A program made the position numbers and the translations under genes. Under the pieces are notes generated by a model. The model had not been told where the DNA came from and searched no databases. It worked only from the letters and a program-made list of their open reading frames with translations. Shown one piece after another: positions 1-64,000 of a stretch of DNA of 64,000 bases. The stretch is from a phage, in sequence record PZ445534.1; one strand, written 5' to 3'. How positions within the stretch are numbered: the first letter of the stretch is position 1; the number at the start of each line of letters is the position of its first letter.

Positions 1-4
1 TATT

Positions 5-571
5 GTGACGTGGTTTAACAGTAATGTTAACCCTAATACAGCACTGCCTGGTCTAACTTGGACGTATCTGAACAATGGTGTTGGTAGAACTATCAGAATT
101 GCAGCAGCAAACGGTTCAGATGTTGCTACAACTGGTGGTTCAGACTCTGTGACGTTAGCTGTTGGGAACTTGCCTTCACACACTCACAGTTTTTCTGCGA
201 CTACCTCATCGTTTGACTACGGAACAAAAAACACTAACACGACTGGTGCTCACACACACTCTGTAAGTGGCTCTACTTCATCTGCTGGTAACCACAACCA
301 TTCCATTTCGTGGATTGGTCAGAACTCTACACACTACTCTGGTGGTGGTGGTGGTAAAATCGGTACAGGTCCGGGTTACACTGATGCTGCTGGTGCGCAC
401 ACCCACTCTGTAAGTGGTACTGCTGGTTCTGCTGGTAACCACGCTCACAGTGTTGGTATTGGTGCTCACAGTCATACAGTTAGTGGTAACACTGGTGGTA
501 CAGGTTCTGGTTCCGCATTTAGTGTTACTAACCAGTTCTATAAGTTAATGGCTTGGGTAAGAACTGCTTAA
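5..571 (+). CDS. tail fibre-like protein, C-terminal fragment (5' end probably outside window)
   Basis: Gly/Ser/Thr-rich ORF with repeated G-x-H-x-H-S motifs ([30 protein letters not shown]) like His-rich distal tail fibre tips; ORF runs to window edge. Confidence 0.4.
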
Positions 572-650
572 TCCCTTGTTGACTGATTGTTAAGATGGTG
601 TTAATATTCTTTATGGGTATTCTCACCATCTTGGCTGATGAGGTGATTAA

Positions 651-848
651 ATGCCTACAATCCTAGCAATTCTTCTAAAAAATCTAGGTAGCTTCTTCTG
701 GAAACTCATTTTATCCCTTCTAAGTGAATACATGATTGAGAAAGTGTTCTTTAAGCTTGCAAGATACCTTGCGAGTAAAACAGACACACCTATTGATGAT
801 GAGTTCGTAGATAACTTAGAAAAAGCTTTTAAGGGGGAGAATAAATGA
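651..848 (+). CDS. hypothetical small hydrophobic protein
   Basis: 65-aa ORF with hydrophobic N-terminus; no recognisable motif. Confidence 0.3.
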   Translation: MPTILAILLKNLGSFFWKLILSLLSEYMIEKVFFKLARYLASKTDTPIDDEFVDNLEKAFKGENK

Positions 849-1216
849 AGTGGCTAGAGGAAGCTTTTAAAAACAATATTGGTGCAATTGTTGTTGGTAT
901 TTTTAGTGTTATTGGGATGTATACCACTATGCAAGTTTCAAGTGGTAAGCAAGAAGTGTCTGTCACAACAAAGTTACAGCAGCTAGATAATTATTCCAAA
1001 AGTAACTATTCAGCTATTCGTGATTTACAGTCTGACATGAGACTGATTCAGCTAGGGATGGAGAACCAGAAAGTTCAGTTAGAGAATGTTAAGGGTGAAA
1101 ACGCAAAACTCACCAAAACTCTTGATAAATTCTCTGACAGTGTGAACAATCTGGCTCAATCAGTATCAGCCCTCCAAGCTATTACTGAAAAGAACACAAA
1201 GAATACTGAAAAATAA
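845..1216 (+). CDS. hypothetical membrane-anchored coiled-coil protein
   Basis: N-terminal TM-like segment IGAIVVGIFSVIGMY followed by heptad-like region; start overlaps previous stop. Confidence 0.3.
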   Translation: MKWLEEAFKNNIGAIVVGIFSVIGMYTTMQVSSGKQEVSVTTKLQQLDNYSKSNYSAIRDLQSDMRLIQLGMENQKVQLENVKGENAKLTKTLDKFSDSVNNLAQSVSALQAITEKNTKNTEK

Positions 1217-1222
1217 AGTTTA

Positions 1223-1248
1223 AGGCTCCTTTTTACGGGAGCCTTTTT
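1223..1248 (+). terminator. rho-independent terminator (hairpin GGCTCC/GGAGCC plus T-run), between convergent genes
   Basis: GC stem followed by TTTTTT at 1243-1248. Confidence 0.6.
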
Positions 1249-1252
1249 TGTT

Positions 1253-2152
1253 TTACTTACCTACTGACAAAGGTGCTTCAATCTTTCCTGCATGTTGGTA
1301 GTTGCTAATACCACCAATAAAATCACTTGCGGTAAGGTGTTTTAGGTCACTTAGTGTGTTAAGCTGCACACCAATCTCAAAAGTAGGTGCATGGAACTCT
1401 TTATTGTTCATCAGTTCATAAACCTGCTTCATATGGTTCTGATAAATCTGAGTATCTCCAAAGACACCTATCAAGTATCGTGGAGTATACCCAGTCATCT
1501 TGCAAAGAACTTCCAGAATAAAGCCATAGGATGCAATGTTAAACGGAAGTCCTAAAAAGGTGTCTACAGAACGTTGATACCATTGTAAATCAACTTCACC
1601 CTCATTAGTAATGTAAATCTGAAACAGAACATGACAAGGTGCTAAAGCCATCGAGTTGGCTGCAATATCTGCTGCATTCCAAGCATTAACAAGCATGTAA
1701 CGGTCTGTGATATCACCTTTCATCTTCGTTACTAAGGTCTCTAACTGGTCTACAACACAACCATTATGACCTTCAAAGTTTCTCCACTGAACCCCGTAGA
1801 TTCTTCCACCTGCATCTTCTAACCAGTCTTGCTCAGAGGAATAGCTAGAGCTTAACCAGCGTTTAAAATCATCTGACCAGATAGTCCAACGTTCCCCATC
1901 ATTTTCACCCCAAGTACGGTAACGGAGTTCACCAAGTTTATTCTCACCGTTCAGGAACCATAAAGCTTCCCCAATAACTTGCCGTGTAAACACCTGTTTA
2001 GATGTTAAGAGTGGGAAACCAGTACGCATATCAAAACGAAATTTTGGTGGAGCAAAAGCAGAGATAACATCTCCAGTTCGTGTAGTACGCAGTTCACCAA
2101 CTGATAAAACATGGTTCAGGATATTTTTGTAGCTTGTATCTGCTTGTGACAT
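1253..2152 (-). CDS. thyA: thymidylate synthase
   Basis: ThyA-like sequence including active-site Cys motif APCHVLFQ and overall length about 300 aa. Confidence 0.9.
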   Translation of the reverse strand: MSQADTSYKNILNHVLSVGELRTTRTGDVISAFAPPKFRFDMRTGFPLLTSKQVFTRQVIGEALWFLNGENKLGELRYRTWGENDGERWTIWSDDFKRWLSSSYSSEQDWLEDAGGRIYGVQWRNFEGHNGCVVDQLETLVTKMKGDITDRYMLVNAWNAADIAANSMALAPCHVLFQIYITNEGEVDLQWYQRSVDTFLGLPFNIASYGFILEVLCKMTGYTPRYLIGVFGDTQIYQNHMKQVYELMNNKEFHAPTFEIGVQLNTLSDLKHLTASDFIGGISNYQHAGKIEAPLSVGK

Positions 2153-2153
2153 A

Positions 2154-2699
2154 TTAAAAGTGCCCTTTTACTTGTGGAACATAAATTTCAAAGGTTGCTT
2201 TACCATCCTCTGATGGTTTTGACTGTACCTTTGTAAATACACGGTTATCATACAGCTTCTCAAAGAAGTTTTCAAAAGGTAAATGCACAGTGGCCTCTTC
2301 AGTAACTTTATGGAAAACAGTATGGAACACCACACTAGCATATGGTAAAGCGTTGACAAGGATACCTGCACCACCAATTACAAAGATATCTTCATCAATA
2401 GAGCTATCAAGATACTTCAAAAATGCTCCAAATGACTCTTTACTGGCTTTAGCATACATTACATCATCTTTGCCAAAGTCTATGCCTAAGTATGGTACAG
2501 AATTTGTTAAGATGAGGTTTGCACGTTCTGGTAAAGGTTTACTACCCAGAGTCTTAAAAGTCTCATTACCCATGACTACTAAGTTATTTTTAGTGAGTCT
2601 CTTAAACTCTTGCATGTCCTGTTTATGTCGAGGCCACGGCATACCAGTCGGTGTACCAAATTCACCGTTTTCACCACTTGCAAATATTAGTTTAATCAT
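2154..2699 (-). CDS. folA: dihydrofolate reductase
   Basis: DHFR-like N-terminus MIKLIFA...GMPWPRHKQDMQEFKRLT...NLVVMGNETFKTLG; adjacent to thyA. Confidence 0.85.
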   Translation of the reverse strand: MIKLIFASGENGEFGTPTGMPWPRHKQDMQEFKRLTKNNLVVMGNETFKTLGSKPLPERANLILTNSVPYLGIDFGKDDVMYAKASKESFGAFLKYLDSSIDEDIFVIGGAGILVNALPYASVVFHTVFHKVTEEATVHLPFENFFEKLYDNRVFTKVQSKPSEDGKATFEIYVPQVKGHF

Positions 2700-2956
2700 T
2701 TTGTAAACCCTTTCTTAATGAACCAGTTGATGACACTCTTCACAAATTTACTACGATGGTAGATAAAATGTGGAGAGGGTTGGTATGAACCATAAGCCCA
2801 GAAAGCGATAATTTCATTACACCCTGTGCATCGGGTACTTTCTTCAGCAATATGACCGTTGACTATTTCATTTACCTCACCTTGTAAGTCTGTACACCCA
2901 CAATGTGGACAACGGATAGGTGTTCCATCAGACTCATAGCAGTGTTCAATTTTCAT
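2696..2956 (-). CDS. small zinc-ribbon protein
   Basis: CPHCGC ... CTGCN paired CxxC motifs in 86-aa ORF. Confidence 0.4.
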   Translation of the reverse strand: MKIEHCYESDGTPIRCPHCGCTDLQGEVNEIVNGHIAEESTRCTGCNEIIAFWAYGSYQPSPHFIYHRSKFVKSVINWFIKKGFTK

Positions 2957-3472
2957 CTATTTAACCTCAAAAACTGGCTCAAGAACCAATATAAAGTCTA
3001 CACAGTCATCTTCTTCATCCAGAACACCATCAAAGTTCTTAGGAACGAAGTCGAAGAGGCTCATAACAAAACAGTCAGAAGTGACCCTGATAGTTCCTCC
3101 CATGTTCTCTACAGTTAACACTGTACGACTTTCTTTTACCTCCCTCAGAAGATTACCCACAAAGTCATCCAAGAAGTGCTTCATCAGTGACTTAAAACCT
3201 TTAGGGTAATCTGTACCAGAGTATGTTTCAATCTGGGGAACAAGCTTAACATTTATACTAGTCTTTGTTAAGAATGTATTAGAGAACATACTATCAGGTA
3301 ACTTACAAACAGTCTTTCCAGTACCTTCATGTTCAATCTCAACAAAACCAGCTTCATCGCCACATGTAACTATTTTAAAAGATGCTTCATTCTCATACTG
3401 TGAAGCCATAAACTTTTTAAGCATCACTTTAAGGAAGTCTGCATGAGCATCTTGTAAGAAGATATCAATCAT
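2957..3472 (-). CDS. hypothetical protein
   Basis: 171-aa ORF in operon-like arrangement, no motif recognised. Confidence 0.35.
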   Translation of the reverse strand: MIDIFLQDAHADFLKVMLKKFMASQYENEASFKIVTCGDEAGFVEIEHEGTGKTVCKLPDSMFSNTFLTKTSINVKLVPQIETYSGTDYPKGFKSLMKHFLDDFVGNLLREVKESRTVLTVENMGGTIRVTSDCFVMSLFDFVPKNFDGVLDEEDDCVDFILVLEPVFEVK

Positions 3473-3485
3473 AGTTAATCACCTA

Positions 3486-3845
3486 TTATGGGAACAAGCA
3501 CTTAATGTCATCGTTTTTGAAAACAAAACTTGTGTAGTTATGACCATCAACATCCAGCCAAACAGCCTGAACATCTACACCATCAAGATTCTGGTAAAGT
3601 TCTTTGATGAAGTGGTCTTTCACAATCTGACTGCTAGTTGTTTCCAGCTTAATGTTCGAGATTGCTGAACCTACAGCCATATAGCCCATGACACGTTTCT
3701 TCTCAGTATGCTTAATCTTACCATCTTTGTAAGCCATAATGAGATTGGAAAGAATCTTTACACCATAATACTTTTCAAGGTGAGTAGGTACACCATAAAA
3801 GCCTAATGCGAAGTTTTCAGAGTGGATAATGTTTTCACGTTTCAT
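3486..3845 (-). CDS. hypothetical protein
   Basis: 119-aa ORF, no motif recognised. Confidence 0.35.
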   Translation of the reverse strand: MKRENIIHSENFALGFYGVPTHLEKYYGVKILSNLIMAYKDGKIKHTEKKRVMGYMAVGSAISNIKLETTSSQIVKDHFIKELYQNLDGVDVQAVWLDVDGHNYTSFVFKNDDIKCLFP

Positions 3846-3846
3846 A

Positions 3847-4176
3847 TTAATCTGCCAGCCTTAAATTAAAATTAACACCAAATTTTTCGCATACTTCCAA
3901 CATATACTCAAGCGAGACATTACCAGTGAGGTGGACTATGTTGGATACACGAGCTTGAGAGATACCACAAATTTTAGCAACTTGCTCTTGAGAAAGACCT
4001 CTGGATTTAATCTCTCTCTTAAAACGATGTGCAACGAAATCTCTCATTTCGTCTACATCCATTGGACAAATATAACTCTCCATTTCAGCCTCTCTGTCAG
4101 CCTCCCAATCATCTTGTGGAGCATAAGGGTCAAAAACCTCATTCATCTTTCTTCTTCCGTTTGCGTGAAGTGTCAA
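3847..4176 (-). CDS. helix-turn-helix DNA-binding protein (XRE-like)
   Basis: C-terminal segment LSQEQVAKICGISQARVSNIV resembles XRE-family HTH. Confidence 0.5.
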   Translation of the reverse strand: MTLHANGRRKMNEVFDPYAPQDDWEADREAEMESYICPMDVDEMRDFVAHRFKREIKSRGLSQEQVAKICGISQARVSNIVHLTGNVSLEYMLEVCEKFGVNFNLRLAD

Positions 4177-4352
4177 TCAATGAATCTATGTTTGTAGCCC
4201 TAACCTTTTCACGTTCATCATTAAGATAATCGTCAAGAGCCTTTTCAATCTGTGAATCATCTTGACAGATAACTGTAAAGACTGTAAAGCCATCTGTATC
4301 GTCAATTATCTTGCCATAACCACTTCTGGGATGTAACTTTTTAAGAGCCATA

Positions 4353-4736
4353 TCAAATACCTGTGCAGCTTCTGTTTTCTAAGAAATACTCAACACCATA
4401 CATAGCTTTTTGCATCAAATCCTCTTTAAACTGGATACGATGATTTAGCATAGCCTGTACATCAATATTATCAGGGTGCTTCTCTTTAATGTTTGCAGAT
4501 TGCAAGAAATACTCTGCAAGAACACGATACTGATAGTCAGTTACTTTATCAGTCATCTCTGTTAAAGACTCTTCAGAGATTGGTTTAAGTAACTCACCAT
4601 TAGCCAGAGCAACACCTTTAACAATCTGACAAGTATCTTCTGGAACACCTGATAAGTCCACATTTGGGAGTTCTGTTGCATTGACTGGTAAATTCATTGC
4701 CATAACCATTGCAGCAGCTAATAAAATCTTTTTCAT
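4353..4736 (-). CDS. secreted/periplasmic hypothetical protein
   Basis: N-terminal signal peptide MKKILLAAAMVMAMNLPVNA. Confidence 0.4.
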   Translation of the reverse strand: MKKILLAAAMVMAMNLPVNATELPNVDLSGVPEDTCQIVKGVALANGELLKPISEESLTEMTDKVTDYQYRVLAEYFLQSANIKEKHPDNIDVQAMLNHRIQFKEDLMQKAMYGVEYFLENRSCTGI

Positions 4737-5169
4737 AATGACCTCAAAGTTATATTAAATTTTGTATTACATTGAGTATAAAAATAAGCTATAATACCTG
4801 ACTTGTCAACAGATTTTATAGCTTATTTGGCAGATTTTTTATAAGGCTACTGCCATCCTTCCATACCAGACCACACCATGCCAAACCAGACTTCACATCA
4901 CCTTACCGTGCAATACATTACTTAAAAACCCTCTTAAAAGGGTCTTAAGTGATGCTGGTGAGTACCCGTTGGTTTATGCTGCTCAGTATACTCACCAAAT
5001 TTTCTATGTCAACAACTTTTTATATAAAAGTCCTGATAGCTATATGTGTTACAAAACAGAAGATTGTGAACAAGACACCCATTGCAAAGGATGTGTTCAA
5101 AAGCTTACTTGTGATGTAAGACAACACAAAGATAACTAATGCAAATAGTATGATTATGCTTAGCATAGT

Positions 5170-6273
5170 TTACTCATAATCCCTAATAACTAGCCCGACA
5201 GGGAACTGTAAAGAACCCTTACGAGTCATCTTCTGGAACTGAACCGTTAGAGGCTTCCCGATAAACTCTTCAGGATGCTCAGCAAGATACTGTTTCTTCT
5301 CATGAGTAGTCTTCCATGAGACATCTACAAAGACGTTAGGAAGAGTCTCTACAACGAACTTACCATGACCACGTTTATCAGTCTTTACACCAGTAACTTT
5401 AAACTCTTCAGTGTGCATCTTCTTGTGCTTAATCAAGAAGTATGAACGGTGACCACACTCATAGAAAGATTCTTCAGAGATTGAACGGTACATTGCACCT
5501 TCAAACTTAGCTTCAACCCACTTATCATGAGCTTCATCAAATTCTTCCCAAGAATTTACACGACGAGACTTAACAGGAACAACTTTACAGCCATCTCTAA
5601 AGTCATTCAATGGTGAAGTCTCAATAATATCTCTACGCTCAGGCCACGTCTTAGTGCTGTCACAGATATCGTACCAGTAAAACTTGAGTAAATGTCGGTC
5701 AGGATTGTCTTCATTTTTAATCATGGAGACAATATCTTCTAAGTCCCACCCATGAGCATAAATCTCACCATCAAATTCATCAACATCTTTATGGAGCCTC
5801 AACATTGCCATAATGTCAGGTATTAGCTCAGTAGGAATTTTATAAATAGTGTTCTCACGAGAATATGCTGTAAATACACTGCCAATACTCAAGTGTCTTG
5901 AAATTCTACAACGGACACCATCAAGTTTTGGTTGAGCATCAGCAGGGAACTTCAGATACTTTGCATGGCTAACCTTTGCAGCATCATGAGCAAGCTGTAC
6001 ACCTACCTTCTCAGTATTCTGTGCAGACTCTTTTGTGTAAGCATAACCTTTGCGGTCTACTTGCTTTTTATACTTAGCAGCAACTTCAAAGAGAGCTTGC
6101 TGTTCAGCATTACGCTCATTCTTTTTACCGATGTTCTTAGGCTCTGCTGTGTACTCTTCAAACATCATCTTGCCATTTTCTTTACCATAGGTTGTAATAA
6201 CTTTGTTACCTATAGCACCGCATGACCAGATGTTGAAGGAACCGTCTTTATTTTGTTTGTATAGTGTTGTCAT
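5170..6273 (-). CDS. ATP-dependent DNA ligase (nucleotidyltransferase, T7 gp1.3-like size)
   Basis: Motif I lysine in PKLDGVRCRI (KxDGxR) within a 367-aa ORF; could alternatively be an RNA ligase. Confidence 0.6.
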   Translation of the reverse strand: MTTLYKQNKDGSFNIWSCGAIGNKVITTYGKENGKMMFEEYTAEPKNIGKKNERNAEQQALFEVAAKYKKQVDRKGYAYTKESAQNTEKVGVQLAHDAAKVSHAKYLKFPADAQPKLDGVRCRISRHLSIGSVFTAYSRENTIYKIPTELIPDIMAMLRLHKDVDEFDGEIYAHGWDLEDIVSMIKNEDNPDRHLLKFYWYDICDSTKTWPERRDIIETSPLNDFRDGCKVVPVKSRRVNSWEEFDEAHDKWVEAKFEGAMYRSISEESFYECGHRSYFLIKHKKMHTEEFKVTGVKTDKRGHGKFVVETLPNVFVDVSWKTTHEKKQYLAEHPEEFIGKPLTVQFQKMTRKGSLQFPVGLVIRDYE

Positions 6274-6575
6274 TTTCTCTTACCACCAATCTCTACGTCG
6301 ATAACCTGAACATCACCAGCAACATCAAACTTATGAATGATGCTTTCCACAGTGTAAGTCCAACCATCAATGCGAACCAACTCACCTTCTCGTGGGACGA
6401 TTGGATTACGTTGAGCTATGGTTGTAGTGGAGTGAACAACATCATAACGATAGATATAGTTTACTAATACTTCCATCGTGAAAACCTCACTCAATAACCG
6501 TAGTATGTGATTGACCATTTTTGCCATAGCTATAAGATGTTGTTGTTTGAGAGTTTGGGCATCTGACAACAACAA
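6270..6575 (-). CDS. hypothetical protein
   Basis: 101-aa ORF; 5' part overlaps the lipoprotein ORF so true start may be internal. Confidence 0.3.
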   Translation of the reverse strand: MLLSDAQTLKQQHLIAMAKMVNHILRLLSEVFTMEVLVNYIYRYDVVHSTTTIAQRNPIVPREGELVRIDGWTYTVESIIHKFDVAGDVQVIDVEIGGKRK

Positions 6576-6744
6576 TATCTCTGCTTATAGCATCACCATT
6601 GAGTTTGTAGATTTTGCAGTCTTGCATCTCTGGAGGGAGGCTGTAAGAAGCATCTTTGTTTTCATAAGATGGGTTGCAGCCAGCCAGAAAAATTACTCCA
6701 AGTGCAACCATTGCTTTCACACAACTCTTAACCTTATTGTTCAC
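6487..6744 (-). CDS. putative lipoprotein
   Basis: Signal peptide with lipobox FLAGC. Confidence 0.4.
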   Translation of the reverse strand: MNNKVKSCVKAMVALGVIFLAGCNPSYENKDASYSLPPEMQDCKIYKLNGDAISRDIVVVRCPNSQTTTSYSYGKNGQSHTTVIE

Positions 6745-6876
6745 GATAGTCTACCTCTCTGTATGTTTTTAAATAGTGAGTGATGAGTTCTGGTAATTCA
6801 CTACGTTTAACGTTTGAACGAAGAAGTGTCCAGTCAAAACCCTTACCAACCCTTCCCCAGAGACTGTACATTTTCT

Positions 6877-7110
6877 TCATAGCAACTCCAGAATATCAAT
6901 ACGTTCGCCTTTGAGTACTCCAGTACGGTCTTTTGCAATCTTACCGTCAACGATAAGGATGTGTGTAGACCTTAAAGCGTCGTTGTTAAAGGTTTTTACG
7001 AACTTGCTAGGCATGACTACAATGGACATCTCCTGAATTAACTCTGGAGTGTAGCAGTTATCATGAAGTTGCTGAATAACGTCTGCAAGTGTCATTTTTG
7101 ATGTCTCCAA
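6877..7110 (-). CDS. hypothetical protein
   Basis: 77-aa ORF. Confidence 0.3.
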   Translation of the reverse strand: METSKMTLADVIQQLHDNCYTPELIQEMSIVVMPSKFVKTFNNDALRSTHILIVDGKIAKDRTGVLKGERIDILELL

Positions 7111-7301
7111 TATTCAATATCTACAAGTTCTTGTGCAATGCTTTTCAGATTACCTTTCAAGAAAACCTTCTCAGAACCTGAAAGAGATGAATTGTCAATT
7201 AACCTGTTCATTCTCTCAAACAACTTCTGCTTACGATTTTTGATAGTCTCCTTTGAAGCACCTTTCATCATCGCTGCATGGGTTCTTCCACGATGGCTCA
7301 T
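7092..7301 (-). CDS. hypothetical protein
   Basis: 69-aa ORF. Confidence 0.3.
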   Translation of the reverse strand: MSHRGRTHAAMMKGASKETIKNRKQKLFERMNRLIDNSSLSGSEKVFLKGNLKSIAQELVDIEYWRHQK

Positions 7302-7352
7302 AAGCCCTCCTATATAAGATATAGTATAAGGTACTCTTCCATGAGCACCTTG

Positions 7353-7886
7353 TCAACTTAGTTTTGCAAACTCTCCGTGGAGTTTAATAGCAGCTTCACA
7401 GTAAGCTTTATGGGCTTCTTCAGGTGTGTCATGGTGACCTAAAAACATCTTCTTACCTTTATAACTTATCTGTGCGACCCACTTACCAGACTTCTTCTTA
7501 AGACTTACACCCTTGTACCCAGATTTATTGGTGACCGGTTTACCTTTATTCCAAGCACTTTGAAAATCATCTGCTTCCCTTAAGTTTACAATCCTGTTGT
7601 CAAGTGAGTCTCCGTTGATATGGTCAATGATACCTTTTGGCATCTTGCCATACACGTAAAGCCATGCGAGTCTGTGTGCTTTATGTGCTTTCTTGTCAAA
7701 ATAGATACTAACCTGTTTATGACCACTTGAATCAGTCTGGATATTACCTGCCACCTTTCCTGCATAATTACTGTTAAAAACACTAACAGCTCTTGATTTA
7801 CCTTCTCTACGAAGCCAAGTAAAGACCCCTGTTTCGGGGTCATAGTGCAGCAGCTCCTTTAAACGTTTTTGTAAAATTAAATCCAT
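7353..7886 (-). CDS. HNH homing endonuclease with AP2-like DNA-binding domain
   Basis: HNH_3-like core DHINGDSLDNRIVNLR and AP2-like SGYKGVS...GKWVAQI...EEAHKAY; N-terminus LHYDPETGVFTW shared with ORF 17725-18240. Confidence 0.7.
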   Translation of the reverse strand: MDLILQKRLKELLHYDPETGVFTWLRREGKSRAVSVFNSNYAGKVAGNIQTDSSGHKQVSIYFDKKAHKAHRLAWLYVYGKMPKGIIDHINGDSLDNRIVNLREADDFQSAWNKGKPVTNKSGYKGVSLKKKSGKWVAQISYKGKKMFLGHHDTPEEAHKAYCEAAIKLHGEFAKLS

Positions 7887-7889
7887 TAA

Positions 7890-8444
7890 TCAATGTACCT
7901 CATACCAGCTCTTACCAACCTTTGCTGTACCAGTTACAAGTGTTTCTTTCCTCAAACCTAAGTTTTTTGAAGCTTGTCCATACATCCAGTCAGCAATTGC
8001 TTTCATATCATGTGTCATACCCTCTGGACATTCCCAACTATTTTCATCGTGATATGCCAGAAGTAACCTTGCTCCGATAGCTGGTTTTCGAGCATTCAGT
8101 TTTGTCAGGCCATCTTCACAGGCTTTTCTTGCTGCTAGGTTGATGGCCTCATTCTGAATCTGTGCTTCCGAACTCATCAGGAGGTAGTTCAGTAGTTTAT
8201 GTGGAGATTTGCACCATATCCATGCTCCAGCGACCCTGATATAACCACCTTTAGCAATTGAAGAATTCTTCCCAAAAACCTCTTCCAGAGCCTTTTTAGA
8301 CGCCTTAAAATCGGCTTCTAAGCTATCAAGTAACTTCTTAATCTTTGGCAGACGCATATAGTAAGTTTGTTTAGTCAATGCACCTTCTTCCGTAGATGAT
8401 GCCTTGATAGTTTTTGCAAACTTCTCGTCTCCAGCCCCGAACAA
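7890..8444 (-). CDS. DNA polymerase (family A), downstream exon/fragment (motif B second half to motif C)
   Basis: FGAGDEK, KSPHKLLNYLL and AYHDENSWEC align with T7 gp5 YGAGDEK, RSPHAALNTLL, AWVHDEIQVGC; ORF track start is a TTG preceded by stop, no good RBS. Confidence 0.75.
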   Translation of the reverse strand: MFGAGDEKFAKTIKASSTEEGALTKQTYYMRLPKIKKLLDSLEADFKASKKALEEVFGKNSSIAKGGYIRVAGAWIWCKSPHKLLNYLLMSSEAQIQNEAINLAARKACEDGLTKLNARKPAIGARLLLAYHDENSWECPEGMTHDMKAIADWMYGQASKNLGLRKETLVTGTAKVGKSWYEVH

Positions 8445-8705
8445 TACATCTGGTCAATACACTCGCAAGGTGTACCAGTTCTCTTATGAACTTCTCCGCA
8501 TTTCTACGGAGTGTCGGACTATATCACGTAGCAGTGGTGCTACCGTTGCACTTGGGATGGTCATTAGCTTACCACCCTACTCTACTCAGTTCATACGTTA
8601 AGTATGCTTTTCGATAGTCTCTGAACGTTCCTCTTAAGAGGCTTCGCTGCTGATTACCATATCTTTACAGACTTAGGCTTCCAGCAATTCACAACGTTTT
8701 ACATG
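8445..8705 (-). ncRNA. putative ORF-less group I intron interrupting DNA polymerase motif B
   Basis: Intervening sequence with stop codons; coding strand has R-like GTTCAGAGACTA and S-like GATATAGTCC elements, ends in G; exact splice sites not resolved. Confidence 0.6.
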
Positions 8706-10886
8706 CGCCACTGACGCATAAATGCCATTTTTGGCTTTCTTACGACCTTTTGTAATCTCGTGGAGAAGTTCCTCATCCTGTGTCTCCCTACAACGAACAA
8801 TGTCTTCTTCCTTGTTCAGACCAAAGTAAATACTATTCAGTGTATGTGCATCAGTACCTGTGTAGACTTCATAGAGGTCATTCTCAGCATCATAACGCAG
8901 ATACTTGTCAGTTTCTGGGTTAAGATACTTGTCAAGATGCTTGCAGTAGTATCTACCATCATCTTGCTTAGTGAACTCAACTGACTCTTTACCCTCAGTT
9001 ACCGCTTTAGTGAAGTCTTCATCACCCATAAAGTTACAAAGAAGAACTAGCTGGGCTGAGTTTTGGTCTACAGAGACAACGTTAGTACCTTCTTCACAAA
9101 TCCACACCTCCCTCATAGGTGCTCCATAGACAGCAGCACCAGACGGTACGTTTACAATACCATATTGTGTCATACGTCCAGTTGAAGTACCAAACACCAT
9201 TGCACCAGCACTAAGGCGACCATCAGGACGAATCTGGTTCAACCAACCTTTTTCATCATCTTTTGAGTTCTCAATAGTTCTACGTCGGTGCATCAAAGTA
9301 TAGTACTTAGCAATCTTCTGTCCAAGCTCACCTTCAATCGTATCATAAGATGATTCAGTAAGTTTTGGTGAAGTACGGATTAAGCAAGGCTCAAGCAAAT
9401 CTGTGTATTTCTTCACAGACCAGTTATGCTCAATGTACTGGACACCTTCATGCTCAACATAGCTCAAACCACACCGCTCAACCATTTCCTGCCACTTAGG
9501 ATGCTTTGTAATCATCTTTTTATTGTCTTTGAAACGACAAACTTTGATAGGGCGACCATCTGAGTCTTTCTTGTAATTCCAGTCATCTGGAATCCAACCA
9601 ACTGATTTCAAGTAGTCTTTAACAACTGCTACCTGAGTCATACGAGAAACTTCAAACTCAATTGGTGTATATGGTGCATCAATCAAACCTGTGTAGCGAC
9701 TTGACTCAAGTTCAAAGTGGTTAACAACGTGGCTGTTATAGTACTTCACAGTTTTGACTGTTTTTACTGGCTTCCAGTCTTTGCATTTCTTACCAATCTT
9801 TGCGTTCAACTCATTGCAAATTGCACGAGCATCCTTCATTGCTACAAAACCTTCCTTGTACTCTTCACCAGTTACAGAGTTGGTTGGTGTATAGCAATTC
9901 CTTTTTTCAATGTTAAAAATCTTTGTAGTTGGCTTACCAAATGGTTTGATTTCGTATGTCTGCATCTCACCATTACGTACCTGCTGACGATACTTTGTCT
10001 TAGGGTACTTGGTAATTCTTTTCAGTCCATCTGCATGACCAAATGTTTCAACATACTCATTCCAAGCTTTTGCAAACTCTTCTCCAGTGACTTTACCTTT
10101 GGTCTTAATAGTTGGAGGAAGATGTGGTTCAACCTCTGAAGCAAGCTCATTAGTCAACTTGTCAAGTTCCTTTACATGGAACTCCATAAGCTCTTTATCA
10201 GCTTTCCAACCATTAATAGCTTGTTGACTCATCCAGAAAGATGTTTCTTTAGCTCGCATGTAGGTTTCATAAGTGTCTATGCCACACTTCTTAAGCTTGA
10301 GATACTCATTATCAAGTGCCCGTTTAGTTTTGGCGTTAATACGGATATCTTCTACAACACGAGTGAAGATTTCTGCATTCCACACACCCCAATGTTCAAT
10401 CTCTGGTTTACGAACACCAACACGAGCACCCCATGCAGCCAAGCCATGAGCACCTTTATAACCCTTTGGAGTTGGTCTATCCATCCACTGAACACGAGAC
10501 TGGATAAGAGAATCCTGAAAGAAATTACTCCACGGCTTACACTTTGGATTATCAAAGTTCCATAAATCCGGTGCAATGTGATTGAAAACCCACCAGTCAT
10601 AACCTAGACCATTATGAATGCAAAGACGTTTTGCCTTTAACGCAAACTCAACACCTTCACGTAAGCCACCCTTAATGTACTTGGTATACTTGTGACCGAG
10701 GATAGGCTCATCTGTAAAGACCCATACAGGCGGCTCTTTATCGTCAGATTTATAGTCTGCGAAAGCCATTACGTGCACTTTAGTGAACTCAAGGAGTAAA
10801 CCATCAGTTTCTGTATCACCAACTAAATGTAAGTTTTTAAAATCTACGTTTTCCATTTTTACTCCCTCTAAAATCATTAACCTCAT
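8673..10886 (-). CDS. DNA polymerase (family A, T7 gp5-like) upstream exon/fragment with 3'-5' exonuclease domain
   Basis: Exo motif VGDTETDG near N-terminus; ORF ends inside motif B (RKKAKNGIY...) shortly before an in-frame stop. Confidence 0.85.
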   Translation of the reverse strand: MRLMILEGVKMENVDFKNLHLVGDTETDGLLLEFTKVHVMAFADYKSDDKEPPVWVFTDEPILGHKYTKYIKGGLREGVEFALKAKRLCIHNGLGYDWWVFNHIAPDLWNFDNPKCKPWSNFFQDSLIQSRVQWMDRPTPKGYKGAHGLAAWGARVGVRKPEIEHWGVWNAEIFTRVVEDIRINAKTKRALDNEYLKLKKCGIDTYETYMRAKETSFWMSQQAINGWKADKELMEFHVKELDKLTNELASEVEPHLPPTIKTKGKVTGEEFAKAWNEYVETFGHADGLKRITKYPKTKYRQQVRNGEMQTYEIKPFGKPTTKIFNIEKRNCYTPTNSVTGEEYKEGFVAMKDARAICNELNAKIGKKCKDWKPVKTVKTVKYYNSHVVNHFELESSRYTGLIDAPYTPIEFEVSRMTQVAVVKDYLKSVGWIPDDWNYKKDSDGRPIKVCRFKDNKKMITKHPKWQEMVERCGLSYVEHEGVQYIEHNWSVKKYTDLLEPCLIRTSPKLTESSYDTIEGELGQKIAKYYTLMHRRRTIENSKDDEKGWLNQIRPDGRLSAGAMVFGTSTGRMTQYGIVNVPSGAAVYGAPMREVWICEEGTNVVSVDQNSAQLVLLCNFMGDEDFTKAVTEGKESVEFTKQDDGRYYCKHLDKYLNPETDKYLRYDAENDLYEVYTGTDAHTLNSIYFGLNKEEDIVRCRETQDEELLHEITKGRKKAKNGIYASVAHVKRCELLEA

Positions 10887-11113
10887 ACATTACTGCAAAA
10901 AATTATAAAAAGCAAGTTGACAATGCACTTGACAAGGTGTTAATCTTTGCGAAGTGGGTTTTTACTTAAAAGGTTACTTAACAGTTTAACTATACAGATA
11001 CTTTAAAACTCTTAAAAGATTATTTAATAGCTTTTAAAAAGCTTTAAAATATAACGTATAGAATACGTTAAGATAAAAGATTAAAACTTAATAGTTACTT
11101 AAAAGAGGCTTAC

Positions 11114-11536
11114 ATGCAGAAAATGTTTGTTCACCCAGACATAGCTGACTTTGTTAGAGCTTTGCAGAAGTTGGAAGAACTTGACATTGCTGCTCAACGG
11201 GAATATGCTCACCATCACAGGAGAATGGTTGATATACAACATGAAATAGAGTTGTCTGAAAACTATGAAGATGACTTAAAATGCTCTGTATTTGAGCATA
11301 TGAAAGATGTTGCTACAGCTAGACGTAAAGCTAAAGACACAGTTGCTTTACTAGATTCTCTTAAAAAGAGGTTGCAAAGTGGTACAGACCTGTGTAATCT
11401 AGCGTCACTGATTAACGATGTTGAAACTTCTTGGGATAGGCACTATTATCCACGTTCTGAAAAGACACTTGACTTTTCTTCATCAGAAAACTTAAAATGT
11501 TCTAGAAAGAAACTTAACCAACTGAGAGAGAAATAA
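11114..11536 (+). CDS. hypothetical protein
   Basis: 140-aa ORF, first gene of plus-strand block. Confidence 0.35.
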   Translation: MQKMFVHPDIADFVRALQKLEELDIAAQREYAHHHRRMVDIQHEIELSENYEDDLKCSVFEHMKDVATARRKAKDTVALLDSLKKRLQSGTDLCNLASLINDVETSWDRHYYPRSEKTLDFSSSENLKCSRKKLNQLREK

Positions 11537-11537
11537 T

Positions 11538-12338
11538 ATGAATATCGATGTAGAAAAGATGCTTGAAGAGAAAGGTATTGATGAAGCATTTTTAATCAAT
11601 GCCGTAGAAAGCATGGCTATGATTCTTCGTGGCAACAACTACACAGAAAAGTTTATGCCTGCAAGCTATAACTTGCCTGAAGACAAGTCTGATAACGGTG
11701 CTTTTGCAGAACAGGTTAATATGATGTTGACAGACACTACACTTGCTCTGGCATCTATTGCGGTTGGTGTTGATGCACTTGCTGAGTTCATTTTTTATGA
11801 AATGCAAAAGAATGACTATATCAGGATGTCAGACGAAGATAAGGAACTGTTGCTGACTAAGGACACTGATTTCATTATTGATACGCTTATCTCATCAACG
11901 AGTGCTGTTATGGCTGTTCTTGAGAAGCGTATGGAAGAGAAACTTTCACGATATGAAAAACTTGATTGGGGCGTAGAAGAATTAAACCCACGAATCAAAG
12001 AGATTATCCAGCAAACTAAAGAGTCTTTGGAAGAAGCTGTTGAAAATGACTCTGTAGCTGACATTGAACCACTTCAGGTGAAAGTTGCACTGATGATTCC
12101 AGCTATATCTACGATGATGAATATCGTTGCACTAATCCAACTGTCACAGATGATGGGTGTGAGTATTGAGTTCATTGAGGAAATGACTGGTGGCGTTAGT
12201 ATGCAAGCAATCAATGATGTTTTGGTGAACATTGGTGCTTCAATCATTGAAGAGAAACTACGCATTAACTTCGGTGATGATTTTGTGAAGCAAATCTCAG
12301 CTATGGCTGAAAAAGAGTCTGCTGAGCAACTGCACTAA
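11538..12338 (+). CDS. hypothetical acidic protein
   Basis: 266-aa ORF, tightly coupled to upstream gene. Confidence 0.4.
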   Translation: MNIDVEKMLEEKGIDEAFLINAVESMAMILRGNNYTEKFMPASYNLPEDKSDNGAFAEQVNMMLTDTTLALASIAVGVDALAEFIFYEMQKNDYIRMSDEDKELLLTKDTDFIIDTLISSTSAVMAVLEKRMEEKLSRYEKLDWGVEELNPRIKEIIQQTKESLEEAVENDSVADIEPLQVKVALMIPAISTMMNIVALIQLSQMMGVSIEFIEEMTGGVSMQAINDVLVNIGASIIEEKLRINFGDDFVKQISAMAEKESAEQLH

Positions 12339-12356
12339 GTCTTTATAAATCTTACA

Positions 12357-12381
12357 AGCCTCCTTAGTTGGGGGCTTTTTA
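12357..12381 (+). terminator. rho-independent terminator
   Basis: AGCCTCC/GGGGGCT stem followed by TTTTT. Confidence 0.55.
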
Positions 12382-12399
12382 GTAATTAAGGGAGATAAA

Positions 12400-13143
12400 A
12401 TGAGTAATATTATCGCATTTACTGGAAAGGCACGTTCTGGAAAAGACACCTCATGTTCTATTGTGAAGAACATCTTAGAGGATGAGTATGGCTACAATGT
12501 TGCTGTAATGGCCTTTGCAGACAACCTTAAACTATCTGCATCAAAGATATTTGACTTGACTTGGAATGACCTGTACGGTGAAACTAAAGAGACTCCGCAG
12601 GTATTTGACTTATCATATCATGAACTGATGTTTAAAGTTACGGAAGCTATGGAGTTCACCTTCAGGGATGAACGTTACCATATGGACTTCAAGCTTATGT
12701 CAGAGTTAACCGGACGATTAATCATGGAGCTTAAGAAGGTTGCTAAACCGACTCTATTGACACGTCTGGGGTTTAGTAAAAAGTATAAATTCTCATCAAG
12801 ACAAATTCAACAGATTTGGGGTACTGAAGTTGTCCGTAAAGTAATGGGCGACAAGTTCTGGTCTAAAGACCTTGAAAAAAGAATGGTTAGATTCCATGAA
12901 ATGTGCTCACTTAGAAACCAATATGGTTTTGTCTTAATCAGTGATTTAAGATTTGACTCTGAAGCTGAATGGCTGAGTAGATTTGCACACCAAACTATTG
13001 AAGTAAAAAGAGACAATGTGGACAAAGTTTCATCACATGTTTCAGAAAATGGGATTTCTACAAAATATGAGCGTGACATTATTCATAATAATGGTACTCT
13101 TGCAGACCTTGAGAACAAGCTAAGAGCCATCATTAAAGTTTAA
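12400..13143 (+). CDS. deoxynucleoside monophosphate kinase (T4 gp1-like)
   Basis: P-loop FTGKARSGKDT near N-terminus, length 247 aa. Confidence 0.6.
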   Translation: MSNIIAFTGKARSGKDTSCSIVKNILEDEYGYNVAVMAFADNLKLSASKIFDLTWNDLYGETKETPQVFDLSYHELMFKVTEAMEFTFRDERYHMDFKLMSELTGRLIMELKKVAKPTLLTRLGFSKKYKFSSRQIQQIWGTEVVRKVMGDKFWSKDLEKRMVRFHEMCSLRNQYGFVLISDLRFDSEAEWLSRFAHQTIEVKRDNVDKVSSHVSENGISTKYERDIIHNNGTLADLENKLRAIIKV

Positions 13144-13151
13144 AAGAGAGA

Positions 13152-13352
13152 ATGAAGATGAGAGTAAAAGACAATTTTAAAGTTATTGACCACCGTTTAG
13201 TGGAACTCTCATCTCTTTCCAATGAGGTAATGATTGAACGTCTTAAGAGAGTTGAATCACGAAGGAAAGAGATTGCAGATGAAATTCATGAACTGGACAA
13301 GATTGAAAATGGATTGAAGGCAGAACTACAACGAAGAGGTGCTAATGTCTAA
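13152..13352 (+). CDS. hypothetical small protein
   Basis: 66-aa ORF. Confidence 0.3.
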   Translation: MKMRVKDNFKVIDHRLVELSSLSNEVMIERLKRVESRRKEIADEIHELDKIENGLKAELQRRGANV

Positions 13353-15330
13353 AGGTCGTAAATTGAAAGAGGCTGGTCAGTTTGTTGGTCATTGCGCATG
13401 TCCACGTTGTGGTTCATCAGATGCTGGTTCAATCTATCATCATGACGATGATTCTTATTCAATGACTTGCTTTAGTTGTAACAAAGGTTTCCCAGAGTGG
13501 GATTTTGATAAAGGACAAATCGTGAGCACTTATTCTACTGGTTCAGACAATAAAAACCGTACTTTCCGTGGAATGGATTTAGACGATGTAAAAGAAAACC
13601 TTGAAGCAATGGACTTAAAGGATAGGAAGATTCCTGCAAAAGTCCTTGAACGCTTAGGTATCAAGGTTGACATTGACAGTGACGGTGAAATTGATGCGCA
13701 CTTCTATCCAACTTACAAACGTAATGAAGATGGTAAGCTAGAACATGTTGGCTACCGTGTTCGTCACCGTTACCCAGAAGACCATCCAAAAGAGCACCTA
13801 CGTGGTAAGCTAAAAGACTTTTCTGGTGGTGTTGGAGACATTAAAGGTGAACTAGCAATGTTCGGTTCATGGATTGCTCCAGAAGGTGGTAACCGTCTAT
13901 TCATCTGGGAAGGTGAGATGGAATGTGCGACAGCAATCTATATGACTTCTCTTGCGATTAAGGACAAGTCTCGTCGTAAGAATTACTGTCACGTATCTGT
14001 TCCATCAGGTGCAAACATTAAGTCTATCAAAGACAACTATCAGTACATCACATCATTTGATGAGATTTACTTGTGCTTTGATAACGATGAAGCAGGTGCT
14101 AAAGCTACCAAAGAGGCTGCTGGTATCCTACCTATTGAGAAGGTTCGCTTATTCCAGTATCCAGAAGGCGTAAAAGACCTTAACGAGTGGTGGACAAAGT
14201 TCTATAAAGAGAAAGATACAGTTCTGGAAGGATTTAAGCAGCGTATCTACAATGCACCTCGTTACTGTCCTGCTGGTATCAAGAACTTTGCAGATGGTTT
14301 TGAGGCAATGAAGAATCGTGGTCAGATTCCATTGATTCCTTTCCCAGAATCTTTCGGAGATTTGAACAGGCTGACTTATGGTGGTTATGGTCTAGGTGAG
14401 ATTACAACTATTGCAGCCCCATCTTCAGTAGGTAAGTCAGCTTACACTCGTGAGATGATTTACTCAGCTTGGAAAGAAACTGATTATAATATCGGTGTAA
14501 TTCCTGTAGAAGATACCTATGAAGAGTTGATGGAGATGCTCTGTGCAATCCACTTAAGCAAGCAGATTTCTGAGATTCCTTATGATGAACGAGATTGGGA
14601 TGAATTAAAGGGAGCACACGCCGAGCTTTCAAAAGGTCGTCGCATCAATATCGTTGACCATCAAGGGGCAATTGACCAAGATAACCTGCTGGAGTTTGTT
14701 GACTATCTTGTTAATAGCTTAGACTGTAAGATTATCATTCTTGACCCTATTACGTTGGCTCTGTCACGTTCAGATACGGATGAAGAGGAAGTTTTATCTG
14801 AGCTATTGCGTCGTTGCAAACGCTACCAGTATGCACAGGTAAACGTCTGTCACGTTCGTAAGAGTGCAGGTGGTCAGAAAGCTAACTCTGAAGGTGGAGA
14901 TATCTCTGAAGAGGACATTAAAGGTTCTGGTGCGTATTTCCAGATTTCCATGAACAACATTCTGTTAATGCGTAACAAGGTTGACCCAGACCCTGTTAAG
15001 AAAAACTTGACAAAAATTAAGTTAACTAAGTGTCGTCGTCATGGCAAGTCAACAGGTATTGCTGGTCATACTTGGTACAATCCAGACACAGGACGTCTTA
15101 TCAAAGCTTCTGGATGTGGTGTTGACATTGATGGTGCAGCAGAAAATATTCGTCAACAGTTTGGTATTGGTGAAGCCGAAGACCATTATGACGACTCTTT
15201 GCCTCATTATGAGGATGAAGTGTTTGACCGTGAGACTGGTGAAGTCTATACTGAAGAACAGCGTCAAAGCTCAACGATTCCACCTGTATTAAGTGAGGAT
15301 GCAGATGACTGCCCGTTTGAAACTGAGTGA
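13339..15330 (+). CDS. DNA primase/helicase (T7 gp4-like)
   Basis: N-terminal zinc finger CPRCGS...CFSCNKG, TOPRIM-like FDNDEAGAKA, DnaB-like Walker A AAPSSVGKSAY. Confidence 0.9.
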   Translation: MLMSKGRKLKEAGQFVGHCACPRCGSSDAGSIYHHDDDSYSMTCFSCNKGFPEWDFDKGQIVSTYSTGSDNKNRTFRGMDLDDVKENLEAMDLKDRKIPAKVLERLGIKVDIDSDGEIDAHFYPTYKRNEDGKLEHVGYRVRHRYPEDHPKEHLRGKLKDFSGGVGDIKGELAMFGSWIAPEGGNRLFIWEGEMECATAIYMTSLAIKDKSRRKNYCHVSVPSGANIKSIKDNYQYITSFDEIYLCFDNDEAGAKATKEAAGILPIEKVRLFQYPEGVKDLNEWWTKFYKEKDTVLEGFKQRIYNAPRYCPAGIKNFADGFEAMKNRGQIPLIPFPESFGDLNRLTYGGYGLGEITTIAAPSSVGKSAYTREMIYSAWKETDYNIGVIPVEDTYEELMEMLCAIHLSKQISEIPYDERDWDELKGAHAELSKGRRINIVDHQGAIDQDNLLEFVDYLVNSLDCKIIILDPITLALSRSDTDEEEVLSELLRRCKRYQYAQVNVCHVRKSAGGQKANSEGGDISEEDIKGSGAYFQISMNNILLMRNKVDPDPVKKNLTKIKLTKCRRHGKSTGIAGHTWYNPDTGRLIKASGCGVDIDGAAENIRQQFGIGEAEDHYDDSLPHYEDEVFDRETGEVYTEEQRQSSTIPPVLSEDADDCPFETE

Positions 15331-15804
15331 TAGTTATAAAAGAGAGGGATTCATACCCTTCTTTCAAGAAAAAAGTTTAAATGAATTTCAGGAAGAGTGT
15401 TTGACAAAGATTGATAGGTTCTATAGAATGCTCTACATGAAATGTGATGGAGGTGTTGAGGTAGAAGAAAAGTTCCATCATAGTATTATCACAGTCACTA
15501 TTACTATACCTGAACATAATATTGGTTGGCTGTTTATAATGAAAGAAAATGTGTTTGAATATCAAGTATATCGGAGAATATCATGAAACACTCTAAAGCA
15601 TTTGAAAAAGTTTTTGGGGATTCCTTAAAAGCCACTGCTGGAAAACCAGCAAAATACTATGAAGAGAAGCGTGTAAGAACTGGAAAAACTGCACGTAAAG
15701 CAGCTTCTAAAGATAAGCACAACTTCCAGTAATTAGTATTTGACAATAGAGTATCAACAAATTAGAATTGGTACTCTTCATAAATTGAGATAGAGGTTTA
15801 AATA

Positions 15805-16662
15805 ATGTCTAAAGTTGTTAAAATGAAAGCTCCGGTAGAGAAGTACAACGGTACTGAACGTCAAACTCTGCGTTACCTGCTGAAAGATGTCTGGTTTTAT
15901 TACCTGAACACTTCACCACGTCCGGGAAAAGGTAAGTCTATTGATAAGAAATTCCCAGGAAAAGATTGTAACTACAGCGTATCAATTCTGGCAGAAGACG
16001 GTAACAAACTGTTTAAAGAGTTTACTAAGTCTAAGAAAAATCCAGAAGGCTGGGATAAAGTTACTACTGAAGCAGTTGATGCAGATGACTTCGAAGAGAA
16101 GTTTGGTTGTAAACCACCTTTTGAAGCAGACACTTACTACATCTTGAAAGTAAGTCGTGCAGCAGCTTATAAAGATGGTGCTGTATGGACAGCTAAACAG
16201 TCATTCCCTGTAATGCTGATTGAAGAAGTAAATGGTAAGCGTGTAGCTGTTAAGCAGCCGATGAAGAAAATCAAAGCTCAAGCATCTGATAAACATGAAG
16301 ATGACAAGAACTATGATGTAATTCATCCAGATATTGCAGTTGGCAACGGTTCTTTTGGTAGTGTGATTCTTTCTACTCACTTCTACACTTTTGAGAACAA
16401 TGTTCTGACAAAACCTATTCAGGAACAGTTTATCATTGACACTCTTGTACCTTACACTGGTGGTAACGGTGCTAATGGTGAGCCTGAACTGGATGAAGAT
16501 GAACTGGCTATGCTTGGTCTTGATGGTGTTGAAGATAACGGTGAAATCACTGAAGAAGACGCAACAGACCATAAACCTTCGAATGCTTCTGATGATGGTG
16601 ATGATGAAGATTTACCAGACCCAGATGACGAAGAAGATGAAGACTTCGATACAGAAGACTAA
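15805..16662 (+). CDS. putative ssDNA-binding protein (gp2.5-like, acidic C-terminal tail)
   Basis: Position between primase-helicase and exonuclease; C-terminus DDGDDEDLPDPDDEEDEDFDTED. Confidence 0.4.
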   Translation: MSKVVKMKAPVEKYNGTERQTLRYLLKDVWFYYLNTSPRPGKGKSIDKKFPGKDCNYSVSILAEDGNKLFKEFTKSKKNPEGWDKVTTEAVDADDFEEKFGCKPPFEADTYYILKVSRAAAYKDGAVWTAKQSFPVMLIEEVNGKRVAVKQPMKKIKAQASDKHEDDKNYDVIHPDIAVGNGSFGSVILSTHFYTFENNVLTKPIQEQFIIDTLVPYTGGNGANGEPELDEDELAMLGLDGVEDNGEITEEDATDHKPSNASDDGDDEDLPDPDDEEDEDFDTED

Positions 16663-16681
16663 TCTCTAAAAGTTACTTTAA

Positions 16682-16708
16682 AGCCCTGTACTTAGTATGG
16701 GGCTTTTT
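16682..16708 (+). terminator. rho-independent terminator
   Basis: AGCCC/GGGCT stem plus TTTTT. Confidence 0.5.
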
Positions 16709-16724
16709 CATATGGAGAGCCATA

Positions 16725-17771
16725 ATGGAGAAGTACACATTAACAAAACTTCCCGATTCAGTTACACATGTTTTTATTGACTCTGACAGTATTGCCTATA
16801 AAGGTGCTTGTGTAGTTGAGAAAGCAAAGTATAAATATGTCAATAAACTCACAGCAGAAGAATCTGAACCATTTGATAATGCGAAAGATGCTGCAAGATG
16901 GTTAGCAGACCAGAGAATCCTTGTGGAAGAACTTGGCCTGACATTTGATGAAGATGAATGGGAAAGACAGACTTGGAAAGAAGCTAAGAGTGAAAAAGAA
17001 GCTATCATGGCTACTCAACAGGTTCTTCAGGAATGGCTTAAGGTTGTTGGTAAAGAGAGAATTTGGGTAGGTTATCTAACAGAGAAAGGTGTGCATAAGC
17101 ATAAAGACATTAAAGGTCTTGAGCACCAATATCAAGGTAACCGTAAAGATGCTGTCACACCAACACACTTAGTTGCTTGTCGTGAGTATCTTCTGTCAAG
17201 ACCAGAGTTCAAACTAATTCTTGATGGATTTGAAGCCGATTCTATCGTTATTGCTAAAGCTGAAAAGATGGGTAAAAAGGCTGCCTTGATGAGTATTGAT
17301 AAAGACCTTCGTCAAGCTGAAGGGACTTACTGCATTGATATGACCTATGAAAAGTCACCTTTGATTTTCATTGCTGACAACAACGTAGGTGAAATTTGGG
17401 ATTGCCCAATAAAATCGACACCAAAAGCTAAGAAGACAGTTGGGGTAGGTTTTAAATTTCTTTGTTACCAAGCTGTGGCTGGTGATAATGCTGATAATTA
17501 TTTTGGTTTAAAGGGCGTTGGTAAGGCTACTGTAATGAAAGCACTTGAAGGTAAAACCACCTACAAAGAGTGTCTTGATGCAATTTATGAGCTTTATGCT
17601 AAGAAAGAGTCATACACTTATGTCTCGTGGGATGGTCAAACAATTACCAGAACACCTTTAGAGTTAATGCAGCAACACTTTTTCTTAGCTTATCAGGAAA
17701 GAAACAAGAAAGACGATTTTACTTTTGATAAGTATGGGTGGACACCAAATGTTAACTCAACAAACTCTTAA
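16725..17771 (+). CDS. 5'-3' exonuclease / flap endonuclease (FEN family, T7 gp6-like)
   Basis: Acidic cluster FIDSDSIAY near N-terminus, AGDNADNYFG and H3TH-like LKGVGKATVMKAL. Confidence 0.65.
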   Translation: MEKYTLTKLPDSVTHVFIDSDSIAYKGACVVEKAKYKYVNKLTAEESEPFDNAKDAARWLADQRILVEELGLTFDEDEWERQTWKEAKSEKEAIMATQQVLQEWLKVVGKERIWVGYLTEKGVHKHKDIKGLEHQYQGNRKDAVTPTHLVACREYLLSRPEFKLILDGFEADSIVIAKAEKMGKKAALMSIDKDLRQAEGTYCIDMTYEKSPLIFIADNNVGEIWDCPIKSTPKAKKTVGVGFKFLCYQAVAGDNADNYFGLKGVGKATVMKALEGKTTYKECLDAIYELYAKKESYTYVSWDGQTITRTPLELMQQHFFLAYQERNKKDDFTFDKYGWTPNVNSTNS

Positions 17772-18240
17772 AGAGTACCTACATTATGACCCCGAAACAG
17801 GGGTCTTTACTTGGATTAAGAAATCTGCTAGACACACAAAAATTGGCTCTGTTGCAGGTACAAACTTAAGAGGGTATACCAGAATTTATTTGTTTGGTAA
17901 GGGCTATTATGCACATACCCTAGCCGTTCTGTATATGGATGGATACCTACCTGAGTGTGTTGACCATAAAAATCATGTAACACTAGACAATCGCTGGGTA
18001 AATCTTAGGGCATGTACGTTATCAGAGAACCAATGTAATAGGTTGCTCAATAAGAACAATAAATCAGGTGTTAAAGGTGTGTACTACAAAAAACAGTATG
18101 GTAAGTGGTCTACACAGATAACTTTTAAGAAGAGGGTTTACTTCTTCGGCAACTATGACACTATTGATGAAGCAGCAGAGGTTGTAAATAGGGAACGTCA
18201 ACGTTTACACAAAGAGTTTGCTAATAAAGGTGATGAATGA
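17725..18240 (+). CDS. HNH homing endonuclease with AP2-like domain (paralog of 7353-7886)
   Basis: LHYDPETGVFTW N-terminus, VDHKNHVTLDNRWVNLR HNH core, SGVKGVYY...GKWSTQI AP2-like. Confidence 0.7.
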   Translation: MISMGGHQMLTQQTLKEYLHYDPETGVFTWIKKSARHTKIGSVAGTNLRGYTRIYLFGKGYYAHTLAVLYMDGYLPECVDHKNHVTLDNRWVNLRACTLSENQCNRLLNKNNKSGVKGVYYKKQYGKWSTQITFKKRVYFFGNYDTIDEAAEVVNRERQRLHKEFANKGDE

Positions 18241-18737
18241 GAAAAATAAAAGGTTTTGGCAATTGCCCTGAATATGGACATTGGGTTTCACTATGTGGTG
18301 AAGTTGACCCAGCAAAGCACTTTGGTTTTGTCTACCTAGTGTACTGCAAAAAGACTGGACAGTACTATTTGGGTAAAAAACAGCTTAACAGTGTGACCAA
18401 AAGAAAAGTTGCTGGGAAGACTCGGAAGAAGATAGTCACTAAGGAAAGTGATTGGATGACTTATGAGACTTCTTCTGAGTATATTAAAAAAGATATTGAA
18501 AGCTTTGGAAAAGAATTTTTTGACTTTTACATTATTCAGACCTACTACACAAAAGGTGGCCTAGTCTATGGTGAAGCAAACCTTCAACATAAATTCGATG
18601 TAATGACAAAAAGGATTGACTCGAAGCTCAGACTCTTCTACAATGCCAATATTGCAGCAATTAAGTTTATTACTAAAGAAACTTATGAAGATGCTGAAAA
18701 AAGAATCCATAAGGTAATGAAAGCAAACTGTGCTTGA
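18237..18737 (+). CDS. putative GIY-YIG homing endonuclease
   Basis: GFVYLVYCKKTGQYYLGKK matches GIY-(10 aa)-YIG spacing. Confidence 0.5.
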   Translation: MRKIKGFGNCPEYGHWVSLCGEVDPAKHFGFVYLVYCKKTGQYYLGKKQLNSVTKRKVAGKTRKKIVTKESDWMTYETSSEYIKKDIESFGKEFFDFYIIQTYYTKGGLVYGEANLQHKFDVMTKRIDSKLRLFYNANIAAIKFITKETYEDAEKRIHKVMKANCA

Positions 18738-18743
18738 TAACTA

Positions 18744-18989
18744 TTGAGAGAGAATAAAATGTTTAACAAAAGTAAAGCTGTGAGTCATGTAGCAAAGGTT
18801 GACAGCAAGATTGAAGAACTTGAGCGCATTCTTGCAAATGCCAGAGAGTCAATAATTAAAGAAGTTGAAGCTGTTGAATCTCAAATGCAACACCTAATGC
18901 TTAAACGTCAAGAGTTACGTGAGCATCTGGAATATATTGAAACACGAGAGCTAAAGGTTAACAGATTTTTAAGGAGTCCAAATGTTTAA
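18744..18989 (+). CDS. hypothetical coiled-coil protein
   Basis: 81-aa ORF. Confidence 0.3.
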   Translation: MRENKMFNKSKAVSHVAKVDSKIEELERILANARESIIKEVEAVESQMQHLMLKRQELREHLEYIETRELKVNRFLRSPNV

Positions 18990-19737
18990 CTCAAGAGAAG
19001 CAGTAAAAAACTGGAATCTTCGTTGTGGAAACACTCAAAAGCAACCTTACAGTGATGAGTATTGGGAATCTTTAAAATCCCAGTCTCTGTGTATGCTTGA
19101 AGAAGCAAAAGAGCTTGTAAAAGCAATTGAAGAGAAAGACCCCATTGAGACACTGGATGCTCAGGCAGATTTGCAATATGTTCTTGATGGTCTGATTTAT
19201 CTGTCACAACATGACCATAACGGTGCTATGAAAGCTGTTTGCCATAATAATGACCTGAAATACACAGATAACTATGAAGAAGCTTTAAAACGTCTTGCAG
19301 ATATTGAAAAGCGTACTGGTCAAGAGTGTATTATCAGAATGTCAGTAGTTGATGGTAAAGAGTGGTATGCAATTGTTCGTGCAGCAGATGGGAAGATTAT
19401 GAAGCAATCAAATCTCCCTAAAGTACAGCTTGGTGAATACATTGTAGAACTTGAAAGCCAAGAACTTTTTGTGGTAGTATCTGAGACATGCGTTATCTGC
19501 AAAGGTATTGTATGTAGCTTAAAGGATTTGGGTGTAGATGGTTTTGTAGAAGTTAATCCAATTACCTCTAAAGCAGATAAAGATTTCTGTAAAGAGAATG
19601 GACTATGGATTGCAGATATTGTCTACTATGATGGTGAGCAGTTCCATGTAACCTCATACCCGAAACTGAATTATGATGCTAATAACCTGAAGTGCTGGTT
19701 AAAAGGGGTTGGTTATAATGGATTCACAGAACATTAA
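18982..19737 (+). CDS. hypothetical protein
   Basis: 251-aa ORF. Confidence 0.4.
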   Translation: MFNSREAVKNWNLRCGNTQKQPYSDEYWESLKSQSLCMLEEAKELVKAIEEKDPIETLDAQADLQYVLDGLIYLSQHDHNGAMKAVCHNNDLKYTDNYEEALKRLADIEKRTGQECIIRMSVVDGKEWYAIVRAADGKIMKQSNLPKVQLGEYIVELESQELFVVVSETCVICKGIVCSLKDLGVDGFVEVNPITSKADKDFCKENGLWIADIVYYDGEQFHVTSYPKLNYDANNLKCWLKGVGYNGFTEH

Positions 19738-20041
19738 TAAAGAGGGTGTGGCTCAGAAGAGCCACTTCTCAAACTACAATATTTCTATGACGGTGTTTAT
19801 GAATGACCCGTTACTAGAAAAATATGGTGAGACTCCAGATACACTTCTGGACAATGAACAAGTTTTAAAAGCAGTCCTGTACAAATATGGGATTGATATT
19901 GAGAAAGAGTATTCTTTTGAAATCTGCCAACACAGAAATACTTTTGGGAAAGTTGTAATGGCTCCACTCTTCATGGGTGTAGAAAGGACTGACTATGGTT
20001 GGTTATATCTAAAAAGAAACTTGGAGAAATACCGTGTCTAA
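19709..20041 (+). CDS. hypothetical protein
   Basis: 110-aa ORF. Confidence 0.35.
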   Translation: MVIMDSQNINKEGVAQKSHFSNYNISMTVFMNDPLLEKYGETPDTLLDNEQVLKAVLYKYGIDIEKEYSFEICQHRNTFGKVVMAPLFMGVERTDYGWLYLKRNLEKYRV

Positions 20042-20369
20042 AACAAAAAAGCTATCTTATGATGACATTATCTCAGGTGCTAAGTTAGGTGTTGACAGTA
20101 TCGGACAAGATATCAAGCACGGAGACACAGTCATGTACTGTGATGACCGAAGAGGAAGAAGTGCAATCTTGTTTGGAAGGATTGTTTGCAAGATGCGAGG
20201 TAATTACGTTGTTGCAGACATGGATGTGAACGTTACACAAAAACTTGAAACAATTATGGATGATAATACACCATCATGGTTCCTAAATTGTATGCACACC
20301 TCGTCAGTCACAAAAGTAAGTGATAAGTTTTACGATATGTGGCAGAATGAGCAAATTTTCAAGATTTAA
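20034..20369 (+). CDS. hypothetical protein
   Basis: 111-aa ORF. Confidence 0.35.
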   Translation: MSKTKKLSYDDIISGAKLGVDSIGQDIKHGDTVMYCDDRRGRSAILFGRIVCKMRGNYVVADMDVNVTQKLETIMDDNTPSWFLNCMHTSSVTKVSDKFYDMWQNEQIFKI

Positions 20370-20374
20370 ACTAT

Positions 20375-20398
20375 GGAGCCTCTTCGGAGGCTCTTTTC
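20375..20398 (+). terminator. rho-independent terminator
   Basis: GGAGCCTC-TTCG-GAGGCTC stem-loop plus TTTT. Confidence 0.65.
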
Positions 20399-20415
20399 AT
20401 CTGTAGGATTCAAAA

Positions 20416-22650
20416 ATGATTAAGACAATTAAAAAATCAAACGGTACAGTAGTAAGCTTTGACCCAGAAAGACTGAATAAGTGGGCATCATGGGCAGATA
20501 AACGTGGGATTATCTGGTCAGAAGTCACTATGGAAGCCATGAAACGTGTCTATGAGGGTTGCACTACAAAAGAGATGCACCAAGCCATGATTGATGTTTG
20601 TGTTGATAAACAAACTCAAGAGTACTCAGATATGGCTGGACGACTGCTTTTGGGTATTATCTACAAAGAAGCCTTTGGAGGCTTTACTAAGGTTCCTACG
20701 CTGGTTACCTTCGTTAAAAATATGGAGAGAGCAGGACTTTGGGAGAAGATGGACTATTCACAGGAAGAGCTTGAATATCTGCAAGGTTACATCGTACACT
20801 CAAAAGATATCTCTTACGGCTATGCAGTCTTGAAACAGTTCAGAGACAAGTATGGTATCCGTGATATTAAAACTGGAAGACTTTTTGAGTCACCACAATT
20901 TATGTTTATGGGTATGGCTATGAAAGCCTTTGAGAAGCAACCAAAGCACCGTAGACTGCAAGATGTTATCAAGCTGTACACTTACCTATCCGACCTGAAG
21001 ATTAACGCTCCTACGCCTTATTTAAATGGTTTAAGAGCAACTAAATCAGGTTATGCGTCATGCTGTTTGATTAAGGCAAATGATACTGCTGAGTCTCTCG
21101 GTATTGCTGCAAAGGTTGCTTATGATATGACCACAAAGCAAGCTGGTATTGGTATGCTGATGGAGACACGTACTATTGGTGATGGTATCCGTCAAAACAC
21201 TATTGAGCACATGGGTAAACTACCTTATTACAAGCTTGTACGTTCATCTGTAGAGGCAAACAAACAGAAGAGCCGTGGTGGTTCAGCTAATAACTTCTAC
21301 ACCGCTCTAGACCCGCAGATTGAAGACTTACTGCGTTTGAAGCACCCTACAACGGTTCCTTCTAAACGTATTAATGAGATGGACTACTCATTCGGCACAA
21401 ACGATTATTTCTGGCAGTGTGTTCAGTATGATACAGATTGGTTGCTATTCTCGTACAAAGATGCACCAAAACTCTATGACATGTTCTACACAGCATCTGC
21501 TGATGAGTTTGCTATGGCAGTTGGTCACGCAGTACACTCAGGAGTTAAGCACAGACGAGTTAAGGCTCGTGAAATTGCTAAGCTGTTTATTCAACAGCGT
21601 TATGCTACAGGACGTGTGTATCCATTCTTCACTAACAATGCAAACACACATACACCATTTAAAGAGCCTTTGAAGATGTCAAATCTTTGTATGGAAATTG
21701 TGTTGCCAGTGTATGGTTTTGAGAAAGAGACAGACCTTTACAGAGACGATGCTGTGAAAGAGGATGGTGAGGTGGCTCTTTGCTTCCTAGCTAGTTTGGT
21801 TGCAGGGAGAATTTCAGAAGATGAATACGCTGACGTTGCTTATTATGCTCTTGCAATGGTTGACTCCGTTATTGACCTTATGGATTATCCGTATCCGTCG
21901 ATGCGTAACCATGTTCAGAAGCGTCGTTCTGTTGGGATTGGCCTTACAAATGTGGCTCATTACCTTGCGAAGAACTACGTGAACTACTCTTCACGAGCAG
22001 GTAAAACGAAACTTCATGAACTTGCAGAGATGCACTCTTACTATCTGCATGAAGCTTCTCTGAGACTTGCTAAAGAGCGTGGTGTTCCAGAGTACATGAA
22101 GTTCACTAAGTATCCTGAAGGCTGGGTTCCTCCAAAGACAGCTAACAAGAAGATTGATGAAAAGCATGATGCAAAACTACGATATGATTGGGATGACTTA
22201 GCACAACGTATCAAAGAAAATGGTGGAATCCGAAACTCTGTATTAGAAGCTTACATGCCTAATGAGAGTTCTTCACTAGCAACTAATACGACAAACGGCT
22301 TGTACCCAATTCGTGACTTTATTTTAACTAAAAAGTCTGCAACTGGTAACGTACTGTTTATTGTTCCAGATTATGAAGAGTTGAAGTATGTCTATGAAAT
22401 TGCTTGGAATATTGACACCTTTGATATGATTGATTGTTATGCAATTGTTCAAAAGTTCACTGGTCAAGCTATCTCTTCAGACTTCTATGTTGACTATGCA
22501 AAGTCTAAGAAGGTATCATTGGCTCAAGCTCTGAAGTACATGATTTATGCCAACTCGGTAGGTATGAAAACAATGTACTACCTTAACAGTCGCATTGGTG
22601 TAGGTAAATCTGCACTGCAAGATGCTTATTGCGAGGGTTGTGGTGTTTAG
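20416..22650 (+). CDS. nrdA: ribonucleoside-diphosphate reductase class Ia large subunit
   Basis: N-terminal ATP-cone-like segment, 744 aa, C-terminal CEGCGV cysteine pair. Confidence 0.85.
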   Translation: MIKTIKKSNGTVVSFDPERLNKWASWADKRGIIWSEVTMEAMKRVYEGCTTKEMHQAMIDVCVDKQTQEYSDMAGRLLLGIIYKEAFGGFTKVPTLVTFVKNMERAGLWEKMDYSQEELEYLQGYIVHSKDISYGYAVLKQFRDKYGIRDIKTGRLFESPQFMFMGMAMKAFEKQPKHRRLQDVIKLYTYLSDLKINAPTPYLNGLRATKSGYASCCLIKANDTAESLGIAAKVAYDMTTKQAGIGMLMETRTIGDGIRQNTIEHMGKLPYYKLVRSSVEANKQKSRGGSANNFYTALDPQIEDLLRLKHPTTVPSKRINEMDYSFGTNDYFWQCVQYDTDWLLFSYKDAPKLYDMFYTASADEFAMAVGHAVHSGVKHRRVKAREIAKLFIQQRYATGRVYPFFTNNANTHTPFKEPLKMSNLCMEIVLPVYGFEKETDLYRDDAVKEDGEVALCFLASLVAGRISEDEYADVAYYALAMVDSVIDLMDYPYPSMRNHVQKRRSVGIGLTNVAHYLAKNYVNYSSRAGKTKLHELAEMHSYYLHEASLRLAKERGVPEYMKFTKYPEGWVPPKTANKKIDEKHDAKLRYDWDDLAQRIKENGGIRNSVLEAYMPNESSSLATNTTNGLYPIRDFILTKKSATGNVLFIVPDYEELKYVYEIAWNIDTFDMIDCYAIVQKFTGQAISSDFYVDYAKSKKVSLAQALKYMIYANSVGMKTMYYLNSRIGVGKSALQDAYCEGCGV

Positions 22651-22705
22651 TTTTAACAACTATGAGGGTCGTAAAAGACCCTCTAAAAATAACTTTGGAG
22701 AGACC

Positions 22706-22963
22706 ATGAAAGATTTAATAGAAAAACATGAGCGACCTATATACTTGCTCCACAAGCCTCGGAAAACGATGTACTATGTGAGTAGCACAGACATGATGAT
22801 AAAACAAAATGATGACTCATGGGTTGCTGGTATCTCTTACATCTCTACAGCAGATGGTAAAATCTATGCAAGACCTTATGAGATGTTTAACAAAGAAAAT
22901 TGGGAAGTTTTAGACAGAAAACAAGCCTTAGAAATGATAAAGAAAGGAGAAATCACACTATGA
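22706..22963 (+). CDS. hypothetical protein between nrdA and nrdB
   Basis: ATG at 22706 with GGAGA RBS; ORF track gives longer version from 22622. Confidence 0.35.
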   Translation: MKDLIEKHERPIYLLHKPRKTMYYVSSTDMMIKQNDDSWVAGISYISTADGKIYARPYEMFNKENWEVLDRKQALEMIKKGEITL

Positions 22964-24033
22964 TTAACCAGCACCCAATCTTTTTAGGTGGTGAGAGAAA
23001 AACTTTTGACTCACTTAATAAACACTACCCAAAAATCTTTGAGCTTTATAAGCAACAAAAAGCACAAGACTGGTCAGAAGATGAGTTCCCTTTTGAACAA
23101 TCACGTCTTGATTTTGAGAGTGTCCCAGCATCAATGTCAGGTGTAATGCTTGAGATTCTTAAGTGGCAGTGGGAAGCAGATACCCAAGTTGCTAAGAGCT
23201 TGGCATTTGCCTTTGCACCATTTATCTCTGATGACATCTATGCAACTGCAATTATGAAGCAGTCTGAGATTGAAAACCTACATGCTCTTACTTACTCAGA
23301 GATTGTAAGGCAATGTATTAAAAACCCTGAAACAATCTTAGATGAGATTAACCAGAATGTTGCTGTGCAAGACCGATTAAAAACTGTGAATCGTGTTCTT
23401 GAAGAATTACTGGATGAAGGTATAAACTATCGTCTGAATTATGTTCGTGATTCACTTCTGGACAAAGACCCTTTACACTTCCATAAAGTGATTCTGAAAG
23501 GGCTGTTTGCAGTGACTGCACTTGAAGGTATATCTTTTATGGCATCATTTGCATGTACTTTTGCACTTGATGCTCAAGATAAATTTCAGGGTATTGCTCA
23601 AGCTGTCCAGAAAATTATGCTTGATGAAATCCTTCACACTAAAATTGATATTGAAGTTTTAAAAGAAACTTTAAGAGATGATGAGTGGCAGAAAGCTTTT
23701 CAACAGATTCTTCCAGAGATTAAAGTAATCTTAGATGAAGTAGTTGAAAGTGAAGAGAAATGGTCGTATTATATCTTCTCCGAAGGACGTGCTGTAGTTG
23801 GCTTAAATACAAAGCTTCTTCATGAGTGGGTTTACTATAATGCTGCCCCACTGTATGATATGTTTGGCATTCCCAGAGATTTTGTAGCTCCTAAAGAACC
23901 ACCTTTGAAGTACATGATTAAGAAGATGGAAATTGATAAAGAGCAGAATGCTAATCAGGAGCAACAGAACGGTGCGTACCTATTGAATACTGTTGTAGAT
24001 GATTTGAATAGTGGATTTTTAGAGGTTCCTTAA
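22960..24033 (+). CDS. nrdB: ribonucleoside-diphosphate reductase small subunit
   Basis: R2-like iron-ligand region ...ENLHALTYSEIV...; start at internal ATG 22960 with AAGGAGA RBS (ORF track start 22900). Confidence 0.8.
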   Translation: MINQHPIFLGGERKTFDSLNKHYPKIFELYKQQKAQDWSEDEFPFEQSRLDFESVPASMSGVMLEILKWQWEADTQVAKSLAFAFAPFISDDIYATAIMKQSEIENLHALTYSEIVRQCIKNPETILDEINQNVAVQDRLKTVNRVLEELLDEGINYRLNYVRDSLLDKDPLHFHKVILKGLFAVTALEGISFMASFACTFALDAQDKFQGIAQAVQKIMLDEILHTKIDIEVLKETLRDDEWQKAFQQILPEIKVILDEVVESEEKWSYYIFSEGRAVVGLNTKLLHEWVYYNAAPLYDMFGIPRDFVAPKEPPLKYMIKKMEIDKEQNANQEQQNGAYLLNTVVDDLNSGFLEVP

Positions 24034-24275
24034 TGACTTATGTAATTTACTCCAAAACTGGATGCCCTCAGTGTGAGACTGCAAAGAATTTTGCAAAAGC
24101 TCGTGGTATTGACCATGTTGTGAGAATGTTAGGGCAGGATTATGAACTGTCAGACCTGATGGATATTGCACAGATGCCAGTCCGTCAGATGCCATTCATC
24201 ATGAAAACCGATGGACAAAACCTAAAACCTGTTGGGACGCTACAGAATTTTATGGCAGAGGTGAATAATGCTTAA
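24033..24275 (+). CDS. glutaredoxin-like protein (NrdH/NrdC-like)
   Basis: CPQC redox motif near N-terminus of 80-aa ORF directly after nrdB. Confidence 0.7.
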   Translation: MTYVIYSKTGCPQCETAKNFAKARGIDHVVRMLGQDYELSDLMDIAQMPVRQMPFIMKTDGQNLKPVGTLQNFMAEVNNA

Positions 24276-24474
24276 ACGCATTTGGGAAGGTTTGGTTGTT
24301 GATGCACCAGCTATTGTGATTGGTATGCTTATTGTTAACCTATTTACTGACTTTGAACAAGGTTCATTGTTTGGAGCCATGTTACTATGGGTTATCTTCG
24401 AAATATTAGAGATACAGCTAGGCATCACTGAAAAACTAAGAGAAATCTTTGCGAAGTTTTCTAAAAAGATTTAA
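24268..24474 (+). CDS. hypothetical small membrane protein
   Basis: 68-aa hydrophobic ORF. Confidence 0.3.
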   Translation: MLKRIWEGLVVDAPAIVIGMLIVNLFTDFEQGSLFGAMLLWVIFEILEIQLGITEKLREIFAKFSKKI

Positions 24475-24481
24475 AATGAAA

Positions 24482-24504
24482 GGGTCTCTTCGGAGACCTT
24501 TTTA
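24482..24504 (+). terminator. rho-independent terminator
   Basis: GGGTCTC-TTCG-GAGACC plus TTTTT. Confidence 0.65.
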
Positions 24505-24522
24505 GCATGTAAAGGGGCAATA

Positions 24523-25722
24523 ATGAACAAAGTACAGATTATTAAAAAGAATGGCTCACTTGAAGAACCTGATATCAAAAAAGTTTTAGCAGCAGTCACA
24601 AAGTCAGCTAACAGAGTTGGTTATAAAGAGCTTCCACCAGATGTTACTCAAGCTCTTGAGTCAGCATTTATGAGGATTCTGGTAAAGTCCACTAAGCAGA
24701 ATAATTTGCTAATTTCGGTAAATGATATTCACAGTATTGTTGAGGGTGCTTTGGCAGAAGTCAATCACGAGATTTATGAGTCTTACTCAACATATAGAAA
24801 TTACCGTAAAGAGGTTGCTCAAAATTGGGATGAACTCTACCAGAAGACCAAAGATACACTCTTCTTAGGCGACCGAGAAAACGCTAATTTTGACAGCAGT
24901 TTAATTTCTACAAAAGGCTCAATTATTCGTGGTTACCTGACTAAAGAAATCTTTAAACAGTACCATTTAACACCAGAGGAACTTGAAGCCATTGAAAAAG
25001 GATTTATCTATATCCATGATTTAAGAGACCTAATTTTTGGTGGTATCAACTGTTGCCTGTTTGACATTGGTAAAGTCCTGAAAGGTGGCTTTGAAATGTC
25101 TGGCATTGAATATTGTGAACCGAAGTCTGTGCTGTCAGCCTTACAGGTTATTGGTGATGTAGTTCTTTCAGCAACTGCACAGCAATTTGGTGGCTTTACT
25201 TTAGCAGAGATTGATAAGGTACTTGTACCGTATGCTAAGAAGTCTCTACGTTACCATGCTGAAAAAGCAACAGCTTATGGTATTCCTAAAGAACATTACC
25301 ACAACTATGTCATGGAGCAGCTACAGATTGAATTAACTCAAGGTTTTCAGTCTCTTGAAATGAAGCTCAATACTGTGCCTTGTAGCCGTGGTGATTTTGC
25401 ATTCACAACTTTGACATTCGGGTTACTTGACTCAGATATGTCTAATGAAGATAACCGACTGCAATACATGATTGCGAGCACTCTCCTAGATGTTCGTATG
25501 AATGGACAAGGTAAGAGCAAGAAACCTGTTGTATTCCCTAAACTGGTTTATATTTATGACCAGAAGAGACACAATGAGAATATCTGTCAAGGCCACCTGT
25601 ACAGTAAAGCTATTGAGTGTTGCTCTAAAGCTATGTATCCAGATTTCTTAAGTGTATCTGGACATGGTGCTGTAGCAGAGGCTTTTGAGCGTTCTGGCAA
25701 GGTAATTTCCCCGATGGGTTAA
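24523..25722 (+). CDS. nrdD: anaerobic ribonucleoside-triphosphate reductase, exon 1
   Basis: ATP-cone-like N-terminus; ORF ends at TAA 25720-25722 which lies at start of intron-like sequence. Confidence 0.75.
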   Translation: MNKVQIIKKNGSLEEPDIKKVLAAVTKSANRVGYKELPPDVTQALESAFMRILVKSTKQNNLLISVNDIHSIVEGALAEVNHEIYESYSTYRNYRKEVAQNWDELYQKTKDTLFLGDRENANFDSSLISTKGSIIRGYLTKEIFKQYHLTPEELEAIEKGFIYIHDLRDLIFGGINCCLFDIGKVLKGGFEMSGIEYCEPKSVLSALQVIGDVVLSATAQQFGGFTLAEIDKVLVPYAKKSLRYHAEKATAYGIPKEHYHNYVMEQLQIELTQGFQSLEMKLNTVPCSRGDFAFTTLTFGLLDSDMSNEDNRLQYMIASTLLDVRMNGQGKSKKPVVFPKLVYIYDQKRHNENICQGHLYSKAIECCSKAMYPDFLSVSGHGAVAEAFERSGKVISPMG

Positions 25723-26023
25723 CAAGCTCTATAGCTCATCTAAAACGTGCCTAAACAGGGAAACTCTACAGATGTAGACAATCCTGTGCTAAATGATGTA
25801 CGATGTAAGAAACTATACAACATAGGAGTCTTACATGCCAAATAACTTCGAATATGAGTTTGAATACATCTAAATGCCGAACGACTAACCGTGATGAATG
25901 TAGCGGTGTAGGGTCAAGCGACTCGAAATGGTACGCTACTTAGAAATAAGTAGAAGATATAGTCTGGACTTACTGGCGACAGTAAGCAGCTTGAATAAAG
26001 CGGGGTAAGCTTAGCGAACTTAC
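25720..26023 (+). ncRNA. putative ORF-less group I intron in nrdD
   Basis: AAACAGGGAAACTCTACAGATGTAGACAATCCTGTGCTAAAT closely resembles the T4 td intron core as recalled; S-like AAGATATAGTC element present; 3' boundary uncertain (26014-26038). Confidence 0.7.
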
Positions 26024-26983
26024 TTGAACAACAAGTGTAGAGCATTTTTATCACCATACCATAACGAACATGGTGAAGAGTTTTATGTAGGTCGTGCTAA
26101 CATTGGTGCTGTATCTTTGAACTTACCAATGATTTATCAGTACACCAAAGAGAATGGCTTAGATTTCTGGAAAGAGCTTGATAAGTACCTAGAAATGATT
26201 CGCAGCTTCCACAAGAAACGTTACGAAATGATTGCTAATATGCCAGCAAGTTCTAACCCTCTTGCATTCACACAGGGTGGTCTGTACAAAGGGAATAAGA
26301 AACCTACTGACAAGGTTGGCTGGGATATCGTGAAGTCCTTCACAGCTTCTTTTGGGGTTACTGCGCTTGATGAGCTATCTGTTCTTGCTGAAGGTAAACG
26401 ACTCCATGAAGTTGGAAGCTGTAGTTTTGCATATGATGTTCTGGCATACATTAACATGAAAACTGAAGAGTTTAAGAACGAAGATGGCTTCTTGTATGCG
26501 GTATATGGCACTCCAGCAGAATCACTTTGTGGAACTCAGTTAAAACAGTTCAGAGATATGTTTGGCGTTATTAAAGGTGTCTCTGACAAGGAATACTTTA
26601 CAAACAGTTTCCATATGAATGTTGCAGCAGACATCTCACCATTTGAGAAGCAGGACTTAGAAGAGCCATTCTTCCATATCTGTAGAGGTGGTAGAATCCA
26701 GTATGTAAGGGTAGCTAACCCAGAAAACTTAACAGCACTTAAAAGTTGTATTACAAGAGGGATGTTGAAAGGTTTCTATCAGGGGCTTAACTTTGACTTA
26801 GCAATCTGTGAACATTGTGGTAACAGACCAAAGGCTGATGTTGAAGAATGTGAGGTTTGCCATTCACATGATATCTCTGTGATTAACAGGGTGTGCGGGT
26901 ACTTGTCATTCACAAAAATTAAAGGTCAGTCTCGAATGAATGACGCTAAGATGGCAGAAATTAAGGATAGGGTTTCTATGTAA
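26024..26983 (+). CDS. nrdD: anaerobic ribonucleoside-triphosphate reductase, exon 2
   Basis: C-terminal CEHCGN...CEVCH zinc site and glycyl-radical motif RVCGYL; true exon start probably slightly upstream of ORF-track start. Confidence 0.75.
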   Translation: MNNKCRAFLSPYHNEHGEEFYVGRANIGAVSLNLPMIYQYTKENGLDFWKELDKYLEMIRSFHKKRYEMIANMPASSNPLAFTQGGLYKGNKKPTDKVGWDIVKSFTASFGVTALDELSVLAEGKRLHEVGSCSFAYDVLAYINMKTEEFKNEDGFLYAVYGTPAESLCGTQLKQFRDMFGVIKGVSDKEYFTNSFHMNVAADISPFEKQDLEEPFFHICRGGRIQYVRVANPENLTALKSCITRGMLKGFYQGLNFDLAICEHCGNRPKADVEECEVCHSHDISVINRVCGYLSFTKIKGQSRMNDAKMAEIKDRVSM

Positions 26984-26994
26984 AACTTGACAAG

Positions 26995-27381
26995 GTGGTG
27001 TGGGTCTTGATAGGCTTACATCACCTTTTTATTTGGAGTTACATTATGGACTTGTGGCTTTATGTAGCAGTTTGTGGGATTGTATGTCTGATAATCTTAT
27101 TTATTCTTGGAATAATGCGATTTAGAGACATCATACAGTCAGATTTTTTGCCTGAGTTTACCATGATAGTTGGAGTTATTACACTTTGTGTCTTGGCTGT
27201 GTTCTATTCATACAAAACTGTGATATGGATGGAGGCAAACAATTGTGTAAAAACTCATCAGCATCGTGAGGTTACTCATTCTGTGAGTGTACTTAGTGGT
27301 AGCACCACTATACTTGTCCCACAAACTTCTGTAGAGTATCTTTACACATGTGATAATGGTAAAACTATATGGTGGAATTAA
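26995..27381 (+). CDS. hypothetical membrane protein
   Basis: TM-like segments. Confidence 0.35.
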   Translation: MVWVLIGLHHLFIWSYIMDLWLYVAVCGIVCLIILFILGIMRFRDIIQSDFLPEFTMIVGVITLCVLAVFYSYKTVIWMEANNCVKTHQHREVTHSVSVLSGSTTILVPQTSVEYLYTCDNGKTIWWN

Positions 27382-27584
27382 CAATGACAACACTCTTAAA
27401 AGTATTGATACCCATACTACATATAGCAGTCTTCTTTTTTGGTGTTAGTGTTATGGTATGGGGATTTTCAGACCCACAATGGAGTTTCTCATATCATGGT
27501 CAGATGGATTTATGGTCATGCTTCAAACCATTTTTAGGGTTAGCTATAGCATTCAGTGCATTACCAACTAAGGTGAAATTATGA
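27369..27584 (+). CDS. hypothetical membrane protein
   Basis: 71-aa hydrophobic ORF. Confidence 0.3.
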   Translation: MVELTMTTLLKVLIPILHIAVFFFGVSVMVWGFSDPQWSFSYHGQMDLWSCFKPFLGLAIAFSALPTKVKL

Positions 27585-27976
27585 TTAAGTTGAACCAAAA
27601 ACAGTTAGAGTGGCTTAAAGATTACGCCTCAGAGTGTGGCTCTTGCGAAAAGAATCACGTAAAATACTCAACATTCCATACAACCTTCACATTGTATATT
27701 GGCGACAACGTTCTAAGTGATTCCGTAGAAGATGGTGTACCGTTGCCTAATGAATTGCTTGACAAATTAGCTGTAGTCACTGGAACTTGGTCTGAAGAAG
27801 ACGGTCATGAATTATCTGACAATGTTGTCTTCTACAGTCTTGAAAATATTATGAATCCAGAGTACATTATGCTAATGACTTGTGCACAAGATTGTGTGCC
27901 ATTGCAAAACTTCATTAAAGAGCACTGTGAAGAATTTATTACTAAACAGGTTCCCTGTCAGGTAGTGTTTGAATGA
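27581..27976 (+). CDS. hypothetical protein
   Basis: 131-aa ORF. Confidence 0.35.
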   Translation: MIKLNQKQLEWLKDYASECGSCEKNHVKYSTFHTTFTLYIGDNVLSDSVEDGVPLPNELLDKLAVVTGTWSEEDGHELSDNVVFYSLENIMNPEYIMLMTCAQDCVPLQNFIKEHCEEFITKQVPCQVVFE

Positions 27977-28035
27977 GTAAAACAATTCGAAGAAAAGGTT
28001 TAAAGAGCGATTAAATAAATTGGTGAGGTAACTAG

Positions 28036-28521
28036 ATGAATTACATGGAGATTAGACCATTCGATACATCTAATGGTGAAGGGGTTCGTGTAAGCCTCTT
28101 CGTAGCTGGTTGTAAGCATCACTGTGAAGGCTGCTTTAACAGGGAGTCTTGGAAGTTTAATGCTGGTAAAGTATTTACTTATGCAAACTTCTACGGCATC
28201 ATTAAGTTAATGGATGATGATGCTGTCAGTGGGCTGTCAATACTTGGTGGAGAACCTCTGGATGATAGAAATATTCAAGAGGTTACCAACATATGCAAAC
28301 GTATTAAAACCGTTTACCCAGAAAAATCTATCTGGCTCTGGACAGGTTTTCAGTTACACGAAAAAATTCACCTAGATGTGATGAAATATGTTGACGTGGT
28401 GATTGATGGTAAGTATGATTCATCTAAACCAACAGTTAAACCATATCGTGGTTCTGATAACCAAAACCTCTGGAGAAAAGAGTATGGATGGCAAGGCGAT
28501 TGTCAATGGCGAGCAGAGTGA
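28036..28521 (+). CDS. nrdG: anaerobic ribonucleotide reductase activating protein (radical SAM)
   Basis: CxxxCxxC cluster GCKHHCEGCFN near N-terminus, about 160 aa. Confidence 0.8.
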   Translation: MNYMEIRPFDTSNGEGVRVSLFVAGCKHHCEGCFNRESWKFNAGKVFTYANFYGIIKLMDDDAVSGLSILGGEPLDDRNIQEVTNICKRIKTVYPEKSIWLWTGFQLHEKIHLDVMKYVDVVIDGKYDSSKPTVKPYRGSDNQNLWRKEYGWQGDCQWRAE

Positions 28522-28759
28522 TTATTCTGGCAAATGGACTTACGACATCAACAAGTTAGATGCTTGGATGATTTATACGAGAGAAAAATTTGGTGCAAGT
28601 TCATTATGTGCTCTTGCAACGATGGTGAAGAACGTTACCTTTGACATTCATGACTCAGATAAGTTTGGAGACTTCTACAGGATTCAAAACATCAGAGAAG
28701 GCATGACTCCAATTGGTATCACTGAAGAAGAACTTCATAAGTTCTGTATTAAACTTTAA
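28484..28759 (+). CDS. hypothetical protein
   Basis: ATG at 28484 with GGAGAAAAG RBS; overlaps nrdG 3' end in another frame. Confidence 0.3.
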   Translation: MDGKAIVNGEQSDYSGKWTYDINKLDAWMIYTREKFGASSLCALATMVKNVTFDIHDSDKFGDFYRIQNIREGMTPIGITEEELHKFCIKL

Positions 28760-29040
28760 TGAGAGAGACTAAAATGGGAATTTTAGGTAATATGAAAGCT
28801 GGCTTCTTGAAGGCACTGGCAAAAGCAGCAGCAATCATTTCTATGACTGGAAAGCAGGTTGGTGTAGATGCTTCAGCAGTTGCACAAGTTCTTACAAGCC
28901 AAATTGAACAGCAACCTTACATCTACGTAGGCCGTGGCAAAGGTGGTAAAAAACAAGCACATCGACCAACTGGTGCAGCAGCAATTAAACGTGCAGCTAA
29001 AAAAGCTCGTAACCGTAAACGTAATAAGAAGGCTAAATAA
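28759..29040 (+). CDS. hypothetical small basic protein
   Basis: Lys/Arg-rich C-terminus. Confidence 0.35.
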   Translation: MRETKMGILGNMKAGFLKALAKAAAIISMTGKQVGVDASAVAQVLTSQIEQQPYIYVGRGKGGKKQAHRPTGAAAIKRAAKKARNRKRNKKAK

Positions 29041-29042
29041 TC

Positions 29043-29363
29043 ATGAGCAAAGTTTATAACACTCGCAAATTACAGATTTTCGTACTGTGCCAGTTTATGG
29101 CTAAAGAATACAACTTCTACTATTGCGGCACAGGTTTTATTAGCGACGATGATGGTTCATACCTACCATTCAAAGAAGCTGTAAAACTCTTTAATGAAGA
29201 GAAAAGCTCTAAGAAAGATATTGAAAAGGTTAAGCTAACTTACAGTAAGAAAGATAAGAAGATTATCTGCCTAGATAACTTTGTAAAAGTTACTGGAGAA
29301 GCAAAAGAGTTTATGGATGAGAGTGAGATTTCATTCACAAGCATCTTGAAAGTAGCTCAGTAA
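29043..29363 (+). CDS. hypothetical protein
   Basis: 106-aa ORF. Confidence 0.35.
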   Translation: MSKVYNTRKLQIFVLCQFMAKEYNFYYCGTGFISDDDGSYLPFKEAVKLFNEEKSSKKDIEKVKLTYSKKDKKIICLDNFVKVTGEAKEFMDESEISFTSILKVAQ

Positions 29364-29376
29364 ACAGATACTATAA

Positions 29377-29405
29377 GGGAACTGTAAAGGTTCCCTTTTT
29401 ATTTT
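29377..29405 (+). terminator. rho-independent terminator
   Basis: GGGAAC/GTTCCC stem plus TTTTTATTTT. Confidence 0.65.
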
Positions 29406-29527
29406 GGAGATGATATGTATCTGTCAAACCTAAAACGTTCTGCTGCAATGTCAGTGTTAAGACTTAGCTTTGAGGAACGTCAAGAGTTCATTGACTCCAC
29501 CAATACGACCCCTCAAACTCCAATCAC

Positions 29528-29800
29528 ATGATTCTCTGGAATCGTGAAAGTACTCGTGAAAGAGTACTATTCCGTTATTACCCACACTACACTATAGATA
29601 ACCTGTATGAATGTTTTGTTGTGAAGAACACCATTGCAGTGCTCAATAAGCTTTGTAGATACACAGGTAGTCAATCCTTCACATTAGGCCACCACAAACC
29701 TGTTACAAAAGGTGGTGAACATCACTGTGCAAACTGGTTTATTCAGACTAAAGCTGATAACCAGAAGCAAGGAGATAACCTTTTAAGTGCCCTAAGATGA
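29528..29800 (+). CDS. putative small HNH endonuclease
   Basis: LGHHKPVTKGGEHHCANW...QTKADNQKQ resembles HNH His/Asn core. Confidence 0.35.
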   Translation: MILWNRESTRERVLFRYYPHYTIDNLYECFVVKNTIAVLNKLCRYTGSQSFTLGHHKPVTKGGEHHCANWFIQTKADNQKQGDNLLSALR

Positions 29801-29920
29801 CCTATGAAGAGCAAGAGAGATATATCAAAAATAATATGCCAGATGTGCTTGACAACAACTATACAGATTTGGCAATATCTCTCCTGTTGAAGTTCGAGAC
29901 AGTTTATAGGGCAACTTATA

Positions 29921-30199
29921 ATGGCTAAAGAAAAGTGGGAGATTTTACCATTAGTCAGTGAAGGAGGTAATGGTTGTGAAATGTACATGATACGTGGTCA
30001 TGTTCCAGAGCCAATTGCACTTGAGATGGTAAACAACTTTACAGATGGTTCTTACAAAGACTTAGGCGAACCAACTGTCAAGCAACAATGGGTTAAACCT
30101 GTACCAGACAGCACAGGTAACTGTAGTGTACTTTATCACGTTGTAGACCCTGCAAAATGCAAATCTGCAATGGCAGTAACAAACGTAACTTTTGATTGA
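29921..30199 (+). CDS. hypothetical protein
   Basis: 92-aa ORF. Confidence 0.3.
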   Translation: MAKEKWEILPLVSEGGNGCEMYMIRGHVPEPIALEMVNNFTDGSYKDLGEPTVKQQWVKPVPDSTGNCSVLYHVVDPAKCKSAMAVTNVTFD

Positions 30200-31092
30200 G
30201 AGAGAAAACTATGAAAACTGTTATTGAAGCCGTCATCACCGCTCAAGAGAAATTCTTCCACACAGAAAAATTTAATATCATTCAATTCCCATCTGGAGAA
30301 ATTGGTGGAAACTTCTCTGAAGATTTTGTTAAGTTTACTGAGCGTAATGCCGGTAAGATTGATAATGTTATAATTACTGTACAGGGATATGACAAAGATA
30401 CACTGTTTGCATTAGCTTTGGCTAAGGATGCCGTTGACAGTCTTGTTCCCCAGAAATCAGCGATGAAAACCGTTGTTTTCGGGTTCTTACCAAATGCTCG
30501 ATATGACCGCCACATGTTCAAAGGTGATGCAGCAGCACTGAAAGTCTTTGCCAACCTAGTTAATGCAATGGGTTTTGATGCAGTATGTGCTCTTGACCCT
30601 CATAGTAATGTTGCAGAAAACTTATTTAAGTGCTTTCAAAGCATGAAGCAAAAAGATGTGGCAGTACACTTTGCAAGTGACCCACGCATTGATTTCTTGG
30701 TAGCCCCAGATGCAGGTGCAGCTAAGAAGACTGAAGATACCGCTAAAGAGGTGGATAAACCGTATATCACAATGTCTAAGGTGCGCAATCTTAAGACTGG
30801 AGAAATCACTGGTATGCGAATCCTAGACGATGTTGATTTGACCGATAAAACTGTCATGATTCTTGATGATATCTGTGATGGTGGTCGAACCTTCGTAGAG
30901 GCAGCTAAACACCTACGTGAAGCAGGTGCAAAACGTGTGGAACTCTATGTAACTCATGGTATTTTCTCTAAAGGTGTTGAAAACTTACTTGACAACGGTA
31001 TTGACCATATCTACACTACAAACACCTTAGGTGAAGCTAAAGACCGTGGCTTAACACATTACGCCCAAGTTACTGTAGCAACCATTGATTGA
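30196..31092 (+). CDS. ribose-phosphate pyrophosphokinase (Prs)-family protein; candidate ADP-ribose pyrophosphate synthetase (Adps-like)
   Basis: PRTase-type motif VMILDDICDGGRT and NARYDR (cf. Prs GYARQDR); adjacent to NAMPT-like gene. Confidence 0.7.
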   Translation: MREKTMKTVIEAVITAQEKFFHTEKFNIIQFPSGEIGGNFSEDFVKFTERNAGKIDNVIITVQGYDKDTLFALALAKDAVDSLVPQKSAMKTVVFGFLPNARYDRHMFKGDAAALKVFANLVNAMGFDAVCALDPHSNVAENLFKCFQSMKQKDVAVHFASDPRIDFLVAPDAGAAKKTEDTAKEVDKPYITMSKVRNLKTGEITGMRILDDVDLTDKTVMILDDICDGGRTFVEAAKHLREAGAKRVELYVTHGIFSKGVENLLDNGIDHIYTTNTLGEAKDRGLTHYAQVTVATID

Positions 31093-31141
31093 AACTTTAT
31101 ATGGGCTTGAAAGCCCCACTTTGAGAGAGAGAGATTAAAAG

Positions 31142-32923
31142 ATGACTAAATCACTTTACGCAGTACCAGCAGGTCTTAATGCAGATGCTTACAAGGCATC
31201 ACATATATATCAGTATCCAGATGCTACGCAATATCTTATGTTGAACCTGACACCACGTAGTGATAAATGGTTTAACAGCCCTTTGGCAATTGACGGTGTA
31301 GTGGCTTTTGGTATTCAACGTTTCGTTAAAGATTACTTGATAGACCACTGGAACGCCACTTTCTTTGAACGTGATAAAAAAGAAGCCATTGATGAAATCT
31401 TAGAAGTCATGAATGGTGTTCTGGGTAAAGATGCTATCGGTCGAGAGCACTGGGAAGCACTTCACGACTTAGGTTATCTACCAGTTGAAGTATACGCTGT
31501 AGAAGAAGGTACAGTTGTCCCTATGCGCGTCCCAATGATTGTCTTCCAGAACACTGTTTCAGGCTTCCATTGGGTAGCGGGGTATCTGGAAGATGCTTTC
31601 TCTGCTGAGATTTGGAAGGCTTGTACCATTGCAACTATTGCATTGCACTACAAACGTATCTGTAAGAAGTGGGCTGACCTTACTTGTGACAACGACTTGC
31701 ATTTGCCTTATCAGTGCCATGACTTTGCTATGCGTGGTATGTCCGGCTTTACTGATGACGCATTTAACGCTGTAGGCCACTTAACCAGCTTTAAAGGAAC
31801 TGATAGCTTCCCTGCTGTGTATACGGCTAAACGAATCTATGGACAGTCCTACCCAATCTCTGATATTGGTAGCTCTGTACCAGCCACTGAGCACTCTGTA
31901 ATGTGTGCAAACATTGCTTGGGAAGGTGGTAATGAGTTGATTGAAGAAGAAAGACGCTTTAAAGGTGAGTTACAAACCTTCCGTCGTTTCTTAACAGAAA
32001 CTTACCCAACTGGTATTGCAAGTGTTGTTTCAGACACTTATAACTTCTGGAGAACTGTGTCAGAAATTTTACCAGCACTTCGTAAAGAAATTATGGAACG
32101 TGATGGCAAACTGGTAATTCGTCCTGACTCTGGAGACCCTGTACATATTGTCACAGGTTATAAAGCAATCCACTTAGAATGTGCTAAAAAGGCTTATTAC
32201 GAGCACCTAAGCAAGCTGGAAGCCAGTGACACAATGTTGAATGCTGTTCTGAACATGAAGCTTGAAAATATCAACTATGGTATTGCTGGATGGCTACTGT
32301 CAGAAGGCTACGAAATGGTTGTTGACAGAGAAGACTTTGAAGTTGCTGATACAGTGATGTTGAAAAATGCTTATATGGTTGGTTCTGCAAACGTTGTAAC
32401 ACGTCCTGTAGCTGAGATTGATGGAGCTATTAAGACACTGTACAACATCTTCGGAGGGACTATTAACTCTAAAGGGTTTAAGGTACTGGATGAGCACATC
32501 GGCCTTATCTATGGTGACTCTATCACGCTGGAACGTGCAAACGAAATCCTGAAGCGTCTGTATGAAATGGGTTTTGCAAGCTCTAACGTAGTGTTTGGTG
32601 TAGGCTCTTACACTTACCAGTACATGACTCGTGACACCTTTGCATTTGCTGTCAAAGCAACTCTTGCAAGCATTGGTGGTAAAGAGATTATGCTTGCAAA
32701 AGACCCTAAAACAGATAGTGGTGTTAAGAAATCTGCCTTTGGTGGTGTAGCACCTATGTGGGATGGTGATAAGCTGAAAGCTGTAGATGGCTATGGATTC
32801 CAGAGTTTTGCAGATGTACTTGACCACCAAGCTTGTGCTTTACGTTTAGTCTTTAGCGACTCTGAGCAGTTCGGTTATACAACTCTTGGAGATATTCGAA
32901 ATAATATTGACAAGCAGCTTTAA
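31142..32923 (+). CDS. nicotinamide phosphoribosyltransferase-family protein (NAMPT/NadV-like; candidate Namat)
   Basis: 593-aa ORF with NadV-like N-terminus ...NADAYKASHIYQYP... Confidence 0.75.
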   Translation: MTKSLYAVPAGLNADAYKASHIYQYPDATQYLMLNLTPRSDKWFNSPLAIDGVVAFGIQRFVKDYLIDHWNATFFERDKKEAIDEILEVMNGVLGKDAIGREHWEALHDLGYLPVEVYAVEEGTVVPMRVPMIVFQNTVSGFHWVAGYLEDAFSAEIWKACTIATIALHYKRICKKWADLTCDNDLHLPYQCHDFAMRGMSGFTDDAFNAVGHLTSFKGTDSFPAVYTAKRIYGQSYPISDIGSSVPATEHSVMCANIAWEGGNELIEEERRFKGELQTFRRFLTETYPTGIASVVSDTYNFWRTVSEILPALRKEIMERDGKLVIRPDSGDPVHIVTGYKAIHLECAKKAYYEHLSKLEASDTMLNAVLNMKLENINYGIAGWLLSEGYEMVVDREDFEVADTVMLKNAYMVGSANVVTRPVAEIDGAIKTLYNIFGGTINSKGFKVLDEHIGLIYGDSITLERANEILKRLYEMGFASSNVVFGVGSYTYQYMTRDTFAFAVKATLASIGGKEIMLAKDPKTDSGVKKSAFGGVAPMWDGDKLKAVDGYGFQSFADVLDHQACALRLVFSDSEQFGYTTLGDIRNNIDKQL

Positions 32924-32937
32924 AAGTATATGATAAG

Positions 32938-32959
32938 AGGCTCCTACGGGAGCCTTTTT
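32938..32959 (+). terminator. rho-independent terminator
   Basis: GGCTCC-TAC-GGGAGCC plus TTTTT. Confidence 0.65.
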
Positions 32960-32976
32960 AATTTCTGGAGAAGACT

Positions 32977-33312
32977 ATGAAAATCAAAGAAATGAACATC
33001 AACATTGTCTTAGAAGAACGTTGGGAGAACATCAAGAAGCCTGAAGATGGTAAAAAGTTCCTTAACAAAATTTTAGTAGCAGCTAAAGAAGAACTGACTG
33101 GCAAGATTGCAGCAGCAATCACAATAAAAATCTGTGTAAAAGGTCTTCCACAACATCACCAATTTGCACTTGACGAGTTTAAAGAAAGCTTCTACAATCC
33201 AAACAAACAGATGCTTGAAAGTAACTTTGCAGTGTCTACAAGTATCGTCCATGACAGAAGCTTTATCCTTTACAAGAATATGAGAGGTGAGTCATGCAAG
33301 CATATTGGATAG
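32977..33312 (+). CDS. hypothetical protein
   Basis: 111-aa ORF. Confidence 0.35.
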   Translation: MKIKEMNINIVLEERWENIKKPEDGKKFLNKILVAAKEELTGKIAAAITIKICVKGLPQHHQFALDEFKESFYNPNKQMLESNFAVSTSIVHDRSFILYKNMRGESCKHIG

Positions 33313-33498
33313 AAATTTTACTGTCACTTGGTAGTGTAGCAGTATTTGTTTACCTTCTTTGCAAGTACTATGCAGAGCACAAGAAGTGTGATTACTGCAA
33401 CGGGGAAGGGTACACAAGAGCAGGCTGTTGCCCTATGTGTGGTGGTTCTGGTAAAATGTTTAATAAGTAATTTAACAGTAAACTAAGAGGAAAGTATT

Positions 33499-35865
33499 AT
33501 GCGCATGGTAAATGACCACGCAGAAGTGATTAAGAGTTCAACTTCTTTAGAGACGTCTCAAGCACAGATTACAATGACACCTGAGATGTTCAGCCTTTTG
33601 AGTTCTGGTGTATACACCTTTAAAGAAAGGGCAGTGATTCGCGAACTGTCATGTAACGCAGTAGATGCTCAGAAAGAAGCTGGAAAAGAGAACATCCCAT
33701 TCCATGTGCATTTACCTACTCGTTTTGAGCCTTACTTCGAAGTTCGTGATTTTGGAACTGGATTGACTCATGATAAAGTTATGAGTTTGTACCTAAACTA
33801 TGGAGCTTCTACGAAGAATGACTCTAATGACTACATTGGTGCAATGGGTATCGGCTCAAAGTCACCATTTGCAATTGCTCAGTCATTCACAGTATCTAGC
33901 TATGTTGACGGTGTTGTTAATAAATACTCTGTTTATCTTGAGAATGGTATCCCTCAAGTAACTAAGCTGACAACTAACCCAACAAAAGAACCTAATGGTT
34001 TGGCTGTACGTGTGGCAGTTGCTGACCACCGTATCTCAAAGTTCTTTGAAGAAGCTGGAAATGTGTACTCATACTTCACTGTAAAACCAGAAAGTAATAT
34101 TGAGTACGACGATGTATTAGCAGATATGAACGTCATTGCCCGTGAAGAAGGTGTTTATGATGCCATGATTCATAAGCAAAGCTGGCGTTCTAGTGGTAAC
34201 AGGACAGAGTTTAATGTGGTGATGGGTAATATTGCCTATCCAGTGAACATGGAAGCATTACTTGGTGATGATTTCTTCAAAGTCTTGCCAGAGTTTTTCC
34301 GTAGGAGCGTAGACCTTGTAAACATCTACATGCCTATTGGTTCAGTTGCTATAGCAGCTTCTCGTGAAGCATTGCAGATGAATGATACGACAAAAAATGT
34401 TATCATCGAGGCTACCAAAAAGATAACTGAAGCAATTACAAAGGATGTTATCAAGAAAGTTAATAGTCAACCTACACTTATGGATGCTGCACAGGCTTAT
34501 GCTGAGTTACGTTTGAACTCACGAGAGATGTTTAATGCTGTGTGTCCAAAGCTAGAGTGGGGAGGCGTTAAGCTTGATTCTCTGGAAGAAGAATTACTAA
34601 ACATTCGTCGTGGAATTATCTACGCAGAAGACGGCTCAGTCATTTATGAACGTGACGGCAAAGGTAATATTAAGGTTGATAGGAATGGGAACAATATCCC
34701 TAAAGTAGATTATCTTTATGACCCAGTTGCTTATGTCAAGTTCAACTCTTTAGAGAGTAAGATTCGTGCAACATCACTTTCCTACACTCAAGAGGCAAGT
34801 ATGTTCAATATCTTTGGCGCAATGCGTAAAAGCCAAATTGAACAGTTTTTGTTTGTTATAAATGACCGTCGAAATAAAAACGGTACTGAGAAGACTGTAG
34901 GACGCAACCAAATCTTGCGTGGTGCATGTCGAGACTATGCCAGTGAATCAAGTCTGTTTCACAGATACAATGGTATTGTCTTTGTATTCTCTACAGAGAA
35001 AGAGCTAGACGACTTAATCAATCTGCACAAACTTGATAAAAGCTTGTTAAAGATTGTGAAGATGTCTGATAAGGAACATCATTATCAGCGTAAAGAAGCT
35101 GTAAGAGGCGTTGTAAAACTTTGGAAAGCTGTTCCAGCAGAAGGTGTAGCTTCCTATAAAGAGGTTTCAGAGGACTTTGATACAATTGAAGAACCTCAGC
35201 TTTACATTAAGGCAGTCGGTGACACAGTTGATGGTGAATGTTTTTGCTCATCTCCAGAAGATGTAGCTAAGTCAGTTGCTAATGTTACAGGTAAGACAGT
35301 CTATGTTTTCCGAAAAGCAAATTGGAAAAAGATACCAGAAGACTGGATTGAAGTAGATGAGAAACTCTTGAACGACAGCTTAACTGATGTTCATTGGATT
35401 AATCATAACAGGTATATGACACGTATCTATATGAATGGTGTCCTCGACCTTACAAGCAGTTGGATTATTGCCAGAAACTTTACGTTCAATAACAGGAAGA
35501 TTTCTCGTGGCTATTGTTATTCACGGGATACAAACAAAACTATCTTCTTAGAAGGTAATGAAGATGCTGTAGAGGCAATGTTTGGTAAAATCCAATACGT
35601 TGCTGCGCCTTTTGCATACACTTACACTATTAGTGTGTTGCAAGATTTAAAAAGCTGTCTTGATAATGATACAAAGCTGTACAAGAAAATTAAGAAAGCT
35701 GGTGACCGTATGGTCATCAAGGTGACAAACTACCTTTCAAAAAGAAAACAAGAAAACTTCTTGCTTTCTCATTTAGATTGGAATAAAGTGTCACCCATCG
35801 AAGTGAGTAAGTTCTTAGGCTTTGATGTGAAGTGTGTTCCAGAAGGGACTACAATTTACGATTAA
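33499..35865 (+). CDS. GHKL-type ATPase domain protein (rIIA-like)
   Basis: Bergerat-fold motifs: N-box ELSCNAVDA, G1 box VRDFGTGL, G2 box GAMGIGSKS; 788 aa. Confidence 0.45.
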   Translation: MRMVNDHAEVIKSSTSLETSQAQITMTPEMFSLLSSGVYTFKERAVIRELSCNAVDAQKEAGKENIPFHVHLPTRFEPYFEVRDFGTGLTHDKVMSLYLNYGASTKNDSNDYIGAMGIGSKSPFAIAQSFTVSSYVDGVVNKYSVYLENGIPQVTKLTTNPTKEPNGLAVRVAVADHRISKFFEEAGNVYSYFTVKPESNIEYDDVLADMNVIAREEGVYDAMIHKQSWRSSGNRTEFNVVMGNIAYPVNMEALLGDDFFKVLPEFFRRSVDLVNIYMPIGSVAIAASREALQMNDTTKNVIIEATKKITEAITKDVIKKVNSQPTLMDAAQAYAELRLNSREMFNAVCPKLEWGGVKLDSLEEELLNIRRGIIYAEDGSVIYERDGKGNIKVDRNGNNIPKVDYLYDPVAYVKFNSLESKIRATSLSYTQEASMFNIFGAMRKSQIEQFLFVINDRRNKNGTEKTVGRNQILRGACRDYASESSLFHRYNGIVFVFSTEKELDDLINLHKLDKSLLKIVKMSDKEHHYQRKEAVRGVVKLWKAVPAEGVASYKEVSEDFDTIEEPQLYIKAVGDTVDGECFCSSPEDVAKSVANVTGKTVYVFRKANWKKIPEDWIEVDEKLLNDSLTDVHWINHNRYMTRIYMNGVLDLTSSWIIARNFTFNNRKISRGYCYSRDTNKTIFLEGNEDAVEAMFGKIQYVAAPFAYTYTISVLQDLKSCLDNDTKLYKKIKKAGDRMVIKVTNYLSKRKQENFLLSHLDWNKVSPIEVSKFLGFDVKCVPEGTTIYD

Positions 35866-35944
35866 AGTGTTTGACAAGGGGCTTCAAAGCCCCTTAGAAT
35901 AGCCTTACAAAATGATTTATTAACTAACAAGAGAGAGTAATAAG

Positions 35945-37054
35945 ATGACTACTAAAACTAAAGCACAGATTGACGCAGAAATTTACGAACTGGTTAAAGA
36001 AGGTAAGCTGACTAAAACAGCTATTGCACAGAAGTTCAATACTTCAACCCGTTCAGTTGGTCGTGCTGTAGAGCGTCATGAAGCAACCTTAAAAGGTAAG
36101 AAGAAGGTGACTTCTACACCAGCTAAGAAGACCCTAAAGCAAGTTGCTAAGTCAGTTAAAAAGAAAGCTGGCAAACCAGTTGAAAAGGCCGTTAAAGATG
36201 CTGTACAGAAAGCCCCAGTAAATAAACTGCATGAAGCTATGCAGAAAGATGACAAGATTGAGTACATGATTACTGGTGACTCTGTAATTATGACTTACGG
36301 TTCAGAATCTGAAATTGTTGAGTCTACTCATCCGAACTATCAAGAAATTGTAGTCCATGTTGTGAAAGGTGAGTTCAAGAAAGCATTTGAACTAATGAAC
36401 ATTCGTAAGTCTATCGAAAACTTCACTCAGGGTGCTATCACAATCAAAGGCGATAAGCTCTTCTACGGTGCTGTTGAGATGCGTTCTACTCTGGTTGACC
36501 GTATTCTTCACATGATGAAGACTGGAGATAAGGGTTTTGAACGCCTTGTGATGTTCTTCGAAAAACTGATGGAAAACCCATCTAAAGATTCTGTAGAACA
36601 ACTTTGGGGATTCGTATCTCACCTTGATGTTGAAATTGATGAAGAAGGCTACATCATTGGTTGGAAGAAAGTCTCTACTCATGAAGGCAAGCTGGTTGAC
36701 TCCCACACCTACAGAGTACCTAATGATTTGGGTAACATTGTAGAAATGCCACGTTGGATGGTTGATAATAACCGTAACGTGACTTGCTCTCAGGGTCTTC
36801 ACGTTGGTGCTTGGGATTATGTTCGTTGCTTCTCAGGTGATACAATCCTGAAGGTTCGTGTCCATCCACGAGATGTTGTATCTGTTCCAACTGATTACAA
36901 CGATATGAAGATGCGTTCGTCTCGTTATGAAGTTGCAGCAATCGTTGATAATCAACGTAAAGTGCTGAAAGAATGGGATGGCAAGACTGAAGCTTTGCAT
37001 GTCATCGTTGGCACTGCTGGTGAACTAATCTCCCAACGTAAACGTGAAATCTAA
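35945..37054 (+). CDS. hypothetical protein (possible rIIB-like partner)
   Basis: Immediately downstream of GHKL ATPase gene; call by context only. Confidence 0.25.
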   Translation: MTTKTKAQIDAEIYELVKEGKLTKTAIAQKFNTSTRSVGRAVERHEATLKGKKKVTSTPAKKTLKQVAKSVKKKAGKPVEKAVKDAVQKAPVNKLHEAMQKDDKIEYMITGDSVIMTYGSESEIVESTHPNYQEIVVHVVKGEFKKAFELMNIRKSIENFTQGAITIKGDKLFYGAVEMRSTLVDRILHMMKTGDKGFERLVMFFEKLMENPSKDSVEQLWGFVSHLDVEIDEEGYIIGWKKVSTHEGKLVDSHTYRVPNDLGNIVEMPRWMVDNNRNVTCSQGLHVGAWDYVRCFSGDTILKVRVHPRDVVSVPTDYNDMKMRSSRYEVAAIVDNQRKVLKEWDGKTEALHVIVGTAGELISQRKREI

Positions 37055-37071
37055 TAAGTAATTTCTTAAAA

Positions 37072-37093
37072 GGCTGCTTCGGCGGCCTTTTTT
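37072..37093 (+). terminator. rho-independent terminator
   Basis: GGCTGC-TTCG-GCGGCC plus TTTTTT. Confidence 0.65.
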
Positions 37094-37154
37094 ATTTGTA
37101 TTTTGTGCAGAGTGCTGTATAATTGTTGTCACGATAAACTAAACAGGAGAACCA

Positions 37155-37703
37155 ATGAAGAAATTGATTCTAGGTTTGTGCTTAATGTTTACAGCACACT
37201 TATCTTATGCAGTTGACTGCCCAGAGCTATCAATTAGCCAAAAAGTAAACATGTTAAAAGCTTACCAGTATGGTGAGAATAACATGGGTAAAGGTTGGGG
37301 TATCACTCTAGCTGCTATAGCCTTACAAGAGTCAGAGTTAGGTCTGAAGGTAGAGAATAAAAAGACACATGACTATGGTATTTTCCAGAATCACTTGAAG
37401 ACTGTTGTAAAGCGTAACAAAATCAGTCCTAATGTGGCTAAAAAGAAACTCTTAAAAGATTTTGATTATGCTGCGAAGGAAACGCACAAAGAACTTGAGT
37501 TTTGGACAAAGGTGCATGGTCAGCCAAAGTCAAAGAAGGCTTTACAAAAAGTTTTAGCATCTTATAATGCTGGGTATTCGTACAGAATCCCTAAAGCTAA
37601 GAAATATTCTCAAGATGTCTATAACAATATGAAAGTAATTGCTCAATGTGAATTTGCAACAAACATTTCTAAGGTAAACCATGAAAAAATTAAGAAAGTC
37701 TGA
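37155..37703 (+). CDS. secreted lytic transglycosylase-like protein
   Basis: Signal peptide MKKLILGLCLMFTAHLSYA; ALQESELG ... DYGIFQ resembles SLT domain ES / GLMQ motifs. Confidence 0.35.
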   Translation: MKKLILGLCLMFTAHLSYAVDCPELSISQKVNMLKAYQYGENNMGKGWGITLAAIALQESELGLKVENKKTHDYGIFQNHLKTVVKRNKISPNVAKKKLLKDFDYAAKETHKELEFWTKVHGQPKSKKALQKVLASYNAGYSYRIPKAKKYSQDVYNNMKVIAQCEFATNISKVNHEKIKKV

Positions 37704-38376
37704 TGAAGTACTGTGTCATGCTTATGACTTACATCCTCATGAGTTGGGTCTTGATTCCTGTGTATGGACTCCAGAACAGTGTAGAGACTTTGAAGACACC
37801 GCAAGAGAAGTTGTATGTTCACTTGAAGAGTTCCACACATCAGAACCAATTGTGAACGTTGTGGACAAAGAGACTGGGCAATCCATAGGTGTAAAACGTG
37901 ATAGCTTAGTCATAGTCAACAAAGACCTTGTAGAGAAAGGTAATCTTATCTTAGCAGATATTGATGGAGTTCTTACAAATTTTAATCACGAAGATTGTTC
38001 AACGGAATTGACTGATGGTTCATTTTCACAGTACACTAATCTTCTTGATTCTGTAAGAGCAAAACCAACGTATGTTTTCAATATCATTGATGCAATTGCT
38101 AATCATGCTGCCGTTGGACTCTTGACAGCGAGAGGCGAATCTCAGAGAATACCCACTGAGATGTTTTTAAGGCATAACACAGAGCATAACTACATGCTTT
38201 TTATGCGTGGTTTTGGTACTAACTCTATAAGTGCAGAAAGTTTGAAAGTGAGGATGATTCAGTCTTGCATTCTGCCTTACTTTAATATAGTATGTTTTAT
38301 AGAAGATACAGAGAAGAATGTGCAGAAGGTGAACAGAATCCTTCCACACATCAAAACCATGTTAGTTAAACATTGA
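37681..38376 (+). CDS. hypothetical protein
   Basis: 231-aa ORF. Confidence 0.35.
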   Translation: MKKLRKSDEVLCHAYDLHPHELGLDSCVWTPEQCRDFEDTAREVVCSLEEFHTSEPIVNVVDKETGQSIGVKRDSLVIVNKDLVEKGNLILADIDGVLTNFNHEDCSTELTDGSFSQYTNLLDSVRAKPTYVFNIIDAIANHAAVGLLTARGESQRIPTEMFLRHNTEHNYMLFMRGFGTNSISAESLKVRMIQSCILPYFNIVCFIEDTEKNVQKVNRILPHIKTMLVKH

Positions 38377-38386
38377 GAGAAAACTT

Positions 38387-38851
38387 ATGAACAATATCAT
38401 TACGGTAGCACTGGACGTTACGGCAAACAAATCTGAAGTAGTTCGTAACATTATCAAGAGCAACTTTGAGGGTAAAATCTTCCGTGCTGTCAATGTAAAA
38501 GCAGACGGCAACATCCGAGAGTATCGTGCTCTTTTGAATGTTAAGAAACACGTAAAAGGTTCTGGTTCAACGACAGCACACAAAGAAAACCTGATGACCA
38601 TCTATGATATGGGGATGGCTTCAGAATTAGGTGCTGAAGGTATCGTTAAAGAAGGTGCTCCGTATCGCTCTTTCAATCTGGAAACTGCTCTCATGCTTTC
38701 CTTTACAAGTGGTTCTAAAACAACTACTTATCTCTTTACTGATGCTGCAACGGTATCTGCTATCAAGGATAGCACTGTCAAAGCTGGGGTAGCTGCTGCT
38801 GCAAAAGCTTCTTCGATGGCTGCAAATGTCCTTGCTAAAGTCCTCGGTTAA
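38387..38851 (+). CDS. hypothetical protein
   Basis: 154-aa ORF followed by terminator. Confidence 0.4.
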   Translation: MNNIITVALDVTANKSEVVRNIIKSNFEGKIFRAVNVKADGNIREYRALLNVKKHVKGSGSTTAHKENLMTIYDMGMASELGAEGIVKEGAPYRSFNLETALMLSFTSGSKTTTYLFTDAATVSAIKDSTVKAGVAAAAKASSMAANVLAKVLG

Positions 38852-38862
38852 GGTTAAGATAC

Positions 38863-38885
38863 AGGCTCCTTCGGGAGCCTTTTTC
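38863..38885 (+). terminator. rho-independent terminator
   Basis: GGCTCC-TTC-GGGAGCC plus TTTTT. Confidence 0.65.
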
Positions 38886-38903
38886 ATTTCAGGAGATTGT
38901 TAA

Positions 38904-39251
38904 ATGACATTTAAAGAGTTCTGTCAAGCTACTTTCATAATTGTTTTCTTAGTTGGGGCAGGTGTCTGGGGAGGATACTCTTACAGAGACTACCAAGTTG
39001 CTGAAGCTGAGTTAAGCAATGAGAAACTAATAAGTGTTGCTAAAGATGCTTATCAGGAAGGTTTAGCCACACTCAGCACCAATTACAAAAATGATTTGAA
39101 AGATGTGCTTGCTAAGAATAAGCATACAAAAGAGGTACTAACATATGAAAAAACTAAGCCAGAGTTTTATAATGTTTGTGTTACTGATAATTATGTCAGG
39201 GTGTTCAACCAACAAAGTGAACAGTACATTCAAAAACTCCCAAGTAAGTGA
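38904..39251 (+). CDS. membrane-anchored periplasmic protein (i-spanin-like architecture)
   Basis: N-terminal TM FIIVFLVGAGVWGGY then helical region; 3' end overlapped by lipoprotein ORF. Confidence 0.3.
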   Translation: MTFKEFCQATFIIVFLVGAGVWGGYSYRDYQVAEAELSNEKLISVAKDAYQEGLATLSTNYKNDLKDVLAKNKHTKEVLTYEKTKPEFYNVCVTDNYVRVFNQQSEQYIQKLPSK

Positions 39252-39414
39252 GAGTGACAAGTACACTCAAGATGAGTCAAGATTCACTGTCAAAGGTAAT
39301 ACCGGTAGTGATGTGGCAGCAGCCCTTGAGTTTTACCGTGATGGATTCTACCAGTGTACAATCAAAGCTAATAACCTTATTGATATGATTTTATTAGGAA
39401 ACAAACAGCAATGA
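39145..39414 (+). CDS. lipoprotein (o-spanin-like position, not proline-rich)
   Basis: Signal peptide with lipobox IMSGC; overlaps previous gene out of frame. Confidence 0.3.
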   Translation: MKKLSQSFIMFVLLIIMSGCSTNKVNSTFKNSQVSESDKYTQDESRFTVKGNTGSDVAAALEFYRDGFYQCTIKANNLIDMILLGNKQQ

Positions 39415-39680
39415 CAGAGAATGAAGATACTTTTTACGTAGAAGGTTACTTACTGTTACCACGACCAAAAGAAACTTATATGCGGGTTGATTTCTCACCA
39501 ACCATTATGGATAACGTGATGTGTCATATCTTTATGCAAGGTGTCACAGCACAGCTTAAGCACGTTGATAAAGAGTGCAAAATAAAGGTTGACACTCATC
39601 CAGAAATCAAAGAGAATCACTACACATGGTTCTTACCAGACTCTAAAGAAATCTTAGCAGTTCTTAAAACGAGGAAGTAA
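39411..39680 (+). CDS. hypothetical protein
   Basis: 89-aa ORF. Confidence 0.3.
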   Translation: MTENEDTFYVEGYLLLPRPKETYMRVDFSPTIMDNVMCHIFMQGVTAQLKHVDKECKIKVDTHPEIKENHYTWFLPDSKEILAVLKTRK

Positions 39681-39682
39681 CT

Positions 39683-40009
39683 ATGCAGATTAATGGAAGA
39701 GATTTTGTAGCCGTTTACTACGAGAAAGATAAAGAGGTTGGTGTAGCACAAGTAACTTACGGCAATGGTAAGTGGCTATATGGAACAATCGCAGTAGTAG
39801 GAACAAGAAGTGATACAAAAACTTTTAAAGATTGTGTTGACCTTCTTGAAGAATCCATCCACAATCATTGGTGTCTGATATGGATGACTGACAATGAAGT
39901 GATGGAACGTTTCAAAAAGATTGATATCAACATAGACAGCATTGAGCATGTTGACTTGTATGAACTGACTGAGAAGGTAAATTATGAAAGTAATTCTAGC
40001 CAGAGATAA
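39683..40009 (+). CDS. hypothetical protein
   Basis: 108-aa ORF. Confidence 0.3.
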   Translation: MQINGRDFVAVYYEKDKEVGVAQVTYGNGKWLYGTIAVVGTRSDTKTFKDCVDLLEESIHNHWCLIWMTDNEVMERFKKIDINIDSIEHVDLYELTEKVNYESNSSQR

Positions 40010-40211
40010 AAAGACACGGAAAATTATCCGGTCAGCAGTATTTATTGGAAGAAATGAAGTGATTCCTTTTACAGCAAATGATGTGATAGTCTACAGGAAA
40101 AAATTAGCATTCAGTTATTGCTTACGTGGCTTTATCTCCCAGCCATTAGAAGATTTTAAAAATCGTTGTGGTAAAGGCATCATCATTCAAGAGGCAATTA
40201 TTCATGGCTGA
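39984..40211 (+). CDS. hypothetical protein
   Basis: 75-aa ORF. Confidence 0.25.
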   Translation: MKVILARDKKTRKIIRSAVFIGRNEVIPFTANDVIVYRKKLAFSYCLRGFISQPLEDFKNRCGKGIIIQEAIIHG

Positions 40212-40404
40212 CTTCTGTAAAGATTGTTCTATCGAAATGTTCGGACGTGATACAGGTGACTTAAAAGGTCTTATCACTGAAGATGACTTTAAAGCTGGTT
40301 ATGCAATGCCAGTAATCTGTGAAGGTTGTGGGTGCATCTGGGTAGACCACGAAGGGCAGCGTGTAAAACCTTCAGAAGATAAAGAATCTTGGGAGAGATG
40401 TTAA
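40168..40404 (+). CDS. hypothetical Cys-rich small protein
   Basis: CxxC...CxxC pattern; start may be internal ATG at 40204. Confidence 0.3.
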   Translation: MVKASSFKRQLFMADFCKDCSIEMFGRDTGDLKGLITEDDFKAGYAMPVICEGCGCIWVDHEGQRVKPSEDKESWERC

Positions 40405-41190
40405 ATGGGTATTGTAAAAATCATCAATGGCGATATCTTTGCCGCATTTGATAAAGGTAAGTTTGACATTATTGGTCACGGTTGCAACTGTATGAATTTA
40501 ATGGGTGCAGGTATCGCTGACAAGATTTCTAAACTTTACCCAAAAGCATATGAGACAGATACAGAAGTCTATCTATATGCAGGTGGCATAGGTCACAAAC
40601 CCTGTGAAAATTTACTGGGTAATTTCTCTGTAGCACGTTTAAAACAAGGTCGTATAGCTAACCTTTACACTCAGCTTAAGACTGGTAAAGATGCCCGATA
40701 CAGTGCTTTAGAGTCATCTTTGAAGCAACTTAACAGATACTGTGAAGTTAATCAGTTGAAGAAAGTTGGTTTACCTATGATTGGTGCAGGTATCGGTGGA
40801 CTTGACCCTCAAGCCGTCACAGTTATCATCAATCAGGTGATGAAGAGCGTAGATGTTTATCTATATGTCTATGAAGGAGAGATGTACCATAAGTTACTCT
40901 CAGGTTGGAAGAACTACTGTGAACCAGAATACTTTGCAGGTGTAGCAGTGTTCACAGATAACGCAGTTACCCTCTTCAGACGAAGAAAAGGTAAGATACA
41001 TCAAAGTAACCCTCCGGTTGAAAAGATGTCTCTAAGTAACGCTCTAGTTACCCACCTGTCAAAGAGCAATCACAGAATTGCTGTAACATTTGGTAGTGAT
41101 GCAGAAGCTTATATCTATGCAAGAACTGATGAGGATATTGAGGCAATCTTCTCTTCACCAGAAGTTACCTTCTTAGACGCAAAGAACTAA
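40405..41190 (+). CDS. macrodomain protein (TARG1/OARD1-like ADP-ribose hydrolase fold) with C-terminal extension
   Basis: INGDIFAA...IIGHGCNCMNLMGAGIA and GLPMIGAGIGGLD match TARG1 motifs as recalled (GDLFAC...HCISEDCRMGAGIA and MPRIGCGLDRL). Confidence 0.6.
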   Translation: MGIVKIINGDIFAAFDKGKFDIIGHGCNCMNLMGAGIADKISKLYPKAYETDTEVYLYAGGIGHKPCENLLGNFSVARLKQGRIANLYTQLKTGKDARYSALESSLKQLNRYCEVNQLKKVGLPMIGAGIGGLDPQAVTVIINQVMKSVDVYLYVYEGEMYHKLLSGWKNYCEPEYFAGVAVFTDNAVTLFRRRKGKIHQSNPPVEKMSLSNALVTHLSKSNHRIAVTFGSDAEAYIYARTDEDIEAIFSSPEVTFLDAKN

Positions 41191-41254
41191 GAAACTCTGT
41201 AGGATATTCACAATAGACTAAGCCTTTCTTATCTGGTAAATTTTTCAGGTAAGG

Positions 41255-41500
41255 AGGGCTTTTTCATTTCAGATTTGTGCAGGTAGAGTTCTGTAGAGAA
41301 ATCTATAGAGAAAATTTTGAACTCCAAAGAGAAAATTCATTCTCAAACTGTGCAGGTAATCTCCAAAGAGCTTTTTCATTTTCAAAACGTGCAGACCCCG
41401 CTCAGGTCGGGCAAGAAAAATCATTTTAGAATTGTGCAGGTAGGTTTTTATAGACAGCCAGCCCAACCCCTCTCCCCCTCTTACTCCCCCTCTCCCCAAA
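41255..41500. repeat. four tandem imperfect direct repeats (TTCATTTTCA-N4-6-GTGCAGGTA core) followed by a C-rich tract
   Basis: Repeat copies near 41257, 41330, 41368, 41413; C-rich run CCCAACCCCTCTCCCCCTCTTACTCCCCCTCTCCCC at 41461-41497. Confidence 0.6.
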
Positions 41501-41618
41501 AGTCAAGAGAAAAATTTGTAGCGGATTGAAAAATAATTCTTGATTTGCGTTCTGTTTTGTGGTAGTCGTGCGCACCCGTTTCATTACAGTTTTGCCAAAA
41601 ATATTTTTAAAATTTTTA

Positions 41619-41647
41619 TTGACTCTTTGAACGTGGTTATCTAATAT
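41619..41647 (+). promoter_or_regulatory. sigma70-like promoter, type B cassette (TTGACT-17-TAATAT) followed by 5' leader hairpin
   Basis: -35 41619-41624, -10 41642-41647; hairpin GGAGAGGGAATAACCTTCCCC just downstream. Confidence 0.55.
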
Positions 41648-41713
41648 TTGCATCAACGGAGAGGGAATAACCTTCCCCACTAAATAACTAACCTTAAACT
41701 AGGAGACTCTAAA

Positions 41714-42094
41714 ATGGCATATCGTGCACCTAAATTCATCAATAAAGACAACTTTCGCAACGCACTGGAGAAGGCACTTGATGAGAATTTCAAAGGTAAC
41801 GTTATCGTTGTTCACTCGTTCAATTTCAAGTATGATATCAACGGGAACAAAATCAACCACTACACTGCAACCATGCTAGATGGTACACTATCAAGTGAAA
41901 AAGCCGTACTGAATGCACTAGCAGGACGCGGAAAAGTATTAGTAAGATGTGATAAGAGACGTTATCAAGGCGGCGCATATGGTTACGACGATGCTATTTA
42001 TCATCTTGAAAATATGGGCTATCAAGTAGAAAAAGCTGGGGTATCACAAATCATCGGTAGTGATGGCTACGTGACAATCTTCAAAATTAAATAA
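41714..42094 (+). CDS. early-array small protein 1, hypothetical
   Basis: 126-aa ORF with strong SD (AACTAGGAGACTCTAAAATG). Confidence 0.5.
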   Translation: MAYRAPKFINKDNFRNALEKALDENFKGNVIVVHSFNFKYDINGNKINHYTATMLDGTLSSEKAVLNALAGRGKVLVRCDKRRYQGGAYGYDDAIYHLENMGYQVEKAGVSQIIGSDGYVTIFKIK

Positions 42095-42101
42095 AAAGTA
42101 C

Positions 42102-42130
42102 TTTACAAGGGGCTTATAGTTCGATAAAGT
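42102..42130 (+). promoter_or_regulatory. sigma70-like promoter, type A cassette (TTTACA-17-TAAAGT) overlapping hairpin GGGGCTTA...TAAGCCCC
   Basis: -35 42102-42107, -10 42125-42130; hairpin 42109-42137. Confidence 0.5.
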
Positions 42131-42182
42131 AAGCCCCAGATAAAGAGCTTTACCACTAAATCCTAAATTGGAGAACTTAAAA

Positions 42183-42473
42183 ATGGCTACTATCAAAAAC
42201 GTTGTAATTCCTGCAAAAACTCGTGATGACGCTCGCATTATGGCTAAAAAGTTAGGCGGGAAAGTGGTTGACAACGGAAAACAATCTGCTGTAAGATGGG
42301 GCGTGAAGACTGATAGACAGTTGAAGTTAAAAAATTCACCAATAAACCTTTTTACATGTGTAAACACTATCGGGAAGACAAATGTATACACGAAAAAGGC
42401 ATATATTAGACGCGTAGCCTTAACATCCCCCATTCGTACAATGAGAGGTTATGCAAAACTGAAAATTAACTGA
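42183..42473 (+). CDS. early-array small protein 2, hypothetical basic protein
   Basis: ATG 42183 after GGAGA SD; ORF track starts at upstream TTG. Confidence 0.5.
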   Translation: MATIKNVVIPAKTRDDARIMAKKLGGKVVDNGKQSAVRWGVKTDRQLKLKNSPINLFTCVNTIGKTNVYTKKAYIRRVALTSPIRTMRGYAKLKIN

Positions 42474-42482
42474 TAAAGTACT

Positions 42483-42511
42483 TTACAGGGGGCTTAAAAG
42501 TTGGTATCTTA
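42483..42511 (+). promoter_or_regulatory. sigma70-like promoter, type A cassette (TTTACA-17-TATCTT) overlapping hairpin
   Basis: Hairpin GGGGCTTAA...TTAAGCCCC between -35 and -10. Confidence 0.5.
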
Positions 42512-42561
42512 AGCCCCAGATAAAGAGCTTTACCACTAAATCCTAAACTGGAGATTCAAAA

Positions 42562-43074
42562 ATGAAAACTGTAGACGCTACCTTTGAAGTTGTAAAAGAA
42601 AAATTCACCATTATCTATGAAGCGGTAAATTGCTACGAAGCAAGCCATAACCTTGATAATTGGAAGTTTACAGATGACCATCAAGGCGGCGTGACTGTTA
42701 AAAATCCTAACTATCAGCATAATGCATTTAAATATGCAATCCCTTTGCATTACAGCCTTAAACAGCTTTCAAGTGACTATGCAAAACAAGGCCGGGAAAA
42801 TCCATCGAAAGAGGCTTACACCAGCTTACAGAAAGAACTAGAAAGAGATTTAGAGGCTTCAGAATACAACCTTGCCGCGAAAGTTGTGGATGCAAACGGT
42901 AACACGGTTTTAGAAAGTTTTTATCTTGGTTATGCTTTCGATTGGTGCTATCGTGACGGCGATGATTTAGAGGATAGACTAAAAGAAGAGGTGAACAATT
43001 CAGACGCAGAAACTGAAGTATTAGAACGTTTGGAATCGTTGAAAGACTCAGTGATGAATATCTTTAAGAACTAA
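42562..43074 (+). CDS. early-array small protein 3, hypothetical
   Basis: 170-aa ORF with conserved leader and SD. Confidence 0.5.
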   Translation: MKTVDATFEVVKEKFTIIYEAVNCYEASHNLDNWKFTDDHQGGVTVKNPNYQHNAFKYAIPLHYSLKQLSSDYAKQGRENPSKEAYTSLQKELERDLEASEYNLAAKVVDANGNTVLESFYLGYAFDWCYRDGDDLEDRLKEEVNNSDAETEVLERLESLKDSVMNIFKN

Positions 43075-43084
43075 ATAGCTTTCT

Positions 43085-43113
43085 TTACACGGGGTTATCA
43101 AGCTGGTAGGATA
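43085..43113 (+). promoter_or_regulatory. sigma70-like promoter, type A cassette (TTTACA-17-TAGGAT) overlapping hairpin
   Basis: Hairpin GGGGTTATC...GATAGCCCC keeps pairing via U.G wobble. Confidence 0.45.
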
Positions 43114-43166
43114 GCCCCAGATAAAGAGATTTATCAAATAAAGCCCTTAAACTAGGAGATTCTAAA

Positions 43167-43463
43167 ATGAAATTATCAAATCAAGTGCGTGAAAATCTGA
43201 GCAAATTACTCAACAAAATTGATTTCATTGAAACATCAAGGAATAGTCATGATGTTATGGAATGGTTACACGGCAAAATAAAAGGCCGTCGTGTAGTGAT
43301 TTGCTTATGGAATAGTTGCAGGGAATATAAAAAACCTGTATTGCAAGTTAATATTTATGATGATACTTTTAAAAGTCCTGTAAAGTCTAAAAGCGATTTA
43401 TTAGAATCCTATGAGATAACTGTAAATGGCAAAGTATCACGTAAAGAGGAAACACCATGTTAA
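43167..43463 (+). CDS. early-array small protein 4, hypothetical
   Basis: 98-aa ORF. Confidence 0.5.
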   Translation: MKLSNQVRENLSKLLNKIDFIETSRNSHDVMEWLHGKIKGRRVVICLWNSCREYKKPVLQVNIYDDTFKSPVKSKSDLLESYEITVNGKVSRKEETPC

Positions 43464-43789
43464 TGACTGGTATCACTGCAATCATTGCCATTTTCGCGCT
43501 ATATAAGGCATATAAAGCCTATAATCTAGCAAATAAGGCAATCACACAGCAGGTCAGCAATAACCTTGTAGAGAGCTTTCTAGGGCGTCTCAGTGATGAG
43601 CAAATAAAGCGGCTAGAGATGAGCTTCAGATACAAAGCGAAAACCTATCAGATAAGTGACATCTTCAAAGATGATTTTCAGTTAATCGATGATTATAATT
43701 CACTAATAAATGCTTTAAATATCAGTGACTTAAAAGACTACTACGCTGTAATTGTTCAAGAATTGAGCAAACGAAAACAAAACTGTTGA
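43457..43789 (+). CDS. early-array small protein 5, membrane-anchored hypothetical
   Basis: N-terminal TM ITAIIAIFALY; start overlaps previous stop (ATGTTAATGA). Confidence 0.45.
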   Translation: MLMTGITAIIAIFALYKAYKAYNLANKAITQQVSNNLVESFLGRLSDEQIKRLEMSFRYKAKTYQISDIFKDDFQLIDDYNSLINALNISDLKDYYAVIVQELSKRKQNC

Positions 43790-43814
43790 CACTGGTTTTT
43801 AGATAGATTAAATT
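43786..43814 (+). promoter_or_regulatory. sigma70-like promoter, type B cassette (TTGACA-17-TAAATT)
   Basis: -35 43786-43791, -10 43809-43814, hairpin GGGGAGGGAATGACCTTCCCC at 43825-43845. Confidence 0.6.
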
Positions 43815-43879
43815 ACACATCAACGGGGAGGGAATGACCTTCCCCACTAAATAAAGTCCTTAAACTAGGAGATTCTAAA

Positions 43880-44152
43880 ATGTATACTACTAACAACGGT
43901 CGCACTTTAAATGTCACACTACGTCACTATGTAGATGGTGTCATGCACTTTGAAGACTTACAAGCTGAGCAACATATCTTAGATTGGCAAGTAGCAGGAC
44001 TCCAAAAAACTGCTACGGGATACGGTAAAAAGATTCCAACCAGTTGGAAAGTACACTACGAAGGACGTTTGCGCAGAATTTATCAGGATGTGCAAAGCAA
44101 TAGCGCATCGAGTTACATTATAGTAAAAGGCAAAAAACTGCATTTAATGTAA
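43880..44152 (+). CDS. early-array small protein 6, hypothetical
   Basis: 90-aa ORF. Confidence 0.5.
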   Translation: MYTTNNGRTLNVTLRHYVDGVMHFEDLQAEQHILDWQVAGLQKTATGYGKKIPTSWKVHYEGRLRRIYQDVQSNSASSYIIVKGKKLHLM

Positions 44153-44157
44153 AGTAC

Positions 44158-44186
44158 TTTACATGGGGCTTGGAAGTTGATATCTT
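44158..44186 (+). promoter_or_regulatory. sigma70-like promoter, type A cassette (TTTACA-17-TATCTT) overlapping hairpin
   Basis: Hairpin GGGGCTTGG...TTAAGCCCC with two G.U pairs. Confidence 0.45.
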
Positions 44187-44238
44187 AAGCCCCAGATAAA
44201 GAGCTTTACCACTCAATCCTAAATTGGAGAACTTAAAA

Positions 44239-44643
44239 ATGGCTATTAATAACCGTGAATTATCAATGTTAAAAGCACGTTTGACCGTTAATCGAATCAA
44301 CATTATGACATCATCAGCGCCTGATGAGACATTGCACAACATTATCGGAAAGATTCAAAGCGTTATTTTAGACGTTGAAAACGTAAAAAGTTCATTGGCT
44401 GACGTTGCAGCAGGTATCACGCTAGACGGTGCGCAATATGAAATGTCCGACATGTTAGGCAAATCAAAGGTAATGAATAAAGAGCTTGATTTAAAGATGT
44501 TCCGATTTGCTGTTAAAGTATGGCTATCCGTCGAGTATGACGCTAATTTTGCAATCGCTGATTTCTTTGCCACTTGGTTACAACGTAATTTGACAAATCA
44601 CGATTTTCGTGATGTCTGTGATGCAATTTATGCAGAACTCTAA
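44239..44643 (+). CDS. early-array small protein 7, hypothetical
   Basis: ATG 44239 after GGAGA SD. Confidence 0.5.
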   Translation: MAINNRELSMLKARLTVNRINIMTSSAPDETLHNIIGKIQSVILDVENVKSSLADVAAGITLDGAQYEMSDMLGKSKVMNKELDLKMFRFAVKVWLSVEYDANFAIADFFATWLQRNLTNHDFRDVCDAIYAEL

Positions 44644-44652
44644 AAAATTTTG

Positions 44653-44681
44653 TTGACACTGGTTTTTAGATAGATTAAATT
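44653..44681 (+). promoter_or_regulatory. sigma70-like promoter, type B cassette (TTGACA-17-TAAATT)
   Basis: Near-identical copy of 43786-43845 element. Confidence 0.6.
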
Positions 44682-44744
44682 ACACATCAACGGGGAGGGA
44701 ATGACCTTCCCCACTAAATAAAGTCCTAAACTGGAGATTCTAAA

Positions 44745-44948
44745 ATGGCTATTATTAACGGTTTAACCATTGAAACTACACACATCAAAGATATCAAAGT
44801 TGGCGATATAGTCCTTTCCCACGGCGTAGAAAAAACTGTCACTGCAAAGGATATCAAAGAGGATTCTTTCATGGGTAGGACTCTTTTCGGTGATTCTTAT
44901 TGCTTAGGTTACCTTGCAGTTTTAAAAGTTGTCAAAAATAACAAATAA
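44745..44948 (+). CDS. early-array small protein 8, hypothetical
   Basis: 67-aa ORF. Confidence 0.45.
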   Translation: MAIINGLTIETTHIKDIKVGDIVLSHGVEKTVTAKDIKEDSFMGRTLFGDSYCLGYLAVLKVVKNNK

Positions 44949-44953
44949 AGTAC

Positions 44954-44982
44954 TTTACATGGGGCTTATAGTTCGATAAAGT
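44954..44982 (+). promoter_or_regulatory. sigma70-like promoter, type A cassette (TTTACA-17-TAAAGT) overlapping hairpin
   Basis: Same element as 42102-42137. Confidence 0.5.
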
Positions 44983-45032
44983 AAGCCCCAGATAAAGAGC
45001 TTTACACAATCCTTAAACTAGGAGATTAAAAA

Positions 45033-45281
45033 ATGATGAATTATTTCAATATCCCTGATACCTGCCGACTGTTGACACGAGAAGAAAACTTGGGTAAACC
45101 TTTTCTTTACCACATGCCAGATAACACACCAAAAACTTATAGTTACAATGTCAACCGTTTTACCGCATACGCTGCAAAGAACGGTTATAAGTTGGTCACT
45201 CAAAAAGTAATGCTGGTTACAATCGCTGACGAGGTTCCTACGGTTGCAGTTAAACTAATTTTCTCAAAGAAAGTTAAATAA
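45033..45281 (+). CDS. early-array small protein 9, hypothetical
   Basis: 82-aa ORF. Confidence 0.45.
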   Translation: MMNYFNIPDTCRLLTREENLGKPFLYHMPDNTPKTYSYNVNRFTAYAAKNGYKLVTQKVMLVTIADEVPTVAVKLIFSKKVK

Positions 45282-45286
45282 AGTAC

Positions 45287-45315
45287 TTTACAAGGGGCTT
45301 ATAGTTCGATAAAGT
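45287..45315 (+). promoter_or_regulatory. sigma70-like promoter, type A cassette (TTTACA-17-TAAAGT) overlapping hairpin
   Basis: Same element as 42102-42137. Confidence 0.5.
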
Positions 45316-45365
45316 AAGCCCCAGATAAAGAGCTTTACACAATCCTTAAACTAGGAGATTCAAAA

Positions 45366-45908
45366 ATGAAATGCTATCACGGAACTACTCAAGAAAATTT
45401 CCTCAACCTGATTAATAACGGTGATAAACCATCAGGCGCATGGAATTGTTCGGATATGGACGGCAATTTTTACGTGTATCCAGAAAATAAAATCTATGGC
45501 GACGATGAGGAAGAAATAGCATCAGAGGGCATTCAGCAAGCTCTAGGCAATGCCACTATCACCGCAGCTTTTCAGATGAAGACTCAAAATATTGTTATCT
45601 TAGAACTCGATATTCCAGAGGATGAGCTAAATGATGATTATTCTTGTGATAATATGTCGAGTGTAGCAAGTTTTACAGAGTACTTTGATGTAAATTGGAT
45701 TAAAAAGGTCTATACAACAGAGTTTAACGCTATGTATTCACCTTTTTGTCTTCCTTCATTGGATAACCCAAATTTAAACTATCTTGATGAGCCTCTGGAG
45801 CTTCTTGCTAAAAGTGTCCAACAGTCGGACAGTATTCAGGTTTTTTGTGACATCATGGACACACTAACGGGAAACATCGCAGAAGAGGATTTAAAGAGCT
45901 TTTTCTAA
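45366..45908 (+). CDS. early-array protein 10; possible ADP-ribosyltransferase-like fold (tentative)
   Basis: N-terminal CYHGTT resembles the YHGT NAD-binding motif of H-Y-E class ADP-ribosyltransferases; otherwise unassigned. Confidence 0.25.
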   Translation: MKCYHGTTQENFLNLINNGDKPSGAWNCSDMDGNFYVYPENKIYGDDEEEIASEGIQQALGNATITAAFQMKTQNIVILELDIPEDELNDDYSCDNMSSVASFTEYFDVNWIKKVYTTEFNAMYSPFCLPSLDNPNLNYLDEPLELLAKSVQQSDSIQVFCDIMDTLTGNIAEEDLKSFF

Positions 45909-45940
45909 AAACCTATGCAATCGCCTTATAAACACTGATT

Positions 45941-45961
45941 AGCCCCTCACAGGGGCTTTTA
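45941..45961 (+). terminator. weak terminator-like hairpin
   Basis: AGCCCCT-CAC-AGGGGCT then TTTT. Confidence 0.4.
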
Positions 45962-45974
45962 AGAGGCTTAAATC

Positions 45975-46208
45975 ATGCTTACAACCGTTTATCTTATCCT
46001 TTCTATTTGTAATGGTCATTCATGTGATTTTAAAGGGCTTGATGAGTTTACAGGAAGTAAAGAAAATGCTGTTCAGGTCTGTCAGATAGCAAGGCAAGAC
46101 TACCCCGCCAGTGATGACATACAATGTTACTTTAAGACAGAAGATGAAGATGGTATCTATTTCGATAGTGTAGACGGTCAATATGAAATAATTATAGAAA
46201 AAGACTAG
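45975..46208 (+). CDS. early-array small protein 11, Cys-containing, signal-peptide-like N-terminus
   Basis: 77-aa ORF, N-terminal hydrophobic segment. Confidence 0.4.
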   Translation: MLTTVYLILSICNGHSCDFKGLDEFTGSKENAVQVCQIARQDYPASDDIQCYFKTEDEDGIYFDSVDGQYEIIIEKD

Positions 46209-46234
46209 ACAAGCCTGATAAAAATCTGTAAATT
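46206..46234 (+). promoter_or_regulatory. sigma70-like promoter, type B cassette (TAGACA-17-TAAATT)
   Basis: -10 TAAATT 46229-46234 followed by GGGGAGGGAATGACCTTCCCC hairpin. Confidence 0.5.
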
Positions 46235-46297
46235 ACTAATCAACGGGGAGGGAATGACCTTCCCCACTAAACAAAATCCTAAACTGGAGATTCAAAA

Positions 46298-46639
46298 ATG
46301 GCTTATGTAACCGTAATTACCGATAAAGCTGGCGCATCTTGGTCAACTCAGGTTAGTGATAAGATGTCGCCTATGCAGTGCCTAAAATACTTTGAACAGT
46401 GGAACAAAGGCGAGGACACAAGCCCCTTTCACGTAATGCAGATTATTCATGTAGACAATGAAGGGAAGAAAACAACCCTGAATAGTGAGTACTACGCAAG
46501 CCGTTTTGAAACGAGAAGTAAAGCAATGAAGCTCTTACGTGAGGCCGGATATGGTCACATTGCCGCGATAATCTGGGATGACCTTCTAAAAAGTCAACGT
46601 ATCAGCTATGTAAAGCCTGAAAAAATATTCATCAGTTAA
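46298..46639 (+). CDS. early-array small protein 12, hypothetical
   Basis: 113-aa ORF. Confidence 0.5.
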   Translation: MAYVTVITDKAGASWSTQVSDKMSPMQCLKYFEQWNKGEDTSPFHVMQIIHVDNEGKKTTLNSEYYASRFETRSKAMKLLREAGYGHIAAIIWDDLLKSQRISYVKPEKIFIS

Positions 46640-46768
46640 TCAATAACTTACAAAAAACTTTTAAAAAAGTGTTGACAATACCCCTTGACATTGGTAACTT
46701 TGTTCGAGGGGGTTTATCTAAAAGGGATTCACTTAAAAGATTCTTTATAGATAAGCTTAAAAAATTGC

Positions 46769-46797
46769 TTGCAATCAGCTATCAAAACAAGTAAATT
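46769..46797 (+). promoter_or_regulatory. sigma70-like promoter, type B cassette (TTGCAA-17-TAAATT)
   Basis: Followed by variant hairpin GGGAGGGATGACCTCCCC. Confidence 0.5.
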
Positions 46798-46858
46798 ACT
46801 AATCAACGGGAGGGATGACCTCCCCACTAAATAAAATCCTTAAACTAGGAGAGTCAAA

Positions 46859-47389
46859 ATGAACAAGTTTAAAGCTATCAACTTCATTCGTTCAAATGCT
46901 GTAATGTCAAAACCTGTAAAAGACACATACGAATTTCGCTGCAATGGGGTACACTTTGCAACCATCACTAAGTCAGAAAACGGGGCTTATTACGTACATC
47001 GTCGTAATGTTGCAACCGTTGTAGTCTCTCACTTTATGCAAGCTGTAGCGGAGTTATTACCGTTATTCTTAGAGATTTATCTAGGTGAGTGTAAAAACGT
47101 TCGTAACCACGTTAAAAACCTTTTAAACGGTTATAAAATGGCTTATGAACGTTCTATCAAGTCCTTGAACAAGTTCTATAAAGCCCCTGTAAATACTGTT
47201 TCAATGGCTTACAGTGTAAGCGGTGAGTTGGTTAGCCTCTTCGAAGTAGAAGAAATTGAACTATATGACTCACGTCCTAGCGGTTACTCTAAGACACTGG
47301 GAGAAGGATTATCTTTCAATATCAAGAACTTAGAAAAAACTTTAAAAGATATTGAAAAAGATATTGACGAAACAATAAAAAGTCTGTAA
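46859..47389 (+). CDS. early-array protein 13, hypothetical
   Basis: 176-aa ORF. Confidence 0.5.
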   Translation: MNKFKAINFIRSNAVMSKPVKDTYEFRCNGVHFATITKSENGAYYVHRRNVATVVVSHFMQAVAELLPLFLEIYLGECKNVRNHVKNLLNGYKMAYERSIKSLNKFYKAPVNTVSMAYSVSGELVSLFEVEEIELYDSRPSGYSKTLGEGLSFNIKNLEKTLKDIEKDIDETIKSL

Positions 47390-47392
47390 ATT
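47364..47392 (+). promoter_or_regulatory. sigma70-like promoter, type B cassette (TTGACG-17-TAAATT), overlapping 3' end of previous gene
   Basis: -35 47364-47369, -10 47387-47392. Confidence 0.5.
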
Positions 47393-47457
47393 ACTAATCA
47401 ACGGGGAGGGAATGACCTTCCCCACTAAATAAAACCCTTAAACTAGGAGATTCAAAA

Positions 47458-47706
47458 ATGGCAACTATCCGCGCTACTGTTAACGAGTTCGGTTTTTCCT
47501 CTCTGGATGTTAAATTTGACATTGTAGGCACTGATAACGCCTTTGAAATGGTGAAAGGTCTTATCAGTCAGACCATCAAAGGCTATAATCCTTCTAATGA
47601 GTTCTGGGAGGAAACAAAACAGGAAGTTCTTAAAGAGGGTTATTCTTTTCACTATTGGGGTGAAAAAATTGTCTCCCTGTACTACGACAAAGAAGGCACT
47701 AACTAA
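47458..47706 (+). CDS. early-array small protein 14, hypothetical
   Basis: 82-aa ORF, last gene before non-coding region. Confidence 0.5.
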   Translation: MATIRATVNEFGFSSLDVKFDIVGTDNAFEMVKGLISQTIKGYNPSNEFWEETKQEVLKEGYSFHYWGEKIVSLYYDKEGTN

Positions 47707-47744
47707 TCGACGCAGCGGGGCTAAATAGCCCCAGATACCTTTAC

Positions 47745-47770
47745 AGCCCCTTTCCCATAGGGGCTTTTTT
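47745..47770 (+). terminator. rho-independent terminator
   Basis: AGCCCC...GGGGCT stem plus TTTTTT. Confidence 0.6.
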
Positions 47771-49360
47771 ACGTCTATCCAATCCTCATACAACCCCTTT
47801 CCCTTTCCTTTCCAGAATCTTATCAGACCTTAAAAAGCAATAACTTTACAGCCTTTTACTAAGTCAATTAATTGGCCTTATTAATAAGCCCTTAAACATA
47901 AGCCAATAACCCCAGAAAGGGGGCAACCCATTTAAACGCCATATAAAGCCCTATAACGGCCTTTTTAACCTAACTTAAGGGATTGCATTACCTCACCCTT
48001 AAAAGCCCTTTATAAAGCTTCACAGAGCCTTAAAAGAATCTTATAAGGGTGTAAGCTTTATTATCTCGTTAGCTATCTTGTGAACTACTAAACAACCCCC
48101 TTGATAGTAACTGAAAAGTATGTTATAGGGGCTTTAAAGTTACTTTGAAGTAGCTTAAAAGTTACGTAAATGCTAGCCCCCTTAACATTTTCTTAACAAT
48201 TTCTTAACAATCCCTACATAGTTATGCTTTTAAGGCACTTGTTAGCAACTTGTTAGCCCCTTGTTAAATCTCTGTTAAGACCACGTAAAAGCCTTGTAAG
48301 AGTCTTTGACATAGCCTTAAAAGCTCCTGTAAAGCCCTATAAAGAGCTTTCTGTATAGTTGGGGTGTAACTACTAGGAAGAGACTTAAAAGAGCTTACAA
48401 GGAGCTATAGAGAGCTTTTAAGAGGTATGTTTAAAGAATCACTAGGGATTGGTAACAATACCAATTAAGAAGTAAAGGGAACGATAAGAAAAGAGTAGTG
48501 ACCATGTTAATAGCTTGTTAAAAAGATTAAACACTTGTTAGGAACTTGTTAATTATCTTAACAAAATAACTCTTTAAAATTAACTTCTTAGCTCTTGTTA
48601 GTCATCTGTTAAGATTCTGTAAAGCCTATTCAGCACTTGTTAATTGGTATTGTTACCAATCCCTAGAAAACTGTTAAGCCCTTGTTAGTTCTGTTAAGAA
48701 ACTGTTAAGACTTTTGAAGATTTGTTAAGAGCTTGAGAGAGTTGTTAAGAAATTGTTAAGGATATTTTAAAATTTTGCAAAGTACTTGTAAGGGAGCTGT
48801 TAAGGGCTACCAAGCAGATATACATCTTCTACAGATATTTTTCAGTTCCTTCAAAGACCCTAAAAAATGACTTGATAGTCCTATTTTATAAAAATTTTAA
48901 GATTCTGAATAATTACCTAGACAGTCTTTTAAAAATACAGGTAATAACAGGCTTATAAGATACCTTGTTAGTACCGTGTTAGACCTTGTGAGATAAGGTC
49001 TGTAAAGATATTCCTGTTAAGTTTGTTAAAACAGTCTATATAGAGGCTTAGTAATACCTAGTGAACACCTATAGAGGGTATCATAGCTAACCTAGAGATT
49101 AAGAGGTGTATAGGAGCTTCTAAGAGGGTATAGAGAGATGGTTAAGGTGATTGTATAGGTTGTTAAGAAGGCTTGTTAGAGGGCTTGTTAGAAGGGTTAT
49201 ACAGAGGGCTATTAAGACCACTAGATAGTTACTAAGATACTATATAGTACTATATAACTATATAGAGAGTAAGATTAAGAGGGTTGTTAAGAAGGATAGA
49301 TATTTTGTTCACATATGCTGGTGACCCAGAGGTTGGGACAACCGATGGAATTTTATAAAA
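47771..49360. repeat. 1.6 kb non-coding region dense in short (C/T)TGTTA(A/G)(G/C) repeats with a 24-bp perfect inverted repeat pair
   Basis: No ORF over 60 aa; more than 30 TTGTTAAG/CTGTTAAG/TTGTTAGC copies; GGGATTGGTAACAATACCAATTAA at 48445-48468 and its reverse complement at 48640-48663. Confidence 0.7.
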
Positions 49361-49398
49361 ATTAAAAAGCCCCCAATTAAGGAGGCTCTTAAGATATT

Positions 49399-50004
49399 TT
49401 AAATCAGACTTTCTAAAACTGTTTTTAGTGATGACTTGGTTGTCTGATAAAAATGAGTGAATCCGTTGTTGTTATCGAATATCTGCATCATAACAGCATC
49501 TCCCTTGATTGGGTACACTCGGATATCATAGTGAAACCCATTAAAGACAGCAGAACCATTACAGAATACACTAAAATCACTTGCTGAGATATACTCTTCA
49601 TGACCTGTGATTTTTATACAGACACCTTTACTCGGTCTCTTAGGGTTGATATCTTCCATAATAGACATACTCTGTCCACCAAGAGATACCATAGTGACCA
49701 CTTTACGGTTCTTCTGTCTGAAGTACATTTTAACCTTCTGCAAGGTGTCTTCATAGAACGGATAAGACTTCTCTACAAAGATTCCTTCAAGTGGCTCTTT
49801 ACCGTTTACAATACCTCTGGTATGGCGTACTGAGAAGATAAGTTGCTCTAGCAGGTCAAGGCTTTCTTCGGATAGTGCTTCCCGAATATCGCTCCAGTCA
49901 AGTACTAGGTAGTTACCTTCAACTTCTTTTAAGTTATCTTTTTCCATAGCTATCACACCATTATCGTAAAACTTGGTAGGCTGGTACTGCAAACTTGTTG
50001 CCAT
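49399..50004 (-). CDS. hypothetical protein
   Basis: 201-aa ORF. Confidence 0.4.
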   Translation of the reverse strand: MATSLQYQPTKFYDNGVIAMEKDNLKEVEGNYLVLDWSDIREALSEESLDLLEQLIFSVRHTRGIVNGKEPLEGIFVEKSYPFYEDTLQKVKMYFRQKNRKVVTMVSLGGQSMSIMEDINPKRPSKGVCIKITGHEEYISASDFSVFCNGSAVFNGFHYDIRVYPIKGDAVMMQIFDNNNGFTHFYQTTKSSLKTVLESLI

Positions 50005-50425
50005 TGTTCTTAATAAGGTCTTCTTCTGTTACTAAGAATGTAATCCCACATAAGTGCGTATAGTGGCTATCATACTCAAATATTTTAAGTAAGTATTTAC
50101 CATCATGATAAACAGATTCTACTACACCTTTTGCAACAATCTTTCCAGTCTTGAAATCTTTAAGAGGGTATGTATTACCGACTCTAGGGACTGTTTTCAT
50201 CTCAGGCTCTTTTAGCTTATCACCAGCTTCTACATCACCTAGCAAGTGAGAACTTTCAAAAGCTACATATTGCATATAAGCCTCTGAGCATTCCCAGATA
50301 AAACAATGTACAAGAGCCTTAGCAGCATGTCTTGAACAATTCAACTTATCACAAATCTCTTTGTACATTTCATCTTTAGTTGAGTTGTCAAGCATTGCTT
50401 TTTGAACGACTTCTTTAATTTTCAT
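49961..50425 (-). CDS. hypothetical protein
   Basis: 154-aa ORF. Confidence 0.4.
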   Translation of the reverse strand: MKIKEVVQKAMLDNSTKDEMYKEICDKLNCSRHAAKALVHCFIWECSEAYMQYVAFESSHLLGDVEAGDKLKEPEMKTVPRVGNTYPLKDFKTGKIVAKGVVESVYHDGKYLLKIFEYDSHYTHLCGITFLVTEEDLIKNNGNKFAVPAYQVLR

Positions 50426-50477
50426 TTCGCTACCTTCTAAGTTTCTACAAAGGGGCTATCAAGTAACCCCTAAGTTA

Positions 50478-50702
50478 TTACTCAGACTTTTCAGTCTTCT
50501 TGTCGGATTTCTTACTAGTCTTCTTCTCAGCTTTCTGTTCAGGCTCCTTCTCAGAAGTTGCCTTAATAACCATATCAAGAAGCTCTGATAAGTCACTCTT
50601 CAGCAAAGTAACAGGCTGCTCGTTGTAGAAGTTTTTGTCAAGATAAACTTTGAACTCTTCTATAGAAGGAAATCCAAAAATTGGTACAGGTGTCTTAATC
50701 AT
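50478..50702 (-). CDS. hypothetical protein with Lys/Glu-rich tail
   Basis: 74-aa ORF. Confidence 0.3.
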   Translation of the reverse strand: MIKTPVPIFGFPSIEEFKVYLDKNFYNEQPVTLLKSDLSELLDMVIKATSEKEPEQKAEKKTSKKSDKKTEKSE

Positions 50703-50778
50703 TGTTTAGTCTCTCCATAGGCATCTTTTAAGATTGCCTTGTTAATCATTTCAGCGATTGCAAAACGAACACATACAG

Positions 50779-51312
50779 CTATAATTGTAGGTTGCATTCT
50801 TTACTTACCTCTTCAAGTTTAACTTCAGAGTCCTTAAGTCGTTTCTTATGAACTCTGAATCTTAGTAGTGAGATTATGATACCAGCTAAAGGAACAGCAT
50901 ACAAGTACCAAACATCATATACCTTTGCAGTAATCTGTGTAATAGTCAAGTCTTGAGCTATGTAGCTGATTGCTGATACGGCTAGTAATGTTGCTAAGAA
51001 GAAAACCAGTATCATGGCAATATTCAGACAACCTCTGGCATGGTATTCATGCTTAATGCACTTATTCTTCTCTTCAACAACACTGTTGTAGTCATTTGTA
51101 AAGTCTCTGTAGAAAGCTTTCAAGTATTCTTGAGTGTAGCCTTCAAAGCAACCTGTACCGTACCAGTAATCACCACCAAAATGTGCTATGATACCGGTAT
51201 CTCCATTTGGTTTTGTTACTCTTAGGGAGACATGATGACCAGTCTTCTGGTAATCTATTTTGTATCTTTCTTCGTAAATCATTTCCCAACCCCTCTCAAT
51301 CGTTTGTTCCAT
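50779..51312 (-). CDS. hypothetical membrane protein
   Basis: Two C-terminal TM-like segments. Confidence 0.4.
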   Translation of the reverse strand: MEQTIERGWEMIYEERYKIDYQKTGHHVSLRVTKPNGDTGIIAHFGGDYWYGTGCFEGYTQEYLKAFYRDFTNDYNSVVEEKNKCIKHEYHARGCLNIAMILVFFLATLLAVSAISYIAQDLTITQITAKVYDVWYLYAVPLAGIIISLLRFRVHKKRLKDSEVKLEEVSKECNLQL

Positions 51313-51497
51313 TCAAGGTCAACAAATCTTTGCAGAACTTTCCCTCTAGGTGTTACGCCTTTTAAATCTGCATCATAGCAATGGTAAAAATCGCCTTCAG
51401 CGTACTTACCATAGCATTTTCTGATATTCTGGCTTCTGCGATACTGTTCTAACAGGGAAAGTTTGTAGTAATCTTCAACTGTAGTTAACTTTTTCAT
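51279..51497 (-). CDS. hypothetical protein
   Basis: 72-aa ORF. Confidence 0.3.
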   Translation of the reverse strand: MKKLTTVEDYYKLSLLEQYRRSQNIRKCYGKYAEGDFYHCYDADLKGVTPRGKVLQRFVDLEWNKRLRGVGK

Positions 51498-51580
51498 TCT
51501 TTTACCATGTCTCTTCTCTAGAAACTAAAAAGGGAACTACCTCTCGATAGCTCCCATCATAATCAGTTTTGTATACTCGG

Positions 51581-52162
51581 TCAAGAGTATTTTTTAGGCA
51601 GTAATGCACTGCGCTTGTTACTCTCTTCACTCAATAGTGCAATGAAATCATCACTTTTACCTTTCCACGGGCTGAATGAAGGGATGTGTTCACGGATAGC
51701 ATCAATCACTGTTTTAAGTGCTGTGTTCTTCATCCACCAATCAGAATCTGCTGATGCTACCACGTAGTATCCACCATCATCAGTTAAAATTGGCTCTGAA
51801 ATACATGGTGAAATCAAAGTGGTGATGATTGAACCATTGTTCATGTAATATGTGCGCTTAATAACCTTTTCAAGAAGCTTGTGAAGGTCACCAAACAGTG
51901 TTACAAGTTCTTTGTGGTCGATGTCTTTTTCTAGGCTTGCTCGGTACTTCAATAGTGCAGCATCAACCTCTCTGTCATTAAACTTGAAGTACTGGACTTC
52001 ATCAACAAGGCAGACACTAATGTTATTAACATTCATAGTCAACTTGCAAACTTTTGCAGGGGAATTGATACTCGGTTGAAAAAGTGCAACACACCCTTCA
52101 ATGTTTCCAAAATGTTGGACTAATGTTACTTGTGGAATGATATCCTGTTGCTCTTCGGACAT
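51581..52162 (-). CDS. hypothetical protein
   Basis: 193-aa ORF. Confidence 0.4.
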   Translation of the reverse strand: MSEEQQDIIPQVTLVQHFGNIEGCVALFQPSINSPAKVCKLTMNVNNISVCLVDEVQYFKFNDREVDAALLKYRASLEKDIDHKELVTLFGDLHKLLEKVIKRTYYMNNGSIITTLISPCISEPILTDDGGYYVVASADSDWWMKNTALKTVIDAIREHIPSFSPWKGKSDDFIALLSEESNKRSALLPKKYS

Positions 52163-52506
52163 TACAGTTTCCTCATTAAATACTTTTTAAGTTGTGTGTT
52201 AGGTTTCTCAAAAACTTCTATAGAAGATATCTTGACAGCTTCACCACGCATACCTGTATGTTTGAATATGTAATACTCTAACATCCCTATGTACTTTGCT
52301 GGTAAGTCATATTTGACATACACCGTCACAGAATCTTCAAACTCAACAACCTTTGTACCATCTTTGTAGTTGAACTCTTTAGGATGGTTGTAGTTGTCTA
52401 TATCGTACATTAAAAAGAGTCTTTTACGTTGTAAGTCAAGCTTATTTGTTAAAGACTCTTTGATATCTGAGAAGTTTTTGTACACTGTGACATGGAGCTT
52501 ACTCAT
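52162..52506 (-). CDS. hypothetical protein
   Basis: 114-aa ORF. Confidence 0.35.
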   Translation of the reverse strand: MSKLHVTVYKNFSDIKESLTNKLDLQRKRLFLMYDIDNYNHPKEFNYKDGTKVVEFEDSVTVYVKYDLPAKYIGMLEYYIFKHTGMRGEAVKISSIEVFEKPNTQLKKYLMRKL

Positions 52507-52792
52507 CGTTAAACTCTCTGACGAAGAAATAGTTGACTTTATTATTACCTACCATAAGGTCAAAGCAGGTATTTTCAAAAGGCTTGTTGTAGGCATCGTA
52601 TGCAGTGTACGTATCAGCTACTTGTTTAGTGTTGAGCTTTTTACTTGATGGGTTTAAGAGGCCACCATACAGCTTCTTGATAGCCTCTTCTACAACAGAC
52701 CAGATGATTTCGTCAGTAATTTCTTCGTACAGGTCAAGTTCACGCTCTAGTGAGAAGTCACAAATAGGGAAAACAACCTGTACTTTACTCAT
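52499..52792 (-). CDS. hypothetical protein
   Basis: 97-aa ORF. Confidence 0.35.
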   Translation of the reverse strand: MSKVQVVFPICDFSLERELDLYEEITDEIIWSVVEEAIKKLYGGLLNPSSKKLNTKQVADTYTAYDAYNKPFENTCFDLMVGNNKVNYFFVREFNDE

Positions 52793-53181
52793 TAACGAAT
52801 AACCTGTGAGACTTGAATTGCTTCAGTTACAGACAAATCACCAACTTTCTCTTCTTTGATAAAAGTGAAGGTGAGTTCAACAGGCTCTTGCTCTTCTTGC
52901 TCAACTGGAATACCGTTAAGCTCATCACGGATTGATTGAGTTGTCCAATCTTCCCCACCATCTGGATAATGGATTGCATAAAGTGGGAACTCCATGTCAT
53001 ACCAACCAAATACAGGGCAGCCATCTGCATCATCTCGCATCCTACGTAGTGTGCTACCTGAGCCTGTAAAACGAAGGCTGATATTACCATTACACTCAAA
53101 AATTACTGCATCAGCAAGACCAGCGTCTTCACGGCCATCATGGCCAAAAGTGTCAACTTTTACTTGAATCTCTTTATTCAT
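52792..53181 (-). CDS. hypothetical protein
   Basis: 129-aa ORF. Confidence 0.35.
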   Translation of the reverse strand: MNKEIQVKVDTFGHDGREDAGLADAVIFECNGNISLRFTGSGSTLRRMRDDADGCPVFGWYDMEFPLYAIHYPDGGEDWTTQSIRDELNGIPVEQEEQEPVELTFTFIKEEKVGDLSVTEAIQVSQVIR

Positions 53182-53572
53182 AGAAACCTCTCTCTGCTTG
53201 TTCGATTTTTGCTCTTAAAGCTTCGCAATGTTGTAAATGATAGTTAGCTTCTTGTTCATGTGTTGCTAACTGCCTTTCCAGAACAGTTTTATAATAACTT
53301 GCAAGTTGCTCTTTTGTCAATGGGTGCTCTGAAATAATATCAAGTCCACTTTCACCGAGAGGGTTGAATTGTCCATGTTCGTTGACATTGTAAGTCTCAA
53401 ACTTGAACAGGCCATTGTTCACAGACTCAATAGGTGACAGTTCAACAAGCTCTACAGTAAACCGTGTATATACCTTGTCACCTCTTGAAACCACATTGTT
53501 CCCGACAATGCGTACAAGCGAGCCATTACGAGTGTACTTAAAAGTCCCAAAGTCACTAGCCCAAAGTTTCAT
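53174..53572 (-). CDS. hypothetical protein
   Basis: 132-aa ORF. Confidence 0.35.
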   Translation of the reverse strand: MKLWASDFGTFKYTRNGSLVRIVGNNVVSRGDKVYTRFTVELVELSPIESVNNGLFKFETYNVNEHGQFNPLGESGLDIISEHPLTKEQLASYYKTVLERQLATHEQEANYHLQHCEALRAKIEQAERGFYE

Positions 53573-53589
53573 AGTTTTCTCCTTAGAAA

Positions 53590-53616
53590 ATAAAAAAGGC
53601 TCCAGAAGGAGCCTAT
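53590..53616 (-). terminator. rho-independent terminator (minus strand)
   Basis: AGGCTCC-AGAA-GGAGCCT hairpin with A-run on plus strand (T-run on minus). Confidence 0.55.
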
Positions 53617-53623
53617 GAAGATA

Positions 53624-54088
53624 TTACTTTGGGTATACACTGTCAAGATAAATGTCAGCTTCCATTCTACGTCTGTTTTTCAGTCCGTTTGAAGTGACCT
53701 TCTTACCTTTGACTGTAACCTTGTTCCACCACTGCATAGCTTCTGCACAACCCACCTTATTACCAGCATTGTGGCGCTTGATAAATGTGGAATCCTGCAT
53801 AGCTGTGATACCAATGTTGTATGTTTCACTTACAAGTGCGTCAAACTCATTCTGAGAAGTTGGAACATTGACGGCTTTGTTCACTGCTGCAACAAACTTT
53901 TCAACATCTGCGAGAAGATACTGTTCAGCTTGTTCAGCGGTAATCTTCATACCCATCTTAACAGGTTTTCCGTCAATACGGATTGTCCCATACCCGATTG
54001 TTGGGATTCCGGCAGAATCTTCGTAAGCCTCTAACTTCAGACCTTCAAAGAACTTAATAGCTTCTAAACCTTTTCTTGAGAGTTGCAT
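53624..54088 (-). CDS. endolysin (T4 lysozyme-like glycoside hydrolase)
   Basis: LEAIKFFEGLKLEAYEDSAGIPTIGYGT matches the phage lysozyme catalytic region (E...D...TIGYG). Confidence 0.85.
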   Translation of the reverse strand: MQLSRKGLEAIKFFEGLKLEAYEDSAGIPTIGYGTIRIDGKPVKMGMKITAEQAEQYLLADVEKFVAAVNKAVNVPTSQNEFDALVSETYNIGITAMQDSTFIKRHNAGNKVGCAEAMQWWNKVTVKGKKVTSNGLKNRRRMEADIYLDSVYPK

Positions 54089-54972
54089 TATGCCTCCCCT
54101 GCTGGATTAACTGTAACTGTTGCTGCATTAGATGTTACAGAGCCACCTGCGCCAGTAACTACACAGGTGTAGCTTCCTGAATCAGCAGCGGTTGCTCCTT
54201 CTTTGGTGTAGGTTGCAGTAGTTGCATCGAGGATGTCTTCCTCATCTTTCTTCCACTGATAACCTGTTGCACCTGTTGCCACAACATTCAACGTTAAGGT
54301 CTCACCTTCATTGATTTCTTGATTGGTTGGCTGTTGAGTGATGACAGGAAGTGCATTCACAGTCACTGTTGCTGCATCTGAGGTAACACTTGTTCCACCC
54401 TCTCCAGATACAACACAAGTGTATGAACCAGCATCAGAAGGTGCTACTGACTGTTTTGTGTAAGTTGCAGAATTGGCACTAGGGATGTCCTCACCATCCT
54501 TCTTCCACTGATATCCAGTGGCGTTAGTTGCTAGAATGCTTAGAGTAAGTGTGCCACCCTCATTGACTGTTTGACCTGTCGGTTGCTGAGTAATTGCTGG
54601 TGGCTTAATAGCATCCTTCAACTTAGCATTCAACATTGAGAACGGCTTAACTCTTGCCAACCATTCACAGTAAATTGTGTCAACATCTTTACCATTGATG
54701 ATTGCATACTGCAAATCCATGAAGAAATCAGCAGTTCTCATCTGTGCACCAACACTGTAAAGCAATTCATCACTAAATGGAACTTTGTAGTCTGGTTTGT
54801 AGTCAAACTTCTCAACTTCTGCAATATCAGCTTCAGGCCAATATGAACTATAGGTAAGTGGTAAAATAGCCTCTTGATATGTTCTAAAATCATACCTCTT
54901 ACCAGCCTTTACATTTGCAATGAAACCCTTCACAAACTCTTTGAAGTCTGGGTAAGTCTTTGCTTTAATCAT
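54088..54972 (-). CDS. protein with N-terminal domain paralogous to 54969-55340 and two Ig-like (Big-type) repeats
   Basis: Duplicated ITQQPT-N-QxxNEGxTLTLxxxATxATGYQWKKD...SYTCVV repeats. Confidence 0.5.
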   Translation of the reverse strand: MIKAKTYPDFKEFVKGFIANVKAGKRYDFRTYQEAILPLTYSSYWPEADIAEVEKFDYKPDYKVPFSDELLYSVGAQMRTADFFMDLQYAIINGKDVDTIYCEWLARVKPFSMLNAKLKDAIKPPAITQQPTGQTVNEGGTLTLSILATNATGYQWKKDGEDIPSANSATYTKQSVAPSDAGSYTCVVSGEGGTSVTSDAATVTVNALPVITQQPTNQEINEGETLTLNVVATGATGYQWKKDEEDILDATTATYTKEGATAADSGSYTCVVTGAGGSVTSNAATVTVNPAGEA

Positions 54973-55340
54973 TTCTTTTTAGCCTCTAAATGTGCGTTTA
55001 GTCTAAAATAACCTTTGTGATGCGGAGATACATCACCAACAACAATACCTTTAACCTTATAGCCTTTACCAATTACATACTGGATATCCATAAGGAATCT
55101 TCCAAGTCCAACAATATGGAACATTGGATATAATAGGTTCTCAGAATCTGGAATATTGATTTCAGGTTTGTAGGTGCATTGTTCGATTGTTGGTGTAATA
55201 TCTTCTTCAGGCCATTTGCTGAGTCTCCATGTCAAAGGTGTTGGGATAACATCATTAAGGTTGTACCTTTCACCATTTTGCACGGAATTGATATAGGATT
55301 GTAGGAAGCAATAAAAGTCTTTTGCACTCTTAGCTTTCAT
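54969..55340 (-). CDS. hypothetical protein, paralog of N-terminal domain of 54088-54972
   Basis: Shared pattern K-A-K...F...Y...GxRY...WPExDI...YKP...LLY...FxMDxQYxI. Confidence 0.45.
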   Translation of the reverse strand: MKAKSAKDFYCFLQSYINSVQNGERYNLNDVIPTPLTWRLSKWPEEDITPTIEQCTYKPEINIPDSENLLYPMFHIVGLGRFLMDIQYVIGKGYKVKGIVVGDVSPHHKGYFRLNAHLEAKKK

Positions 55341-55387
55341 TAAATATCCTTATAAATAGTTAAAGGGGCATCAGCCCCTATTCACAC

Positions 55388-55978
55388 TTAAGCTTTGGTC
55401 TTAAGTAGGTTCTTAAGTTTTTTAAGATTCATACTCTCATCAAACTTAAAACCAAATCCATTGACATAATCAATGAACTCGGATTTCTTACTAAGTGACA
55501 ATGCGTAACTCATATCAAAGTTCTTACTTGTTTCTGCGTCTGGACTAGAGTTCACATCAAATGAAATTTCTGTAGGCTCTTGCTTACTTTTTCTCATATT
55601 ATCAACCAACAAACATGTATAGTTTGCTGGATAGAAGTTTACACTACCATCAACGTAGCTGTACTTATTATTATGGATAAGGTTGGAAAATACCTTAAGG
55701 AATGTTTCTGAGTCGTGGCAAACAAGTTTGAATTGGCTGCTCTCTCCAAGCGCAACTAATGAGTACGGACTTTCACTATCAAAGTCATAATTTAGATTCG
55801 ATGCCGTCACTGTTACACGCATCAAGTTATTAGCAATAGTCTTCTGTTTAAAAGAATTTTGAACATAGTGAAGACCTCTATCACACTGATTGACTAGCTC
55901 TTTAAGCAGGTCATTTGCATATGGTGAATTAATTGATACAGAGCCATCACTATTGTAATTAAAACTTACTGTTAACAT
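55388..55978 (-). CDS. hypothetical protein
   Basis: 196-aa ORF. Confidence 0.4.
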   Translation of the reverse strand: MLTVSFNYNSDGSVSINSPYANDLLKELVNQCDRGLHYVQNSFKQKTIANNLMRVTVTASNLNYDFDSESPYSLVALGESSQFKLVCHDSETFLKVFSNLIHNNKYSYVDGSVNFYPANYTCLLVDNMRKSKQEPTEISFDVNSSPDAETSKNFDMSYALSLSKKSEFIDYVNGFGFKFDESMNLKKLKNLLKTKA

Positions 55979-56205
55979 TTTTCAGTTCTCCTGCGATTTA
56001 TAATTTTGCTGCAATAGAGAAACGAAGTAAACTCACTGGAAGAAACTACTAAGTGTTGTTCACTAGATTGAGCCATTGCCCTGAAATACATTCCAGTCAA
56101 AGCATCATAGTGACTATTCTTTCCAATTGAGGTTATATAGCCATGACTCTTTGCAGTTTGATATAAATCTATAATATCTGCGATTTCTAATTGGGAACTA
56201 CACAT
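55972..56205 (-). CDS. hypothetical protein
   Basis: 77-aa ORF. Confidence 0.3.
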   Translation of the reverse strand: MCSSQLEIADIIDLYQTAKSHGYITSIGKNSHYDALTGMYFRAMAQSSEQHLVVSSSEFTSFLYCSKIINRRRTEKC

Positions 56206-56597
56206 AGATAATCCTCTTGTCTTCTGTAATTTTGAAAGAACAGGTACAGACCAATTTCAGAGGATGAATAGTAGAGTAACTCTACCCTTTTTGATTCCTT
56301 ACAGTGATTGGTATTTTTACCTTTCTTCGGGTTGTTTGATTTTCTCATTAAGTCTCCTTTGTAGAACAAGGCAGACCTACAGCTTTAAGTAAGATGGTAC
56401 AGTAATCCATACAACAAGTCAAGAACTATTGCAAGTTAAAAAAGTTGTTGACAAAGTACTTGACAAGGTGTAGGCTTATAAATACTTAGAAGATAACTTA
56501 AAAGGTTCCTCTAAAAAGGCTATTTAAACAGATATCTTTCTGGATATCTATCTTTTATCTTAAAAGCCTTTTAAGAGGTCTTATAAGAGGCATACCA

Positions 56598-56969
56598 ATG
56601 AAAAACAGAACAAACAAAGGCCAGTTTAAAAAAGGCCAGTCTGGAAACCCATCTGGAAGACCAAAAGGCTCTCGTAACAAAAGTTCACTCGTAAAAGCTC
56701 AACTGACCATTGATAATTCTGCTGAGTTCGCTGCAAAGCTGTTTGAGGCGATTGTTACAAGGGACGCGGCTAAGCTTGCAGAGTTCGGGTTAAACACAGA
56801 TGACGTAACCATCAAGAGTATGATTGAGGTCGGTAAAACTATCTTTACTCACTCAGCAGGTGAGATGAAAGCACTTGCAGCAGACACTAAGAAGACTCCT
56901 GATAATGGTGGTCAACAACAGACAGATAACAAACCAACGTTCTCTGCTGTAGCGACTCTCAAAAAATAA
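56598..56969 (+). CDS. hypothetical protein with N-terminal GNPSGRPKG motif
   Basis: KKGQSGNPSGRPKGSRN motif at N-terminus; function unknown. Confidence 0.4.
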   Translation: MKNRTNKGQFKKGQSGNPSGRPKGSRNKSSLVKAQLTIDNSAEFAAKLFEAIVTRDAAKLAEFGLNTDDVTIKSMIEVGKTIFTHSAGEMKALAADTKKTPDNGGQQQTDNKPTFSAVATLKK

Positions 56970-56981
56970 TCTTAAAAGATG

Positions 56982-57011
56982 TTGACAGACTCTACAAAGT
57001 TGCTCTAAAGT
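56982..57011 (+). promoter_or_regulatory. sigma70-like promoter (TTGACA ... TAAAGT) embedded in inverted repeat GACAGACT/AGTCTGTC
   Basis: -35 56982-56987; -10 near 57006-57011. Confidence 0.4.
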
Positions 57012-57050
57012 CTGTCACATCAAACAACAAATGAGAGAAGAGAGTAAAAT

Positions 57051-58466
57051 ATGAGCGAGTTATTTAAACATGCGCACCTTCATGCAGGTCGAACTGAAAA
57101 TGGTGCTGTAAACCATACTTCATCAATGTCTGCTCTGGTAGACTTCTACAAAGCCGCTGGCTCAAGCCGTAGCAATGTAGAAGTCTTACCAGACCTGTTC
57201 TACAAAGCTTTGCGTGAGGATGTTGATGTTGCAGTTCGTATTTTACTGCATATGCGAGATGTACGAGAGGGTATGGGTGAGCGTAAAGCCTTCCGAACTG
57301 TTTTACTTCAAGCAATTGAAGATAAGGTTTTAGAACCTACACAGGTTCTTCGCATTATGGATAAGATTGCAGAACTTGGTCGTTTTGATGACTTCAAAAT
57401 CTTCGTAGGTACTCGTTTTGAGACAGATGCCTTCAAACATTTAGAAGCAGCATTACTAGACCCTGCAACAGCAGGTTTGGCAGCTAAGTGGTTACCACGA
57501 GTCAAACCACGTCATAAGCAGTTTGTAAAACGTTTCTGCAAGTTTGCCAACTTGAGTGAGAAAGAGTACCGCACACTGTTGTCTGCACTATCTGATACAG
57601 TTGAGCAAAAAATCTCTGCTAATGAGTTTGGTAAGATTGACTACAGTAAGATTCCTTCACTTGCTGCTGCACGTTACCAAAAACTGTTTAACCGTAAAGA
57701 TGGAGAGCGTTACAAAGCTTACATCGAGTCCTTATCAAAAGGTGAGACTAAGATTAACGCTGGTGCTGTTTACCCATACGATGTGATTAAATCTGTCAAG
57801 TATGGTAATGCAGATGTTGCTAATGAGCAGTGGAAAGCACTACCAAACTGGATGGCAGAAGGTGAAAACATCTTGTGTATGTCTGATGTATCAAGTTCAA
57901 TGTCTTGGGTGAATTTTGGCTCCATTACTGCTCTGGATATTGGTGTATCACTTGCCTTGTATGTAGCAGAACGCAATACAGGTTGCTTTAAGAATGAGTT
58001 AATGGTTTATTCAACAAACCCTCACTTCATCGAACTGAGTGGTGATTTACGAAACCGTCATCGTCAGGTGATGCGACACGTTGAATATGGCTCAACTAAC
58101 TTACAAGCAGCTTTTGACCGCATTCTTGAAACAGGTAAAAGAAACAACTTGACTCAGAAAGATATGCCAAGTAAGCTTATCATCTTCTCCGATATGGAGT
58201 TCAATCAGGTTGATGGAGCTAACGGTCGTACAAACTTTGAAGCAATTCAGAGTAAGTACAAAAAAGCTGGATATGAGATGCCACAACTGGTATTCTGGTA
58301 CTTAGCAAACCGTAATGGTACTTGCGAAGTATCTGTTAAGGATAACGGTGTAGCAATGTTATCAGGGTTCTCTCCAGCCACTTTAAAAGCTCTGCTTGGT
58401 GGTGAGAAGTTTGACCCAATCAGTGTAATGCTCAAAGCAGTAATGATTGACCGTTATATCTGGTAA
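57051..58466 (+). CDS. von Willebrand factor A domain protein (DUF2828/TROVE-like?)
   Basis: MIDAS-like CMSDVSSSMSW (DxSxS); N-terminal TENGAVNHTSS segment. Confidence 0.45.
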   Translation: MSELFKHAHLHAGRTENGAVNHTSSMSALVDFYKAAGSSRSNVEVLPDLFYKALREDVDVAVRILLHMRDVREGMGERKAFRTVLLQAIEDKVLEPTQVLRIMDKIAELGRFDDFKIFVGTRFETDAFKHLEAALLDPATAGLAAKWLPRVKPRHKQFVKRFCKFANLSEKEYRTLLSALSDTVEQKISANEFGKIDYSKIPSLAAARYQKLFNRKDGERYKAYIESLSKGETKINAGAVYPYDVIKSVKYGNADVANEQWKALPNWMAEGENILCMSDVSSSMSWVNFGSITALDIGVSLALYVAERNTGCFKNELMVYSTNPHFIELSGDLRNRHRQVMRHVEYGSTNLQAAFDRILETGKRNNLTQKDMPSKLIIFSDMEFNQVDGANGRTNFEAIQSKYKKAGYEMPQLVFWYLANRNGTCEVSVKDNGVAMLSGFSPATLKALLGGEKFDPISVMLKAVMIDRYIW

Positions 58467-58484
58467 AAAGTTTTAAAAAGGGTA

Positions 58485-58513
58485 TTGACAATGTGTTTAA
58501 TACCCTTTAATAT
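58485..58513 (+). promoter_or_regulatory. sigma70-like promoter (TTGACA-17-TAATAT) embedded in palindrome AAGGGTATT/AATACCCTT
   Basis: -35 58485-58490, -10 58508-58513. Confidence 0.5.
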
Positions 58514-58575
58514 GTTCTACATAGTAGCGAAATGAGAGCTTTTCTAAGATACTGAAAAATATTTTAAAAAAGTTC

Positions 58576-58605
58576 TTGACAATCACTAAAAAATAATGTT
58601 AAAGT
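58576..58605 (+). promoter_or_regulatory. sigma70-like promoter upstream of tRNA array (TTGACA-18-TAAAGT)
   Basis: -35 58576-58581, -10 58600-58605. Confidence 0.45.
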
Positions 58606-58622
58606 GGTTACATAGAGTTTGA

Positions 58623-58699
58623 AAAGTTTATCTCTGTTTAGCTCAGCTTGGTAGAGCGTTCCGTTTGGGGCGGTAAGGCCGGAGGTTCAAGTCCTCCAA
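58623..58699 (+). tRNA. tRNA-Pro (anticodon TGG)
   Basis: Acceptor CTCTGTT/AACAGAG, D-arm AGCTCAGCTTGGTAGAGC, T-arm GGAGGTTCAAGTCCTCC, encoded CCA; one anticodon-stem mismatch. Confidence 0.7.
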
Positions 58700-58706
58700 C
58701 AGAGAC

Positions 58707-58784
58707 CAAATTAATGTTCCAGTAGACAAAATGGTATAGTCACCACTCTTTCAAAGTGGATATCTGAGGGTTCAAATCCCTTCT
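58707..58784 (+). tRNA. tRNA-Glu (anticodon TTC)
   Basis: Acceptor GTTCCAG/CTGGAAC, anticodon arm CCACT-CTTTCAA-AGTGG, T-loop TTCAAAT, CCA. Confidence 0.7.
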
Positions 58785-58786
58785 GG

Positions 58787-58866
58787 AACGCCAGTTTTGA
58801 CAGAAGACCAATTACAGCAAACTTAATCTACTCATCTGAAAGTTAATCGGACAAAGAAGATATTTG
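58787..58866 (+). repeat. inter-tRNA repeat element copy 1 (ACAGAAGACC-N4-TACAGCAA ... GGTCTGG)
   Basis: Conserved 5' and 3' motifs shared with copies at 58953, 59347, 59437. Confidence 0.6.
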
Positions 58867-58875
58867 GTCTGGTCA

Positions 58876-58951
58876 TTAAGAATTGCGGGTATAGAGAAAG
58901 GGCGTCTCACATGTCTCATTAGCATGGTATCGGCAGGTTCGACTCCTGCAC
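58876..58951 (+). tRNA. tRNA with CAT anticodon (Met/fMet/Ile2), irregular acceptor pairing
   Basis: D-arm GAGA-AAGGGCG-TCTC, anticodon arm CATGT-CTCATTA-GCATG, T-arm GCAGGTTCGACTCCTGC; acceptor 6 of 7 pairs. Confidence 0.5.
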
Positions 58952-58952
58952 C

Positions 58953-59025
58953 CGCCTCCAAATTTACAGAAGACCGTTTACAGCAATATTTATTAAATTT
59001 TTAGCGGAAAAATTGAAAGATACGG
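58953..59025 (+). repeat. inter-tRNA repeat element copy 2
   Basis: ACAGAAGACCGTTTACAGCAA ... ACGGTCTGGT. Confidence 0.6.
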
Positions 59026-59034
59026 TCTGGTAAT

Positions 59035-59108
59035 ACTAAATATGGTTAGGAAGCACATAAGGTATGTGCGGTCGCCTGTTAAGCGAATGGCACAGGGTTC
59101 GAATCCCT
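59035..59108 (+). tRNA. tRNA-Asn (anticodon GTT)
   Basis: Acceptor GGTTAGG/ACTAACC, D-arm GCAC-ATAAGGTAT-GTGC, anticodon loop CTGTTAA, T-arm CAGGGTTCGAATCCCTG; no encoded CCA. Confidence 0.6.
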
Positions 59109-59119
59109 GACTAACCGCA

Positions 59120-59207
59120 AAATTAAATGTGTCGTTATCCCGTAGATGGTAGCGGTGGGGACTGTAAATCCCTTGTCATTGAGACTCGGTAGGTTCGACT
59201 CCTACAC
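59120..59207 (+). tRNA. tRNA-Tyr (anticodon GTA), long variable arm
   Basis: Acceptor GTGTCGT/ACGGCAC, anticodon arm GGGGA-CTGTAAA-TCCCT, T-arm GTAGGTTCGACTCCTAC, CCA. Confidence 0.65.
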
Positions 59208-59212
59208 GGCAC

Positions 59213-59289
59213 ACCAATAAAGGCTATGTAGTTTAACTGGAGAAAATACTCCCCTGTCACGGGAGATGATGTGAGTTCAAGTCTCATCG
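59213..59289 (+). tRNA. tRNA-Asp (anticodon GTC)
   Basis: Acceptor GGCTATG/CGTAGCC, anticodon arm CTCCC-CTGTCAC-GGGAG, T-loop TTCAAGT, CCA. Confidence 0.7.
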
Positions 59290-59346
59290 TAGCCGCCAAT
59301 TTTGAGAGGGCTATTTAGCCCCTCCCTTAAAGAGTTCTTACGAGTA

Positions 59347-59428
59347 TTCTTTAAAGGAGCAGAAGACCAAATACAGCAAGAATGTATGATATTTTCAAGC
59401 CAATTCAATTTTGAAAAATTTAAAACTT
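59347..59428 (+). repeat. inter-tRNA repeat element copy 3
   Basis: CAGAAGACCAAATACAGCAA ... CTTGGTCTGGC. Confidence 0.55.
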
Positions 59429-59436
59429 GGTCTGGC

Positions 59437-59572
59437 TCAACAAATTTACAGAAGACCGTTTACAGCAAAACTTAAACAATCTATTTCTCGGTAAAGAAAA
59501 GGCGAAGGTTCGATTCCTTCACTCGGCAGAGGTCGAGTTGGTGTAATGGTAGCACTTAAGATGATAAACAAC
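59437..59572 (+). repeat. inter-tRNA repeat element copy 4 enclosing tRNA halves in permuted order
   Basis: ACAGAAGACCGTTTACAGCAA ... [anticodon-arm-like + T-arm GAAGGTTCGATTCCTTC + 3' acceptor ACTCGGC] GAG [5' acceptor GTCGAGT + D-arm GTGTAATGGTAGCAC] ... ACGGTCTGGT. Confidence 0.5.
59474..59547 (+). other. tRNA-like segments in 3'-half then 5'-half order (permuted tRNA or recombinant tRNA fragments)
   Basis: 3' acceptor ACTCGGC (59512-59518) is complementary, with one G.U, to GTCGAGT (59523-59529) located 4 nt downstream. Confidence 0.4.
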
Positions 59573-59721
59573 GGTCTGGTAATTATCTTTGCAGTAGCTT
59601 ATGTGGCTAATTATGTCGTCCCATGAGTGCCGATGAATTTCCTTAGCATGATTCTAGATTAGCTTAATAGGAAATGACTCTACAGACCCTTTAGCAAGGT
59701 CTGCGTAGGTTACTGCAAAGA

Positions 59722-59797
59722 TGATTTAATGGAAGTGTAGCAGAATGGTGATGCGGCAGACTTTTAATCTGACAGGCGATGGGTTCGAATCCCTCCA
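59722..59797 (+). tRNA. tRNA-Lys (anticodon TTT)
   Basis: Acceptor GGAAGTG/CACTTCT, anticodon loop CTTTTAA, T-loop TTCGAAT with weak T-stem, CCA; homologous to tRNA at 60957. Confidence 0.55.
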
Positions 59798-59802
59798 CTT
59801 CT

Positions 59803-59879
59803 ACCAAAAATGGTTCAGTCGCAGATAAGGTAATGCAAGGGTTTCATAAGCCCTATGAATGTGGGTTCGATTCCCATCT
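59803..59879 (+). tRNA. tRNA with CAT anticodon (Met/fMet/Ile2)
   Basis: Acceptor GGTTCAG/CTGAACC, anticodon arm AGGGT-TTCATAA-GCCCT, T-loop TTCGATT, CCA. Confidence 0.65.
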
Positions 59880-59881
59880 GA

Positions 59882-59957
59882 ACCTCCAATGCTGTGAAAG
59901 CACATATGGATGTGCATTCGGCTGATAACCGAAAGGCAGAAGGTTCGAATCCTTCTC
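59882..59957 (+). tRNA. tRNA-Ile (anticodon GAT)
   Basis: Acceptor GCTGTGA/TCACAGT, D-arm GCAC-ATATGGAT-GTGC, anticodon arm TTCGG-CTGATAA-CCGAA, T-arm GAAGGTTCGAATCCTTC, CCA. Confidence 0.7.
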
Positions 59958-59972
59958 ACAGTACCAATTTCA

Positions 59973-60001
59973 ATAAAGTTGTTGACATTAAGATGTGACT
60001 A
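59973..60001 (+). promoter_or_regulatory. sigma70-like promoter inside tRNA array (TTGACA-17-TATAGT)
   Basis: -35 59973-59978, -10 59996-60001. Confidence 0.55.
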
Positions 60002-60205
60002 CTTTATAGTAACCTTAGTTTTCGTTGCGTAGCGTCTATTTTGCAAATTTAAAATAAATGCAAACGACAATGTTTTTCTGGCAGTAGCTTGATAGGCTAA
60101 ACACCAGTGAGGTCTTCCAATCCCTCATCAAAGAATTTGGCGTACTCGCCCACGGTATGATTAATAAGGTGGGCATCTTTAAGGGCTTTCTAATAGAGTC
60201 TTTAA

Positions 60206-60287
60206 AGATAATTACGGGGCGTATCTCAGCGGTCTTCTAAACCGCCGTTAACCGAGTAAGTGGAGTATGCGGGTTCGAGTCCTGCCG
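60206..60287 (+). tRNA. atypical tRNA-like gene, possible anticodon TCT (Arg)
   Basis: Acceptor CGGGGCG/CGCCTCG, T-arm GCGGGTTCGAGTCCTGC, CCA; hairpin GCGGT-CTTCTAA-ACCGC; D-arm region not canonical. Confidence 0.4.
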
Positions 60288-60430
60288 CCTCGACCAATTT
60301 AGTTAGCAGATTACTTAGACGACCTAAGCGGGTCTTCCTGTAGGGAGGTGGTCTGTATCTCATGTTTTCCAGAACATGTAAATAATCTGAGAAGGGGCTT
60401 TACAGTGTTGAGATAATACGGTAAGCTTCG

Positions 60431-60513
60431 AATTATAGTATGGGACGATGTTAAGACTCTAAGGCATGAGCAACGGCCTCCAAAACCGTTTCAAAGGGGT
60501 TCAACTCCTCCGT
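60431..60513 (+). tRNA. atypical tRNA-like gene, possible anticodon CCA (Trp)
   Basis: Perfect acceptor ATGGGAC/GTCCCAT, T-loop TTCAACT, CCA; enlarged D region. Confidence 0.4.
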
Positions 60514-60526
60514 CCCATGCCAAAGT

Positions 60527-60614
60527 CTTATTAGGGGTAGGTAGCGGCTAATGGCAGCCAAACAGTCTTGAAAACTGTTGCCACTGTAGAGATACGGTGA
60601 GGGTTCGACTCCTT
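60527..60614 (+). tRNA. tRNA-Ser (anticodon TGA), long variable arm
   Basis: Acceptor GGTAGGT/ACTTACC, anticodon arm ACAGT-CTTGAAA-ACTGT, 20-nt variable arm, T-loop TTCGACT. Confidence 0.6.
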
Positions 60615-60770
60615 TACTTACCGCCTAATAAGATTTTAAAGCCAAGCTTCATTCGGATGTCGCTTTGGTATCCCTCGTGTATTGTCGTACACACTGATAA
60701 AACACCTAGTAGGTGTCACGGAGAAGAGATAATATCAAGCTCTCCAAAGGTTCTAGTCACCGGATTAAAC

Positions 60771-60797
60771 AAGACTATGCAAAGACCTTTTTAGGTC
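60771..60797 (+). terminator. rho-independent terminator inside tRNA array
   Basis: AGACC-TTTTT-AGGTCT plus TTTTT. Confidence 0.5.
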
Positions 60798-60872
60798 TTT
60801 TTAGAGGGCTTCTAAGGTTATTACAGCTTGTTGTGGAACCTTGTTGCTTAGGTTCTTAGAAGTTCTCTAAAA

Positions 60873-60949
60873 AGATTTAATGCACCTATAGCCCAACTGG
60901 TAGAGGCAGCAGACTTAGAATCTGCTCAGTGTGAGTTCGAATCTCTCTA
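60873..60949 (+). tRNA. tRNA with anticodon TAG (Leu by anticodon) but short variable arm
   Basis: Acceptor GCACCTA/TAGGTGT, anticodon arm GCAGA-CTTAGAA-TCTGC, T-loop TTCGAAT, CCA. Confidence 0.55.
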
Positions 60950-60956
60950 GGTGTAC

Positions 60957-61032
60957 CAAATTAATGCAGGTGTAGCAAAATGGTTATGCGGCTGACCCTT
61001 AATCAGTAAGACGATGGGTTCAATTCCCTCCA
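60957..61032 (+). tRNA. tRNA-Lys (anticodon CTT)
   Basis: Acceptor GCAGGTG/CACCTGT, anticodon arm GCTGA-CCCTTAA-TCAGT, T-loop TTCAATT, CCA. Confidence 0.55.
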
Positions 61033-61038
61033 CCTGTA

Positions 61039-61114
61039 CCAAACAATGGGGTCATAGTTTATATGGTTAAAATTCGAGTTTTGCAAACTTGGGAACTGAG
61101 TTCAATTCTCAGTG
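61039..61114 (+). tRNA. tRNA-Ala (anticodon TGC)
   Basis: Acceptor GGGGTCA/TGACTCC, anticodon arm CGAGT-TTTGCAA-ACTTG, T-arm CTGAGTTCAATTCTCAG, CCA. Confidence 0.7.
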
Positions 61115-61120
61115 ACTCCA

Positions 61121-61195
61121 CCAATTAGTGCATCCATAGTTTAAACGGGAAAATTACAGTCTTCCAAACTGAGGTTGAGGGTTCGATTCCCTCTG
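61121..61195 (+). tRNA. tRNA-Gly (anticodon TCC)
   Basis: Acceptor GCATCCA/TGGATGC, anticodon loop CTTCCAA, T-arm GAGGGTTCGATTCCCTC, CCA. Confidence 0.7.
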
Positions 61196-61202
61196 GATGC
61201 TC

Positions 61203-61278
61203 CAAATTAATGCTCCTATCGTATAATTGGTTATTACGGTTGCCTTGTAAGCAACTTATCAGGGTTCGAGTCCTTGTG
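61203..61278 (+). tRNA. tRNA-Thr (anticodon TGT)
   Basis: Acceptor GCTCCTA/TGGGAGC, anticodon arm GTTGC-CTTGTAA-GCAAC, T-loop TTCGAGT, CCA. Confidence 0.7.
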
Positions 61279-61384
61279 GGAGCACCAATTCAGAGGTCAA
61301 GTGAAAGACCGCTTTGAGTCAACTGAAGACCGTAACAAATTCCACGAAGTTGAGTTAGCGGCACAACTTCAGACCTCTTTCATA

Positions 61385-61459
61385 CTCGCTTAGTTTATAT
61401 GGTAAAACATCACCCTTACAAGATGAAGAAAAAGGTTCAAGTCCTTTAGTGAGTACCAT
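61385..61459 (+). tRNA. tRNA-Val (anticodon TAC)
   Basis: Acceptor ACTCGCT/AGTGAGT, anticodon loop CTTACAA, T-arm AAAGGTTCAAGTCCTTT, CCA. Confidence 0.6.
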
Positions 61460-61460
61460 G

Positions 61461-61538
61461 TTCCAGTATCCCAATTGGCAGAGGATGCAAGCTCAAACCT
61501 TGTATTAGTGACGGTTCGAATCCGTCTTGGAACACCAA
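61461..61538 (+). tRNA. tRNA with anticodon CAA (Leu by anticodon) but short variable arm
   Basis: Acceptor GTTCCAG/TTGGAAC, anticodon arm GCAAG-CTCAAAC-CTTGT, T-arm GACGGTTCGAATCCGTC, CCA. Confidence 0.55.
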
Positions 61539-61543
61539 TTTTG

Positions 61544-61619
61544 CAGGATTAGTTCAAATGGATAGAGCAACAGTCTACGAAGCTGCTAATAGGGGTTCGA
61601 ATCCCTTATCCTGCGCCAA
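61544..61619 (+). tRNA. tRNA-Arg (anticodon ACG)
   Basis: Acceptor GCAGGAT/ATCCTGC, D-arm GTTC-AAATGGATA-GAGC, anticodon loop CTACGAA, T-loop TTCGAAT, CCA. Confidence 0.6.
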
Positions 61620-61637
61620 TTTAAAGAGGCTATTTAG

Positions 61638-62195
61638 ATGAGATATTTGAAGTATGCTTCATGGATTTTCTTAGCTTTGTTAGAGCCATTTGCAGCAATC
61701 TTAGCAGTTATCTTAGCACCTTTTGTAGTTCCATTCTACAGTGAGAAGAAAGGGCACTTACCTTTCGGGTTCAGATGGATGGAGACATATGACAACCCAA
61801 TTGATGGTGATGAAGGTCACGTTAAAAGATGGGCTAATATTAGATGGATTGGTAAACTAGGTGTCTACATGCAAAGAGTCGGATGGCTCTGGAGAAACAA
61901 AGCTTATAACTTCTCTTACCATGTATTAGGAAGAGATGTAAGAGATGTTACTAAGTGGAAAGGTAATATCAACGTAAGTTCTGACCCCGAAGATAATCAG
62001 ACAGGTTATCTCCTAATGTGGAACAGTAATGCTTGGGGATTATTCGCTTTTATCCCATCAATTAAAATCTTTGGTAAACAATTTTACTGGAGAATTTATA
62101 TTGGATGGAAACTAAAAAGTGTTGTCCCAGAAGAAAGAGCATTCTCAAGGGAAAGAGTTATGTTGGCATTCTTTATTCATCCACTGAGAAAGTAA
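61638..62195 (+). CDS. hypothetical membrane-anchored protein encoded within tRNA array
   Basis: 185-aa ORF with N-terminal hydrophobic segment WIFLALLEPFAAILAVILAPFVV. Confidence 0.45.
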   Translation: MRYLKYASWIFLALLEPFAAILAVILAPFVVPFYSEKKGHLPFGFRWMETYDNPIDGDEGHVKRWANIRWIGKLGVYMQRVGWLWRNKAYNFSYHVLGRDVRDVTKWKGNINVSSDPEDNQTGYLLMWNSNAWGLFAFIPSIKIFGKQFYWRIYIGWKLKSVVPEERAFSRERVMLAFFIHPLRK

Positions 62196-62203
62196 AGATT
62201 TAA

Positions 62204-62279
62204 AGGGGATTAGTTTACAAGGTTAAAACCTCGGTCTTTGAAATCGAAGAAGTTGGTTCAATTCCAACATCCCCCGCCA
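62204..62279 (+). tRNA. tRNA-Gln (anticodon TTG)
   Basis: Acceptor AGGGGAT/ATCCCCC (1-72 mismatch), D-arm GTTT...AAAC, anticodon arm TCGGT-CTTTGAA-ATCGA, T-arm GTTGGTTCAATTCCAAC, CCA. Confidence 0.6.
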
Positions 62280-62281
62280 AT

Positions 62282-62360
62282 GCTCCATTACTCCAATTGG
62301 CAGAGAGGCCAGACTTAAAATCTGTGTTATGTATCGGTTCGAATCCGATATGGAGTACCA
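62282..62360 (+). tRNA. tRNA with anticodon TAA (Leu by anticodon), 7-nt variable loop
   Basis: Acceptor GCTCCAT/ATGGAGT, anticodon loop CTTAAAA, T-arm ATCGGTTCGAATCCGAT, CCA. Confidence 0.5.
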
Positions 62361-62365
62361 AATTT

Positions 62366-62441
62366 AGCGGTATAGCATAACTGGCAATGCAGCAGCCTCT
62401 GAAGCTGTCCTATTAAGGTTCAAATCCTTATGCCGCTGCCA
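62366..62441 (+). tRNA. tRNA-Gln (anticodon CTG)
   Basis: Acceptor AGCGGTA/TGCCGCT, D-arm GCAT-AACTGGCA-ATGC, anticodon arm GCAGC-CTCTGAA-GCTGT, T-arm TAAGGTTCAAATCCTTA, CCA. Confidence 0.7.
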
Positions 62442-62472
62442 CTTCTAAGGATTCTTGCGAGAGTCCTTAAAT

Positions 62473-62548
62473 GTGGCCTTATCATAAACGGTAATGACCC
62501 ATGCTGTGAACATGGTCTATACGGGTTCAAATCCCGTAGGTCACCCCA
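62473..62548 (+). tRNA. tRNA-His (anticodon GTG)
   Basis: Acceptor GTGGCCT/AGGTCAC, anticodon arm CCATG-CTGTGAA-CATGG, T-arm ACGGGTTCAAATCCCGT, CCA. Confidence 0.7.
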
Positions 62549-62554
62549 ATTTAT

Positions 62555-62630
62555 AGTCCAAGTAGCTTATATGGTTAAAGCGCGTGTCTGAAAAACATGA
62601 GAAGAGAGTTCAAATCCCACTGGACTACCA
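62555..62630 (+). tRNA. tRNA-Phe (anticodon GAA), boundaries approximate
   Basis: Anticodon arm CGTGT-CTGAAAA-ACATG, D-arm GCTT...AAGC, T-loop TTCAAAT; acceptor pairing ambiguous between two registers. Confidence 0.5.
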
Positions 62631-62646
62631 ATTTCAAAGGTGCTTA

Positions 62647-63381
62647 ATGAAAGAGATGACAGAACAAGGTAAGGAGATTTTTAATCTCTTAAAAACTGGT
62701 AAAGGGTTCTCTAACCCGCTTATTACTGGTGCAGCAGTTCTCGGTGGAACCGTAGCTGCCTCTACATCACTTGTAAGCTCTATTAGTTCTGTAACAGACC
62801 CTACAATGAAGGAGAAGCTTGTTGCTGCTGGACTTACAACAGTCCTTCTAAACAGCTTTACAACAAGCCTGACAAGCACTACAGCAACCACTAAGACCCT
62901 AACAGACTATGGTCAAAAGTCTATTGATGAGTTTTCATCACGTATGCAGGTAGCAAAGGGATACTCCAATGTTATGGGTGCAGCAGGAGAACAAGTTGGT
63001 TGTACACCATTCAGTGGTATTATGGGTGTTGCTACAGAATATGGTCAAAAAGCTATTGATACGATTAACAGTACACTAGAGAGTGTTAATGGTGTGTTAA
63101 GTGACTTACAAGATGCTATTGATAAGGGTCTTGATACTGTTTCTGATTTAGCTAATCAGGCTGTTAGTAAGATTAATGAAGGTATTTCAAAGATTACAGC
63201 TTATGCAGATGAAGTTGTGCAGATGATTGAAGAAGAAGCTGCCCTTATTGCAGAGTACCTTAAAACGAATATCAATGGGTTCTTAGCAGGTATCTTACCA
63301 GACTGGTTTGATGATGCTTGTAAAACTGGTGTAATCGACACTATTGCAACACCAGAAATGAAGAACGCATTGCAGAAATAA
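62647..63381 (+). CDS. hypothetical Ser/Thr-rich protein
   Basis: ATG at 62647 with AAGGTG RBS (ORF track start 62584 would overlap tRNA-Phe). Confidence 0.45.
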   Translation: MKEMTEQGKEIFNLLKTGKGFSNPLITGAAVLGGTVAASTSLVSSISSVTDPTMKEKLVAAGLTTVLLNSFTTSLTSTTATTKTLTDYGQKSIDEFSSRMQVAKGYSNVMGAAGEQVGCTPFSGIMGVATEYGQKAIDTINSTLESVNGVLSDLQDAIDKGLDTVSDLANQAVSKINEGISKITAYADEVVQMIEEEAALIAEYLKTNINGFLAGILPDWFDDACKTGVIDTIATPEMKNALQK

Positions 63382-63382
63382 T

Positions 63383-63475
63383 GGAAGATTAACCCTAAAA
63401 GGTAAGGGAGCAGTTTGCTAAACTGCCAGTAGCTGAGAAATCGGTGTACCAGTTCAAGTCTGGTATCTTCCTCCA
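63383..63475 (+). tRNA. tRNA-Ser (anticodon GCT), long variable arm
   Basis: Acceptor GGAAGAT/ATCTTCC, anticodon arm GCAGT-TTGCTAA-ACTGC, T-arm ACCAGTTCAAGTCTGGT, CCA. Confidence 0.6.
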
Positions 63476-63480
63476 ATTTT

Positions 63481-63555
63481 GAATCCGTGACAGAAATGGA
63501 TATGTGCCTGTCTGCAAAACAGGTTTATAAGGGTTCAAGTCCCTTCGGATTCTCC
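63481..63555 (+). tRNA. tRNA-Cys (anticodon GCA)
   Basis: Acceptor GAATCCG/CGGATTC, anticodon arm CCTGT-CTGCAAA-ACAGG, T-arm AAGGGTTCAAGTCCCTT, CCA. Confidence 0.65.
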
Positions 63556-63778
63556 AAGTTATTTTACTCTCTCTCAATTAAAATAATAATAATGCCCTGC
63601 TATAAGTATTCTTCCTTTCGCTACCGAAGAGTATTTTTAGACAGGGCTTTTTTACAGAGTTATACTTTATAAGAAGGCTTATACAGTATGTCTCTGACGT
63701 ACATTGTGGTTTCTCCTTGACGGTCTCTGTGCCGTCTTTTTTAAGGAGAAACATGGTTAATTATTTGGAGAAAACATA

Positions 63779-63979
63779 ATGAGTGAGACCGTTTATAAAG
63801 AACTTTATGAAGCTAACAAAAAGCTAGAATTTATGCAGAACACTATCATGGCAATTGCAGATAGATTATCTGTAGCAACAGGTATTGATATCAAAGAAGC
63901 CTCTATAGATGCACTTCTTGATGCTGTTGATGCAAAGTTCGAAGTTAAGAAAGAAGAGACTGCTACAGACTCTGAATAA
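63779..63979 (+). CDS. hypothetical small protein
   Basis: 66-aa ORF with AGGAGA-like RBS (GGAGAAAACATAATG). Confidence 0.4.
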   Translation: MSETVYKELYEANKKLEFMQNTIMAIADRLSVATGIDIKEASIDALLDAVDAKFEVKKEETATDSE

Positions 63980-64000
63980 TTCTATTTGCGGAGGTGCTTA

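Follow-up and report, generated by a model that had tools for sequence, protein, structure and literature searches.

Reviews still give leucine tRNAs a long variable arm everywhere but in animal mitochondria (PMC9976931), and bacterial type I, or armless, tRNALeu has been studied biochemically only once, in the case of Streptomyces coelicolor tRNALeu(CAA) (Fan, Huang, Ji & Wang, NAR 2019; PMC6614811). That study calls the type rare and unusable by the E. coli leucyl-tRNA synthetase (LeuRS): the enzyme did not leucylate the Streptomyces tRNA in vitro and is said there to charge type II tRNALeu only (Fan et al. 2019, PMC6614811). It also sets a precedent for one LeuRS able to charge both types, and reports that good charging of type I tRNALeu needs a variable loop of at least 5 nt that includes nucleotide 48 (PMC6614811). 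E. coli LeuRS requires A73, A15-U48, G18G19, A20a and tertiary pairs that join the D-loop to the T-loop (Giege & Eriani 2023, PMC9976931); neither the anticodon nor the long arm is required, and tRNALeu variants without the arm stay active (PMC9976931). As summarized in that review, 'minimalist' armless E. coli tRNALeu with A73 and the D/T tertiary pairs is a substrate of the enzyme (Larkin et al. 2002, via PMC9976931). In M. tuberculosis, three of five tRNALeu are listed as long-armed (PMC11541572). Among phages, the tRNALeu(UAG) of T5, which like the genes described here belongs to a tRNA array in a phage of E. coli, is an 85-nt type II molecule, and armless tRNALeu is therefore not universal among coliphage tRNAs. 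T4 likewise encodes a type II tRNALeu. A full-text literature search returned no paper on armless tRNALeu in phages, an absence that is not proof; the exact phrase 'type I tRNALeu' was found solely in PMC6614811, and 'Felixounavirus' was absent from the tRNA literature among the matches listed.

The window analysed here, 64,000 nucleotides of phage DNA (PZ445534.1), comes from a Felixounavirus, one of the Felix O1-like phages that infect E. coli and Salmonella. ARAGORN finds an array of 25 tRNA genes on its plus strand (58632-63556) which shares 95-97% identity with Felixounavirus genomes whose annotation lists these genes too, and which holds three genes for tRNALeu, all of them on the plus strand and already labelled tRNA-Leu in GenBank. 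In some GenBank records of relatives the array has just two tRNA-Leu beside several 'tRNA-OTHER', a label that does not necessarily fall on the Leu genes. The array also contains decayed tRNA-like remnants (60216-60297 and 60440-60524), and a hybrid of the CAA and UAA genes is seen in the relative FG1m.

Each of the three genes was called by ARAGORN and by Rfam and dissected. The gene for tRNA-Leu(UAG) (60882..60958, 77 nt, Rfam 57.3 bits) has the acceptor stem GCACCUA/UAGGUGU, U8 and A9, a 3-bp D-stem GCC/GGC with C13.A22, the D-loop AACUGGUAGA, the anticodon loop CUUAGAA with A37, U48, the T-loop UUCGAAU, A73 and an encoded CCA; the sequences closest to it, with 79-83% identity, are further tRNA-Leu of type I. 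That for tRNA-Leu(CAA) (61460..61537, 78 nt, 44.0 bits), which starts 1 nt past a tRNA-Val, combines the acceptor stem GUUCCAG/UUGGAAC with U8, A9, the D-stem UCC/GGA, C13.A22, the D-loop AAUUGGCAGA, the anticodon loop CUCAAAC, U48, A73 and CCA. The third, tRNA-Leu(UAA) (62282..62360, 79 nt, 47.5 bits), starts 2 nt past a tRNA-Gln; it has the acceptor stem GCUCCAU/AUGGAGU, U8, A9, the D-stem CUC/GAG, again C13.A22 and the D-loop AAUUGGCAGA, the anticodon loop CUUAAAA, U48, A73 and CCA. All three scores lie above the RF00005 gathering score of 29 bits, with E-values of 9e-11 to 4e-7. The first-pass annotation of this DNA had the last gene exactly, and had placed the other two 9 nt (60873-60949) and 1 nt (61461-61538) away from where they lie.

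The ARAGORN cloverleaves have stems of 7/3/5/5 bp and variable regions of 5 (UCAGU, in UAG), 6 (AUUAGU, in CAA) and 7 nt (GUUAUGU, in UAA), in which no stem is possible; the stem-loop of more than 10 nt that defines the long arm of type II tRNALeu is absent from all three. The short variable regions reported from a first reading of the letters are thus borne out, as are the three anticodons, TAG, CAA and TAA. Other anticodons or long arms, either of which would have undone that reading, were looked for by automated folding and neither was seen, and the suspicion that the anticodon register had been mis-assigned finds no support in ARAGORN or in the dissection. In the CAA and UAA genes the loops of 6 and 7 nt fall in the tail of the family distribution, whose mode is 5 nt. 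Minimum-free-energy folding returned a cloverleaf for the UAG gene, a near-cloverleaf lacking the D-stem for the CAA gene and none for the UAA gene; with uninformative z-scores (-0.2 to -1.8), it was not accepted as a way of testing tRNAs.

One rival reading takes the genes for pseudogenes in decay or for errors of the tRNA-finding software, and decayed remnants and a hybrid gene do occur in these arrays, as noted above. Against this, two independent detectors concur with strong scores, the acceptor stems are paired at all 7 positions, and none of the usual signs of a pseudogene (broken stems, aberrant loops, a lack of purifying selection) was found. Hundreds of genomes have near-identical copies, and in distant relatives the genes carry substitutions that compensate one another: Leu(UAA) occurs with an identity of 99% or more in 216 phage records; the Leu(CAA) copies of FelixO1 and the Citrobacter phage KMM4 are identical to ours, and that of SME50 differs by one substitution in the variable loop; and in the Erwinia relative phiEa21-4 the tRNA-Leu stems are fully compensated, those of Leu(CAA) having changed with compensation. 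In a diverse set of 58 type I tRNA-Leu, pairing holds in 97.8% of stem cells, as against 35-47% with slid partners, and all 20 stem pairs have changed on both sides; stem covariation in type I tRNA-Leu is far beyond chance. We regard decay or artefact as extremely improbable.

The leucine identity set of E. coli LeuRS, taken as listed in PMC9976931 and PMC6614811, is complete in all three genes: A73, U8:A14, A15:U48, G18G19 in the tRNALeu register, A20a and U54:A58. Inspection of the identity elements, which had been suggested as a check, thus finds A73 in each gene and the long arm in none. The D-loops conform to AAYUGGYAGA, with the length and G18G19 register of E. coli leuV and leuW (AAUUGGUAGA), and each gene has a 3-bp D-stem with an N13.A22 mismatch. 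The likeness to E. coli leuW (UAG), leuX (CAA), leuZ (UAA) and leuV (CAG) extends to the anticodons, A73, U8, A14 and A15, the 3-bp D-stem with a 13.22 mismatch, U48, the encoded CCA and a D-loop (AAUYGGUAGA) of the same length and register. In contrast, the 13-15-nt variable stem-loop of the E. coli molecules is absent from the phage genes, C13 and A9 replace G13 and G9, position 37 of the UAG species is A where leuW has G37, and overall identity is 55-67%. The engineered 'minimalist' tRNALeu constructs mentioned above resemble the phage genes in having lost the arm, but the latter are natural genes. Animal mitochondrial tRNALeu is also of type I and uses A73 and A14 as identity elements (PMC9976931); its D- and T-loops are degenerate and it has a dedicated LeuRS, whereas the phage elbows are canonical and bacterial (G18G19, UUCGAAU).

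We asked with the anticodon masked which isotype the tRNA bodies resemble. A type I Leu profile scored best (55.1 bits for UAG, 40 and 39 bits for the other two), followed by a type II Leu profile with the arm cut out (35, 13 and 23 bits), and both outscored all 19 other isotype profiles; these profiles are crude, the correct isotype having failed to come top for 8 of the 9 control tRNAs scored. The nearest neighbours of the three genes are tRNA-Leu in every case. Leucine codons also appear to mean leucine in this phage. Across 45 NrdA homologues, the columns with a leucine consensus number 5 of 6 at UUA, 5 of 11 at UUG, 10 of 16 at CUU, 7 of 7 at CUA and 12 of 15 at CUG, and leucine is the commonest consensus residue for every type of leucine codon, CTC (n=2) being tied with isoleucine; counts per codon are small (2-16).

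It had been proposed that these tRNAs are charged with another amino acid, as would be the case in sense-codon recoding or deliberate mistranslation. A mismatch between tRNA class and anticodon has signalled reassignment before, in yeast mitochondrial tRNAThr(UAG) and in allo-tRNAs with Leu anticodons and Ser or Ala identity (PMC7609411). The phage genes bear none of the marks of such recoding tRNAs: their 3:70 pairs are A-U, U-A and U-A and not G3:U70, the long arm with G73 is lacking, the anticodon loops have 7 nt and not 8, and the acceptor/T geometry is 7/5 and not 8/4 or 9/3. In addition, A35 rules out most synthetases that read the anticodon (PMC9976931). With the Leu-like body under the masked anticodon and the match of leucine codons to leucine in NrdA (CTC aside), charging with another amino acid has no support and is very improbable.

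A further alternative holds that the host LeuRS charges them barely or not at all, and that they have a function other than decoding, be it that of a decoy, a regulator, a primer or a supply of tRNA fragments. In its favour are the failure of E. coli LeuRS on a type I tRNALeu in vitro and a leucine-specific domain which, according to the same group, favours a large variable-region loop (PMC6614811). The Streptomyces substrate resembles the phage tRNAs in its Leu anticodon, short unpaired variable loop, U8-A14 and A73, and the cytoplasm of S. coelicolor, like that of the phage's hosts, holds type II tRNALeu as well and has one LeuRS. The two differ at position 48, which is U in the phage tRNAs and C in S. 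coelicolor, and the failure may not transfer to the phage tRNAs because C48 breaks the A15-U48 pair. The phage genes have the full E. coli identity set, including the U48 that the failed substrate lacks, and constructs of E. coli tRNALeu without the arm are still substrates (PMC9976931), a precedent at odds with the Streptomyces one. Their anticodon loops are canonical, 7 nt long with U33, and the anticodons form a sensible set matched to phage codon usage; CCA is encoded, and the four stems have been kept by compensatory change across the subfamily. The earlier suggestion of a regulatory tRNA-like RNA likewise finds no support in ARAGORN, Rfam or the dissection. We consider an uncharged role improbable.

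Of the possibilities raised at first reading, it is that of atypical leucine tRNAs which the evidence supports. We propose, with a probability of about three in four, that the three genes specify functional, ordinary elongator tRNAs for leucine that belong to the type I tRNALeu family. They would be transcribed within tightly packed polycistronic tRNA clusters, with CCA already encoded, and host RNase P together with 3′-processing enzymes would trim them. Spacers to neighbouring tRNAs in the Leu clusters are 1-7 nt; we derive the transcription units from this spacing alone, because a scan for promoters and terminators was not above shuffled expectation (14 promoter-like sites, 12.1 expected). 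The host's single LeuRS would leucylate all three, the sequence elements for charging being present: the E. coli enzyme reads A73 and the elbow shape formed by U8:A14, A15:U48, G18G19, A20a and U54:A58. A synthetase or helper gene of the phage's own was looked for near the array, and the flanking open reading frames proved to be DUF2828/DUF7788, DUF7338, DUF7217 and DUF5681; among the large open reading frames scanned, which cover part of the genome, no synthetase-like protein was found, and a phage LeuRS near the array was set aside. In decoding, the UAA species would read UUA and UUG, the CAA species UUG and the UAG species CUN. The phage uses UUA for 24% of its leucines, UUG for 15%, CUU for 28%, CUA for 11% and CUG for 16.5%, at a GC content of 38.8%. 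UUA, UUG and CUN predominate in the phage genes, which have 39% GC, whereas the pool of host tRNAs is geared to CUG; the three tRNAs would serve AT-rich codons of the phage.

The first-pass annotation had started from the premise that bacterial and known phage tRNALeu are of type II. This does not hold, given the type I tRNALeu of Streptomyces (PMC6614811), the M. tuberculosis set in which three of five are long-armed (PMC11541572) and our own pattern scans. The latter found the type in at least 120 viral contigs, in at least 120 bacterial genome contigs and in isolated phages of many host genera, with many Actinomycetota genomes among its carriers, and in one motif-defined viral sample the type made up about one third. 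In 120 viral loci, 185 of 230 tRNA-Leu are of type I, with A73 in 173 of these and U48 in 174, while long arms are present in 89 of 90 tRNA-Ser and all 42 tRNA-Tyr; among the bacterial contigs, the pattern picked out 112 type I Leu. The pattern by which family loci were picked fixes the D-loop and T-loop, and these two features are not independent evidence. The Felix array shows the same division, its two tRNA-Ser (90 and 93 nt) and its tRNA-Tyr (88 nt) keeping variable regions of 20, 21 and 15 nt. In phage arrays, the arm is lost only from the class II tRNA whose bacterial synthetase can do without it.

The armless design probably represents a large, sequence-coherent tRNALeu lineage common to many phages, tRNA arrays and Actinomycetota chromosomes. 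Other Actinomycetota type I tRNALeu have the D-arm of the Felix genes, with C13.A22 (GCCC-AAYUGGCAGA-GGC), and C13.A22 occurs in 102 of 185 type I as against 2 of 44 type II viral tRNA-Leu (Fisher p = 1e-10). This skew favours a separate type I lineage and disfavours independent loss of the arm from a host-type tRNALeu, although molecules of 74 nt give too weak a phylogeny for a firm decision. The phage carries three armless isoacceptors, with loops of 5, 6 and 7 nt, where S. coelicolor has one, and employs them in hosts with type II tRNALeu, the four E. coli K-12 genes compared being 85-87 nt long. A consensus type I Leu had no match in 5,426 complete E. coli genomes, which rules out host-borne copies there; in E. 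coli, the type would arrive only with virulent phages, because no similar tRNA is present in those genomes.

These observations also bear on the possibility that the tRNAs accept leucine but that the armless form was itself selected, being hidden from a host or phage factor that recognizes or cuts the arm. The factor could be a nuclease or toxin of a defence system, or an attack that the phage induces against host tRNALeu, and the phage's leucine decoding would survive it. Phages and tRNA arrays hold more type I Leu than textbooks would lead one to expect, the type enters E. coli with virulent phages only, and comparison of relatives shows that in the Leu(UAG) slot an unrelated allele has been substituted which is likewise of type I. 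Host tRNALeu1 is cut in T4 infection. There is a parallel in the toxin MenT3, whose action on tRNASer depends on how long the variable arm is and how it is oriented (PMC11541572). On the other side, no arm-directed factor was identified within the window, T5 and T4 manage with type II tRNALeu, native chromosomal type I genes in Actinomycetota need no rationale in defence, and plain inheritance from a mobile type I lineage accounts for what is observed. We know of no arm-directed factor against tRNALeu in E. coli or Salmonella. Selection for evasion of this kind we consider improbable. A broader proposition, that a mobile, phage-spread armless lineage was selected for absence of the arm, sustaining leucine decoding while host defence or the phage attacks or depletes arm-bearing tRNALeu, or in a weaker form that it simply works in hosts such as E. 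coli whose LeuRS was taken to be specific for type II, seems to us doubtful.

The find is genuine but not unique, type I tRNALeu being already known and common in phages and Actinobacteria. In a well-studied lineage of coliphages and Salmonella phages all three tRNALeu are armless, and the scans point to this being commonplace among phages. During annotation, such genes may be scored wrongly by isotype models that were trained on type II Leu, and short leucine-accepting scaffolds may help tRNA engineering. The limit for E. coli LeuRS may lie in the arm or in position 48. If the phage tRNAs function in E. coli, both the rule that all tRNALeu are class II and the claimed specificity of E. coli LeuRS would need revision, and if loss of the arm guards against defences that target tRNAs, these genes would join current work on phage tRNAs as counter-defence.

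ARAGORN places all 25 of the tRNA genes it calls in the window on the + strand, from 58632 to 63556, and the three leucine genes among them are real and conserved. These are tRNA-Leu(UAG) at 60882-60958 (+, 77 nt), tRNA-Leu(CAA) at 61460-61537 (+, 78 nt) and tRNA-Leu(UAA) at 62282-62360 (+, 79 nt). Each was called by ARAGORN and, independently, by the Rfam tRNA model, with scores of 57.3, 44.0 and 47.5 bits, respectively, against a gathering score of 29, and their counterparts in Felix O1 (NC_005282) carry the GenBank annotation tRNA-Leu. The automated tools returned the same three anticodons as the first-pass annotation, which had placed the third gene exactly, the first 9 nt too far to the left and the second 1 nt out of position. 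Drawn cloverleaves and a separate dissection gave variable regions of UCAGU, AUUAGU and GUUAUGU, whereas the two tRNA-Ser (20 and 21 nt) and the tRNA-Tyr (15 nt) elsewhere in the array retain long ones; with regions of 5-7 nt, the observation that the leucine tRNAs are short-armed is therefore correct.

All three bodies contain A73, U8, A14 and A15, a variable region ending in U48, and a D-stem of 3 bp with C13.A22 as its closing mismatch. Their shared D-loop, AAYUGGYAGA, matches E. coli leuV and leuW (AAUUGGUAGA) in length and G18G19 register, and each has the T-loop UUCGAAU and an encoded CCA. Identity for the E. coli leucyl-tRNA synthetase (EcLeuRS) comprises A73, U8:A14, A15:U48, G18G19, A20a and U54:A58; it is independent of the anticodon and long arm, and arm-less variants of E. 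coli tRNALeu are still active (Giege and Eriani 2023, PMC9976931; Yao et al. 2008, PMC2377443; Fan et al. 2019, PMC6614811). Each of the three, though without the long arm, carries this published set in full. The Leu(UAG) anticodon loop, CUUAGAA (60915-60921), carries A37, where E. coli leuW has G37, the m1G37 site; among the matches listed in the scans described below, viral type I Leu genes with NAG anticodons carry A37 in 56 cases and G37 in 33.

The alternative that these tRNAs are charged with another amino acid fares poorly. With anticodons masked, crude isotype profiles from ~1,200 phage tRNAs scored the three genes best as type I Leu (55, 40 and 39 bits), followed by arm-excised type II Leu (35, 13 and 23 bits); the other 19 isotypes all scored below these two, and the genes' closest neighbours among ~1,600 tRNAs were exclusively tRNA-Leu (76-83% identity). 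Signals of a non-leucine identity are absent from all three: there is no G3:U70, no long arm combined with G73, no enlarged anticodon loop and no unusual stem geometry. When the phage NrdA (20416-22650) was aligned with 45 homologues of at most ~58% identity, leucine-consensus columns accounted for 5/6 UUA, 7/7 CUA, 12/15 CUG, 10/16 CUU and 5/11 UUG codons, the remaining UUG columns being I, M or V. In these small counts, agreement was similar to or above that of Ile, Val, Phe and Met controls, and there was no hint of reassignment. Of the readings offered initially, that of atypical leucine tRNAs is the one supported. Leucine codons in 41 long ORFs (38.8% GC) are UUA 24%, UUG 15%, CUU 28%, CUC 6%, CUA 11% and CUG 16.5%, while CUG makes up about half of E. 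coli leucine codons; the three anticodons that the phage supplies therefore serve codons it over-uses.

Published work and our scans both contradict the premise of a universal type II architecture in bacterial and phage tRNALeu. Streptomyces coelicolor has a type I tRNALeu(CAA) charged by its own enzyme, ScoLeuRS (Fan et al. 2019, PMC6614811), and a study of the MenT3 toxin lists a long arm for just 3 of 5 M. tuberculosis tRNALeu (PMC11541572). A pattern that required a UUCGA T-loop at type I spacing from a Leu anticodon loop, together with a Leu-type D-loop, matched at least 120 viral and at least 120 bacterial genome contigs in public collections; the D- and T-loops are fixed in advance by this pattern, ARAGORN enforces cloverleaves, and the resulting proportions are indicative only. 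Among the matches listed, 185 of 230 viral tRNA-Leu are type I (172 distinct sequences, six of six anticodons), with variable loops of 5 nt (147), 6 nt (26), 7 nt (8) or 4 nt (4), A73 in 173, U48 in 174 and an N13.A22 mismatch in 183, whereas the same loci keep the long arm in 89/90 tRNA-Ser and 42/42 tRNA-Tyr. A wider pattern admitting both spacings, which gives an internally controlled viral sample in scan order, gave, among the matches listed, 43 of type I and 90 of type II, an indicative armless share of about one-third for this motif class. Over a set of 58 diverse type I Leu, pairing holds in 97.8% of stem cells, compared with 35-47% when partners are slid, and double-sided changes occur at 20/20 stem pairs.

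Among the bacterial genome matches listed, 112 tRNA-Leu are type I, 89 loci have a solitary gene, and most belong by record title to Actinomycetota (Nocardia, Mycobacterium, Rhodococcus, Gordonia, Corynebacterium, Bifidobacterium); ~15 loci are dense arrays of 9-26 tRNA genes. Loci L146, L203, L234 and L237, from Acidobacteriota and other genomes, hold 23-26 tRNA genes within 8 kb, including three to five type I tRNA-Leu each beside long-armed Ser and Tyr, and three of the four also encode long tRNAs, of 89-93 nt, whose anticodon is UAU (Ile). BLAST with a consensus type I Leu found contiguous matches annotated tRNA-Leu in isolated phages, besides the Felix group, of Bacillus, Enterococcus, Mycobacterium, Streptomyces, Gordonia, Rhodococcus, Pseudomonas, Vibrio, Erwinia, Cronobacter, Synechococcus and Prochlorococcus. 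Three such genes occur in a T5-like phage of Aeromonas; T5 itself has a type II Leu. Since no similar tRNA occurs in 5,426 complete E. coli genomes, armless tRNALeu reach E. coli only with virulent phages. The three genes belong to a known but little-noticed kind that is ordinary for phages, and as far as our search reached we found no discussion of phage type I tRNALeu in the literature.

Felixounavirus genomes, from Felix O1-like myoviruses that infect E. coli, Salmonella and Shigella, match the 5.2-kb array region at 95-97% identity, Leu(UAA) recurs at 99% identity or above in 216 phage records, and the armless form persists across the subfamily Ounavirinae. The CAA gene is unchanged in Citrobacter phage KMM4, whose UAA gene differs at the first base only, while Erwinia phage phiEa21-4 encodes Leu(CAA), Leu(AAG) and Leu(UAA), all type I, whose acceptor, anticodon and T stems differ from the window's by fully compensated changes. 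Comparison of window 60882-60958 with Felix O1 (L001, 3909-3986) and two further loci (L331 and L332, each 1428-1505) revealed two unrelated alleles in the Leu(UAG) slot of Felixounaviruses, both type I: GCACCUA... in the window and phage 'heid', and GGGAGAU... in Felix O1, SME50, KMM4 and FG1m. This suggests that one cassette has replaced another at a fixed position.

Other changes are visible in the same region. Within the GGGAGAU... allele the anticodon stems of Felix O1 and SME50 are wholly different, each paired at 4/5 positions. Salmonella phage FG1m (L333, 3999-4076) has a hybrid gene, its 5' part from Leu(CAA) and its 3' part from Leu(UAA), and the intervening Arg, Gln and ORF are gone, implying that ~0.8 kb was deleted by recombination inside the shared T-arm sequence GGTTCGAATCCG. 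Set against window 59300-61300, Felix O1 shows additional HNH endonuclease ORFs inserted among its tRNA genes, for instance ahead of Ile and in the Gly-Thr interval, and the window has none of these; the array is a hotspot of homing-endonuclease gain and loss. A tRNA-like element at 60216-60297 (+), with no ARAGORN call and an Rfam tRNA score of 31.7 bits, has an intact acceptor stem (CGGGGCG/CGCCUCG), A73, CCA, a T-arm and an anticodon arm matching tRNA-Arg(UCU) at the same slot in KMM4; it lacks a D-arm, has ~18 extra nt in the variable region, and represents a decayed tRNA-Arg or else an unusual tRNA without a D-arm. A second tRNA-like paralogue at 60440-60524 (+), with a single weak Rfam match (tRNA-Sec, 23 bits), has an 8-bp acceptor stem and an anticodon stem, AACGG/CCGUU, around a 9-nt loop (CCUCCAAAA), and may be either a pseudogene or a tRNA with an expanded loop. 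On dissection, tRNA-Ser(GCU) (63383-63475) has U73 where G73 is usual, and tRNA-Ser(UGA) (60536-60625) encodes CC only, without the final A of CCA. Directly upstream of the array, a 471-aa ORF (57051-58466, +) contains DUF2828 and DUF7788 and has GenBank relatives labelled 'RNA-binding protein'; its position may or may not be meaningful.

As to origin, C13.A22 occurs, among the matches listed, in 102/185 viral type I genes versus 2/44 viral type II Leu (Fisher p = 1e-10) and in 116/134 actinobacterial type I genes, and between positions 8 and 50 just two differences, one of them in the anticodon, separate the window's Leu(UAG) from a tRNALeu(UAA) of Actinomycetaceae. Because of this distribution and near-match, the comparison, in molecules too short for firm phylogeny, favours a distinct type I lineage that would circulate among phages and arrays over recent arm deletion from enterobacterial host genes. 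A second subgroup, to which the genes of the Aeromonas phage belong, has G13.A22 and may be of different origin.

The leucine genes lie 1-7 nt from adjoining tRNA genes (Val-Leu(CAA)-Arg, Gln-Leu(UAA)-Gln and Leu(UAG)-Lys-Ala-Gly-Thr), from which we infer co-transcription with these neighbours followed by RNase P-dependent processing; a promoter scan gave nothing above chance. Judging from sequence, the host LeuRS most likely charges the products through A73 and the elbow, and the charged tRNAs would most likely decode UUR and CUN codons of AT-rich phage genes. Bacterial SerRS and TyrRS use the variable arm and bacterial LeuRS does not, a rule that matches arm loss in Leu and its retention in Ser and Tyr. 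The S. coelicolor tRNALeu(CAA), however, is reported not to be leucylated by EcLeuRS, which has been described as type II-only (Fan et al. 2019, PMC6614811). If that result were general, the Felix O1 tRNALeu would be orphans in their own host. The variable loop of the S. coelicolor tRNA is A44-C45-A46-G47-C48 (PMC6614811) and, because it ends in C48, lacks the A15:U48 pair needed by EcLeuRS; in contrast, U48 is found in all three phage tRNAs and in 94-97% of the type I Leu collected, among the matches listed. We infer that the failure may be due to that one substrate and not to armlessness as such. The breadth of phage type I tRNALeu contradicts a review-level generalisation, and the claim that EcLeuRS is type II-only is now directly testable with these phage tRNAs.
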